From: Podarcis filfolensis
Lineage: Eukaryota
Strand: one strand, 5' to 3'
Length of the DNA stretch: 64,000 bases
NCBI GenBank assembly: GCA_964270895.1
Contig: OZ185447.1
A program made the translations under genes and the position numbers. The notes beneath the pieces were generated by a model. It had not been told where the DNA came from and did no database searches. It saw only the letters and a program-made list of their open reading frames with translations. Positions 1-64,000 of this stretch are shown one piece after another. Within the stretch, counting starts at the first letter, position 1. The number at the start of each line of letters is the position of its first letter.

Positions 1-138
1 GGAAGTGTAATGTTGATCATGTAGTTTTTGTTGCATCTATAGTACTCTGATGGTTTTTTTTGGGGGGGGGTATATTTTATATTTGCTATCACATTGTTTT
101 GTTACTTTATTTTTGTGACGGGGGGATATGTTCCTTTA

Positions 139-401
139 CAGGGGTCAGCAAACTTTTTCAGCAGGGGGCTGGTCCACGGTCCCTCAGACCTTGGCGGGGG
201 GGGGGGGGCACAGACTATATTTCAGAAAAATAAATAAATGAACAAATTCCTATGCCCCACAAATAACCCAGAGATGCATTTGAAATAAAAGGACACATTC
301 TACTCATTTAAAAACACGCTGATTCCCAGACCATCCGCGGGCCGGATTTAGAAGGAAATTGGGCCAGATCTGGCCCCCAGGCCTTAGGTTGCCTACCCAT
401 G
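139..401. mobile_element. Non-autonomous hAT-type DNA transposon (MITE)
   Basis: Imperfect terminal inverted repeats (CAGGGGTCAGCAAAC ... GGTTGCCTACCCATG). Flanked by a near-perfect 8-bp duplication, TTCCTTTA (131-138) and TTCTTTTA (402-409); 8-bp TSDs are typical of hAT. Confidence 0.7.
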
Positions 402-1240
402 TTCTTTTACTATTGGGTTAAGCCACTTTTGTTAGTTTGTGGGAGGGGGATTGGCATTCAAATAAGATGATGATGATGGGTAACGGGAGCCCACGTTGCT
501 TATGAGGGGGAGGCAGATTTCATTGAAACTGCTACAAAAACAGATGAGGGACTCCATTTTTGCAGGATAAATGTCTTCCACCTTCTATAGCAAGCCTGCT
601 TGTAGATGTGCCTTTAAAGGACTCATTGCATTTTGGCATTCAGTGAGTGACAGGTTGGTGGCCCCAACCACTTATCAACCTTTGGCTCAAAAGGGATAGG
701 AGGAAGAGCAATCAGGCTGACTGCTGTGGAACACGTTCTAATCTCTGCCCTAGCACTACATACCCAATTATAAAAATTAAGTTTTTATGGGTAAGCAAGA
801 AATAGGGAAATGCATTGGACAGTGTGAGATGAATTACTTCAATTTTATTGAATGAATCACTTTCAAATGAATTACTTCAATTGTATTGACTTATTAATAT
901 ATATTTCTTTCATGGGATTGAGTAATTTTATATCATTCTCTTCAGAAATGCTGAACTACATTTACTTAAGTAAATAAATTGATTGCCTAAGATTAAGGGA
1001 CTGAGACTCCTAACTACTTTGTAGGATAATACGGACGAGTATATACTCCCTACAATGTTGTGGCTCTTACTGGGTTAATCTAAAATGGTACTTCAATCAC
1101 TGAACAATGATTTCGATGCCTTAAAGGCAGTCTTTATATTTTTACCCTGAGCAGGGCAATATAGATCACACAAATTTAAGAACAGAACAAATCAAATGTC
1201 TGGGTATGCCCACAAAACATATAGGTTTTCAGCAGGTATC

Positions 1241-1332
1241 CATTAGCTAAAGTGGTACCTCAGGTTAAGAACAGTTTCAGGTTAAGAATGGACCTCCAGA
1301 ACGAATTAAGTTCTTAACCCGAGGTACCACTG
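1241..1332 (+). mobile_element. Truncated right half of the CAGTGGTACC-ended Tc1/mariner-superfamily (pogo/Tigger-like) MITE
   Basis: Matches the 3' ~90 bp of the full copy at 17851-18092 and ends GAGGTACCACTG + TA. The left half is missing. Confidence 0.8.
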
Positions 1333-1369
1333 TAGTTCAGTTCTGTAGTGGCCAATGACTTCACCACTT

Positions 1370-1986
1370 TTGGCAATCTATCTCTCTTCTGGAGCCATCA
1401 GAGGAAAGTGATGTGCCTTCTCCGATCATCAACTTTTGGTATTGTTTTCTCAGTGGCTCTTTCTTGCATGCTGGCCAAAACCATCACTGTGGTTATAGCT
1501 TTAGTGGCCAAAAACCTGGGTAAGTGGGTAGGAAAAAGATTGACCAACTCTGTTGTTCTTTCTTTCTCCTTTATTCAAGCAGACATCTGTATGCTGTGGT
1601 TGTCAACCTCTCCCCGATTCTCAGAAAGAAATCATAGTGCAATGTAATGAAGGGTCAGTCACCATGTTTAACTGTGTCCTAAGTTACATAGGCCTCCTGG
1701 CTGCCGCCAGTTTCATTGTGGCATTCCTTGCTTGCAAATTACCCGACAGTTTTAACGAAGCCAAGTTCATTACATTCAGCATGTTGCTGTTTTGAGGTGT
1801 TTGCCTTTCTTTTCTTCCAGCCTATCTGAGCACCAAAAGGAAAGACATGGTGTCTGTGGAGATCTTCTCCACCTTGGCTTCCAGTGCTGGGTTATTGGGC
1901 TATATCTTTGTCCCTAAATGTTACATCATTATACTAAGGCCTGAACTGAACAACAGAGAGTAACTGATTAGAAGAAAAATTAGTGA
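1370..1986 (+). pseudogene. V2R exon 6 (7TM) relic
   Basis: Translates to [51 protein letters not shown] and [14 protein letters not shown]. It has a deletion before KWVGK, a frameshift near 1630 and in-frame stops (TGA near 1793, TAA near 1961). The 5' part of the exon is absent. Confidence 0.85.
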
Positions 1987-3359
1987 ATCTCTCTCTATGT
2001 TTTTGGTCTGTTTTATGTGAACATTAATTGTTTTAGGAGGAAATATGTTTTTAATTCATTTATTACAAATATTTGTTTAAAAATATCGACAGATGTTACA
2101 TTTCTCTATCAACTCCCCTCATTCCCTCTCATTACCTCACATCCATACTAACTGACACCCATCCAGGTTGCCATGGTGGATTCTGGGCATTTAAATGAAC
2201 TATTCTGTACAGAGCTTCAGCATTTTGTGTTATGGGTACCAGCCACAAAGAAGTCAAAGTTTTATTCACCGAAACATACCTTCCTTCCCCATCCACATGA
2301 GTAAATGTCACAGTTCCAGGACATATTCCCATCATTAAGAAGAGCTCGAGGCAGAACTGCCTTGAAGCGGCATTAGGATGGCCATAGTCCAGAGAAAGTC
2401 TTAATGGACACATAGAGAAGCCTGGGGACACATATTGGGCCCTGCTCTCAGGTTCCACATGTCTGATCTAGCCTAAGGAATTCAAAAGCAGAGGGCAAAC
2501 TATTAAACTACCTTAGGCTTTAAAGGTCAGCACCAACACTTTGAATTGTTGGGTTGTCAGAATTATTATTGGATGTGGGGTGCATTTTTTTGACATGGCT
2601 ACAGGTAAAGGCAAGTGTAAGTTGGGCCCTAAGGGCAAAGGAAAGGCACCTGCCACCCTTGAGGAAGCATGCACAGTCAAACCCCACCTCCTCTGAAGAT
2701 GAAGAGCAAGACTGGAGGACTATATTGGTGTGCCTTTATAGAAATCAGCTCCTGCTGCAATTGCGACTCCCAAGTCATCATCATCAGTGCATGGCACGGT
2801 ACAAACTGGAAGTCATGTTGAAGGTCTTGTGAGGTCTCGGGCATGAACTTTGAGGCTCTGCAAGACCTTGGATATCACATCCTAGGTCATTCCAGGCCTC
2901 AGAAACACCACTGCAGTATGTTACTGTGGCATCATGATGTCACAACATTATGGTGTCACATTACGTCACAGGTGCCATTGGGCACCCATAACCTGGGGCC
3001 CAAGTTTTCTCCCCCCCCCCCCGCCCGATGAAGTTATGAGTTTCACAGGAAGCACCAGCTACGGACATCACACAGGAGGTGGGCATGGCTGCTGATTTTC
3101 CTATGGCTCCAGCCTTTGGAGTAGCATTTTATATACTGTAGGTAATGGCTCCTTTGCTGTGTCTCTCTGTTGTTAGGATGTTTTTCAAAGTTAGTTCATG
3201 ATCTGATGGTTACTGCTTTTGCTACTGCATTGTTTATGAAAGCTTGTGGTTGGTGGTGGGTCAGCCAGGGTATTAGAGTGTTCCCCTAATTTGTCCTGTG
3301 TTTCTCATACTGATATGCGGTTGTCATTTTTTCCCTAGTAAATCATACATTTTCCTGAT

Positions 3360-3405
3360 CTTCTTCTTCTTCTTCTTCTTCTTCTTCTTCTTCTTCTTCT
3401 TCTTC
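3360..3405. repeat. (CTT)n microsatellite
   Basis: About 15 perfect trinucleotide units. Confidence 0.95.
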
Positions 3406-3549
3406 GCTTGGAGACATCCATTAAGAATAAAACATTGACATTTAAATCGCAAACAGTTTGAGACAGAAATGCACAAGATTTTGATATGCTGATTTAATTC
3501 ATTATAGAATTCTCCTCTGAAACTGTAAATTGATTAACTTCATTTGCAG

Positions 3550-3655
3550 TATGGTGACAAAATTCTACCAGCACAGACTTGCCTTGGCATTTGCTGTGAA
3601 AGAGATCAATGAGAACCACACGATCTTGCTGAATGCGGGTTCAACATCCATGATG
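3550..3655 (+). pseudogene. Orphan V2R exon-2 fragment
   Basis: Acceptor TTTGCAG followed by T ATG GTG ACA AAA TTC TAC CAG CAC AGA CTT GCC TTG GCA TTT GCT GTG AAA GAG ATC AAT GAG AAC ([22 protein letters not shown]), which then decays. Confidence 0.75.
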
Positions 3656-4319
3656 TATTATGGCTATGATTATGATTAATCATTATCATAAATAATAACA
3701 CCACCAACAGCTAGATATCCCTCCCATGCTCCACTTCATATTCTGCTTACCCAGAACATGACCTTGAACTCTGATAATGTCTCGTGAAACTCTGAATGGG
3801 GAAGAGAGCCATGGGAATGTGTGAGAGAGTATAAAGTAGACATGATACACTGTTAAGGTTTAGATAAGGTGTTCTGTGCTCTTTCATTTCTGGTCCCACT
3901 CACCAATGGCATATAGCTTATTTAAGGTTAGCAAGAAGATAATTCATTACTCAGGCTGAAAATGAATTCCCACCCCTCCCAATATACCAATACCTTCTCC
4001 CAGTTTAGGGTCCTCTCATTTTGACTCAAGAAAACCACCATTTTATAGTTCAAATCGGGGAAAATAAATACAGTAAATGGACAAAAGGCTACCATCGGGG
4101 GTAGCAATGGAACTGATGATTCACCATGCTAGAAAAAAATAAAATAGTTTCTTCTTCTGTTAGATTCACAAAATGTATAGGGGTATGCGTACCACTGCAT
4201 CCCCCCAGAAAAAAAGCACTGCCTTCTGCTGTTTCTTGCAAATGAATTGTGCTATTAATTTTTAAACTATAGCTTTATCTTATTGAGAAGTGCTGAGTCC
4301 CATTTCCTTGAAGACAACT

Positions 4320-4781
4320 GGAGTAGAGAAGTGGTCCTAATCTCAAAATTTAGAACTGCTACTTTATATCCTGATGACAGTGTCTTCACTCAGAGTTTCC
4401 TGTTGTTCTTAGCACACCGAGAAAAAATCCTTCTGCCATTTTTTTCTTTCATCTAAGCAGCATGATTGTGAGTAAAAAAGTGTTATTCAGACTCTAAAAT
4501 CTGAATAAGCAAATAATATTCCTATTCTGCAATTACTCAAATCACTGCAATTTCTTCACCAGGTCAAATCCCCAGATGGCTTCCTGAACGGAAGAAAACA
4601 ATCAACAAGCAAGCCTGAAAGTACTTAAAAATAAGCTCATATGTTATGGAGAGTTAGTGTAGAGGTGAGAGTCAGAAAGGGCTCTATCAGTTCAGTTTAG
4701 GACAATATAATTTCTGTTACTTCTCAAGGAATGTATTTGCAACCTTTCAATTAAATGTATACCATAAGCTAGGCTGCCAGG
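4320..4781 (+). promoter_or_regulatory. Conserved ~450-bp upstream module of V2R genes (putative promoter/5' UTR)
   Basis: Homologous blocks precede genes A, B (about 16185-16655), C (truncated, about 30500-30885), D (about 41670-42142) and F (about 62160-62591), e.g. AATCTCAAAATTTAG, CAATTACTCAAATCACTGCAAT, AATCAACAAGCAAG, AAGCTCATATGTTATGGAGAG. Function is inferred from position only. Confidence 0.45.
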
Positions 4782-7700
4782 ATGGTGTTGCTATGGGTGT
4801 TGCTGAATCTAATAACTCCTGTTGCTAATACCTCTAATTCTATCCGCTGCCCTAGGAATAATCCTTTTCCTGTTCCACACGAGTGGTACCAGCCAGGTGA
4901 ACTCATCATTGGGGGAGTTGCTTCTCAGAGCTATTACGTTTTCTATGAAGTTTTCTTTAAGGAACACCCATCAAAGAACCTGTTTGATGTTTCATAGTAA
5001 GACTTTTTCATTGCCCCTTTGAATTGCCTTTCCCTTTGTCTCATGTTTTACAGACATGAATCCTAAAGAGAGGGATAATTTTATCACTGGCATTTTCAAG
5101 CTGCAGTTGGAGCTACATTTTCCTGGAAAAAAATGTTATTTCAATTCAAAAAAAAATTAAAGCCTACCAGCTCTCAAAAAATGATTTGAATAAAAAGGTG
5201 TATTTACAATTGTTCTGCAGTATACTTATTGTGAGGAGTGGGGAAGAGAAGGGTGAAAATGTAAATAAATAGATAAGGTTACATTACAGATGAATTCAAA
5301 ACATAAAACCATACACCATCCTTCAATATCCCCAAAGCTTCCTTGCCATTTGAAAGAGCATTAGATTTTACTACCACATATTCTAGGTCTTTTAAAGTTT
5401 CAGTGTGTGTTGACTTGAAATGATTGCTTAGGTAAATTGTATTGCCGCTGACATTCATGAGTATATTTGTCTTTCCATTAAATATTTCTTTCATGGCTCC
5501 TGATCTGAAAAACTTCCATGGGAGGAGTTACATCATGGTGAAAGTTATCCTATGCAGATGGATATGGAAATTGGTTGAATTGTGTTGAGACAGACAGGGA
5601 TTGAGACAGTTCAGGTTAGATAGCACAGGGAAACCTGAGATTGTCAGAATGGGGTATTAGCCCAGAGAGGCTGACATTGGGCTGGAAAACCTAAAGAAAT
5701 AGGAGACTAATTTTGCCACCGGCTGTGTCTTCCAGTGTGAAGGTAAGTCCATTGCCACCTGACTCCCCTTTCCATCTGATGCACCGCAGGATCAATGACT
5801 GCTTCTAATGTGCAAGCAACCTTCCTGCCCCAACCGCAGCTGTATACTGAGAAAAAAAGCTATCTGAATTCAATGGGACTTTCATGTAAGTCTGTATAAC
5901 ATTGCAGCTTTCAGTTAAATGAAGTTGTCGCCTACTTAAGGAGAAACAGATGAATTTTATTTTTTTTCTTGATCAACTGTGACGGAAATGGCAAGCAGTA
6001 GAAGAACAGCAGGTGTGTGAAAGTGTCATGCAAAACAGTAATGCCCCGATCATTGGACAGTATGGATTTTATTAGTTTAGATGTGTTAATTACAAATGCA
6101 ATCTTTTCATTTCAGTTTGAAACAGAAGATGTCCAATATTGTAGTATGTTCATATCTGTAACTAATTTACTTTATTTGCAGTATGGTGCCTAAATTTTAT
6201 CAGCACGTCCTTGCATTGGCATTTGCTGTGAAAGAAGTCAATGAGAATCCCAACATCTTGCCCAATATCACACTTGGCTTCCACATCTATGACAGCTATT
6301 ATGATGCAAGGATGACCTACCGTACGACTCTTGACCTCCTCTTCAAAATGAAGACATTTGTTCCCAACTACAAATGTGACACCCAGAAAACCCTCATATC
6401 CACCATTGGGGGACTTGGCCATGATACCACCTTCCATATGGCAGACACATTAGGTCTCTACAAGATACCACAGGTAAGATGCATAAATGAGGATATGGGG
6501 ATACCACAGGTAAGATGTATGAAGGGGTGAATGAGAATTTTTTCTTCCTGCGTCTATGGGTTGCTTCCATGTTTGTTTTACACAGGGCAGACCTATTGGG
6601 AAGTATTCTAGCCAGTAGTTCTACTCAGAACAGACTTATCAAAATTAATGCATCTAGCTTAGTCATGATCCTTAATTTAAAATTTAGATCTATACAAGCC
6701 TGCATCTTTATCCCATATTCCTTGTAGATTGCCTTTTCTGTTTTATATCTAGGGATGTGAGATTGAACTGCTCACAGCTCAAATCAAAATGTGCAATTAG
6801 AAAAAAGAAAGCTTAGAATTTGTGGAATAAAAAGCCAAATGGTACAGAGAGAATGTTTTCCATACGATTTGAGATCATATTCACATTTTCTTTCAGTTTG
6901 CATATGGTTCATATCCCTCAGCAGAGAGTGATACAAGACAGGTTCCTTCTTTTTATCGCATGGTGCCCAATGAAGCACACCAGTTTCTTGGGATTATCCG
7001 CTTGCTTAAGCATTTTGGATGGACATGGATCGGACTCTTTGCTCTGAATGACAACAGTGGGGAACATTTCTTGCAGATCCTCGAACCATTGCTTTCTGAA
7101 AATGGAATTTGCTCAGCCTTCACACAAAAAATCCCAAAACAAGTCCACTATGATAATGTGGACGAAATGCACGATATAGCCTTGAATATCTATGCACAAA
7201 TCAGAAATAATAAAGTCACTACATTTATTGTTTATGGAGAATCTCTGGCAATTATAGCACTGAGAATTATTATATTTCTGCCAGATCCTACAAATAAGAA
7301 AAACACATCATTTAAAAAGGTATGGATCTTTACAGCACAGACTGATTTCATAACTATGGGTTTTAGTAAGGTTTGGGGTGTCCTGCTCTTCCAGGGTTCC
7401 CTTTCCTTCACAATCCACTCACAAAATATTCCAGCATTCAAGGAATTTCTTCACAACATAAAGCCTTCCTTGACACAAGGAGATGGTTTCATCAAAGTCT
7501 TCTGGGAGCAAGCATTTGACTGTGTATTTCCAAATCTTGATGTGCCAATGGAGTTCAGTGGCATGTGTTCTGGAGAGGAGAGGTTGCAGAGTCTTCCAAG
7601 GTCTCTGTTTGAAATGAGCATGACTGGTCACAGCTACAGCATCTATAATGGTGTCTATGCTGTGGCTCATGCCTTGCATAACATTTACTCCCCTAGATCC

Positions 7701-10700
7701 AAGCAGAGAGCAATGGGAAAAAGTGAAAGATTAAAACTTCAGGATCTGGAGCCTTGGCAGGTAAAGTACTGAGAATGAAGAGAAAAAATATTATCATTAT
7801 CTGCATGACATTATATACCACTGGAACTTAAGACATTTCTGCTTGGTTATCTAATAAAACTATTATTATTTAGAAGTCATCTGAAGGCAGCCCTGTATCG
7901 GGAAGTTATTAATGTTTGATTATATTTTAATATGTGTTAGTAGCCTCCCAGAGTGGATGGGGCGACTTTGCCAGATGGTTGGGGTATATATAAATAAATG
8001 ATGATTATGATTATAATATAGTATTCTAGAAAATTATCAAGAAATTTAATTCAGACTCAGAAACAGCTCCTAAGACTACAGTAGCTAAGAATATCTGAAT
8101 GAATTGAGCAAATTTGGTCCATAGTAACTATGATTAAACCAACTTATAAAAGAATACATATAAACCAGCCTAACAGCTCTATGGAAAAAAAATCATAATT
8201 TTTTGTTATGTTTTGGCATAACAAGTTCAGTATGCCCAAGCTTATGCTGCTTTCAACCTGTAGTAATAGTATTTATTTAGGCTGTCTTTAATTTCTTTTA
8301 TTGTTAAAAGTTTTTTTTTAAAAAAAAGGACTTTATCACATTAGGATTTAGAAGTGCTGTTTAAATGGCATTGCAAATTGTATTCACTGAAAAAAATTAA
8401 TCTTTGCATCTTAAATTGTGTGCTTCTTTTTGCCAAATAATATTTTTCTTAGAGTTTTTCACCATACAATAATATAACAGCTACAAAATCTACAGTGAAA
8501 ACAGGAAGAATACCGAGTCCTTTCCTAGAGGCAATTCACAGCTCTCACCTGAGATCCCTCCTATTTCCTCCCTATCTCTCATTTTGGGGGGCTAATGCTT
8601 CCCTGTCTCCCGCCAAGGGCCTGCCATGACCAACCCTATGAATAGTTAATCCCTGGACCTTAACAAGGGCCCCAAATCTAGGACCTCAAAAGAAATAAAG
8701 AAGAAAAGAGGGAAAGGAGAAAATAAACGGAAAGAAATATTAGAGATAAATAAAAAGGGCTTCCAATGCATAATAAAGTCTCCATCTGTTGTGTCAAAAT
8801 CACAGATATTTCACACATGTTCTTTGTTAACTGAAGCTAAGTTACTATACCTAAATAAGCTTCATGAAGAAATGTTTCTGTAAACCATGGCATTTTATTC
8901 AAAATCTCATTTATGCTATTTCCCATTCAACTCCATTTTCTCTTTCTATTAGCTGCACCTTGTTCTTCAGGACATTTCATTTAACAACTCAGCTGGAGAA
9001 ACCGTGTCCTTTACTGATCAAAGAGAAGTGGGAGGGGGATTTGACATCATGAACATAGTCACGTTCCCAAACAGGTCCTTCCTTCGATTGAAGATTGGAT
9101 GGGTTGATTCTGATGCAGATGATGGGAAAGAATTCATCATTAATGAGGACATGATTTTATGGCACAATGATTTTAACAAGGTCTGGAATCTAGGCAGGGG
9201 TGCCAACTTGAATAAAATATGGGGGGGAGGCAGGTAAGCCCTGCCCCAATTAATCAGTTGCAAGACGTGGCTCATGCACACCTTTTGAATGACAATGCCC
9301 ATCACCTCTGGGAGAGGGTTGGCCCCTCAATTATTTTACTGAGGGTGTATGTGAAGCGACTTTGGCCCCTAGAAGTTGGCTCCTAAGACTCTAGAGTTTA
9401 CTTGTAGGCCCCGCATTCTCCTACTTATGAGCATAGTGATATACTCCTCCACTCAATTCTTGTTTAAGAGACTTGTACAATAGCATCTTAAGCTTGTGGG
9501 GCAGAGTATGGATGACTTTTCGGGTTAACTTTCCAGTAGCACCTTAAAGACCAACTAAGTTAGTTCTTGGTATGAGCTTTCGTGTGCATGCACACTTCGT
9601 CAGATACACAGTGTGCATGCACACGAAAGCTCATACCAAGAACTAACTTAGTTGGTCTTTAAGGTGCTACTGGAAAGAAATTTTTTTTTTTGTTTTGACT
9701 ATGGCAGACCAACACGGCTACCTTTCTGTAACGGGTTAACTTGTTTCATTCACTTTGAGTTTGGGGCCTCAAAGGCAGTGTGAGTTTAAAAAAGGCTTAC
9801 CAAATACTGACAGGCTTAGGAGAGTGACAGAAGATTTGAATATCTGCTACATATGGTATTTCCGCTATAAAGTTTCTGATTTCTGAAAATTAGTTTATAA
9901 AACGACCCTAGATTTATCTGCATTTTGTCTTTTGCCTCTTTCATTCCAGTTTCTTAAGAGCAACAACACCAACAATAATAAATTTTATTTATGCCCTGCA
10001 CTCCCCGGCCAGAGCTAGGCTCAGGGCGGCTAACACCAGTAAAATTACAGTAAAAAGATAATAGGAAAAAAACCACCAATTTAAAATACAGGTTAAAATG
10101 CCATTTAAAATGCAGCATCATTTTAAAAGTAGTCCATAGATCAAAACGATAAGAGGAGGGAAACATAAGGTTCAGACTAAGTCCAAACTGAACACCAGGC
10201 GGAACAGCTCCGTCTTGCAGGCCCTGTGGAAAGATGTCAAGTCCCGCAGGGCCCTAGTTTCTTGTGACAGAGCATTCCACCAAGTCAGGTTCAGTACTGA
10301 AAAGGCCCTAGCTGAGACCAATCTAACCACCTTGCGACTTGGGACCTCCAAAATGTTGTCATTTGTGGACCTTAAGGTCCTCCGCAGGGCATAGCAGGAG
10401 AGGCGGTCCCGTAGGTACGTGGTCCTAGGCTGCTTAGGGCTTTAAAGGTCTAAACCTGACCCTGTACTCCAACGGGAGCCAGTGCAGTTGGTAAAGCACT
10501 GGATGAATGTGATCCCATGGCAAGGACCCCATAAGGAGCCTTGCCGTGGCATTCTGCACCCGCTGGAGTTTCTCGGTCAACTTCAAGGGCAGCCCCATGT
10601 AGAGTGAGTTTCAATAATCAAGCCTGGAGGTGACCGTCACATGGATCAATGTGGCCAGATCAGGGCGAGAAAGGTAAGGGACCAACTGCTTAATATGGCG

Positions 10701-12966
10701 GAAATGCTGGACAATATATGTACCAATGTTTCTGAGATGAGAGATCCCCTTTCTTATTTGAACTTCAGAAGCTGAAACATTCTTTCAAATATTTATCCCT
10801 TCTGAAATGATTTCCTCTTTATTAATAGGTGATGCCAGTTTCTGTGTGCAATGACTACTGCCGTGCGGGCTATCAGAAGAAAAGGAAGGAAGGGCAGAAA
10901 TTTTGCTGCTATGATTGTACTCCATGTCCAGAAGGGAAGATTTCAAACCAGAATGGTATGTGACAGTTTTCATTGTACAAGATTAGCAAGTCTCTTTTGA
11001 AAACCACACTATCCTGCTTGGAGTGGTGTGAATATTTTATTGCTACTTTCCAGTAACACATCGTCATTATGTAAAAAAACAACAGAGCCTGGCGAAATCC
11101 CAAGCAGGTGAATATGAAAGTAAGACTCCCAAAAAAGATTTCATTGTACACATAATTTAAGTGAACCCAGTGGTTATTTTCCAAGTGTGCATACCCCTAA
11201 ACATTTTGTGAATCCAAGTTTGGCCTCATTGAGGTGTAGTATTTCAATATGCATAGGAAAAGGAGAGTACCCCTAAACCTTTGTTTAGGGGAAAAAAGCA
11301 CTGAGTGAACCTATAAAGTGGTAAAATGGTACAGAAGTTGTAGATTTGCAAATGATGTGTGTAGTCGGAATGAAACATGCTAGACATCATCCAGGGTGAT
11401 TAGGCCAGAACTGTATTCATTATGCTTCAGGGAAGAGGAAATTCCAACCAGCATGTGCTGTTTAAATGGCATTCCACTTGATGGTGTAGCTGTACACGAC
11501 ACCCTTCAGAGTTGAACAAGGTTGGAGCTTTGTATTTGGCAAGTAGGGAACTGTATATGTGGGGGGGGGGATAGGCAACATTGGGCCCCATCTGACCTGG
11601 TGGCATGCCTTGCTCTTATCACTTTATAGACCCTTTACAATCCACCCTATTCCTGCCCATCATTTTGACAAAGGCTTTAGAATGCCTAACAATGGCTACC
11701 AGCACTTACTGAAGGAAAGGCAAAAACATCCTAAATTGGAGACAATTAAATATGGGAGCAAAATCCTTTTTTTTTTTTTTTTTGGCTCTGTTAACTGTCC
11801 ACCCAAAAAAGCAAGGTTCCACTCACTATGCCATCTTGGGGCCACAGCATGGCCACTTAAAAAGATGCAAAAGACAAAACAAAAACACACACACACACAA
11901 CTGTGTCAGATTCAGCAGGAATGTAATGAGTAATTCAAATATACAACCTGCTCTCTGACAATCTAGAAGGTTCCAAATAGATCAACAGGATAAATAATGG
12001 CTACATAGTCAGCATAAAACACAGATGAATTGCAAATGGAGTTTAACTTCCTTCTGTTTGTCAGATATGGCTGACTGCTTCAGATGCCCTGAAGATCAGT
12101 ATGCAAACAAGAAGAAAGATGGATGCATCCCTAAAACTATCAACTTTCTTTCTTATGAAGAACCTTTAGGGATCAGCTTGGCCACACTTGCTCTTTCTAT
12201 TTCCCTGATCACAACTTTGGTGCTTGCAATGTTTATTCAGCACAAAAACACTCCCATTGTCAAAGCCAACAACAGGGATCTCACCTACGCTCTCCTCATT
12301 GCCCTCCTATTCTGCTTCCTCTCATCCTTTCTATTCATTGGACACCCTGGGAAAGTGACCTGCCTTCTTCGCCAACCAACTTTCAGCATTGTCTTCTCTG
12401 TGGCTGTTTCCTGTGTGTTGGCAAAGACGGTCACTGTAGTTGTAGCTTTCATGGCCACCAAGCCTGGATCCAGTATGAGGAAGTGGGTAGGGAAAAAACT
12501 ATCCAACTCCGTTGTCCTTTCCTGCTCCCTCATTCAAGTGATTATTTGTACTGGGTGGTTTATGACCTCTCCACCATTTCCAGATCAAGACATGCACTTA
12601 CTTACAGAAGAAACCATTGTGCAATGTAATGAAGGCTCAGTGACCATGTTTTACTGTGTCCTGGGCTACATGGGCATCCTGGCCATTGCCAGCTTCATTG
12701 CAGCATTTGCAGCTCGCAAATTACCAGACAGTTTTAATGAAGCCAAGTTCATTACCTTCAGCATGTTGCTGTTCTGCAGTGTTTGGCTTTCTTTTGTCCC
12801 AACATACCTGAGCACCAAAGGAAAATACATGGTGGTGGTGGAGATTTTCTCCATCTTGTCCTCCAGTGCTGGATTGCTGGTCTGCATCTTTGCCCCTAAA
12901 TGCTACATCATTATTCTGAAGCCAAATTTGAACAACAGGGAGCAATTGATAAGGAGAAGGATGTAA
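4782..12966 (+). CDS. Vomeronasal type-2 receptor (V2R / Vmn2r26-like family), gene A, 875 aa
   Basis: Exons 4782-4996, 6182-6473, 6897-7760, 8953-9180, 10829-10955, 12065-12966 (2628 nt), all GT-AG with consistent phase. Signal peptide, Venus-flytrap motifs ([24 protein letters not shown]; [13 protein letters not shown]), nine-Cys domain (SVC..C..FCCYDC..CP..DC..C..GC) and 7TM ([36 protein letters not shown]). Confidence 0.93.
9532..9731. mobile_element. Penelope-like element-derived insertion with long inverted repeat
   Basis: Inverted arms across 9529-9677 (CCAGTAGCACCTTAAAGACCAAC...GTGTGCATGCACACT) around a 13-nt spacer, plus a GACCAACACGGCTAC terminus. 11-bp TSD CGGGTTAACTT at 9521-9531 and 9732-9742. 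The paralogous site in gene B intron 4 is empty. Family assignment is from recalled similarity to reptile PLE ends. Confidence 0.65.
9958..10707 (-). mobile_element. 5'-truncated L2 LINE in gene A intron 4
   Basis: Absent from the paralogous introns of B, C and D. Contains typical L2 3' sequence (GGGCTTTAAAGGTC...GGGAGCCAGTGCAG; GCATTCTGCACC...TTCAAGGGCAGCCCCA) and an (AAC/AAT)-rich tail at the left end. Confidence 0.75.
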
Positions 12967-13621
12967 ATTTATTTTCTTTCTACATTCTGTTGTATTTTTA
13001 TTTATAAGGGCTTTATGTGTAAAAGTGGTTACCTTGAATACATCTTCTGAGGTGATACTCTTTTGTTGGATCAATTTGGGATATTTAGGTTTTTGAAATT
13101 AAAGCAGATTAAAATCCTCTCTCACCTCAGGAGTGAGGAACGACTTGGTGGTGGGCCCTGTTTTGCCCAGCTGAGTTTTCAATTCTCACTCCATTCCTGG
13201 CAAACCACACCCAACTTATTCTCAGATGACATCATATGGGACTTCATAGGAACAATCAGGAGCTGAAGGTGAGTTCCCAGATTGTCTCTTCCCAGAAGAT
13301 CCCCCTGGAGGGATGCTTCCAGCCTTCCCAGCCCCTCAATTTGAAAGTCTTATAAGAAGATTCTGCAGGAGAAGGACTTTGAGGAACATCATGAGACAGG
13401 TCTTTCTAGGAGCATGTGAAACTCATATGTTACCTTGTAAAGTTGTCTGTTGCTCATGAAACCTTGTTGTATTTATTGGACTCAGGTGCAGCTTTTTGGT
13501 ATGTTTTTATATTTGCCATCATATTGTTCTATTATCCTGTTCTGATATTATTTTTGTGATGTTTGATTTTAAAATGTGTCCATTTATCCTTTGTTTATGG
13601 CAATTTGCCCACCATTATAAA

Positions 13622-13880
13622 ATCATTGCATTGTATGGTTGGAGGAGTCCCTCAGGGTCATCTGTTCCAACCCTTTAAATGATTGAACCTCAATTAAGCA
13701 TCCATGACAGATGGCTATTCGACCTCTGCTTAAAAATCTTCAATGAGGGAGAGTTCACCACCTTCTGCGGAAGTCTATTCCACTGTTGAACAGCACTTAT
13801 AATCAGAAAATTGATCCTGATGTTTAGTTGGAATCTCTTTTCTAATAACTTGCATCCATTGGTTGGGGCTCTACCCTCTC
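13622..13880 (-). mobile_element. CR1 LINE 3' fragment (degraded)
   Basis: GGTCATCTGTTCCAACCC...CCTCTGCTTAAAAA...GAGTTCACCACCTT...TTCCACTGTTGAACAGC...CCATTGGTT matches the reverse complement of amniote CR1 3' ends. A shorter copy lies in the duplicated flank at about 29902-29995. Confidence 0.65.
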
Positions 13881-14649
13881 AATAATGATAACGATGATGA
13901 TGTTGATGATGATGATGGGTAATGGGAGCCCATGGTGCTCCAGGAGGGGAGATAGTTTCCATTGAAAGTGATAATAAAATGGGTGCAGAGGGAGGGGAGC
14001 TTGGTTTTTGCTAGAGAAATTGCTTCCACCTCACTGATCAAGCCGCTTTGTAACTGTTCATTTAAAAGACTCATTGCCTTCTGAATCCCAGTGACAGACA
14101 GGTTGGTTGTCCCATCCACCTATCAAACTTTGTCCATCAAGGACTGGGAGAATGATCAATCTGGCCAAATGCTGGGAAATGTTACTGACTCCTGCTTTAG
14201 GACAAGAAACTTAATAATAAAAATGAACTTTTGTGGATAGAAAAGCAGTAGGGAAAGGCATTGAAAAGTGTGGAATTAATAGTAGCTTGATTTACTTTCT
14301 ATTCACTTATAAAAATGTATTTCTTATATGGGACTGATTTACCTTATATTACTTTGTTCTGTAATACTGAATTATATTTCTTTCAGTAAAGAAACATGTT
14401 AACTGAAATTAAGTATCTGAGTGTCTTCCTTGAACCTTAAATGCTTTGCTTGCTAATATCAAGCGGGAATAAATACTCTCCTCAATGAGGTGGTGCTTTC
14501 TGGGATAATCTAAGATGGTACTGTAATTGCTGAACTAAAACTTTGATACATCAAAGGCATCCTCAATATTTACATTATGTAGGGCAATATATGCCACTCA
14601 GATTTAAGAACAGGACAGAACAAATCATATGTTTGAATGTTCCCAGAAA

Positions 14650-14650
<1 letters not shown>

Positions 14651-14700
<50 letters not shown>

Positions 14701-14897
14701 CTACTTTTATTTATATCCTATCCTCCCCGGCTGAAGCCGGGCTCAGGGCAGCTAACATAAAATATATAACACGGGTATAAAATCAAACAGTAATTAAATC
14801 ACCTCCTAAAAACAGGTCAGGATCAAATTAAAATCTAATTAGATGGCTTTCCACAGGATTAGGGTTGGGATCAGTAAATGCTCATCAGGTCCAACTG
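14651..14897 (-). mobile_element. Short L2 3'-end insertion with (AAT)n tail
   Basis: (ATA)16 tract followed by TTTATTTATATCC...CCCCGGC..GCCGGGCTCAGGGCAGCTAAC, the same end as the 9958 element. Absent from the homologous flanks at about 39240 and 49630. Confidence 0.65.
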
Positions 14898-15166
14898 TTT
14901 TCAACAGGTATCTAAAAGCACAAATTTATTGTGAATGCCTAAAGTTATTAGGAGTTCCAAAAGTGTTGCCACATCTTAAAGGGAAATGACATTGGAAGTA
15001 GCCTTAATCTCAAAATTTAGCACTCCTGTTTACCCAGTGAAATCACTCTGAATTTCCTGTTGTCATTAGCTTACCGAGGAAAAGTCATTAGGTCACTGTG
15101 GTTTGTTGATTTCATTAATTAGAAAATTCTCCTCTGAAACTGTAAATTGATTAACGTCCTTTGCAG

Positions 15167-15260
15167 TATGGTGACAAAATTCTACCAGCACAGACTTGCC
15201 TTGGCAATGAGAACCCCATGATCTTACCCAATATCACTTGAGGGTTAGACATCTATGATG
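15167..15260 (+). pseudogene. Second orphan V2R exon-2 fragment
   Basis: TTTGCAG T ATG GTG ACA AAA TTC TAC CAG CAC AGA CTT GCC TTG GC, then a deletion, AATGAGAAC and CCCAATATCAC. Paralogous to 3550-3655. Confidence 0.7.
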
Positions 15261-15385
15261 TATTATTATTATTATTAATAATAAAAATCATTATCCTCAA
15301 TAATAACCCCAACAACTACTAGATATGCCTCCCACGCTCTGCTTCATATTTTCAGTGTTTTTGCTTACCCAGAATATGACATTGA

Positions 15386-15969
15386 TCAATCAATCAATCA
15401 ATCAAATCCATTTATTGTGAGGACCATGCCTGTGCACAAACATCAACACTACAAAAGTTAAAAATATTAAAATTCATTACATACTATGCCAACAAAACCT
15501 TCTTCCCACAGAATAGAAAAGGAGGGAAAATGAGCAACGAGTTAAACAGACGATGAAGGGGTCTTTACATTGTCGTCCATAAATCTTTCCCTGGCTTTCA
15601 TGGCCTTCGTCACAAAAACCGCTACCACATGGGTAATGCGTGGGTTTGCATCAACTAACAAAAATTTTACTCTATCTTCAGGACTGGTTATAGAATTGGG
15701 TATAATTTGCAGCAATGCGTCTCTAAAGCCTGAGTAAATGGGGCAATAGAGGAGGTAATGTGTAAGATCCTCTTTAATTTTCATAAGGCAAGGGCATAAA
15801 CGGTGTTCTACTGGGGTTTTTGTGTATCTACTGGTCAAATAAGCAGTTGGCAATGTTTGGAACCGTGCCATAGTAAAAGCTCTCCGAAGGGTGGGATCAG
15901 TGATATCCACCAAGTAGTTGGCACAGATTTTGACTGCTTTTACTCGAGGGAACCAGAAGGAAAACCCAG
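15386..15969 (-). mobile_element. 5'-truncated non-LTR retrotransposon (RTE-X-like C-terminal Zn-finger region)
   Basis: Minus-strand peptide YLVDITDPTLRRAFTMARFQTLP...HRLCPC...EDLTHYLLYCPIY; AATAAA plus (TTGA)n tail. Exact 15-bp TSD AGAATATGACATTGA at 15371-15385 and 15970-15984. Empty paralogous site near 3750. Clade call is tentative. Confidence 0.8.
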
Positions 15970-16655
15970 AGAATATGACATTGAATTCTGATAATGTTTC
16001 TTGATGCTCTGAATAGGGAACAGAGCAACGTGAATGTGTCGGACAGTATAAATTAGACATGAAACCCTCTTAAAATTTAGACTAGGTGTTCTGTGCTCTT
16101 TTGTTTCTGGTCCCACTCACCAAAGACTTAAACTTTATGGAAGGTTATCCAGAAGAGAATTCCCATTTCCTTGAAGATAACTGGTGTTGAGAAATGGTCT
16201 TAATCTCAAAATTTAGAACTGCTACTTTATATCCTGATGACAGTGTCTTCAGTCAGAGTTTCTTGTTGTTCTTAGCACACCAAGGAAAAACCCTTCTGCC
16301 ACTTTATTATTATTATTATTTAAGCAGCAGGATTGGGAGTAAGAAAAGTAAAAGTCTGACTCAGACTCTAAACTCTGAATAAGTAAATAATGTTCCTATT
16401 CCGCAATTACTCAAATCACTGCAATTTCTTTACCAGGTCAAATCCCCAGTTGGCTTCCTGAAGGGAAGAAAAAAATCAACAAGCAAGTCTAAAAGTGTTT
16501 AAAAAATAAGCTCATATGTTATGGAGAGCTAGTGTAGGGTGAGAGACAGACAGGGCTCTATGAGTTCAATTTAGGAGAACATAATTTCTGTTATTTCTCA
16601 AGGAATATATTTGCAACCCATTGATTAAATGTATATCTTAAGCTAGGCTGTCAGG

Positions 16656-19600
16656 ATGTTGCTATTGGTGTTGCTGTTTCTGATAACTCCTGTTTCTATT
16701 ACCTCTAATTCTATCCACTGCCCCAGGAATAATCCTTTTCCTGTTCAACATGAGTGGTACCAGCCAGGTGAATTCATCATTGGTGGAGTTCTTTCTCAGA
16801 GCTTTTACAATTTCTATGAAATTTTGTATAAGGATCACCCATCACAGAACGTTTTTGATGTTTCATAGTAAGAATCTTCCATTCCCCCTCTGGATTGCCC
16901 TTTCCTTTATTTCATGCCCTTCAGACAGGAATCCTAAAGGAATCCTTTTTTATCACTGACATTTTCAAGCTGCAGTGGGAGCCATAATTTGCCTGAATAT
17001 TTGAATAAAAAAACCTTTCTGTAATTTTTTTAAAAAAGAATCTAGCCATTGTCACGGTTTATTTGAATCAAATGGTGTATTTACAATGGGGAAGAGAAGG
17101 GTAAAAATGTAATAAATAGTTAAGGTTACATTACAGCTATAGGTAGGTAGCCGTGTTGGTCTGATGCAGTTTGTTCTTGGTATAAGCTTTCATGTGCATG
17201 CTAGTATCTGAAGAAGTGTGCATGCACACGAAAGCTTATACCAAGAACAAACTTATTTGGTCTCCAAGGTGCTACTGGATACTTTTTATTTTTTATATAT
17301 ATATTTATTACAGATATATTCAAAGGATAAAATTATACACCATTCTTCGATCTCCCAAAGCTTCCTTGCCTTTTGAAGGAGTATTATAATTTACTACCTC
17401 ATATTCAAGGTCCTTTACAGACTTGAATTTCTTAGGTTAGTTGTATTGCCGCTGACGTTCATGAGGGTATTTGTCTTTCCATTATTCCATTTATTTTGTG
17501 GCTCCTGATCTGGGGGTGGGGGGACTCCATGGGAGGAGTTACATCATGGTGAAACTCCCTGGGCCAAAATGTAAGTTCAGAAAGTTATGGAGGGATATGG
17601 AATTTGGTTGAAATTTGTTGAGGCAGGCAGGGACTGCTACACTTCACGTTAGATAGCACAGAGAAACCTGATATTGTCAGAATGGGGCATTATCCCAGAA
17701 AGAGAGGCTGACATTGGGCTAGAAAACCTAAAGAAATAGGAGACAAATTTTGCCATCAGCTATGTCTTCCAGTGTGAAGGTAAAACCAGTGACATCTGAC
17801 TCCCCTTTCTGCAAGATCAATGACTTTCCTGACTCTACCACAAATGTATACAGTGGTACCTCGGGTTACATACGCTTCGAGTTACATACGCTTCAGGTTA
17901 CAGACTCCACTAACCCAGAAACAATACCTCAGGTTAACAACTTTGCTTCAGGATAAGAACAGAAATCGTGCTCCGGCGGCACGGCGGCAGCAGGAGGCCC
18001 CATCAGCTAAAGTGGTGCTTCAGGTTAAGAACAGTTTCAGGTTAAGTACGGGCCTCAGGACCGAATGAAGTACTTAACCTGAGCTACCACTGTACTGAGA
18101 AAAAAGGCTATCTGAATTCATAGGGACATTTGCATAAGGGTGTATAAAACTGCAGTTTTCAGTTAAATGAAGTGGTGAGCTATTTAAGGAGAAATAGATT
18201 CGCATTTTTAAAACAAAATTTTTTTTTCCTTCCAGTAGCACCTTAAAGACCAACTAAGTTAGTTCTTGGTATGAGCTTTCGTGTGCATGCACACTTCTTC
18301 AGATACACTGAAACAGAAGTTGCCAGATCCTTCTATATAGCATTTTTGTTTTTCTTGATCAACTGAGATAGAAATGTCATGCAATAGCAGAGCATCAGGT
18401 ATGTGAAACTATCATGCAAAGTAGTAATGTCCTGATCATTGGACAGTATTGATTTTATTAGCTTAGATGTATCAATTACAAATATAACATTTACATTTCA
18501 GTTTGAAACAGAAAATTTCCAATATTGTAGTATATTCATATTTGTACCTAATTTACTTTATTTACAGTATGGTGCCAAAATTTTATCAGCACGTCCTTGC
18601 ATTGGCATTTGCTGTGAAAGAAGTCAATGAGAATCCCAACATCTTGCCCAATATCACACTTGGCTTCCACATCTATGACAGCTATTATGATGCAAGGATG
18701 ACCTACCGTACGACTCTAGACCTCCTCTTCAAAATGAGGACATTTGTCCCCAACTACAAATGTGACACCCAGAAAACCCTCATATCCACCATTGGGGGAC
18801 TTGGCCATGATACCACCTTCCATATGGCAGACACATTAGGTCTCTACAAGATTCCACAGGTAAGAGGTATGAAGGGGTCAATGAGAATTTTTTCTTCCTG
18901 CCTCTATGGGTTGCTTCCCATAGGTTGTTTGTTCTAGACGGATCGGACCTATTGGGAAGTATTCTAGTCAGTAGTTTTACTGAGAACAGACTCATCAAAA
19001 TTAATGCATCCATCTTAGTTATGATCAATAATTTAAAATTTAGTTATATACAAGCCTTATATATCGTTATCCCATATTCCTTGTAGATTGCTTTTTCTGC
19101 TTTATTTCTAGGGATATGCGATTGATCTGGTCACAGCTCAAATCAAAATGTGCAATTAGAAAGTTTAGAATCTGTTGAATAAAAAGCCAAAAGGTACAGG
19201 ATGAATGTTTTCCATATAATTTGAGATTATATCCACATTTTCTTTCAGTTTGCATATGGTTCATTTCCCCCAGCGAAGAGTGATACAAGACAGGTTCCTT
19301 CTTTTTACCGCATGGTGCCCAATGAAGCCCACCAGTTTGTGGGGATTATCCGCTTGCTTAAGCATTTTGGATGGAAGTGGATCGGACTCTTTGCTCTGAA
19401 TGATAACAGTGGAGAACATTTCTTGCAGACCCTGGAGCCATTGCTTTCTCAAAATGGAATTTGCTCAGCCTTCACACAAAAAATTCCAAAAGAAGTCCAC
19501 TTGGATAATGTGGATGAAATGCATCATATAGCTTTACATATGTATATACAAATCAGAGATAATAAAGTCACTACATTTATTGTTTACGGAGAATCTTTGG

Positions 19601-22600
19601 CAATTATATCACTGAGAATTATTATATTTCTGCCAGATCCTACAAATAAGAAAAACACATCATTTAAAAAGGTATGGATCTTTACAGCAAGGACTGATTT
19701 TATATCTATGGGTCTTCTTAAGGTTTGGAATGTTCTGCTCTTCCAGGGTTCCCTTTCCTTCACAATCCACTCACAAAATCTTCCAGCATTCAAGGAATTT
19801 CTTCAGAGCATAAAGCCTTCCCAGAGCCAGGGAGATGGTTTCATCAAAGGCTTCTGGGAGCAAGCATTTGACTGTATTCTTCCCAATTTCAATGCACCAA
19901 TGGAGGTCTATGGTATGTGTACTGGAGAGGAGAGGTTGCAGAGTCTTCCAAGGTCTCTGTTTGAAATGAGCATGACTGGTCACAGCTACAGCATCTATAA
20001 TGGTGTCTATGCTGTGGCTCATGCCTTGCATAACATTTACTCCCCTAGATCCAAGCAGAGAGCAATGGGAAAAAGTGAAAGATTAAAATTTCAGGATCTG
20101 GAGCCTTGGCAGGTATTGTTCTGAGAATGAAAAGAAAAAATATTATCATTATCGGCATGACTTTATCTACCACTGGAACTTAACACATTTCTGCTTGGTT
20201 ATCTGATAAAACTATTATTATTTAGAAGTCATCTGAAGGCAGCCCTGTATCAGGAATTTATTAATGTTTGATTATATTTTAATATGTGTTAGTAGCCTCC
20301 CAGAGTGAATGGGGCGACCTTGCCAGATGGCTGGAGTATATATAATAAATGATGATTATGATTATGATAAGATAGTATTCCAGAATATTATCAAGAAATT
20401 TAGTTCATCCACATAAACTGCTGCTAAGACTATAATAGCTAAGAATATCTGAATGTTTGGAGAAAATTTAGTCCATAGTAACTATGATTATGCCAACTTA
20501 TAAAAGAATACATATAAGCAAGCCTAACAGCTGTTAGGATATTTCCGTTCCACCTTAAAAGGGAGCAGGATGTTTGCCTGAATTCTGCTGTTAGAGTGTG
20601 CACTAAGCCAGAGGCTTAGTGTCGCTAAATTGCTGATACTGCGTGACTACGGGAGGTCGATGGATCGTCCGGCACCGAGCTTGGGGGCTCAGATGGACCT
20701 TATCTCCCTGGCAGTATCCCAACAACAGGTTATGGGCCCAGATTCACGGCACTTGCAGGAGAGTAAGACTGCGACAGACTGCTGAGGTATGTGTTGGAAA
20801 AGCGAAAGCAGAGGCTTTTCTGTTGCCACGGCAGCCTCTTTGATGTCCGGCTGGCCTAATTGGCCTGGGAGCCGAGCCAAGCAGGCTTCGTGATTTATGG
20901 GTGCCAAGATAAGGAGTCTCTGAAGTGAAGAAGAATCACGGCTGACGTTAAGAGCTGGAATGGAGTTTTTCCAAGCCTCTGAAGCTGCTGAGTGCCCAAA
21001 GTTAAATCGGGACAATTATGAGACCTGGGCAAAATGGTGTGAGAGTTTGCTGCGTCAGTTTGGAGTGTGGCATACTGTATGTGAAGCCCCTCCAGTTCCT
21101 CTGACAGGGAGATGGGAGGCTCAGAATTCGAGAGCCATAGACGTAATAGTCTTGTCCGTCTCTCTGGAGGAAATTGCTACGCTAGCTGGCAACACGACTG
21201 CACGTCAGATGTGGAATGCTTTGAAGATAGCCCATCTGCCAGTCATCCCAGCCCAGAGTTTGACTGCATCGGAGGTCCTGGCTGTTTCCCAGAATGCGAG
21301 TGAATGCAGGGATGCCGAGGGCACCGGTTGCAAGCTGCAGGGGGAGCTGACTGTGATGTCATCCCCGGCAGCATTCCAGCCTCCAGGGGGAGCCAAGGAG
21401 TCGGCAGCTGAGAGCTCTGTTTCCCATGGGAACCAAGGTCAACTTTGCAGAGGCCGGAAGGCCAGAAGTAAACAGAGACGGATGCCTGCAGATGGCCCGA
21501 AGCAGAAGGGGGGTGAAAGGCCCACGCCAGTGGAAAACAAGGCTTTGTTTGCTGGCACAGCTTCACCAAAGGCTAAAGGCACGTCTGATGGCCAGGAGCA
21601 GGGGGGCAAGTTGCAAAAGCCCACGCCAGTGGAAAACAAGGTTATGTTTGCTGGCACAGCTCCACCAAAGGCTAAAGGCACGTCTGATGGCCAGGAGCAG
21701 GGGGGCAAGCAGCAAAAGCCCATGCCAGTGGAAAACAAGGTTTTGTTTGCTGGCACTGCTTCACCGAAGGCCAAGGCGAGGTTTATAGTGGATTCAGGGT
21801 GCACGCGCCATATCACCAAAGACCGCCATCTGTTCATCTCCTTCACACCTCAAGAAGGAGAGATCCACCTGGCTGATGGAAGGACTTTGCAAGCTGCAGG
21901 AGTTGGGACTGTGAAACTTGCAAGTCTGCATACTACCATCAGAGATGTACTTTTTGTTCCAGGAGCTGCGGACAATTTGCTTAGTGTCCCACAGCTGAAT
22001 GGGCGTGGTTTTGAAATTACCTTCAAGAGGACTGTCTGTGTCATCAGAAAAGGCAAAGAGGACTTTTTGCATGCAAAGTTGATGGATGGTTTGTTCTGTC
22101 TAACTTATGATGACAATGTTGTTATATCTAATGCTGATTCTTGTTGTGTTGCACAAACTAACAAGGTTCTTCATGCAGGATGCATTCACGATGCACATAG
22201 AAGATTTTGTCACCTCTCTTGGCAAGCGCTAGCCAAGATGCCTGAGTTGGTTGAAGGTTTGGACATCAAACCTTGTAAATTTCACATGAAATGTGTATCT
22301 TGTGCAGAGAACAAGGTGAAGGTTGCTCCAAAAGGCAAGGAGTCTAGCAGGCAGGCTTCCAAACCCTACCAGCTAGTTCACGCAGACCTGGTTGGGCCTC
22401 TAGCGCCCTCTTTGGGAGGAGCAAGGTACTTCATGGTTCTAATTGATTCTTTTTCCAGGTACATTCATGTGTTTGTGCTCGAGCAGAAATCGCAAGCATT
22501 TCCTAGGTTCAAGGCATTCTGTGCTTGGTTGGAGAATGCTCATGGTAAACGTATTGGCTGTCTGTTTACTGATCGGGGCGGGGAGTTCACTTCTCAGCAG

Positions 22601-25600
22601 TTTGAAGCTTTCCTGACTGAGAAGGGAATCCAGCATGACTTGTCAACGCCTAGATCGCCATGGATGAATGGGCTTGCGGAGAGAGCAAATCAAACGTTGC
22701 TGCAAGGAATAAAAACCTTGTTGCATGATGCCAACCTCCCTGAGAAGTTTTGGGGGGAGGCTCTCTCAAATTTAGTTTACACTTTTAATCGCAGACTGTC
22801 ATCACCTATTGGCTGCACTCCCTATGAGAAAATGTTTGGTAAGAAACCTAACACCAAGCACTTGAGAATCTTTGGTTCTGACATGTGGGTACACACCCCA
22901 CAAAGCAACAAGCTTGGGAAGCGTGGGGCACATGGTTTGTTCATGGGGTACGAAAAAGGTGCATACAGAGTATGGATGACTAACTCTAAATCCATAAAGT
23001 TCACAAGGAGTGTTGAGTACAATCCTAAGTGGGGGGGAAATGTGGGAATTTTCCAGAGTTACCCAGAGGAGGATGAAGGTGATGTGAAGAAAGCAGATCA
23101 TGCTGAGAAAGCTGAGGAAACTGAGGATGATGATGATGATGATGATCAGAGTTCGGATTCCAGTTCAGTGGGCGGCGCTGCTGCTGCTGTCAGTGACAGT
23201 GATGACACAGCAGACTACAAGAGCGCAAAGGCCTCAGTCAGACCATCTGATGCGTCTGACAATGAACTGGAAGAACCACTGTTCACCATTGGTCACTTTT
23301 CTCCTAAGAAGGAGGAGATGAGTCCAGAAGACTTGCGTCTAGTTCGCAGGTCTGAAAGGGCGACCAAAGGCAGACCTCCAAAGAGATTTGCTGATGAGTT
23401 TGCTAAGACGGCAACTGCTGTTCTTAGTAGCTCAGAGAAGGTGTGGGAACCTTCAAGCTTCAAAGAGGTTCAGGAGTTAACCTCTAAAGATGCTGAGCCT
23501 TGGCTTAATGCCATGAAGGCTGAAGTTGATTCCTTGAACAGGAACCAGACTTGGGAGCTGGTACCGGTAGTCCCAGGAATGAGACTGGTTGGCAGCAAAT
23601 GGGTCTTCAAGGCCAAGACAGACCAGAATGGCAAGGTTGTCAGACACAAAGCCAGATTGGTTGCCAGAGGTTTTTCACAGGTACCAGGGCAGGATTACCA
23701 CGAGACCTACTCACCCACGGTCAAATATGAGAGCATTCGGCTGATGCTCAAGATCGCTGCGGAGGAGAAACTGCATGTTTCCCATCATGACATAAATACA
23801 GCTTTTTTGTACGGGATTTTGGGGGAGGAGCTATACATGCTTCCACCTGACGGGATGCAGATACAGAAGGGAATGGTCTGTAAACTGCGGAAATCCTTAT
23901 ATGGTCTCAAGCAGAGTGCCAGGTGTTGGAACACAAAACTCACTGAAACGTTGCTTTCTCTAGGTTTTCACCAGGGCAAAGCTGATCCGTGTGTGTTTGT
24001 CAAGGAGGAGGGACAAAACAAACTGTATTGTTTATGTTTTGTTGATGATCTTCTGATGTTTTGGAAGAATCAGGCTTTCTACCAAAGCACCCTAGCTCAG
24101 CTGAAGGAGCACTTTGACATGAAGGATCTTGGTGAGGTATCCAACTATCTTTCTCTACAGGTGGAGAGGGACCAAGCAGGTAATTTTCTGGTACACCAAA
24201 CACAGAAAATTGCTGATGTATTAACCAGGTTGAATTTGGTTGATGCAAACCCAGCAGACACACCGATGGTGACAGGTTACCAGGTAGACAGTACTGCTGA
24301 AGCGTTTTCTGACACAACGCTGTACAGATGCATTCTAGGCAAGTTGAATTTCATTGCTAGATGTTCAAGACCTGACATTGCTGTAAGCACTAACCTGCTT
24401 AGCAGACATGCTAACAATCCTACTGTTCAGGATTGGAAAGCTCTGAAGCGCATAGCCCGGTATTTGAAAGGGACTATGCACTACAGGCTGAGGTTCACCA
24501 GTCAGAAGACTGGAGGTCTTGAAATCTTTGCAGATGCAAGTTTTGGAAGTGACACCACGGATGGTACAAGCACTTCTGGAGTATGCTACATGTACAACCA
24601 CTGCCTGTTTGACTGGTTGTGCAAAAAGCAGACGACAGTTAGCCTAAGTTCCTGTGAAGCAGAGCTCAATGCTCTGTCATTTTCACTCATGGATTGTGAA
24701 TGGTTGATGCAACTGTTTAAGGACATTGGGGTTTCTGTGAAATGTCCTATACAAGACAATAGATCTTGTTTGGCTTTGCTGAACTCGGAGAGTTGCAAGC
24801 AAAGGACCAAGTACTTGCAGATTAAGCTACATCGTGCAAGAGGGTGTATTCAGAAAGGACTCATTCAGGTGTCCTACATGCCAGGAAATGAAATTCCTGC
24901 TGATCTGTTGTCTAAGGTTGTTAACAGAGAACAACTTAAGGTTTACGTACAAAGGTTGCAATTGGGTTGAACCACAGGTACTACAGGTTACACGGAAAGG
25001 GGGAGGATGTTAGGATATTTCCGTTCCACCTTAAAAGGGAGCAGGATGTTTGTGTCACAGCCTGCGTATTTCCTGTTCACAGGATGTTTATGTTTGTCTG
25101 TTCCTTTCGTTTTCTGCTGTTTTGCCTGAGCAGTCGGAGCAGACGGTCATGTCTTCTTTTGTTCTGACCTACGCAAAATAAACTGTAAATATGCTGTCCT
25201 GCTGTGCAACTTTTGCTGTGTGAATTCTGCTGTTAGAGTGTGCACTAAGCCAGAGGCTTAGTGTCGCTAAATTGCTGATACTGCGTGACTACGGGAGGTC
25301 GATGGATCGTCCGGCACCGAGCTTGGGGGCTCAGATGGACCTTATCTCCCTGGCAGTATCCCAACAACAGCTCTATGGAAAAAAACATAATTTTTTGTTA
25401 TATTTTGGAAGAATAAGTTCAGTTATAATGCCCAAGCTTATGCTGCTTTCAACTTGTAGTAATAGTATTTATTTAGGCTGTCTTTAATTTCTTTTATTTA
25501 TTGTTAAAAGAAAAAAAATAAGGACTTTATCACATTAGGAATCAGAAGTTCTGTTTAAATGGCATTCCAAATTGTATTCACTGAAAAAATAATAATGTTT

Positions 25601-28600
25601 GCATCTTAAATTGTGAACTTCTTTTCGCCAAATAATATTTTTCTTAGAGTTTTTCACCATACAATAATATAACAGCTACAAAAACTACAGTCAAAACAGG
25701 AAGGATACCAAGTCCTTTCCTAGAGGCAATTCACAGCTCTCACCTGAGATCCCTCTTATTTCCTCCCTACCTCTTACTTGGGGGGGGGGCGCTAATACTT
25801 CCCTGTCTCCTGCCAAGGGCCCGCCATGACCACCCCTATGAAAAGTTAATCCCTGGGCCTAAACAAGGGCCCCACATATAGGACCTCACAAGAAAAAAAG
25901 AAGAAGAAAGAAAAGAGAGAAAGGAGAAAATAAAGGGAAAGGAATATTAGAGATAAATAAAAAAGGCTTCCAATGCATAATAAAGTCTCCATCTTTTGTG
26001 CCAAAATCACAGATATTTCGCACATGTTCTTTGTTAACTGAAGCTACGTTACTATACCTAAATAAGATTCATGAAGACATTTTTCTGTAAACCATGGCAT
26101 TTTATTCAAAATCTCATTTATGCCGTTTCTCATTCAACTTCATTTTCTCTTTCTATTAGCTGCATCCTATTCTTCATGACATTTCATTTAACAACTCAGC
26201 TGGAGAAACCGTGTCCTTTACTGATCAAAGAGAAGTGGGAGGAGGTTTTGACATCATGAACATAGTCACGTTCCCGAATAGGTCCTTCCTTCGATTGAAG
26301 ATTGGATGGGTTGATTCTGATGCAGATGATGGAAAAAAATTCATCATTAATGAGGACATGATTATATGGCACAATGATTTTAACAAGGTCTGGAATCTAG
26401 GCAGGGGTGCCAACTTGAATAAAATATTGGGGGGGGGGAGGTAAGCCCTGCGCCGATTAATCAGTTGCAAGACGTGGCTCATGCACACCTTTTGAATGAC
26501 AATGCCCATCACCTCTGGGAGAGGGTTGGCCCCTCAATTATTTTACTGAGGGTGTATGTGAAGTGAGTTTGGCCCCTAGAAGTTTTCTCCTATGACTCTA
26601 GAGTTTACTTGTAGGCCCCACATTCTCCTACTTATGAGCATAGTGACTTACTCCTCCACTGAATTCTTGTTTAAGCTACTTGTACAATGGCCTCTTAAGC
26701 CTGTGAGGCAGAGTATGGATGACGTTTCAGGTTAACTTTTTTCATTCACTTTGAGTTTGGGGCCTCAAAGGCAGTGTGAGTTTAAAAAAGGCTTACCAAA
26801 TACTGACAGGCTTAGGAGAGTGACAGAAGATTTGAATATCTGCCACATATGGTATTTCCGCTATAAAGTTTCTGACTTCTGAAAGTTAGTTAACAAAATG
26901 ACCCTAGATTTAACTGTATCTTGTATTTTGCCTCTTTCATTCCAGTGTCTTAACAAAAATGGGCTGATGGTTGGACAATGTATGAAGCAGTAGTCCTATG
27001 CCAATGTTTCTGGGATGAGAGAGCCCTTTCTTATTTGAACTTCAAAAGCTGAAATATTCTTTCAAATATTTATCCCTTCTGAAATGATTTCCTGCTTATT
27101 AATAGGTGATGCCAATTTCTGTGTGCAATGACTACTGTCGTGCTGGCTATCAGAAGAAAAGTAAGGAAGGACAGAAATTTTGCTGCTATGATTGTACTCC
27201 ATGTCCAGAAGGGAAGATTTCAAACCAGAATGGTATGTGACAGTTTTCATAGTACAAGATTAGCAAGTCTCTGTTGAAAACTACACTATCCTGCTTGGAG
27301 TGGTGTGAATATTTTATTGCTACTTTCCAGTAACACGTCATCAATACGTTCAAAAACAAAAGAGCCTGGTGAAATCCCAAGCTGGTGGATCTGAAAGTAA
27401 TCCCCCATCCCCAAAAATGATTTCATTGTACACATAATTTAAGTGAACCCAGTGCTTATTTTCCCAGTGTGCCTTCCCTTAAACATTTTGTGTATCTACG
27501 TTTGGCCTCAGTGAGGAGCAATATTGAAATATGAGTAGGAAAAGAAGAGTACCCCTAAACATTTTTTTTTAAAAAAAGCACTGAGTGAACCTATCAAGTA
27601 GTAAAATGGTACAGAAGTTGTAGATTTGCAAATGATGTGTGTAGTCAGAATGAAGCATGCTATATATCATCCATGGTGTAATTAGGCCAGAACTTTATTC
27701 ATTATGCTTCGGGGAAGAGGAAATGTCATGGCACTAATTCCAACCAGCATTTGCTATTTGAATGGCATTCCACTTGATGGTGTAGCTGCATTCGACATCC
27801 TTCAGAGTTGAACAAGGTTGGAGCTTTGTATTTGGGAAGGCAAGCAGCCAGGTTCCCAGTAGGGAACAGTATATGTATGTGAGTGGAAATAGGCAACACT
27901 GGGCCCGAACGGACCTAGTGGCAAGCCTTTCTCTTATCACTCTTTAGACCCTTTACAGTCCGCCTTATTGATGTGAGTTTCTGCCCATCATTTTGACAAA
28001 GGCTTCAGAATGCCTAGCAATGTCTACTGGCACTTACTGAAGGAAAGGCAAAAACATTCTAAGCTGGAGACAAATGAATATGGGAGCAAAATACTTTTTT
28101 TGGGGGGGTGTCTCTGTTAACAGCCCACCCAAAAAAAAAACCAAGGTTCCACTCACTATGTCATATTGGTGCCACAGCATGGCCACTTAAAAAATATGTA
28201 AAAAAACCACAAAACCTCTGTCAGATTCAGCAGCAATGTAATGAGTAATTCAAATATACAACCAGCTCTCTGACATTAAAGAAGGTTCGAAATAGATCAA
28301 CAGGATCAATAATGGCTACATAGTCAGCATAAAACACAGATGAATTGCAAATGGAGTTTGGCTTTCTTCTGTTTGTCAGATACGGCTGACTGCTTCAGAT
28401 GCCCTGAAGATCAGTATGCAAACAAGAAGAAAAATGGATGTATCCCTAAAACTATCAACTTTCTTTCTTATGAAGAACCTTTAGGGATCAGCTTGGCCTC
28501 ACTTGCTCTTTCTTTTTCCCTGATCACAACTTTGGTGCTTGCAGCGTTTATTCAGCACAAAGACACTCCAATTGTCAAAGCCAACAACAGGGATCTCACC

Positions 28601-29281
28601 TACACTCTCCTCATCACCCTCCAGTTCTGCTTCCTTTCATCTCTTCTATTCATTGGACACCCTGGCAAAATGACCTGCCTTCTTCGCCAAACAACCTTCG
28701 GCATTGTCTTCTCTGTGGCTGTTTCCTGTGTGTTGGCCAAAACCATCACCGTGGTTGCAGCTTTCATGGCCACCAAGCCTGGGTCCAGTATGAGGAAGTG
28801 GGTAGGGAAAAAGCTGTCCAACTCCGTTGTCCTTTCCTGCTCCCTCGTTCAAGCGATTATTTGTACTGGGTGGTTGATGACCTCTTCCCCATTTCCAGAT
28901 CAAGACATGCACTCGGTAATGGAAGAAATCATTGTGCAATGTAATGAAGGCTCAGTGACCATGTTTTACTGTGTCTTGGGCTACATGGGCCTCCTGGCCA
29001 TTGCCAGCTTCATTGTGGCATTTGCAGCTCGCAAATTGCCAGACACTTTTAATGAAGCCAAGTTCATTACCTTCAGCATGTTGCTGTTCTGCAGTGTTTG
29101 GTTGTCTTTTGTCCCAACTTACCTAAGCACTAAAGGCAAATCCATGGTGGTGGTGGAGATCTTCTCCATCTTGTCCTCCAGTGCTGGGTTGTTGGTCTGC
29201 ATCTTTGCCCCTAAATGCTACATCATTATTCTGAAGCCAGAGCTGAACAATAGGGAGCAATTGATAAGGAGAAGGATGTAA
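16656..29281 (+). CDS. Vomeronasal type-2 receptor, gene B, 874 aa (copia element in intron 3)
   Basis: Exons 16656-16867, 18568-18859, 19249-20112, 26160-26387, 27106-27232, 28380-29281. GT-AG, phases consistent, no stops, same domain motifs as gene A. Confidence 0.92.
17143..17281. mobile_element. Penelope-like fragment (same family as 9532)
   Basis: GTAGCCGTGTTGGTCTG...GTATCTGAAGAAGTGTGCATGCACACGAAAGCTTATACCAAGAAC...GGTGCTACTGG, with a partial internal inversion. Absent at the paralogous site in gene A intron 1. Confidence 0.6.
17851..18092 (+). mobile_element. Full-length Tc1/mariner-superfamily MITE
   Basis: TIRs CAGTGGTACCTC ... GAGCTACCACTG with TA on both sides. Paralogs A, C and D show the empty site TGTATACTGAGA, confirming a TA TSD. 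Confidence 0.88.
18233..18320. mobile_element. Penelope-like fragment
   Basis: CCAGTAGCACCTTAAAGACCAACTAAGTTAGTTCTTGGTATGAGCTTTCGTGTGCATGCACACTTC is identical to the left arm of the 9532 element. Confidence 0.65.
20532..20724 (+). repeat. 5' LTR (193 bp, internally deleted)
   Basis: Identical by eye to 25008-25052 plus 25221-25366 of the 3' LTR, joined through a short internal piece (CCTGA). Confidence 0.93.
20728..20741 (+). promoter_or_regulatory. Primer-binding site for the tRNA-iMet 5' half (copia type)
   Basis: GGTTATGGGCCCAG is complementary to the initiator tRNA anticodon stem-loop (CUGGGCCCAUAACC). This is the PBS type of Drosophila copia. Confidence 0.92.
20960..24970 (+). CDS. Copia gag-pol polyprotein, 1336 aa
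   Basis: Gag N-terminus [10 protein letters not shown]; protease [11 protein letters not shown] (D at 21791); HRRFCH...CVSC zinc motif; integrase HADLVGP / IDSFSRY / TDRGGEF / [10 protein letters not shown]; [37 protein letters not shown]; RNase H FADASF, SSCEAE, QDN. Confidence 0.96.
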   Translation: MEFFQASEAAECPKLNRDNYETWAKWCESLLRQFGVWHTVCEAPPVPLTGRWEAQNSRAIDVIVLSVSLEEIATLAGNTTARQMWNALKIAHLPVIPAQSLTASEVLAVSQNASECRDAEGTGCKLQGELTVMSSPAAFQPPGGAKESAAESSVSHGNQGQLCRGRKARSKQRRMPADGPKQKGGERPTPVENKALFAGTASPKAKGTSDGQEQGGKLQKPTPVENKVMFAGTAPPKAKGTSDGQEQGGKQQKPMPVENKVLFAGTASPKAKARFIVDSGCTRHITKDRHLFISFTPQEGEIHLADGRTLQAAGVGTVKLASLHTTIRDVLFVPGAADNLLSVPQLNGRGFEITFKRTVCVIRKGKEDFLHAKLMDGLFCLTYDDNVVISNADSCCVAQTNKVLHAGCIHDAHRRFCHLSWQALAKMPELVEGLDIKPCKFHMKCVSCAENKVKVAPKGKESSRQASKPYQLVHADLVGPLAPSLGGARYFMVLIDSFSRYIHVFVLEQKSQAFPRFKAFCAWLENAHGKRIGCLFTDRGGEFTSQQFEAFLTEKGIQHDLSTPRSPWMNGLAERANQTLLQGIKTLLHDANLPEKFWGEALSNLVYTFNRRLSSPIGCTPYEKMFGKKPNTKHLRIFGSDMWVHTPQSNKLGKRGAHGLFMGYEKGAYRVWMTNSKSIKFTRSVEYNPKWGGNVGIFQSYPEEDEGDVKKADHAEKAEETEDDDDDDDQSSDSSSVGGAAAAVSDSDDTADYKSAKASVRPSDASDNELEEPLFTIGHFSPKKEEMSPEDLRLVRRSERATKGRPPKRFADEFAKTATAVLSSSEKVWEPSSFKEVQELTSKDAEPWLNAMKAEVDSLNRNQTWELVPVVPGMRLVGSKWVFKAKTDQNGKVVRHKARLVARGFSQVPGQDYHETYSPTVKYESIRLMLKIAAEEKLHVSHHDINTAFLYGILGEELYMLPPDGMQIQKGMVCKLRKSLYGLKQSARCWNTKLTETLLSLGFHQGKADPCVFVKEEGQNKLYCLCFVDDLLMFWKNQAFYQSTLAQLKEHFDMKDLGEVSNYLSLQVERDQAGNFLVHQTQKIADVLTRLNLVDANPADTPMVTGYQVDSTAEAFSDTTLYRCILGKLNFIARCSRPDIAVSTNLLSRHANNPTVQDWKALKRIARYLKGTMHYRLRFTSQKTGGLEIFADASFGSDTTDGTSTSGVCYMYNHCLFDWLCKKQTTVSLSSCEAELNALSFSLMDCEWLMQLFKDIGVSVKCPIQDNRSCLALLNSESCKQRTKYLQIKLHRARGCIQKGLIQVSYMPGNEIPADLLSKVVNREQLKVYVQRLQLG
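21521..21777 (+). repeat. 99-bp (33-aa) in-frame tandem repeat, about 2.6 copies, at the Gag-protease junction
   Basis: Units start at 21521, 21620 and 21719: P(T/M)PVENK(A/V)(L/M)FAGTA(S/P)[16 protein letters not shown] partial earlier unit starts at about 21491. Confidence 0.92.
24994..25007 (+). promoter_or_regulatory. Polypurine tract
   Basis: GGAAAGGGGGAGGA directly abutting the TG of the 3' LTR. Confidence 0.9.
25008..25366 (+). repeat. 3' LTR (359 bp) with candidate poly(A) signal
   Basis: TG...CA ends; AATAAA at 25177-25182. Confidence 0.93.
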
Positions 29282-30885
29282 ATTTATTTTCTTTCTATAT
29301 TCTATTGTATTTTTATATAGAAGGGCTTTATGTGTAAAAGTGGTTACCTTGAATACATCCTCTGAGGTGATACTCCTTTGTTGGATCATTTTGGGATATT
29401 TAGGGTTTTGAAATTAAAGCAGATTAAAATCCTCTCTCACCTCAGGAGTAAGGAACAACTTGCTGGTGGGCCCTGTTTTGCCCAAACCACACCCACCTTA
29501 TTCTCAGATGACATCATAGGGGACTTCATAGGAACAATCAGGAGCTGAAGGTGAGTTTCCAGATTGTCTCTTCCCAGAAGATTCCCCTGGAGGGATGCTT
29601 CCAGCCTTCCCAGCCCCTCAATTTGAAAGTCTTATAAGAAGATTCTGCAGGAGAAGGACTTTGAGGAACATCATGAGATAGGTCTTTCTAGGAGCATGTG
29701 AAACTCCTATTTTACTTTGTAAAGTTGTCTGTTGCTCATGAAACCTTGTTGTATTTACTGGACTCAGGTGCAGCTTTTTGGTATGTTTTTATATTTGCCA
29801 TCATATTGTTCTATTATCCTGTTCTGATATTATTTTTGTGATGTTTGATTTTAAAATGTGTCCATTTATCCTTTGTTTATGGCAATTTGCCCACCATTAT
29901 AAAATCATAGCATTGTATGGTTGGAGGAGTCCCTCGGGGTCATCTGTTCCAACCCTTTAAATGATTGAACCTCAATTAAAGCATCCATGACAGATGACCG
30001 ACAGGTTAGTTGTCCTATCCACCTTTCAAAGACTCATTGCCTTCTGAATCCCAGTGACAGACAGGTTGGTTGTCCCTTCCACCTCTCAAACTTTGTCCCT
30101 CAAGGACTGGGAGAATGATCAATCTGGCCAAATGTGGGGAAATGTTACTGATTTCTGCTTTAGGACAAGAAACGTAATAATAAAAATGAACTTTTGTGGA
30201 TAGAAATGCAGTAGGGAAAGGCATTGAAAAGTGTGGAATTAGTAGTAGCTTGATTTACTTTCTATTCACTTATAAAAATGTATTTCTTATATGGGACTGA
30301 TTTACCTTATATTACTTTGTTCTGTAATACTGAATTATATTTCTTTCAGTAAAGAAACATGTTAACTGAAATTATCTGAGTGTCTTCCTTGAACCTTAAA
30401 TGCTTTGCTTGCTAATATCGAGCGGGAATAAATACTCTCCTCAATGTGGTGGTGCTGTCTGGGATAATCTAAGATGGTACTGTAATTGCTGAACAATGTG
30501 TTCTTAGCACACCAAGGAAAAACCCTTCTGCCACTTTTTTCTTTCATCTAAGCAGCAGGATGGGGAGTAAAAAAAAGTAAAAGTCTTACTCAGACTCTAA
30601 ACTCTGAATAAGTAATTAATATTCCTATTTGGCAATTACTCAAATCACTGTAATTTCCTATCCAGGCCAAATCCCCAGTTGGCTTCCTGGAGGGAAGAAA
30701 AAAAATCAACAAGCAAGCCTAAAAGTGTTTAAAAAATAAGCTCATATGTTATGGAGAGCTAGTGTAGGGGGAGAGACAGACAGGGCTCTATGAGTTCAAT
30801 TTAGGATAATATAATTTCTGTTACTTCTCAAGGAATGTATTTGCAACCCGTTGATGAAATGTTTCTCATAAGCTAGGCTGTCAGG

Positions 30886-33800
30886 ATGTTGCTGCTATTG
30901 GTGTTGCTGTTTCTAATAACGCCTGTTTCTATTACCTCTAATTCTATCCACTGCCCCGGGAATAATCATTTTCCTGTTCCACACGAGTGGTACCAGCCAG
31001 GTGAAGTCCTCATTGGTGGAGTTCTTTCTCAGAGCTTTTACAATTTCTATGAAATTTTGTATAAGGAACAACCATCAAAGAACGTGTTTGATGTTTCATA
31101 GTAAGACTTTTCCATTCCTCTTCTGGATTGCCCTTTCCTTTCTTTAATGTCTTTAAGACAGGAATCCCAAAGAGGGATTCTTTTATTACTGACATTTTCA
31201 AGTTGAAATGGGACCCACAATTTGCCTGAATACTGGAATAATAAAAAACACTTTTTCTATTTATTTATTTATAAACCTAGCCACTGTAACAGTTTATTTG
31301 AAGGAAATCGTGTATTTACAATTGCTTTGAGTATACTTATTGTCAGGAGTGGGGAAGAGAAGGGTGAAAATGTAAACAAATATACAGTGGTGCCTCAGGT
31401 TACAGACGCTTCAGGTTACAGAATCTGCTAACCCAGAAATAGTACCTCAGGTTAAGAACTTTGCTTTAGGGTGAGAACAAAAATCGTGCAGCGGCGGCGG
31501 TGCAGCAGCAGCAGGAGGCCCCATTAGCTAAAGTGGGGCTTCAGGTTAAGAAGAGTTTCAGGTTAAGAACTGACCTCCGGAACAAATTAAGTTCTTAACC
31601 CGAGGTACCATTGTACTACCACATATTCACAGTCAAGGTCCTTTAAAGTCTCGGTGTGTGCTGACTTGAATTGATTTCTTGGGTAAATTGTTACATCATG
31701 GTGAAAATTATCCTATATGGAGGGATATGGAAATTGGTTGAATTGTGTTGAAGCGGACACGGATTGCGACAGTTCAGGTTAGATACCACAAGGAAACCTG
31801 AGATTGTCAGAATGGAGCATTAGCCCAGAGAGGCTGACCTTGGGCTGGAAAACCTAAAGAAACAGGAGACTAATTTTGCCACCAGCTATGTCTTCCAGTG
31901 TGAAGGTACGGTACGTCCATTGCCACCTGACTCCCCTTTCCATCTGATGCACCACAGGATCAATGACTGGCCTTAGCTACAGTAGCCTGCACACCTCAAA
32001 CCTGTGGTTCTAACGTGCAAGCAACATTCCTACCCCAACCACAGCTGTATACTGAGAAAAAAGCTATCAGAATTCAGTGGGACTTTCATGTAAGTCTGTA
32101 TAACATTGCAGCTTTCAGTTAAATGAAGTTGTTGTCTACTGAAGGAGAAACAGATTTGTTTTATTTTTTTCTTGATCAACTGTGAGGGAAATGTATTGCA
32201 ATAGAAGAACAGCAGGTACATGAAAGTATCATGCAAAACAGTAATGTCCTGATCATTAGACAGTATGGATTTTATTAGCATAGATGTGCAATTACAAATT
32301 ACAAACGCAATCTTTTCATTTCAGTTTGAAACAGAAGATGTCTAATGTTGTAGTATATTCATATTTGTAATTAATTTGGTTTACTTGCAGTATGGTGCCT
32401 AAATTTTATCAGCATGTCCTAACATTGGCATTTGCTGTCAAAGAAGTCAATGAGAATCCCAACATCTTGCCCAATATCACACTTGGCTTCCACATCTATG
32501 ACAGCTATTATGATGCAAGGATGACCTACCGTACGACTCTAGACCTCCTCTTCAAAATGAGGACATTTGTCCCCAACTACAAATGTGACACCCAGAAAAC
32601 CCTCATATCCACCATTGGGGGACTTGGCCATGATACCACCTTCCATATGGCAGACACATTAGGTCTCTACAAGATTCCACAGGTAAGAGGTATGAAGGGG
32701 CCAAAGAGAATCTTTTCTTCCTGTCTCTATTGGTTGTTTTCATGTTTTTTTCTACATAGCAAACGTATTGGGAAGTATTCTAGTCAGTAATTTTACTCAG
32801 AGCAGACAGATCAAATTAATGGATCTACCACGATCAATAATGAAAAAATTAGTTTTATACAAGCCTGCATCTTTATCTCATATTCTTTGTAGATTGCTTT
32901 TTTCTGTTTTATTTCTAGGGATGTGAGACTGATCTGGTCACAGTTCAAATCAAAATGTGCAATTAGAAAAAAGAAAGCTTAGAATTTGTTGGGGGGGGAA
33001 CCCAAAGGTACAGGATGAATGTTTTCCATATGATTTGAGATTATATTCACATTTTCTTTCAGTTTGCATATGGTTCATTTCCCCCAACGGAGAGTGATGC
33101 AAGTCAGGTTCCTACCTTTTATCGGATGGTGCCCAATGAAGCCCACCAGTTTCTTGGCATTATCCACTTGCTTAAGCATTTTGGATGGACGTGGATCGGA
33201 CTCATTGCTCTGAACGATAACAGTGGAGAACATTTTTTGCAAACCCTGGAGCCATTGCTATCTCAAAATGGAATTTGCTCAGCCTTCACACAAATAATTG
33301 CAATACAACTCCACTTTGATAATGTGGATGAAATGCATGATATAGCTTTAAATATGTATGTGAAAATAAGAGATAATAAAGTCACTACACTTATTGTTTA
33401 TGGGGAATCTCTGGCAATTATAGCACTGAGACTTACTATATTTCTACCAGATCCTACAAATAAAGAAAACACATCATTTAAAAAGGTATGGATCTTTACA
33501 GCACAGACTGATTTCATATCTATGGGTCTTCTTAAGGTTTGGAATGTTCTGCTCTTCCGGGGTTCCCTCTCCTTCACAATCCACTCACAAAATCTTCTAG
33601 CATTCAAGGAATTTCTTCAGAGCATAAAGCCTTCCCAGAGCCAGGGAGATGGTTTCATCAAAGGCTTCTGGGAGCAAGCATTTGACTGTATTCTTCCCAA
33701 TTTCAATGCACCAATGGAGGTCTATGGTATGTGTACTGGAGAGGAGAGGTTGCAGAGTCTTCCAAGGTCTCTGTTTGAAATGAGCATGACTGGTCACAGC

Positions 33801-36800
33801 TACAGCATCTATAATGGTGTCTATGCTGTGGCTCATGCCTTGCATAACATTTACTCCCCTAGATCCAAGCAGAGAGCAATGGGAAAAAGTGAAAGATTAA
33901 AACTTCAGGATCTGGAGCCTTGGCAGGTAATGTTCTGAGAATGAATGGAAACAAATCTTACCATTATCTTACCAGAGTCATGTAACAGAAAACTTTATAT
34001 ACAATTGCAACTTAAAACATTATTGCTTGGTTATACAATAAAACTATTGCTATTTAGAAGTCATCTGAGGGCAGCCCTCAGATTTTTTTATTTTTTTTTA
34101 ATGTTTTTAATGTTTTTAATGTTTTTAATTTTTTTAATGTTTTTAATGTTTTTAATGTTTGATTACATTTTTTTTTGTTTTTAATGTTTGATTACATTTT
34201 TATAAGTGTTAGAAGACTCCCAGGGTGGATGGCACAGCCCTGCCAGATGGCTGTGGTATAAATAATATACGATGATTATGATTATGATAATGATAAGATG
34301 GTATACCAGAAAATAATCAAGAAATAATGTTCAACCTCATAACTGCTGCTGAGACTACAAAAGCTAATAATATCTGAATGGTTGGAGAAAATCTGGTGCA
34401 TAGTAACTTTGATTACACCAACTTATACATATAAACCAGCCTAACAGCTCTATGCAAAAATTCATATTTTTTGTTATGTTTTGGAATAACAAGTTCAATT
34501 ATAATGTCCAAATGTGTCCTGCTTTCAACCTGTCATAATAGTATTTATTTTGGCTGTCTTTATTTTACTTATTTTTTTAAATAAGATTTTTTTACAAAAA
34601 TAGCACTTTATTACATTAGGATCCAGAGGTGCTGTATAAATAGTATGGAAAATTGTATTCACTGAAAAAGACAAATATGTGCATTTTATGTACTTAATTC
34701 TGCCAAATATTATTTTGTTATAGTTTTTCATCATACTATAACAACTTCAAAAACTGCATACAAAACAGGTAGAAATCGGAGTCCTTTCCTAGAGGCAATT
34801 CATAGCTCTCACCTGAGATTCCTACTTTTCCGTCTCTGCCTCTCACTCGGGTGGGTGGTGCAAATACTTCCCTCTTTTGCACCTAGGGTCCGCCATGACC
34901 AAGCACCACCCCTATGAGTAGTTAATCTGTGGACCTTAGCAAGGACCCCACATATAGGACTTCAAAGGAAACAAGAAACAAGAAGAAGAAAAGAGAGAGA
35001 AAGAACAACAAAAGGAGAAAATAAAGGGAAAGAAATATTAGAGATGAATAAAAAAGGCTTCCAATGCATAATAAAGACTCCATCTGTTGTGTCAAAATCA
35101 CTGATATTTTGCACATGTTCTTTGTTAACTGAAGCTACGTTATTATAACTAAATAAGCTTCATGAAGAAATGTTTCTGTAAACCATGGCACTTTATTCAA
35201 AATCTCATTTATGCTATTTCCCATTCAACTCCATTTTCTCTTTCTATTAGCTGCACCCTGTTCTTCGGGACATTTCATTTAACAACTCAGCTGGAGAAAC
35301 CGTGTCCTTTACTGATCAAAGAGAAGTGGGAGGGGGATTTGACATCATGAACATAGTCACGTTCCCAAACAGGTCCTTCCTTCGATTGAAGATTGGATGG
35401 GTTGATTCTGATGCACCTGATGGAAAAGAATTCCTCATTAACAAGGACATGATTATATGGCACAATGATTTTAACCAGGTCTGGAATTTAGGCAGGGGTG
35501 CCAACTTAAATAAAATACTGGGGCGGGTAACCCCCACACTGAATAATCAATTGCAAGACGTGGCTCATGAACACCTTTTGAATAGCAGTGCCCATCACCT
35601 CTGGGAGAGGGCAGGCCCCTCGATTATTTTATTGAGGGTGTATGTGAAGGGAACTTGGCCCCTAGAAATTGGCATGTGTTACTCTAGGGTTTACTTGTGC
35701 GCCCCACATTCTCGGATTTATGAGCACACTGATATATTCCTCCACTAAATTCTTGTTTAAAAGACTTGTACAATGGCCCCTTAAGCCTGTGGAGCAGAGT
35801 ATGGATCACTTTTCAGGTTAACGTGTTTCATTCACTCTGAGTTTCGGGCCTTAAAGGAAGAATAAATAAATAAATAAAATCTTACCAAATACTGACAGGG
35901 TTAGGAGAGTGACATAAGTTTTGAATATCTGTCACATGTGGTCTTTCCACTATAAAGTTTCTGATTTCTGAAATGGCCCTAGTTTTATCTGTATCTTATA
36001 TTTTGCGTCTTTCATTCCTGTTTCTTAATACAAAGGGGCTGATGGTTGGACTATATATGAAGAAGCAGTCCTGTGCCAATGTTTATGGGATGAGAGATCA
36101 CCTTTCTTATTTGAACTTTAGAAGCTGAAATTTTCCTTCAACGATTTCTCCCTTCTGAAATTATTTCCTGTTTATTGATAGGTGATGCCAATTTCTGTGT
36201 GCAATGACTACTGCCTCACGGGTAATCAGAAGAAAAGGAAGGAAGGTCAGAAATTTTGCTGCTATGATTGTGTTCCATGTCCAGAAGGGAAGATCTCAAA
36301 CCAGAATGGTATGTGACAGTTTTCATTGTACAAGATTAGCAAATCTTTGATGAAAGGAAGTTAAATTATTATTATTATTATTTTCATTTCTATACCGCTT
36401 TATATTTTTAAGAAAAATCTCAAAGTGGTTTATAGCATATTAAAATATCAATAAAACAATCCAGAATCAAACATTTCCAAAGAAAGTCAAATACAAAGAA
36501 TACAGTCAAAGCAACATAATTAACAGGAAATTAAAATATTTTCTTAAAGATTTCAAAATAGAACATTACAAAGGAGTTCAACTACAGAATACATATTTAA
36601 ATACATACATACATACATACATACATACATACATACTATGCTGTGCACCACACTATCCTGCTTGGTGTGGTGTGAATATTTTATTGCTACTTTCAAGTAA
36701 CATCTCATCAAAACCTACAAAAACCAAAAAGCCTGGTGAAATCTCATGTATGTGGATCTAAAAGTAATATTTCATTGTACACATAATTTAAGTGAAGCTG

Positions 36801-38497
36801 CCAAGTCAAGTAGTAAAATGGTACAGAAGTTGCAGATTTGCAAATGATGTGTGTAGTCAGAAAGAAACATTCTAGACATCATCATTAGGCCAGAACCTTA
36901 TTCATTATGCTTCAAGGAAGAGGAAATATCATGGCACTAATTCCAACCAGCATTTGCTATTTGAATGGCATTCCACTTGATGGTGTAGCTGCATTCGACA
37001 TCCTTCAGAGTTGAACAAGGTTGGAGCTTTGTATTTGGGAAGGCAAGCAGCCAGGTTCCCAGTAGGGAACAGTATATGTATGGGGGTGGGAAGAGACAAC
37101 ACTGGGCCCCATCAGACCTAGTGGCATGCCTTTCTCTTATCACTCTTTAGACCCTGTACAGTCCGCCTTATTGATGTGAGTTTCTGCCCATCATTTTGAC
37201 AAAGGCTTCAGAATGCCTAGCAATGGCTACTGGCACTTACTGAGGGAAAGGCAAAAACATCCTAACCTGGAGACAATTAAATATGGGAGCAAAATAAATT
37301 CGGCCCCTCTCAGTTAACTGTCCACCCAAAAAAACCAAGGTTCCACTAACCCTGCCATCTTGGTGCCATTGGTCAAAGACCCCCGCCCTGCTCTGTGCAC
37401 AGCATGGCTACTTAAAATGTTTTAAACAAACCTATGTCAGATTCTGCAGGAAAGCAATGAGTAATTCAAATATACAACCAGCTCTCTGACCGTAAGTAAG
37501 GTTCAAAAGAGATCAGCAGGATCAGTAATGGCTTCGTAATAGGCAAAAAACACAGATGATTTGCAAATGGAGTTTAACTTTCTCCTATTTGTCAGATATG
37601 GCTGACTGCTTCAGATGCCCTGAAGATCAGTATGCAAACAAGAAGAAAAATGGATGCATCCCTAAAACTATCAACTTTCTGTCTTATGAAGAACCTTTAG
37701 GGATCAGCTTGGCCTCACTTGCTCTTTCTTTTTCCCTGATCACAACTTTGGTGCTTGCAACGTTTATTCAGCACAAAGACACTCCCATTGTCAAAGCCAA
37801 CAACAGGGATCTCACCTACACTCTCCTCATCACCCTCATATTCTGCTTCCTTTCATCTCTTCTATTCATTGGACACCCTGGAAAAATGACCTGCCTTCTT
37901 CGCCAAACAACTTTTGGCATCATCTTCTCTGTGGCAGTTTCCTGTGTGTTGGCCAAAACCATCACCGTAGTTGAAGCTTTCATGGCCACCAAGCCTGGGT
38001 CCAGTATGAGGAAGTGGATGGGGAAAAGACTGACCAATTCTGTTATCCTTTCCTGCTCCCTCGTTCAAGTGATTATTTGTACTGGGTGGTTGATGACCTC
38101 TCCACCGTTCCCTGCTCTTGACATGCACTCGGTCATGGAAGAAACCATTGTGCAATGTATTGAAGGCTCGGTGACCATGTTTTACTGTGTCTTGGGCTAC
38201 ATGGGCCTCCTGGCTATTGCCAGCTTCATTGTGGCATTTGCAGCTCGCAAATTGCCAGACACTTTTAATGAAGCCAAGTTCATTACCTTCAGCATGTTGC
38301 TGTTCTGCAGTGTTTGGTTGTCTTTTGTTCCAACCTACCTGAGCAACAAAGGAAAATCCATGGTGGTGGTGGAGATCTTCTCCATCTTGTCCTCCAGTGC
38401 TGGATTGTTGGTCTGCATCTTTGCCCCTAAATGCTACATCATTGTGCTGAGGCCTGAGCTGAACAACAGGGAGCAACTGATAAGGAGAAGGATGTAA
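30886..38497 (+). CDS. Vomeronasal type-2 receptor, gene C, 875 aa
   Basis: Exons 30886-31100, 32391-32682, 33063-33926, 35251-35478, 36182-36308, 37596-38497. GT-AG, open frame. Confidence 0.92.
31385..31613 (+). mobile_element. Tc1/mariner-superfamily MITE
   Basis: CAGTGGTGCCTC...GAGGTACCATTG with TA flanks. The empty site AAATATACTACC is present in gene D intron 1 (about 42631-42642). Confidence 0.85.
34095..34165. repeat. (TTTTTAATG)n 9-bp tandem repeat
   Basis: About 6-7 units in gene C intron 3; single unit in the paralogs. Confidence 0.85.
36600..36634. repeat. (TACA)n microsatellite
   Basis: About 8 tetranucleotide units. Confidence 0.85.
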
Positions 38498-40277
38498 ATT
38501 CAACCTTCCTTCTTCTTTCTCTTCTATTGTTACACATAAGGGATTTTAGTATAAAAGTGGTTACTTTGAGTACCTCCTCCGGTGTGATACTCTTTTGCGG
38601 GATAGATTTTGAAAAGTTTAGTGTTGTGAAATTAAAGCAGATTAAAATGCTCTGTCACCTTAGCTCAGGAGCGAGGAACAACTTTCCGGGCGGGGGGAGG
38701 GTGGTAGTTTCCATTAAAGTGCTAATAAAATGGATGCAGGGGGAGGGGAGCTTGGTTTTTGATAGAGAAACTGCTTCCACATCATTGATCAAGCCACTTT
38801 GTAGCTGTCCATTTAAAAGACTCATTGCCTTCTGACACCCAGTGACAGACGGGTTGGTGGCCCCTTTCAAGTACCAAACTTTGGCCCTTAAGGCCTGCGA
38901 GAATGATCAGTCTGGCCAACTGTGGGGAAATATTACTGACTCCTGCCTTAAAGCAAGAAACTTGTGAATAAAAATGGAGTTTTGTGGGTAGGGAAGCAAT
39001 AGAGAAATGTATTGGAAAGTGTTGAATGAATAGTGGCTTTGATAACTTTGAATTACTTCCTATTCTCTTATATGGGACTGATTTACCTTATATTACTCTG
39101 TTCTTTAATTCCAAATTATATTTTCTTAAATAAAGAAACATGTTAACTAAAATTAAAGTTCTGAGAGTCTTCCTTGAACCTCAAATACCTTGCTGACTAA
39201 TATGGAACAGAACAGAACGAATCAACTGTTTGGATGGGCCCACAAAAAGAAAAAGAGTTTTCAGCAGGCATCTAAAAGAGTTAAAGTATTGTGAACACCT
39301 AAAGTTAATAGGAGTTCCAAAGGTGCTGCCACATTTATTTATGTATTTTTAAACTCTTTAAACATGCATAACAGACATTGCAGGGCACTGGAAGAAGCTT
39401 AAGTTCTTTATATGCAAGTTATTGGACTGGCACGTGTGAGGTAAAGCAATCCCTAAAGTAAACCCAATATATTAATGACTTCCTATATGAATGGATAAGA
39501 GTAAGTGCCTGATAAATGGTTTCAATACAATGGGAGAGTGGCGTCAGTTAAAGGGGCTCTATGCCCTCCAAATGTCTCTTCCAGGCCCTCAGAACTCTTC
39601 CCAAGTTGTATTCCTCACTGGCTCTGCTTCCAATCCTGAGGTTTTGCCAGCCTGGTATAGATCCTTGAACTTTGAGAATAAGACTGCTTGGCCTGAATGG
39701 GAATAGAGAGGGGTCCATGTGTTTGAGTAGAAAGTAGACACTATACAGTAGTTAAACTTGCATTAGGTGCTCTGTCCAGTTTCACTTCTTGTCCCACCCA
39801 CCACTGGCATATGGCTTTTGGAAGGTTACTCAGATCCTGGGGCTGAAACAGGTTCCCCACTTGTCCAATATAACTATATTCCTTGTTGGTTCATGCTAGT
39901 GAGTGAAGCTACATGTTTTAAAACTAGAGCTTAATTGTATAGAGAGATATTGATTCCCATTCCCTTGAAGGGGAATGGTACTGGAAAGTGGCCTTTATCT
40001 CAAAATTTAGCACTGCTACGTACCCAATTCCATTCAGACGCCAAACCCTGATGAAGTAATTCACAAACTCTCAGGTTTAGCTTTGCTTCAGCACTCTGGA
40101 TACACCAATGATCGTCTGGTTTGGGGGTTCCTGCAGTTATAACAGATCTCCACGCACATAATTTTTTACTCTTACAGGTTAATTTATGCCACACAAAGAT
40201 ACAGCAAAAGAAATGGAAACAAATGTCCAGGTAACCCCACAAAATAGATAAGTTGTCAGCAAGCATATAAAACAGTG

Positions 40278-40519
40278 CAGTGGTACCTCGGGTTAAGAAC
40301 TTAATTCGTTCTGGAGGGCCGTTCTTAACCTGAAAACGTTCTTAACCTGAGGTACCATTTTAACTAATGGGGCCTCCCACTGCCACCGCGCCACCACCAC
40401 ATGGTTTCTGTTCTCATCCTGAAGTAAAGTTCTTAACCCGAGGTACTATTTCTGGATTGGCAGAGTCTGCAACTTGAAGCATCTGTAACCTGAAGTGTCT
40501 GTAACCCGAGGTACCACTG
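40278..40519 (-). mobile_element. Tc1/mariner-superfamily MITE (inverted orientation)
   Basis: CAGTGGTACCTCGG ... CCGAGGTACCACTG; reverse complement of the 17851 copy. Confidence 0.85.
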
Positions 40520-40859
40520 TACAGTGATCACGAATGCCTAATGTATCCTGTATCATTAGTTCACCAAGGAAAAGTTATTCAGTCAATTTTTCTGCCTATA
40601 AGGAGCAGAATGGCAATTTTTTAAAAAGAAAAAATACCACGCAGACACCAAACTCTGGAGAGGTAATTCATAATCCTACCCTGCAGTTACTCAGACCACT
40701 GCAATTATTTCACCAGGTCAAAACTCCAGAGCAGATTTTTCCCCAGAAGCAACTAGAAAACAAGAAGCAAGTCTAAAAGTGGTTATAAGAAACTCTATCT
40801 ATTCAATTCTTGATGCTGCATTCAAGGAATGCATATGGAACAATTTGATAATGAGCACT

Positions 40860-41261
40860 CACATTTTACACTGTGGGTGCACTTCACGGGATCGCGTGCA
40901 ATGCTTTGGACCTCGGGGAACTCAACAGTTTGTATGGGCTGGCCTGCCTCTCAGTGTTATTCTTTGGAGGCTCATGCCCAGCCTCAGTAGTCAAGTTACA
41001 CTGCTGGGAGGTGGGGCCAATCATATAAATAGGGGGTCGAGCCGGTAGCAGCCAGGCAGTCAGCTAAGGAGCTTCATCTACCCAATCCTCCCTTTGTTTA
41101 ATGTTTCTTGTTTACAGGTTGACCTTTTTCTTCCTGTTTAGTGAGCATTGCTATGACCTTTTGACTGGTTACTATTGAAGACCCGGGAAGAAATTTTCCT
41201 GCATTGGCAGGTTTTCTACTTCCCGTAGCAATTCATCACCTTTATACCTTTCATTACCTTT
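40860..41261. other. Unclassified insertion, probably a transposon/LTR-like fragment with CCAAT and TATAAATA
   Basis: More GC-rich than the flanks, absent from the other paralogous spacers. CCAAT at 41017 and TATAAATA at 41024. Boundaries approximate. Confidence 0.35.
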
Positions 41262-41268
41262 AAAGTAT

Positions 41269-41620
41269 AAAGGTAAAGGTAAAGGGACCCTTGACTGTTA
41301 GGTCCACTCTGGGACTTCCACTCTGGGGTTGCAGCACTCATCTCGCTTTATTGGCCGAGGGAGCTGGCGTACAGCTTCTGGGTCATGTGGCCAGCATGAC
41401 TAAGCTGCTTCTGGCGAACCAGAGCAGCGCACGGAAACACCATTTACTTTCCCGCCGGAGAGGTACCTATTTATCTACTTGCACTTTGAGGTGCTTTTGA
41501 ACTGCTAGGTTGGCAGGAGCAGGGACTGAGCAATGGGAGCTCACCCCGTCGCGGGGATTCGAACCGCCGACCTTCTGATCGGCAAGTCCTAGGCTCTGTG
41601 GTTTAACCCACAGAGCCACC
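41269..41620 (-). mobile_element. Sauria SINE, full length
   Basis: On the minus strand: tRNA-like head GGTGGCTCTGTGGGTTAAACC...GGTTCGAATCCCC, body with GACCCAGAAG/CTGGCCACATGACC, and (ACCTTT)n tail. Confidence 0.88.
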
Positions 41621-42142
41621 TGCAGCTTGATCTTATTGAGAAGTGCTGAGTCCCATTTACTTGAAGACAACTGGAGTAGAGAAGTGGTCCTAATCTCAAA
41701 ATTTAGAACTGCTACTTTATATCCTGATGACAGTGTCTTCACTCAAGAGTTTCCTATTGTTCTTAGCACATCAAGGAAAAACCCTTCTGCCACTTTTTTC
41801 TTTCATCTAAGCAGCAGGGTGGGGAGTAAAAAAAGTTAAAGTCTTACTCAGACTCTAAACTCTGAATAAGTAATTAATATTCCTATTCTGCAATTACTCA
41901 AATCACTGCAATTTCTTCACCAGGCCAAATTCCCAGTTGGCTTCCTGAAGGGAAGAAAAAAAATCAACAAGCAAGCCTAAAAGTGTTTAAAAAATAAGCT
42001 CATATGTTATGGAGAGCTAGTGTAGGGGAAAGACAGACAGGGCTCTATGAGTTCAATTTAGGACAATATAATTTCTGTTACTTCTCAAGGAATGTATTTG
42101 CAACCCGTTGATGAAATGTTTATCATAAGCTAGGCTGTCAGG

Positions 42143-45100
42143 ATGTTGCTGCTATTGGTGTTGCTGTTTCTAATAACTCCTGTTCCTATTACCTCTAATT
42201 CTATCCGCTGTCCCAGGAATAATCCTTTTCCTGTTCCACACGAGTGGTACCAGCCAGGTGAAGTCCTCATTGGTGGAGTTCTTTCTCAGAACGTTTACAA
42301 TTTCTATGAAATTTTGTATAAGGAACAACCATCAAAGAATGTGTTTGATGTTTCATAGTAAGACTTTTCCATTCCCCCTTTGCATTGGCGTTTCCTTTCT
42401 TTCATGTCTTTCAGACAGGAATCCTAAAGAGGGATTCCTTTATCACTGACATTTTCAAGTTGAAATGGGAGCCATAATTTGCCTCAATACTGGAATAAAA
42501 AAACCTTTCTTTCTAATTTTTTTTTAAACCTAGCTACTGTCAGAGTTTATTTGAATCAAATTGTGTATTTACAATTGCTTTACAGTATACTTATTGTGAG
42601 GAGTGGGGAAGAGAAGGGTGAAAATGCAAACAAATATACTACCACCTATTCATATTCAAGGTCCTTTAAAGTTTCAGTGTGCTGACTTGAATTGATTTCT
42701 TGGGTAAATTGTTACATCATGGTGAAAGTTAACCTATATGTAGGGATATGGAAATTGGTTGAATTGTGTTGAGGCTGACAGGGATTGCGACAGTTCAGCT
42801 TAGATAGCACAGGGAAACCTGAGATTGTCAAAATGGGGCAGTAGACCAGAGAGGCTGACATTGGGCTAGAAAACCTAAAGAAATAGGAGACTAATATTGC
42901 CGCCAACTATGTCTTCCAGTGTGAAGGTAAGTCCATTGCCATATGACTCCCCTTTCCATCTGATGCAATGCAGAATCAATGACTGTCCTTAGCTACAGTA
43001 GCCTGCACACCTCAAACCTGTGGTTCTAATGTGCAAGCAACATTCCTACCCCAACGACAGCTGTATACTGAGAAACAAAGCTATCTGAATTCAATGGGAC
43101 TTTCATGTAAGTCTGTATAACTTTGCAGCTTTCGGTTAAATGAAGTTGTCGCCTACTTAAGGAGAAACAGATTTATTTCATTTTTTTTTCTTGATCAGCT
43201 GTTATACAAATGTCAAGCAATAGAAGAACAGCAGGTGTGTGAAAGTATCATGCAAAGCAGTAATGCCCTGATCACTGGACAGTATCGATTTTATTAGCTT
43301 AGATGTGTTAATTACAAATACAATCTTTTCATTTTCGTTTGAAACAAAAGATGTACAATATTGTAGTATGTTCATATCTGTAACTAATTTACTTTATTTG
43401 TAGTATGGTGCCAAAATTTTATCAGCACGTCCTAACATTGGCATTTGCTGTCAAAGAAGTCAATGAGAATCCCAACATCTTGCCCAATATCACACTTGGC
43501 TTTCACATCTATGATAGCTATTATGATGCAAGGATGACCTACCGTACGACTCTTGACCTCCTCTTCAAAATGAAGACATTTGTTCCCAACTACAAATGTG
43601 ACACCCAGAAAACCCTCATATCCACCATTGGGGGACTTGGCCATGATACCACCTTCCATATGGCAGACTCATTAGGTCTCTACAAGATTCCACAGGTAAG
43701 AGGTATGAAGGGGCCAATGAGAATCTTTTCTTTCTGCCTCTATGGGTTGCTTCCATGTTTGTTCTCCACAGAGCAAACCTATTGGAAAGTGTTCTACTCA
43801 GCAGTTTTACTCAGAACAGACTCATCAAAATTATTGCCTCTATCTTAGTCATGATCCTTGATTTAAAATCTAGATCTATACAAGCCTGCATCTTTCTCCC
43901 ATATTCCTTGTAGATTGCCTTTTTCTGTTTTATTTCTAGAGATGTGAGATCTTAGAATTTGTGGAATAAAAAGCCAAATGGTACAGGATGAATGTTTTCC
44001 ATATGATTTGAGATTATATTCACATTTTCTTTCAGTTTGCATATGGTTCATTTCCCCCAACGGAGAGTGATGCAAGACAGGTTCCTTCCTTTTACCGCAT
44101 GGTGCCCAGTGAAGCCCACCAGTTTCTTGGGATTATCCGCTTGCTTAAGCATTTTGGATGGAAGTGGATCGGAGTCATTGCTCTGAACGATAACAGTGGA
44201 GACCATTTCTTGCAGACCCTGGAGCCATTGCTATCTCAAAATGGAATTTGCTCAGCCTTTACACAAATAATTTCCATACAACCCCACTTTGATAATGTGG
44301 ATGAAATGCATGATATAGCTTTAAATATGTATGTGAAAATAAGAGACAATAAAGTCACTATACTTATTGTTTATGGAGAATCTCGGGCAATAATATCATT
44401 GAGACTTATTATATTTCTACCAGATCCTACAAATAAAGAAAACACATCATATAAAAAGGTATGGATCTTTACAGCACAGACTGATTTCATATCTATGGGT
44501 CTTCTTAAGGTTTGGAATGTTCTGCTCTTCCAGGGTTCCCTTTCCTTCACAATTCATTCCCAAAAACTTCCAGCATTCAAGGAATTTCTTCTCAACATAA
44601 AGCCTTCCCAGAGCCAGGGAGATGGTTTCATCAAAGTCTTCTGGGAGCAAGCATTTGACTGTATTCTTCCCAATTTCGATGCGCCAATGGAGGTCTATGG
44701 TATGTGTACTGGGGAGGAGAGATTGCAGAGTCTTCCAAGGTCTCTGTTTGAAATGAGCATGACTGGTCACAGCTACAGTATCTATAATGGTGTCTATGCT
44801 GTGGCTCATGCCTTGCATAACATTCATTCACGTAGATCCAAGCAGAGAGCAATGGGAAAAAGTGAAAGATTAAAACTTCAGGATCTGGAGCCTTGGAAGG
44901 TAATGTTCTGAGAATGAAGAGAATTTTTTTTACCATTATTTGCATCACCAGAGTCATGTAACAGAAGGCTTTATATACAACTGGAAATCAAAATATTACT
45001 GCTTGGTTATCCAATAAAACTATTGTTGTTTAAAAGTCATCTGAAGGCAGCTGTGTATCGCGAACTTTTTAATGTTTGATTACATTTTTATAAGTGTTGG

Positions 45101-48100
45101 AAGACTCCCAGGGTGAATGGAGCAACCCTGCCAGATGGCTATGGTATAAATAATATATGATGATTATGATTAAAAGGCTTCCAATGCATAAAGAAAAAGA
45201 GCTTCCAATGCATAATAAAGTCTCCATCTGTTGTGTCAAAATCATTGATATTTTGCACATGTTCTTTGTTAACTGAAACTACGTTACTATACCTAAATAA
45301 GCTTCATGAAGAAATGTTTCTGTAAACCATGGCACTTTATTCAAAATCTCATTTATGCTATTTCCCATTCAACTCCATTTTCTCTTTCTATTAGCTGCAC
45401 CCTGTTCTTCAGGACATTTCATTTAACAACTCAGCTGGAGAAACCGTGTCCTTTACTGATCAAAGAGAAGTGGAAGGGGGATTTGACATCATGAACATAG
45501 TCACGTTCCCAAACAGGTCCTTCCTTCGATTGAAGATTGGATGGGTTGATTCTGATGCAGATGATGGAAAAGAATTCATCATTAATGAGGACATGATTTT
45601 ATGGCACAATGATTTTAACCAGGTCTGGAATCTAGGCAGGGGTGCCAACTTGAATAAAATACTAGGGCGGGTAACCCCCACCCTGCATAATCGATTGCAA
45701 GACGTGGCTCATGAACACCTTTTGAATAGCAGTGCCCATCACCTCTGGGAGAGGGCAGGCCCCTCAATTATTTTATTGAGGGTGTATGTGAAGGGAACTT
45801 GGCCCCTAGAAATTTGCATGTGTTACTCTAGGGTTTACTTGTGGGCCCCACATTCTGCTGCTTATGAGCACACTGATATATTCCTCCACTAAATTCTTGT
45901 TTAAAAGACTTGTACAATGGCCTCTTAAGCCTGTGGGGCAGAGCATGGATCACTTTTCAGGTTAACTTGTTTCATTCACTTTGAGTTTGGGGCCTTAAAG
46001 GCAGAATTAATAATAATAATAATAAATTCTTACTAAATACTGATATGGTTAGGAGAGTGACATAAGTTTTGAATATCTGTCACATATGGTCTTTCCACTA
46101 TAAAGTTTCTGATTTCTGAAATGTTTTATCTGTATCTTATATTTTGCCTCTTTCATTCCTGTTTCTTAATACAAAGGGGCTGATGGTTGGACTATATATG
46201 AAGAAGCGGTCCTGTGCCAATGTTTATGGGATGAGAGATCCCCTTTCTTATTTGAACTTCAGAATTTGAAACATTCTTTCAAATATTTATCCCTTCTGAA
46301 ATGATTTCCTCTTTATTAATAGGTGATGCCAGTTTCTGTGTGCAATGACTACTGCCGTGCGGGCTATCAGAAGAAAAGGAAGGAAGGGCAGAAATTTTGC
46401 TGCTATGATTGTACTCCATGCCCAGAAGGGAAGATTTCAAACCAGAATGGTATGTGACAGTTTTCATTGTACGAGATTAGCAGATTTCTGTGGAAAAAAG
46501 TTAAATTATTATTATTATTATTTTCATTTCTATACAGCTTTATATTTTTAAGAAAAATCTCAAAGTGGTTTACAGCATATTTAATAAAGCAATCCAGAAT
46601 CAAACATTTCCAAGGAAAGTCTAATGCAAAGTATATAGTCAAAACAGCATAATTAACAGGAAATTAAAATATTATCTTAAATATTTCAAAATAGAACATT
46701 ACAAAAGAGGTCAACTATAGATTACATATTTAATTACATACATACACACAGTGGTACCTCGGGTTAAGTACTTAATTCGTTCCGGAGGTCCATACTTAAC
46801 CTGAAACTGTTCTTAACCTGAAGAACCACTTTAGCTAATGGGGCCTCCTGCTGCTGCCGCGCTGCCGGAGCACAGTTTCTGTTCTCATCCTGAAGCAAAG
46901 TTCTTAACCTGAAGCTCTATTTCTGGGTTAGCGGAGTCTGTAACCTGAAGCGTATGTAACCCGTGGTGCCACTGTACATTCATACTGTATATACATACAC
47001 ACTATGCTGTGCACCACACTATCCAGCTTGGAGTGGTGTGAATAATTTATTGCTACTTTCCACTAACATCTCATCAAAGCCTACAAAAACCAAAGAGCCT
47101 GGTGAAATCCCATGCAGGTGGATCTAAAATTAAGATTTCATTGTACACATTATTTAAGTGAAGCTGTCAAGTCAAGTAGTAAAATGGTACAAAAGTTGCA
47201 GATTTGCAAATGATGTGTGTAGTCAGAATGAAACATGCAAGACATCATCATGGGTGAAATTAGGTAAGAATCTTATCCATTATGCTTCAGGGAAGAGGAA
47301 ATATCATGGCACTAATTACAACCAGCATTTGCTGTTTGAATGGCATTCCACTTGATGGTGGAATGGCATTCCACTTGAGGATGTACTCAACATCCTTCAG
47401 AGATGAACAAGGTTGAAACTTTGTATTTGGCAAGACAAGCATCCAGGTTCCAAGTAGGGAACTGCATATGTATGTGGGTGGAAATAGGCAACACTGGGCC
47501 CAATCGGACCTAGTGGCATGCCTTTCTCTTATCACTCTTTAGGCCCTTTACAGTCTGCCTTATTGATGTGAGTTTCTGCCCATCATTTTGACAAAGGCTT
47601 TAGAATGCCTAGCAATGGCTACTGGCACTTACTGAAGGAAAGGCAAAAACATCCTAACCTGGAGACAATTAAATATGGGAACAAAATTCACCCCCCCACA
47701 CAGTTAACTGTCCACCCAAAAAAACCAAGGTTCCACTAACTCTGCCATCTTGGTGCCATTGGTCAAAGACCCCCACCCTGCTGGGTGCACAGCATGGCTA
47801 CTTAAAATGATTTAAACAAACCTATGTCAGATTCTGCAGGAAAGCAATGAGTAATTCAAATATACAACCAGCTCTCTGACCGTAAGGAAGGTTCAAAAGA
47901 GATCAGCAGGATCAATAATGGCTTCGTAGTAGGCAAAAAACACAGATGAATTGCAAATGGAGTTTAACTTTCTTCTATTTGTCAGATATGGCTGACTGCT
48001 TCAGATGCCCTGAAGATCAGTATGCAAACAAGAAGAAAGATGGATGCATCCCTAAAACTATCAACTTTCTGTCTTATGAAGAACCTTTAGGGATCAGCTT

Positions 48101-48887
48101 GGCCTCACTTGCTCTTTCTTTTTCCCTGATCACAACATTGGTGCTTGCAACGTTTATTCAGCACAAAGACACTCCCATTGTCAAAGCCAACAACAGGGGT
48201 CTCACCTACAGTCTCCTCATCACCCTCATATTCTGCTTCCTTTCATCTCTTCTATTCATTGGACACCCTGGAAAAATGACCTGCCTTCTTCGCCAAACAA
48301 CTTTTGGCATCATCTTCTCTGTGGCAGTTTCCTGTGTGTTGGCCAAAACCATCACCGTAGTTGCAGCTTTCATGGCCACCAAGCCTGGATCCAGTATGAG
48401 AAAGTGGATGGGGAAAAGACTGACCAATTCTGTTATCCTTTCCTGCTCCCTCGTTCAAGTGATTATTTGTACTGGGTGGTTGATGACCTCTCCACCATTC
48501 CCTGCTCTTGACATGCACTCAGTCATGGAAGAAACCATTGTGCAATGTATTGAAGGCTCGGTGACCATGTTTTACTGTGTCTTGGGCTACATGGGCCTCC
48601 TGGCTATTGCCAGCTTCATTGTGGCATTTGCAGCTCGCAAATTGCCAGACACTTTTAATGAAGCCAAGTTCATTACCTTCAGCATGTTGCTGTTCTGCAG
48701 TGTTTGGTTGTCTTTTGTCCCAACCTACCTGAGCAACAAAGGAAAATCCATGGTGGTGGTGGAGATCTTCTCCATCTTGTCCTCCAGTGCTGGGTTGTTG
48801 GTCTGCATCTTTGCCCCTAAATGCTACATCATTATTCTGAAGCCAGAGCTGAACAACAGGGAGCAACTGATAAGGAGAAGAATGTAA
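42143..48887 (+). CDS. Vomeronasal type-2 receptor, gene D, 875 aa
   Basis: Exons 42143-42357, 43404-43695, 44036-44899, 45395-45622, 46323-46449, 47986-48887. GT-AG, open frame. Confidence 0.92.
46749..46974 (-). mobile_element. Tc1/mariner-superfamily MITE in gene D intron 5
   Basis: CAGTGGTACCTC ... GTGGTGCCACTG, inserted in the TACA-rich tract that is uninterrupted in gene C. Confidence 0.85.
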
Positions 48888-49701
48888 ATTCAACCTTCCT
48901 TCTTCTTTCTCTTCTATTGTTATACAGAAGGGATTTTAGTATTAAAGTGGTTACTTTGAGTACCTCCTCCGGTGTGATACTCTTTGGTGGGATCAATTTT
49001 GGAAAGTTTAGTGTTGTGAAATTAAAGCAGATTAAAATGCTCTGTCACCTTAGCTCAGGAGCGAGGAACAACTTTCCGGGCGGGGGGAGGGTGGTAGTTT
49101 CCATTAAAGTGCTAATAAAATGGATGCAGGGGGAGGGGAGCTTGGTTTTTGATAGAGAAACTGCTTCCACATCATTGATCAAGCCTCTTTGTAGCTGTCC
49201 GTTTAAAAGACTCATTGCCTTCTGACACCCAGTGACAGACGGGTTGGTGGCCCCTTTCAAGTACCAAACATTGGCCCTCAAGGCCTGGGAAAATGATCAG
49301 TCTGGCCAACTGTGGGGAAGTGTTACTGACTCGTGCCTTAAGGCAAGAAACTTATGAATAAAAATGGAGTTTTGTGGGTAGGGAAGCAATAGAGAAATGT
49401 ATTGGAAAGTGTTGAATGAATGGTGGCTTTGATAACTTTGAATTACTTCCTATTCTCTTGTATGGGACTGATTTACCTTATATTACTCTGTTCTTTAATT
49501 CCAAATTATATTTTCTTAAATAAAGAAACATGTTAACTAAAATTAAAGTTCTGAGAGTCTTCCTTGAACCTCAAATACCTTGCTGACTAATATGGAACAG
49601 AACAGAACAAATCAACTGTTTGGATGGGCCCACAAAAAGAAAAAAAGTTTTCAGTAGGCATCTAAAAGATTTAAAGTATTGTGAACGCCTAAAGTTAATA
49701 G

Positions 49702-49706
49702 TAGTA

Positions 49707-49750
<44 letters not shown>

Positions 49751-50791
49751 TTATTATTTGTACCCTGCCCATTTGGCTGGGTTTCCCCAGCCACTCTGGG
49801 TGGCTTCCAACAAAGATGAAAAATACACTAAAATGTCACATATTAAAAACTTCCCTGAACAGGGCTGCCTTCAGATGTCTTCTGAATGTCAGGTAGTTGT
49901 TTATCGCTTTGACATCTTATGGGAGGGTGTTCCACAGGGTGGGTGCCACTACCGAGAAGGCCCTCTGCCTGGTTCCCTGTAACTTGGCCTCTCGCAGTGA
50001 GGGAACTGCCAGAAGGCCCTCGGAGCTGGACCTCAGTGTCCGGGCAGAACGATGGGGGAGGAGACGCTCCTTCAGATATACTGGACCGAGGCCGTTTAGG
50101 GCTTTAAATGTAAGCACCAACACTTTGAATTGTGCTCGGGAACGTACTGGGAGCCAATGTAGGTCTTTCAAGACCGGTGTTATATGGTCTCGGCGGCCGC
50201 TCCCAGTCACCAGTCTAGCTGCCGCATTCTGGATTAGTTGTAGTTTCCGGGTCACCTTCAAAGGTAGCCCCACGTAGAGCGCATTGCAGTAGTCCAAGCA
50301 GGAGATAACCAGAGCATGCACCACTCTGGCGAGACAGTCTGCAGGCAGATAGGGTCTCAGCCTACGTACCAGATGGAGCTGGTAAACAGCTGCCCTGGAT
50401 ACAGATTTGACCTGTGCCTCCATGGACAGCTGTGAGTCCAAAATGACTCCCAGGCTGCGCACCTGGTCCTTCAGGGGCACAGTTACCCCATTCAGGACTG
50501 GGGAATCCTCCACACCTGCCCGCCTCCTGTCCCCCAAAAACAGTACTTTTGTCTTGTCAGGATTCAACCTCAATCTGTTAGCCGCCATCCATCCTCCAAC
50601 TGCCTCCAGACACTCACACAGGACCTTCACCGCCTTCACTGGTTCTGATTTAAAAGAGAGGTAGAGCTGGGTATCATCCACATACTGATGAACACCCAGC
50701 CCAAACCTCCTGATGATCTCTCCCAGTGGCTGCATGTAAATGTTGAAAAGCATGGGGGAGAGGACAGAACCCTGAGGCACCCCACAAGTGA
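49702..50791 (-). mobile_element. 5'-truncated L2 LINE with RT C-terminal region
   Basis: Minus ORF TCGVPQGSVLSPMLFNIYM...HQYVDDTQLY...RLNPDKT..LGVILDSQL..LDYCNAL..ITPVLKDLHWLPV; (ATT)n tail at 49702-49750. The empty site AATAG|GAGTTCC is present in the C flank (about 39310). The first ~26 aa of the track ORF are host flank. Confidence 0.9.
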
Positions 50792-51847
50792 GAGTTCCAA
50801 AGGTGCTGCCACATTTATTATGTATTTTTAAACTCTTTAAACATGCATAACAGACACTGCAGGGCACTGGAAGAAGCTTAAGTTCTTTACATGGAAGTTA
50901 TTGGACCGGCACGTGTGAGTTAAAGCAATCCCTAAAGTAAACCGGTCCCAATATATTAAGGACTTCTTATATGAATGTGTTAGTAGGTGCCTGATAAATG
51001 GTTTCAATACAATGGGAGAGAGGCGTCAGTTAAAGGGGCTCTATGCCCTCCGAATGTCTCTTCCAGGCCCTCAGAAGTCTTCCCAGGTTGTATTCCTCAC
51101 TGGCTCTGCTTCATATCCTGAGGTTTTGCTTGCCTGGAATATGTCCTTGAACTTTGATAATAATACTGCTTGGCCTGAATTAAAAAAAATATTGTGCCAG
51201 CTCACAAGAAATGATTTAAATAATTGACAATAAATCATGTTTATCCACCTCAGTTTCGGTCACCTCCTGAGTCATCTTCTAGTAAGCTTGTAGACAGGAA
51301 AAATGCCTTTTCTTTTTTATTAAAAATAAAATAAAAATGCTTCCTGTTTTCTAAAAGAGTACAGAAACAAACTTTTTATTTATGGTTTTCTTTGCACAAA
51401 CTGTATTTGCAATTCCTCTGCATTAGAGAAATTGGGGAGGACAAAAGTGGAAATGAAGATGAATTTTTTTTTTATCTAAATAACATGGTGGATACTACCA
51501 ATGCTGTGCCAAACCTTATCCTCCAATTTTTCCAAGCTTCCTTCTCCTGTGATTCAGTATTATATCTTACTACCTCATTTTCATGCTGCTTTGATGTTTC
51601 ACTGGGGGTGGTAGAGAGTTGAATTTAGCTCTGGGTTGTGAGATTGCTGACATTGGAAAGAGTGTTTTTCTTTTATCAAATATTTCTTCTGTGCCTCCTG
51701 ATCACAATTTGATGCACCTCCCTGGACTTTAATGTAAGTTCAGGAAGCTTGCGATGCTGGCTCCTCATCAACTTGGATCAGTACACTTGCTAATTTTGTT
51801 TTTCAAGGAAGTTCATACTTTTACTTAAACAGATAAGCACATTTATA

Positions 51848-52089
51848 CAGTGGTACCTCGGATTAAGTACTTAATTTGATCTGGAGGTCGGTTCTTAACC
51901 TGAAACTGTTCTTAACCTGAAGCACCACTTTAGCTAATAGGGCCTCCTGCTGCCGCCATGCCGCAGCTGTGTGATTTCAGTGCTCATCCTGAAGCACAGA
52001 TCTTAACCCAAGGTACTATTTCTGGGTTGGCGGAGTCTGTAACCTGAAGCATATGTAACCTGAAGCATATGTAACCAGAGGTACCACTG
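51848..52089 (-). mobile_element. Tc1/mariner-superfamily MITE
   Basis: TA-CAGTGGTACCTC ... GAGGTACCACTG-TA. Confidence 0.87.
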
Positions 52090-52366
52090 TATATAAAAAA
52101 GAACATATGTCAGTAGTAGAGTTTGCAGCTTCCACTGATTTGCACACCTATAGAAATGTTAGTGGGGAATGTCATGACTCTTCAGGGAACTGGAACATCT
52201 GGAAAGGCTGAACATTGCAGATACATTTCCAGATTCACCCTCCACCCTCTATTCTCCATGTAATGGGGGATGGCAAAGAAATGGACAGCTCAGCTCAAAG
52301 AGTAATTCACATAATGCTATACGTCTTGGGACATTTCCATTCTACCTTTAGTTACAGACGTGGGAT

Positions 52367-52636
52367 TGTTACATGTCACATGTCTGTTTACATTCCAGCA
52401 CTGTTTGCTGGCGTAAGTGGAACTTCCGCTGTGTTGTATTGCTTTTGCTTTTCTCTCTCTCTCGGAAGAGACGGCAAAGAGAGACGACATGTTTCTTTGT
52501 CCTGATTTATGTTTAATAAATCCGTAGTTTATAGTATGGCTCCACAAGCCTCAAGCCTCTTTCATTGCACAGTTTGCTTTGCTAAATAAACTGTGCCCAT
52601 CTCAGCAGACTTGGGTCACTGATTTATGTCGCACCA
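52367..52636 (+). mobile_element. Possible solo LTR
   Basis: Starts TGTTAC, contains AATAAA twice, ends ...TGTCGCACCA. No convincing TSD found. Confidence 0.3.
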
Positions 52637-53400
52637 GAGGTCAAAGGATCTTCTCAGCATGACGTCTGGAAGGAGACGATCCAGCTGGGGGCTAGCCAGT
52701 TGGCCGTTTGACCCCCAGATGCTGACAATATGACCATATCTTTTTCAAATATGAATGACTGGACTCTTCTGGACAACCCTTTTTTATTGGGTAGAGAAAT
52801 ATTAACTGCTTGGGTTGGGCTAAAAGTGTTGCATTAGGATTTGGTGCTTTGCTAGCCCAAAGAAAACAACTTCACTCTGATTGGCATTGACTCACATGGG
52901 AAAACTGAAAGCCAATTGTGATTGGTTGTGCCACAAAGGAGCAGAGTTAACAAACACCCAAAAGTGGCTCTCTGAGGAAGGGGAGAAAAGAACATCTAAA
53001 AAAGTTATTATCTCTCCCTGCAATCATCCAAATCACCATAATTAGTTCACATAATCAAAGCCAGAGAGGTTTTTAGTAGGCACTAACAAAGTCAAAAAGC
53101 AACTCTCTTATAAATTATGACATGTTCTATGGATAGCTGGGAATAGGGGCAAGAGACAGGAAACTCTTCATCGGTTTCATTTCTGACTCCCACCCCCATT
53201 TTATTGACCAGCCTTGAATTCAGATTGTTGACAATTTTATCTACTATGAAATACATTTGTTTGTAATTTTTGATTCTCAAAACCAGCTCACAGAACTATC
53301 TTCTAGAAAAGTGTTGCGAAATACAGGTATCACTCATAGTAGGTAGCTCAAGCCAGGAACCTGATAGTGACAGGCAGGTCTGCATTTCTAGTGAAGCAGG

Positions 53401-56400
53401 ATGTTGTGGCTCTTGGTTTTTATGTTTCTGTTGTCCCCTGTTGAGTGCAAAGAAATGACTTTGAGCTGCCCTCCGAGTGATCCTTTTCCTGTTCCACATG
53501 AGTGGTATCAGCCAGGTGGCCTCATCATTGGTGGAATCACTTCTCAGCTGATTTATGTATTCTACGAAGTTTTCTTCAAAGAGCACCCTTCACAAAATCT
53601 GTTCCAGGTTCCACAGTAAGAGTATTTCCCTCGCTGCATCCTTTCTCTATGTGCCCTGCCTTTTATAATTGAAACCTTAGAGAAGGGAGTGTCCCCTTTC
53701 TCATTTACTTCATGTATTCTATATTGTGATCCCTAGGTTTTGTTGCAAATATTAAATATTGCACAGTTTGAAGTGTCTGGAAGCATAAAAACTGACTACT
53801 GTGGAAATGATAAATTGTCCAGACCTTTGAACATGTTATTTAAACCTTTACTGGCAGAATTTTTTACAACATATGAAATAATCCAAAGGTGTCTCTCTCT
53901 TTCCTCTCTTCTTTCCTGCTGGTTTGCTGTTTCTTGTTTTTAAAAAGGCATAGGCTAACTTTCATCTTAAACATAAAACAAAGCAATTTTCTGGTATCTT
54001 TATAGGGAATAAAGCAGAATGTAAATAAATAAATGTTAAGAATTCAATTCTCAGAAGACTTACCTGAGAGTTAAACCCACTGAACATTATAGGACAATAT
54101 TCTGCATAGAAATGCGTAGGTCTTCCCTGGAAATTAAGTCAAATGAGTTCCCATTAAAATTAGTGGAACTTCTAAAGCCATTATAATAACTCATCTCCTT
54201 GATTCCACTGTGACATAACTTTTAAGAAACTTTAAGGGTAGCCATAAAAATGAACATTAGATGCTGCCTTACACCCAGTCCCCCCAAATGTCCATATAGC
54301 TCAACATCATCAGTGTTGAATGTCAGTATTACACAAGGGTCTAAACCTTCCTGGAGATGCCAGGTATGGAAAGTGATCACCTACCTAAGGGGAAATATGT
54401 GAGGGATAGATTCACACAATTCTTAAATCAACTGAGATGAAAAGATCAAGGAAGAGTTAAGAGTGGGTGGGTGTGTCAAAATACTATGCAGCATGCAAAT
54501 GTCCTGACGAATCCTACATTTTCCTGATCTGCATGCTATTTAGCTTGAAAACATTGATTAAGAATAAACAAATAACATTTAAATCCCAAGCAGATTCAGG
54601 GAGAAATGCATAATATTTGGTATGTTGATTTCCTTCATTATAGAATTTTCCTTTGATACTATAAATTAATTAACTCCATTTGCAGTATGATGACAAAATG
54701 CTACCAGCACATACTTGCCTTGGCATTTGCTGTGAAAGAGATTAATGAGAACGCCAAGATCTTACCCAACATCACGCTGGGCTTCCACATCCATGACAGC
54801 TATCATGATGCAAGGATGACCTATCGAAGCACTATTGACCTACTCTTCAAATCACATAGATTTGTCCCCAACTATAAATGTGACACCCAGAAAAACCTCA
54901 TAGCCATCATCGGGGGAATTAGCTATGATACCTCCTTCCATATGAGAGACATCATAGGCCTTTATAAGATTCCACAGGTAGGATCCCCCCCCCCTTTTGC
55001 TTCGCTGATGTGGTCCATAGGAAAATAGATTTGGCACCAGTTTAGCTGCAGGCATTGCCAGAAGGAGGCATACAAGGCAACATCCAACTGACTTAGGGAC
55101 TCTACTCTGGATTTGTGTATGGTTTACGGCATAAGATTTTCTTCTCCTGAAATATCCCACAAGGCAGCAGAGATTTAGGTTCAGAGTTTTTCCTTCTCCT
55201 AGATAGACTACCTTTCCAGGTGCTCAAACCCCTCATTTCCCACTACAGCATGTGCAGTAACTGCCTTCTTGACTTTTGGACCCACTCTTTGTCGCATCCA
55301 CTCAATCCACTGCATGCAGGGGAACCCATAACTCACCAAGGGTGTGAGATCCATTGGCTGCCCTCCTCTGGTTTAGCCAGCTGGTCAAAGCTGTTTCCTA
55401 GGGTATGGTTGACAGTTTCTAGGAGCCAAAGGTGATATCTGAGTGCACGGTGGAGACCAAAAGTAGACAGACTTCCAAAAAAGGAGCACAATGTGACCTG
55501 CAACTGAGATTCTACCCCTCCACTGACAACCCGAAGATCCCATAGTAGTTCCACTCCTTTTAAGATTGCATATTAAACAGTTGTGTCTTTTCCAGGGACC
55601 GTTATGGCTTTCCTATTGCTGCAGTTTTGCTCTTCATCAAAAGTCAAAGGCAACTTCCCAGAAAGGCTGTAATATAATTGTTGGATTTTTAATGTAAAAA
55701 ATATTTGCATAACTGTAAAGGTAAAGGGACCCCTGAGCATTAAGTCCAGTCACTGACGACTCTGGGGTTGCGGCGCTCATCTCGCTTTACTGGCTGAGGG
55801 AGTGGGCGTTTGTCCGCAGACAGTTTTTCCAGGTCATGTGGCCAGCATGGCTAAGCCGCTTCTGACCAAGCAATGGGAGCTCACCCTGTTGCAGAGATTC
55901 AAACCACCGACCTTCAGATCGGCAAGCCCTAGGCTCAGTGGTTTAGACCACAGTGCCACCCGCGTCCCAACCTGTAGAAATGTTTAATTGAAAAAGTTGT
56001 TGAATTGAACTTTAATGGAAATTACAAATTGCTTAAACATTTTTGTTGGTGGTGATGTTTTAATGAAAGAGGCACATGTTCAGGAAGAAAGCTTCCAGTG
56101 TAGCTCTGTAATATCCTTGTAATTTTTTTCAGCTTGCATATGGTTCATTTTACACTGAGGAGGTAAGAGATACAAGTCGGATCCCTTCATTCTACCGAAT
56201 GGTGCCAAATGAAGCCCAACAATATATAGGAATTATCAGATTACTTAAGCATTTTGAATGGACATGGGTTGGTCTATTTACTATGGATGATGACAGTGGA
56301 CAAAATTTCTTGCAGACCATGGAACCTCTGCTTTCCCAAAATGGAATCTGCTCAGCCTTCACACAAAGAATCCCACATCAAATCCATCTTGATAACCTGG

Positions 56401-59046
56401 ATGAAACACATGACATAGCCTTAAATATGTATGTACTGGTCACAGATAATAAAGTCACTACATTTATCGTCTATGGAGAATCTCTCACAATCATATGGCT
56501 TAGAGCCATTCTATTTATGCAAGATCCAACAAATAAGATAGACACATCATTTAAAAGGGTGTGGATCTTGACAGCACATACTGATTTCATAGCAATAGGG
56601 CTTTTTAGATTCTGGGATTTTCAGGTCTTCCATGGTGCCATATCCTTCACAATTCATTCACAAAATCTTCTAAAGTTCAGTGAATTTCTTCAGAGGATCA
56701 AGCCTTCCTGGAGCCAGGGAGATGGCTTTTTCAAAGACTTCTGGGAGCAAGTATTTGACTGTATATTTCCAAATCCCCATGTGGTAGTGGAGCCCAAAGA
56801 ACTGTGTACTGGAGAGGAGAGCTTGGACAGTCTTCCAGGGGCTCTGTTTGAAATGGAGATATCTGGCCATAGCTACAGTATCTACAATGCTGTTTACACT
56901 GTGGCTCATGCCTTGCATAACACTTACTCACCTAGATCCAAGCAGAGAACAATGGAGAGGAGTGAAAGATTAAAACTTCAGGATGTGCAGCCTTGGCAGG
57001 TAATGCTTTGCAAACAAAGAGCAACAAACATATGATTCTTTCACTGAAACACTAAGTACAAAAGTAGTAGTATTTTTTGCCACATACAAACAAAGCTTTA
57101 TGCTTTCATATTTCCTTCATATATTTTTTTTTGGGGGGGTGTGCACGCGCATAACAATTTTTGCATCAACTCTGCCAAGACAACTGATTTTTCACACTTG
57201 GTCTATGTACTGTAAAGCTACATAATTATAGCTAAATAATGCTGATAAAGAAAGTTGTTGTAAATAATGACATTTTGTTCAATATCTCCATTATGTAGTT
57301 TCCCCTTCATCTCTCTTTTCACTTTCATTTAGTTACACCGTTTTCTTAATGAAATTTCATTCAACAACTCAGCTGGAGAAACAATGTTCTTTACTAATAA
57401 GAGAGAAATGGGAGGTGGATTTGACATCATGAACTTGGTCACCTTCCCAAACAAGTCTTTCCTTCGAGTGAAGGTTGGATGGGTGGATCCCAACGCTCTC
57501 AACAGAAAAGAATTCACCATTCATGAGGACCTGATTATATGGAACAAAGCCTTTAACCAGGTATGGAAACTGGGCATTCCTTTGAGCCAAGGTACTCGCC
57601 AGATAATCACCATTTTTCTCTCTTGTGATTGACTGTTGGGCTAAGTGACCTTTCCCACCTGCTTCATACACCTACCCAGCAGTGCCAAATAGGTGCAATT
57701 GCACATTACTTGAATTGGCTTTCTGGTCACTTGGCAGGTGGGTGCAGAAGAGGAAAGAGGTTGGCAAAGATGTTGAGCTCCTTGTGAATTCTGATTCTAG
57801 AGACTAGTCACTGCGCTCTCTGAAACACGTGGCAGGGTAAGGGTGACTTTTGAAATTAACGTGCTTTGCTAACTTGGAGTTGTGTGTCTCAAAGGCTGTG
57901 TGAATCAGAAAGACCTCGGTTAATCATGGCAGGTTTAGGAGCCTGATAGAAGATCTAAAGATTTCTTTATGCATGGGCTTTCCCCTTTGCCAGGCATAGG
58001 CAAACTCTGCCCTCCAGATGTTTTGGGACTACAACTCCCACCATCCCTAGCTAATAGGATCAGTGGTCAGGGATGATGGGAATTGTAGTCTCAAAACATC
58101 TGGAGGGCAGAGTTTGCCTATGCCTGCCCTTTGCTATTTATAAATTCTTAAACTTACAGCTAATAAAGTGACCCTAGCTTAATCCATGTATTATATCTTG
58201 CCTCTTTTTCTGGTTTACTAACAAAGAATGGGCCAATGGCTGTGATTTATATGAAGCAGCTTCTAATGTTTTTGGGGGGGAGGAAGGGGGTGGTTGTGAG
58301 AGGTTTACTTTCTTATTTGAAGTCCAGTGACTGAGCATTTTTTAAGAAAGAAGTCTCCCTTATGAAATTATTTCCTGTGTATGGATAGATGACACCCATT
58401 TCTGTGTGTAATGACTACTGCCGGCCTGGTAATCAGAAGAACAGGAAGGAAGGGCAGAAATTTTGCTGCTACGATTGTACGCTATGTCCAGAAGGGAAGA
58501 TGTCAAACCAGAGTGGTAAAGGACACTTTTCATTGTTCAATATTAATAAAGATTATTGTGTCAGATCTATTTAAAATAATTTAATTACTACATTTTTGCA
58601 TGTATCTGCACTATCCTACTTGGAGTGGTGTGTTCATATTTTTCTGCTGTTTTCCAGCAACCTCTGAAGAAAGCATTTAAAAACCAATAAGTCTGGTGCA
58701 ATACAATGCACATAGATTTGAAAGTGCTCCCCACTCATTTCAAATGTATCATTAAATGCATATTTAGAAGTACAATCATCTGCAAGTTGCAGGTTTGTGA
58801 CTTGTTAGTATGACTGGAATGGAACACAGCAGACAACCATGCTAGGTGAAATTTGGTCAGACACTTATTTATTATGCCTCAGGTAAGCAGGTTTGGCAAA
58901 GGAGTAGGGTGAAGAGGAGGTTATCATTTCAGTGAGCACCTGCTATTCAAATTCCACTCAGTGGTTGAGATGCACCCATTACCCTTAGGAGTTGACCAGC
59001 GTTGGAGAGTGGTGTGCAGGAGTTGGAGACAGGTATCACAGATCTC

Positions 59047-59093
<47 letters not shown>

Positions 59094-60917
59094 CTTTATT
59101 GTCATTGTACAACCTGTGTACAGTGAAATTAAACGAGCCTCCCCCCCCCAAACACTCAGTCTCTTATCGAACGACACACTACCTCGCAAGTCAATTTTGC
59201 TATGTTATTTTCCGTTCAACAGCCTAACAGCCCACAAATAGAAGCTATTTTTTAGCCTGTTGGTACGGCTGATTATACAGTGGTACCTCTGGTTACGTAC
59301 TTAATTCGTTCTGGAGGTTCATTCATAACCTGAAACTGTTCTTAACCTGAAGCACCACTTTAGCTAATGGGACCTCCTGCTGCCACCACACAATTTCTGT
59401 TCTCATCCTGAAGCAAAGTTTTTAACCCGAGCTACTATTTCTGGGTTAGCAGAGTCTGTAACCTGAAGCGTATGTAACCTGAAGCATATGTAACCTGAGG
59501 TACCACTGTACTCCTATGTCTCCTGCCCGAGGGTAGAAGATTAAAGAGGTGATGGCCGGGGTGTGAGTCATCCCTGAGAATTTTTCTCACTCTCCTAAGG
59601 CAACGATCCCTTGCGATGTCATCTAGCAGGCTCAAGGGACAGCCCATGATATCATGTGCTGTATTCACCACCATCTGTAGAGACTTTCTGTCCATGGCTG
59701 TCAGGCCAGGATACCACACTGTGATACAATATGAAAGCAACTATGGGCTGAGTTTAAGAAAGGGCAGCCTCATCTCAACTAGGGGCATGCTTTCATTCTG
59801 TGCCCTGTCATGTGCCTTGTCCCCTGCCAGTAACAAAAACCGCCAAATTGTGCCTAATTCTCTGCCCCACCACTGTATCAGTGGTGTAAGAGGAAGCCCC
59901 CCAGGGGCAGGGTGCATGGAAAAGCAGCTTAATATTGTTTAAACTCAAACAGGATAAATTCAGCAGATAACTCAAAAGAGTAATTCACATAATGCTATAT
60001 GACCATACGTTTTTTCAGATATGGATGACTGCATCAGATGCCCAGCAAATGAGTATCCAAACCAGAAGAAAAATGGGTGCATCCAAAAAAGAATAAGCTT
60101 TCTTTCTTATGATGAATCTTTTGGGATCAGCTTGGCCTCCTTTGCTCTTTCCTTTTCCCTGATCACAATTTTGGTGATAGGAACTTTTATTAAATACAAT
60201 GACACTCCCATTGTCAAAGCTAACAACAGGGATCTCACCTACACTCTCCTCATTGCCCTCCTACTCTGCTTCCTCTCGTCATTTCTGTTCATCGGACACC
60301 CTGGGAAAGTGACCTGCCTTCTTCGCCAACCAATGTTTGGCATTGTCTTCTCATTGGCTGTTTCATGTGTGTTGGCAAAGACTGTCACTGTAGTTGTAGC
60401 ATTCATGGCTAGCAAGCCAGGGTCCAGTATGAGGAAGTGGGTGGGAAAGCGGCTGGCCTATGTTATTGTCCTTTCCTGTTCTCTTACTCAAGCTAGTATT
60501 TGTACTGTGTGGTTGATGACTTCTCCCCCATTCCCCCAACTAGACATGCACTCAGTAGCGGAAGAAACCATTGTGCAATGCAATGAAGGATCAGTGACCA
60601 TGTTTTACTGTGTCTTGGGCTACATGGGCCTCCTGGCCATTGCCAGCTTCATTGTGGCATTTGCAGCTCGCAAATTACCAGGCAGTTTCAATGAAGCCAA
60701 GTTCATTACCTTCAGCATGTTGCTGTTCTGCAGTGTTTGGCTGTCCTTTCTTCCAACATACTTGAGCACCAAAGGAAAATCCATGGTGGTGGTGGAGATC
60801 TTCTCCATCTTGTCTTCAAGTGCTGGATTGTTGGGCTGCATCTTTTCTCCTAAATGTTACATTATTTTCCTGAGGCCTGAGCTGAACAATAGGGATCAAA
60901 TAATGAAAAAGAACTGA
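53401..60917 (+). CDS. Vomeronasal type-2 receptor, gene E (more divergent), 875 aa
   Basis: Exons 53401-53615, 54686-54977, 56133-56999, 57333-57560, 58389-58515, 60019-60917. GT-AG, open frame. Confidence 0.92.
55715..55968 (-). mobile_element. Sauria SINE with internal deletion
   Basis: GTAAAGGTAAAGGGACCCCTG...GGTCATGTGGCCAGCATG...CCACAGTGCCACCCGCGTCCC; lacks about 110 bp of body relative to the 41269 copy. Confidence 0.85.
57991..58126. mobile_element. hAT-type MITE (136 bp)
   Basis: Long perfect TIR CAGGCATAGGCAAACTCTGCCCTCCAGATGTTT / AAACATCTGGAGGGCAGAGTTTGCCTATGCCTG. Perfect 8-bp TSD CCCTTTGC at 57983-57990 and 58127-58134. Confidence 0.92.
59047..59741 (-). mobile_element. 5'-truncated Rex1/Babar-like LINE, interrupted by a MITE
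   Basis: Minus peptide LSYCITVWY...[12 protein letters not shown]...[32 protein letters not shown] continues after the MITE as [21 protein letters not shown]. The 3' end is GACAATAAAGGT plus (ATT)n. Confidence 0.8.
59278..59508 (-). mobile_element. Tc1/mariner-superfamily MITE nested in the Rex1/Babar-like LINE
   Basis: TIRs with TA on both sides. Removing the element and one TA restores the LINE reading frame (AGA CAT AGG AGT ATA ATC AGC). Confidence 0.9.
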
Positions 60918-62591
60918 GCAATACCTTTGTTTCTATCTTACTGATTTATTATAAGATATATTTATTATGAATGTCTCCAGCATGTCCCTGTTTTGTTGGG
61001 AAAGGGGATTTAGTTTAGATTAAAAAAAACAACAACTACCCTATATTAATGTGCTCTGTCACCCTAGAACAGGGATGGGGAACCTTCCCAATTTTTCCCT
61101 AGCAGGGGCCCCAGCTAACAGGCCATTCAAGACACAGCACACCTACTAACACCACTCCTGACATTGTATGTGCCATCAAGTGTGGGGTGGGTACTGATAA
61201 TACTGAATCATGAACTGAAAGGAAGTTCTCAGTTTTTAGTTTGCTGGAGGAATGTGCTCTCCCAAGCTCAATAATGGAGGAACGCCTTGCTCCAGCATCA
61301 TATACAAAACGCACTATTAGAAAAGTTAGCGAACAAACTTAAACTAGCATAGGGACAAGCAAGTGAGGACACGTTCACACTGTTGTGGCTCCCATTTATC
61401 ACATATACAGCACAACACAATTCCTGGTTACACTCCTATCACGCCGATCATCAGGCCATTATTTTTTTCTCCACACCATTGGTCTTCAATTATTATCTAA
61501 AAGCCACAACCATTTGCAACTCACGGTGCCTGGCATAACCTGTCGTTCAGCTTCAAGCAAGAGGTCCTATCTCCAGAATGCCACCCCATTATACTCAAAG
61601 TGGAACTCAAGCCACATTTGTAAGTCAGTCTGAACATGATTCAACTTTATCCAGTCCCTTACCCTATCATCAGAAAAAGTGGTGCAAAAGTGCCTTTACC
61701 AGGGAGATAAGCAATCACAATACTGATTAGATTCTCATGTCTTACATTCAGATTTGCATATGGCTGTGGAGCCTCTAGGACTTGCCCATAAGTCTGAAGT
61801 GGTTAAGCTTTTGGATACAGAACTGGGACTGGGAGTGTGCACCAAGCAGGAAGAGGATGGCCTGAAGAGATTGTGATGGATTAGAAACTGGAAACATGCT
61901 TTAAAACAATAAGTTGTTACTGTTTCTGCTCTTGGGTTGAGCATGTGTCTGTGTTTGACAGCAGAAAGGGTGACATAAGCCAAACTCTATTTGCAAGGCT
62001 TTGGGTGTCTCAAGGAGCAGTAGCTCTGCTCCAGAATGGTGTTTGGATCTGGTGTGCTTTATCTCAGCCTTATTTACACCAGCTTCTAATACAATACCTG
62101 CATATAATTCATGCAATGAGACAAGTTGCCTGGTTTTAAATCATAGTTTAAATATGAAGTTGAGAAGTGGCTTTAATCTCAATATATAGCACTTCCGCTT
62201 TGTATCCAAAAACTAGTGCCTTTGCTCTCGAGTTTCCTGTTGTTGTTAGTTCACCAAGGAAAAATTCTTCTGCCCTCCCCCCCCCCCAATGTGGAGCAGA
62301 ATTGGGCGTAAAAATTAGCAAAAGTGTCACTCAGACTCCAAACTCTGAACAAGTGATTAATACTCCTATACTACAATTACTCAAATGACTGCAATCTCTT
62401 CACCAGGTAAAGCCCCCAGATGGTTTCATGAGGTAGGTAGAAAACAATCAACAAGCAAGCCAGAAAGTATTTGAAAAACAAGCTCATATGCTATGGAGAG
62501 TCAGGCAGGTCGCAATTTATGAGAATATAATCTCTGTTACTGCTACAGAAATGTATTTGATTAAATGTATATCATAACCTTGGCTGCCAGG

Positions 62592-62800
62592 ATGCTGCTG
62601 CTCTTGATGTTGCTGTTTCTAATAATTCCTGTTTCTAATACCTCTATCTGGTGCCCCAGGAATAATCCTTTTTCTGTTCCACATGAGTGGTACCAGCCAG
62701 GTGACCTAATCATTGGTGGGATTGTGTCTCAGAGCTATTACATTTTCTATGAAGTTTTATTCAAGGAACACCCATCACAGAACCTGTTTGATGTTTCATA
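62592..62800 (+). CDS. Exon 1 of a sixth V2R gene (gene F; remainder beyond the window)
   Basis: [47 protein letters not shown]...; donor TA|GTAAG at 62800/62801. The paralogous upstream module and intron-1 sequence follow. Confidence 0.85.
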
Positions 62801-64000
62801 GTAAGAAACTTTCATTCCCCCTCTAGACTGCCTTTCTCTTTTCTTATGTCTTTCAGAAAGGGATCTTAAGGGGAGGGAATATCTTATCACCAACATTTTC
62901 AAACTGCAACCATAGTCACATTTTGGCTGAATGGTGTTATTAAAAAGTTGTTCCAGTAACAATAATAAAAGCCTATCAGTTCACAAAGAATGTTTAATAA
63001 AATAAAAGCAGTGCATTTGCAATTTCTCTGCAGTATACATATTACGAGGAGTGGGGAAGAGAAGGGTGAAAATGAAAATAAATAGATAAGATTACATTGC
63101 ACAGAAATTCAAAATAAAAATAAAATTAGAGCTCTACCATGCACTATCCTGCAAAATCTCCAAAGTTTCTTTGCCTTTTGAAAGAGTATTATATTTTACT
63201 ACCTCTTACAGGTATCTAAGGTGATTTAAAGTTTTGGTGTGTGCTGAGTTGAAATTACTTCTTAGGTTAGGTGAGATGAGGCTGACATTTGTGAGGTCAT
63301 TTGCCTTTCAAGTAACCTTTTTTTATGTGGCTCCTGATCTGAAAAAAAAGCTCCATGGGAGGAATAACATTGTGGTGAAACTCCCTGGGCTTTAACGTAA
63401 CTGCTGTAAGTGGGTGTATTTGGAGGGATCCGGAGATTGGATGGGTTGTATTGCTGCAGACAGGGATTACCAGCACTTCAGGTTGGATGGCACAGGGAAA
63501 CCTGAGGTTGTCAGGCTGAGGCATTAGGCAAGCAAGAGAGGCAGGTATTGAGCTGGAAAACCAAGAAAAAATCTGAGACAAATTTTACAACTAGCCATCT
63601 CTTCCAGTGAGAAAGTAAATCCATTCCCACTTGATTCCCCCTTCTCTCAGATGCCCCGCAGGCCTAATGACTGTGCTTAGCTACTGTGGACTGCACACCT
63701 CAAACCTGTGATTCAGATGTGCCTGACCCTACCCCAGCTGTGTGCTGAGAAACAAGCCCCACTGAATTCAATGCAACTTTCAGATAATGAGGTATAAGAT
63801 TGTAGCTTTCATGGTCCAGAACATACTTCTTCGGTTAAATGAAGTTGTCACCAACTAAAGGATAAACAGACTTCTTTTATTTTTTTATTCAGTAGCTAAG
63901 ATGAAATGCCAAAGAGCAGCAAATGTGTGAAAGTATCATGCAAAACAGATACGACCTGTTCAATCATGGATTTTCTCTGGACAGTGTGATTTTTATTCGC

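What the first reader, a model, noticed from the sequence alone, without database searches (positions are those of the whole stretch)
20653..20667. Copia LTR carries an exact 15-nt SENSE copy of the tRNA-iMet segment just 3' of its primer region
Seen: GAGGTCGATGGATCG occurs in the presumed U5 part of both LTRs (20653-20667 and 25295-25309), 60 nt upstream of the PBS GGTTATGGGCCCAG. Established, with the tRNA sequence recalled from memory: vertebrate tRNA-iMet reads ...CTGGGCCCATAACC-CA-GAGGTCGATGGATCG-AAACCATC.... The PBS therefore pairs with about nt 27-40, while the LTR motif equals about nt 43-57 (variable loop plus T arm), the part removed or left unused in half-tRNA priming. A chance 15-mer match between a 359-bp LTR and a ~75-nt tRNA is roughly 1e-5 to 1e-4 by simple counting. 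Known helper boxes (Ty1 boxes, HIV PAS) are antisense to the tRNA, whereas this one is sense. Inference, three options: (a) the minus-strand strong-stop cDNA becomes complementary to the tRNA 3' portion, so an uncleaved or internally primed tRNA, or the released 3' half, could clamp the cDNA or aid strand transfer; (b) the element RNA mimics the tRNA 3' half to help unfold or process the primer; (c) it is a fossil of RT template-switching onto the tRNA. A weaker supporting hint is ATTCTGCT (20582-20589), which could pair with the tRNA 5' end AGCAGAGU with one G-U. I do not know of a description of this arrangement, but cannot search the literature.
Basis: partly seen in the sequence, partly recalled or inferred. 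Interest (0 to 1): 0.78.

Follow-up and report, generated by a model that had tools for sequence, protein, structure and literature searches.

The report
Primer-tRNA scrap inside a lizard Copia LTR
A young Copia-type jumping gene of a lizard carries, in both of its terminal repeats, an exact 15-letter same-sense copy of the middle of the very tRNA it uses as primer; it is real and not chance, but it looks like a copying accident of reverse transcription that was inherited, not a working part.

Summary
Observation confirmed. The 15-mer is exact at 20653-20667 and 25295-25309, 60 nt upstream of the anticodon-arm primer-binding site (PBS, 20728-20741). It equals initiator tRNA-Met positions 43-57 as printed in PMC8216282. 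Chance is about 4e-5 (0 of 20,000 shuffles).

The host element is a very young, insertion-polymorphic Ty1/copia element with an intact 1336-aa gag-pol and a 5-bp target-site duplication (TSD).

- **No wider tRNA likeness.** The flanks show no further similarity to the tRNA (p 0.37-0.99). Rfam sees nothing tRNA-like.
- **No pairing signal.** The tRNA 3' part pairs with U5 no better than with shuffled U5.
- **Not a general feature.** 70 other families with the same PBS, and the two closest relatives, lack the motif.
- **Suggestive boundaries.** The copy ends exactly before A58, the m1A58 reverse-transcriptase stop. It starts 2-3 nt after the primer's last paired base.

A working cis-element is not excluded (about 0.17). 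Conservation among family copies could not be measured.

The scan earlier noted another sense tRNA-iMet piece in a different Copia element of this genome (s1-287790).

The parts
20527..20531 (+). Target-site duplication ACAGC, 5' copy
   Evidence: The same 5 nt recur at 25367-25371. A contig of run X1 joins 20525 to 25366 with 5 shared letters, which is the empty site.
20532..20724 (+). 5' LTR, truncated (TG..CA). 20532-20576 is the U3 start, CC is a filler, and 20579-20724 is U5. It lacks the 168 bp present at 25053-25220 in the 3' LTR.
   Evidence: The retained parts are 100% identical to the 3' LTR.
20582..20589 (+).
   Evidence: 6-8-nt matches to the tRNA are expected by chance. 40% of shuffled LTRs hold an 8-mer, and the local-alignment p-values are 0.37-0.78.
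20653..20667 (+). Sense 15-mer equal to tRNA-iMet positions 43-57 (last anticodon-stem base, variable loop, 5' strand of the T stem, first four T-loop bases), copy in the 5' LTR U5
20728..20741 (+). Primer-binding site, complementary to tRNA-iMet positions 27-40 (copia/Ty5 type), after a 3-nt ACA spacer
20960..24970 (+). Intact gag-pol ORF of 1336 aa, with the domain order gag, protease region, integrase, RT
   Evidence: Pfam finds Retrotran_gag_2, Pol_BBD, rve, SH3_retrovirus and RVT_2.
24994..25007 (+). Polypurine tract GGAAAGGGGGAGGA, abutting the 3' LTR
   Evidence: Read directly from the sequence
25008..25366 (+). 3' LTR, full length, 359 bp
   Evidence: boundary set by the TSD and the empty site
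25177..25182 (+). AATAAA polyadenylation signal. It places the R/U5 border near 25200, so the 15-mer lies in U5.
   Evidence: Sequence. Sense-strand RNA depth falls from 7.3 to 0.73 between bins 25017-25187 and 25188-25358 in run X23.
25295..25309 (+). Sense 15-mer, copy in the 3' LTR U5
25367..25371 (+). Target-site duplication ACAGC, 3' copy

Best explanation
The 15-mer is a templated insertion. At some point in this family's history its reverse transcriptase, while copying U5 during minus-strand synthesis inside the particle, switched onto a piece of the mature primer tRNA-iMet. It copied positions 57 down to 43 and then returned to the element RNA. Because U5 is copied into both LTRs at every cycle, the scrap has been inherited by all descendants.

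The copied stretch is the part of the tRNA that a reverse transcriptase can read between two landmarks. One is the methylated A58, a hard stop. The other is the cut in the anticodon stem that makes the half-tRNA primer.

What is shown: the identity, the sense orientation, the sharp edges, the position in U5, and the absence of the motif elsewhere.

What is inferred: the template switch, the use of a modified or cleaved tRNA as template, and the lack of function.
For: - **Non-chance and tRNA-derived.** The match is 15/15, with an expectation of 4e-5 and 0 of 20,000 shuffles.
- **Sharp edges.** Neither flank of the LTR aligns to the neighbouring tRNA parts better than to shuffled tRNA (p 0.37, 0.78, 0.99, 0.40, 0.91). 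Exactly this piece was captured; it is not a decayed whole tRNA.
- **Meaningful boundaries.** The 3' edge is G57, next to A58. m1A58 is the RT stop that ends plus-strand strong-stop DNA in retroviruses (abstract of PMC8599865). The 5' edge, G43, lies 3 nt beyond position 40, the last tRNA base paired to the PBS. The copia primer is the 5' fragment of this tRNA (Kikuchi 1986, as cited in PMC10275265).
- **No sign of a required function.** The motif, even with 2 mismatches, is absent from 673 kb of loci. These include 70 non-redundant families with the same ACA-GGTTATGGGCCCAG junction and the two closest relatives, L001 and L002. The longest sense matches to the tRNA in their U5 regions (up to 10 nt, 2 of 70) fit chance.
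- **No structural signal.** Rfam finds no tRNA-like fold, the RNA fold z-score is -0.45, and the tRNA 3' part pairs with U5 no better than with shuffled U5.
- **An unchecked lead.** Another Copia element of the same genome was noted with a sense copy of the tRNA-iMet 3' half (s1-287790). That would make such captures recurrent here.
- **A possible RT jump in this copy.** Its 5' LTR has a 168-bp deletion with a 2-nt filler. That is compatible with an RT jump during plus-strand strong-stop synthesis, but it could equally be a later deletion.
Against: - There is no microhomology at either junction, which an ordinary homology-guided switch would leave. An end-to-end jump onto a tRNA fragment has to be assumed.
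- The two bases before G43 are GG, not the tRNA's CA. The 5' edge therefore does not coincide exactly with the presumed cleavage site.
- The piece is perfect, including two CpGs, in a family with copies more than 10% diverged in run X1. This may mean constraint rather than youth, and I could not measure it.
If correct, m1A58 is not an absolute barrier for these enzymes.
- No sister family with an alignable U5 lacking the 15 nt was found, so the piece is not shown to be an insertion.
Confidence: 0.55

Rival explanations
1. The 15-mer is a working cis-element of half-tRNA priming in this lineage. Either the minus-strand strong-stop cDNA, which becomes complementary to tRNA positions 43-57, grips the uncleaved tRNA or its released 3' fragment. 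Or the RNA copy mimics the variable-loop and T-arm side of the tRNA, to open the tRNA or to bind a factor that recognises initiator tRNA.
For: The identity is exact, including two CpGs, in a family with older diverged copies. The motif lies in U5, so it is present in the strong-stop cDNA. It includes the initiator-specific A54. There is a precedent for a sense tRNA mimic beside a PBS, the HIV-1 tRNA-like element that binds LysRS (PMC5113203, PMC5689005).
Against: The motif is absent from 70 other families with the same PBS and from the closest relatives, so half-tRNA priming does not need it. There is no partner for the T-stem strand, no tRNA-like fold, and no above-chance pairing between the tRNA 3' part and U5. 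Conservation was not measured.
Confidence: 0.17
2. The 15-mer is a relocated remnant. An ancestor primed from the tRNA 3' end carried a sense copy of the tRNA 3' half in its leader, as noted for another Copia of this genome. When the lineage switched to the anticodon-arm PBS further downstream, the old leader became part of U5, and only this piece survived.
For: PBS type does switch in this clade. The closest relative, P0001/L001 (60% identity), has TGGTAGCAGAGG, the 3'-end type. AGCCAGAGG lies 36 nt upstream of the 15-mer, and AGCAGAGG lies at 20807-20814.
Against: The 8-9-nt pieces are at chance level. Neutral decay would not leave 15 perfect bases next to 19 fully randomised ones.
Confidence: 0.1
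3. The 15-mer comes from a DNA-level or SINE-type origin: a tRNA-derived SINE, a tRNA pseudogene fragment or a Helenus-like tRNA module inserted into the LTR and then mostly decayed.
For: Partial tRNA-like sequences in LTRs are reported as not rare, and Helenus and Cassandra carry small-RNA modules in their LTRs (PMC10886601).
Against: There is no box A, and only half of box B. No flanking similarity is seen and there is no Rfam hit. The piece matches the element's own primer tRNA exactly, whereas Helenus modules are unrelated to their primer. The element is autonomous and Pol II-type, with an AATAAA signal.
Confidence: 0.1
4. The match is pure chance, surfaced by a very large scan.
For: The scan reads very many windows and LTR elements. 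At 4e-5 per element, a few thousand tRNA-iMet-primed elements would give about 0.1-0.2 such matches.
Against: The match is to the element's own primer tRNA, not to any tRNA, and in 20,000 shuffles no 15-mer arose. Its 3' edge falls exactly at the A58 landmark, about 1 chance in 60. A second sense tRNA-iMet piece is noted in the same genome (unchecked).
Confidence: 0.08

Closest known systems
Drosophila copia / yeast Ty5 half-tRNA priming
   Same: The PBS GGTTATGGGCCCAG lies next to the 5' LTR and is complementary to the anticodon stem-loop of tRNA-iMet. The element belongs to the Ty1/copia superfamily and has a 5-bp TSD.
   Different: Neither the papers found nor 70 metagenomic families with this PBS show a sense piece of the same tRNA in U5.
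Ty1 boxes 0/1/2.1 and the HIV-1 primer activation signal
   Same: These are extra tRNA-related sequences near the PBS or in U5 of a tRNA-primed retroelement.
   Different: They are antisense to the tRNA and pair with its T or D arm (my own knowledge). This piece is sense and cannot pair with the segment it copies. The relative L001 does have antisense pieces: an extended PBS and a 10-mer in its LTR.
HIV-1 tRNA-like element (TLE)
   Same: It is a sense mimic of the primer tRNA beside the PBS (PMC5113203, PMC5689005).
   Different: The TLE mimics the anticodon arm and the overall fold, and it binds LysRS. Here there is only a 15-nt unstructured piece of the variable loop and T arm, with no fold signal.
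Tf1/Tf2 self-priming
   Same: It is a sense copy of the primer carried in the element's own 5' region (my own knowledge).
   Different: The Tf1 self-primer is complementary to the PBS. This 15-mer covers positions 43-57, not 27-40, and so cannot pair with the PBS.
Helenus / Cassandra (small-RNA-derived modules in LTRs)
   Same: tRNA-derived sequence sits inside LTRs. Kojima 2024 states that not a few LTRs hold partial tRNA-like sequence.
   Different: Those are near-complete Pol III promoter modules in non-autonomous TRIMs and are unrelated to the primer tRNA. Here it is a 15-nt fragment of the primer tRNA itself, in an autonomous element.
Earlier scan note s1-287790 (same genome)
   Same: It describes a sense copy of tRNA-iMet in a lacertid Copia element, read as an inherited reverse-transcription accident.
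   Different: That copy is the 3' half with CCA. It lies downstream of a 3'-end-type PBS and folds back on it. Ours is an internal piece in U5 that cannot pair with its PBS. I could not see that sequence.

Membership tests
Ty1/copia LTR retrotransposon | gag-pol with the integrase before the RT, and an RVT_2-type RT | tested here: met
   Pfam places rve at residues 467-567, RVT_2 at 862-1104 and Retrotran_gag_2 at 27-106.
Ty1/copia LTR retrotransposon | Two LTRs with TG..CA ends, a 5-bp TSD, a PBS after the 5' LTR and a PPT before the 3' LTR | tested here: met
   (empty-site contig). The 5' LTR carries a 168-bp deletion.
Half-tRNA (copia/Ty5-type) priming | A PBS complementary to the anticodon stem-loop of tRNA-iMet rather than to its 3' end | tested here: met
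   A 14/14 antisense match to positions 27-40
Half-tRNA (copia/Ty5-type) priming | A cleaved 5' tRNA fragment is the actual primer | not testable with these tools
   This needs mapping of the cDNA-primer junction in particles.
Auxiliary primer-contact boxes (Ty1 boxes, HIV PAS) | Complementary (antisense) to a tRNA segment outside the PBS | tested here: not met
   The 15-mer is sense. The longest antisense match in the LTR is 6 nt.
tRNA-like element / tRNA mimic (HIV-1 TLE type) | Folds into a tRNA-like or arm-like structure | tested here: not met
   No Rfam tRNA hit at E up to 10. There is no partner for the T-stem strand. The fold z-score is -0.45.
Self-primer (Tf1 type) | The sense segment is complementary to the element's own PBS | tested here: not met
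   The 15-mer equals positions 43-57, whereas the PBS pairs with 27-40.
Helenus / TRIMp3 | A tRNA-like module with box A and box B in the LTR of a short non-autonomous element | tested here: not met
   Only GGATCG of box B is present, and there is no box A or flank similarity. The element is autonomous.
Conserved cis-element of its family | Evolves more slowly than the flanking U5 among family copies | tested here: inconclusive
   The family is present in runs of six organism labels. However, the read-laying output showed only 40 of 535 difference rows, none of them in U5, and the tool's single call was used.

The most novel reading that the evidence does not exclude
The 15-mer is kept by selection as a new kind of primer helper for half-tRNA priming. 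Once U5 is copied, the strong-stop cDNA forms a perfect 15-bp hybrid with positions 43-57 of tRNA-iMet. This hybrid could hold or dispose of the tRNA 3' fragment, for example by offering it to the element's RNase H. Alternatively, the RNA copy acts as a decoy for a factor that reads the initiator T arm.
Probability: 0.15. Interest if true: 0.75.

Novelty: new variant of a known kind. Interest (0 to 1): 0.36.

Why it matters
If it is a relic, it is a small but neat genomic record. The element's reverse transcriptase copied a piece of its own mature primer tRNA, and the edges of that piece coincide with an RNA modification (m1A58) and with the primer cleavage region. Together with the other sense tRNA-iMet piece noted in this genome, it suggests that such captures recur in lacertid Copia elements. 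A survey of them could show where primer tRNAs are cut and where reverse transcriptases stop in vivo. If it proved to be conserved and functional, it would be the first sense-oriented primer-tRNA helper described for the copia group, and it would bear on the unsolved question of how the half-tRNA primer is made.

Tried and rejected
**Searches for other copies of the family**
- Exact look-ups of the gag-pol and of two small ORFs across U5 and the leader found nothing.
- A gag-fragment protein search found nothing.
- An RT-fragment search found only a 944-nt Logan contig inside pol, P0121.
- There is no other copy or solo LTR in the window.
- The pattern 15-mer-gap-PBS found nothing in viral contigs or genome contigs.
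- The three viral-contig hits to the PBS pattern are chance hits in phage-like coding DNA.

**Checks on the tRNA likeness**
- Collinear small sense matches to the tRNA in U5 that I saw by eye (AGAGTG, GCGTG) are not significant.
- A U5 alignment with the closest relative L001 is not meaningful.
- The unrestricted duplex prediction of the whole tRNA against the leader gave uninformative long structures. Only the restricted test against shuffles is used.
- ARAGORN found no tRNA gene in the window. Run in a script on all 125 fetched loci, it also reported none, and a motif search found no tRNA-iMet gene among them. The host tRNA could therefore not be read.

**Reads and the tRNA reference**
- Read laying gave no usable per-site data for U5.
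- The tRNA reference was the 72-nt sequence printed in PMC8216282, a paper on the human enzyme. I gave it once as plain letters to DNA alignment and read it from that alignment afterwards. No human contig was handled.
Full report
**1. Observation**

The 15-mer GAGGTCGATGGATCG occurs exactly twice in the window, at 20653-20667 and 25295-25309 on the + strand. No further site matches with up to 2 mismatches on either strand. GGTTATGGGCCCAG lies at 20728-20741, 60 nt after the first copy.

Two papers give the initiator tRNA-Met as a 72-nt sequence. In it, the reverse complement of this PBS is followed by CA and then by the 15-mer (PMC8216282 and PMC8274982). I gave that printed sequence once to DNA alignment and used it from the stored alignment afterwards. 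In standard tRNA numbering the PBS pairs with positions 27-40, and the 15-mer equals 43-57: the last base of the anticodon stem, the variable loop, the 5' strand of the T stem and the first four T-loop bases.

The expected number of 15-nt matches between the LTR and the tRNA, on either strand, is 4e-5. In 20,000 first-order Markov (dinucleotide-frequency) randomisations of the LTR, no 15-mer arose and 14-mers arose in 1e-4.

**2. The element**

- It is a Ty1/copia LTR retrotransposon spanning 20532-25366.
- It has one intact ORF of 1336 aa at 20960-24970. Pfam finds Retrotran_gag_2, Pol_BBD, rve, SH3_retrovirus and RVT_2, with the integrase before the RT.
- The polypurine tract is at 24994-25007, abutting the 3' LTR.
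- The 3' LTR is 25008-25366 (359 bp, TG..CA).
- The TSD is ACAGC (20527-20531 and 25367-25371).
- A contig of run X1 joins 20525 to 25366 with 5 shared letters. That is the empty site, so the insertion is polymorphic or absent in that sample, and very young.
- The retained LTR parts are 100% identical.
- The 5' LTR lacks 25053-25220 and has CC in its place.
- AATAAA is at 25177-25182. In the stranded RNA run X23, sense-strand depth falls tenfold after bin 25017-25187. The 15-mer, 113 nt further on, therefore lies in U5. This is an inference; no poly(A) sites were mapped.
- Runs with six organism labels hold the family. The internal region is covered almost only by reads of one orientation in X23, so the family is transcribed.
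I did not verify that.

**3. Is more of the tRNA there?**

No. With the 15-mer set aside, I aligned the upstream LTR and the downstream U5 to the tRNA's 5' and 3' parts. They aligned no better than to shuffled tRNA (p 0.37, 0.78, 0.99, 0.40, 0.91).

40% of shuffled LTRs hold an 8-mer match.
- Rfam finds no tRNA-like structure in the LTR at E up to 10.
- The U5-PBS RNA is not unusually structured, with a z-score of -0.45.

The tRNA-derived piece is therefore exactly 15 nt long, with sharp edges.

**4. Is it a general or conserved device?**

*The closest relatives.* The closest protein, P0001, is 60% identical. It sits on a 4.9-kb contig (L001) whose PBS is TGGTAGCAGAGG. That is the 3'-end type for the same tRNA, followed by further antisense similarity to the T arm. 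PBS type has therefore switched within this clade. An Elgaria copy (L002, 58% identity) has a different sequence at the PBS position. Neither relative has the 15-mer, and their U5 regions do not align with ours.

*Other families with the same junction.* A scan of metagenome contigs for ACA-GGTTATGGGCCCAG returned 120 loci. These yield 70 non-redundant families with at least 150 nt upstream.
- None has a variable-loop/T-arm-like sense motif in the 400 nt upstream, apart from two unrelated hits (L034; L086, inside a tRNA-like repeat unit).
- Their longest sense matches to the tRNA are 5-10 nt, with two at 10, where about one is expected.
- Across all 673 kb of fetched loci there is no hit to the 15-mer with up to 2 mismatches.

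Half-tRNA priming evidently does not need this motif.

*Conservation inside the family.* This could not be measured. Read laying can be called once, and its table showed 40 of 535 difference rows, none of them in U5. The indel table shows variation beside the motif (20674, 20683, 25330) but not inside it. All protein-based routes to other copies failed.

**5. Mechanism**

*Options (a) and (b).* A sense copy cannot pair with the tRNA segment it copies. It could pair only with the T-stem 3' strand. The best duplex of tRNA 58-76 with U5 is -13.2 kcal/mol, at another site, and is matched or beaten by 59% of shuffles. The cDNA of U5 is by definition complementary to tRNA 43-57, so option (a) cannot be excluded by computation. 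Nothing found here supports it.

*What speaks for a copying accident.* The evidence is the geometry of the piece.
- It ends at G57, next to A58. In mature tRNA this is m1A58, the stop that ends plus-strand strong-stop DNA (abstract of PMC8599865).
- It begins 3 nt after position 40, the last tRNA base paired with the PBS. The copia primer is the 5' fragment of this tRNA (Kikuchi 1986, cited in PMC10275265).
- An internal tRNA fragment bounded by the anticodon-stem cut and the T loop would, if copied end to end by a template-jumping RT, give exactly such an insertion.

*Weak points.* There is no microhomology at the junctions. The two bases before G43 are GG, not CA. The piece is not shown to be an insertion.

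*A related lead.* The same genome was noted to hold a Copia element with a sense tRNA-iMet 3' half after its PBS. That piece was read by another agent as an inherited RT accident (s1-287790). Two further first-reader notes (s1-423825, s1-423835) point to tRNA-iMet-related pieces in other elements. I treat these as leads only.

**6. Comparison with the known**

- Anticodon-arm priming by tRNA-iMet is known for copia, Ty5 and several fungal and plant Copia lineages.
- Antisense helper boxes (Ty1) and the PAS (HIV-1) differ in orientation.
- Sense mimics exist: the HIV-1 TLE and Tf1 self-primers. They mimic the anticodon arm or the PBS-complementary end, and they fold.
- tRNA-like modules in LTRs (Helenus) are whole Pol III promoter units unrelated to the primer.
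- In seven full-text searches I found no description of a sense internal fragment of the element's own primer tRNA in U5.

I rate it a new variant of a known kind, tRNA-derived sequence in an LTR, most likely without function.

**7. Verdict**

| Reading | Probability |
|---|---|
| Inherited template-switch relic | 0.55 |
| Working cis-element | 0.17 |
| Relocated remnant after a PBS switch | 0.10 |
| SINE-type or DNA-level origin | 0.10 |
| Chance | 0.08 |

Interest is moderate to low (0.36). It would rise sharply if family-wide data showed constraint on the 15-mer.

Noticed in passing
window 20577-20578 versus 25053-25220: The 5' LTR lacks 168 bp that the 3' LTR has, with a CC filler at the junction. 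The missing part runs from just after a TATA-like TTAAAAG to just past the AATAAA, which is roughly R. A deletion confined to the 5' LTR fits an RT jump during plus-strand strong-stop synthesis, or a later deletion. This copy is probably unable to replicate despite its intact ORF.
   Followed up: partly
window 20525/25366: A contig of run X1 joins the two flanks with 5 shared letters, which is the empty site. The insertion is therefore polymorphic or species-specific. Word depth over the element in X1 is in the thousands, so the family looks high-copy.
   Followed up: partly
window 21516-21812: Three tandem 99-bp repeats (94% and 65% identical to the first) lie inside gag and add 33-aa repeats.
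   Followed up: no
window 25369, loose end in run X15 (organism E): A contig running from U5 into the PBS reads GGTTTCGGGCCCAG instead of GGTTATGGGCCCAG. These two changes in the part that pairs with the anticodon loop make either a dead copy or a PBS variant.
   Followed up: no
L001 328-337 and 470-580: The closest relative uses the 3'-end PBS TGGTAGCAGAGG, with further antisense similarity to the T arm. It is followed by three degenerate repeats of about 33 nt. Its LTR also holds an antisense 10-mer to tRNA-iMet positions 42-51 (chance about 0.09), which could be a PAS-like box.
   Followed up: partly
L009, L010, L050, L059, L082-L084, L086, L089, L090, L102, L108 (around the PBS match): In these metagenome contigs the copia-type PBS sits between a box-A-like piece (TGGCGTAGTTGG) and a T-arm/box-B-like piece (GGTCGCGGGTTCGAGATTCGCC). 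In L086, two PBS copies flank a 218-nt TG..CA unit. This looks like Helenus-type TRIM LTRs in tandem, with the tRNA-like Pol III unit split across LTR-PBS-LTR.
   Followed up: partly
L124 (after the PBS match at 11820): Here the complementarity to tRNA-iMet continues beyond the 14-nt PBS into the D arm (CACGCT..CCACTGCGC). It is an extended PBS covering most of the tRNA 5' half.
   Followed up: no
window 20608-20624 and 20800-20823: There are two small hairpins, one in U5 and one in the leader. They share CAGAGGCTT; the leader one holds AGCAGAGG, which is antisense to the tRNA 3' acceptor strand. This may be a remnant of a 3'-end PBS, or chance.
   Followed up: no
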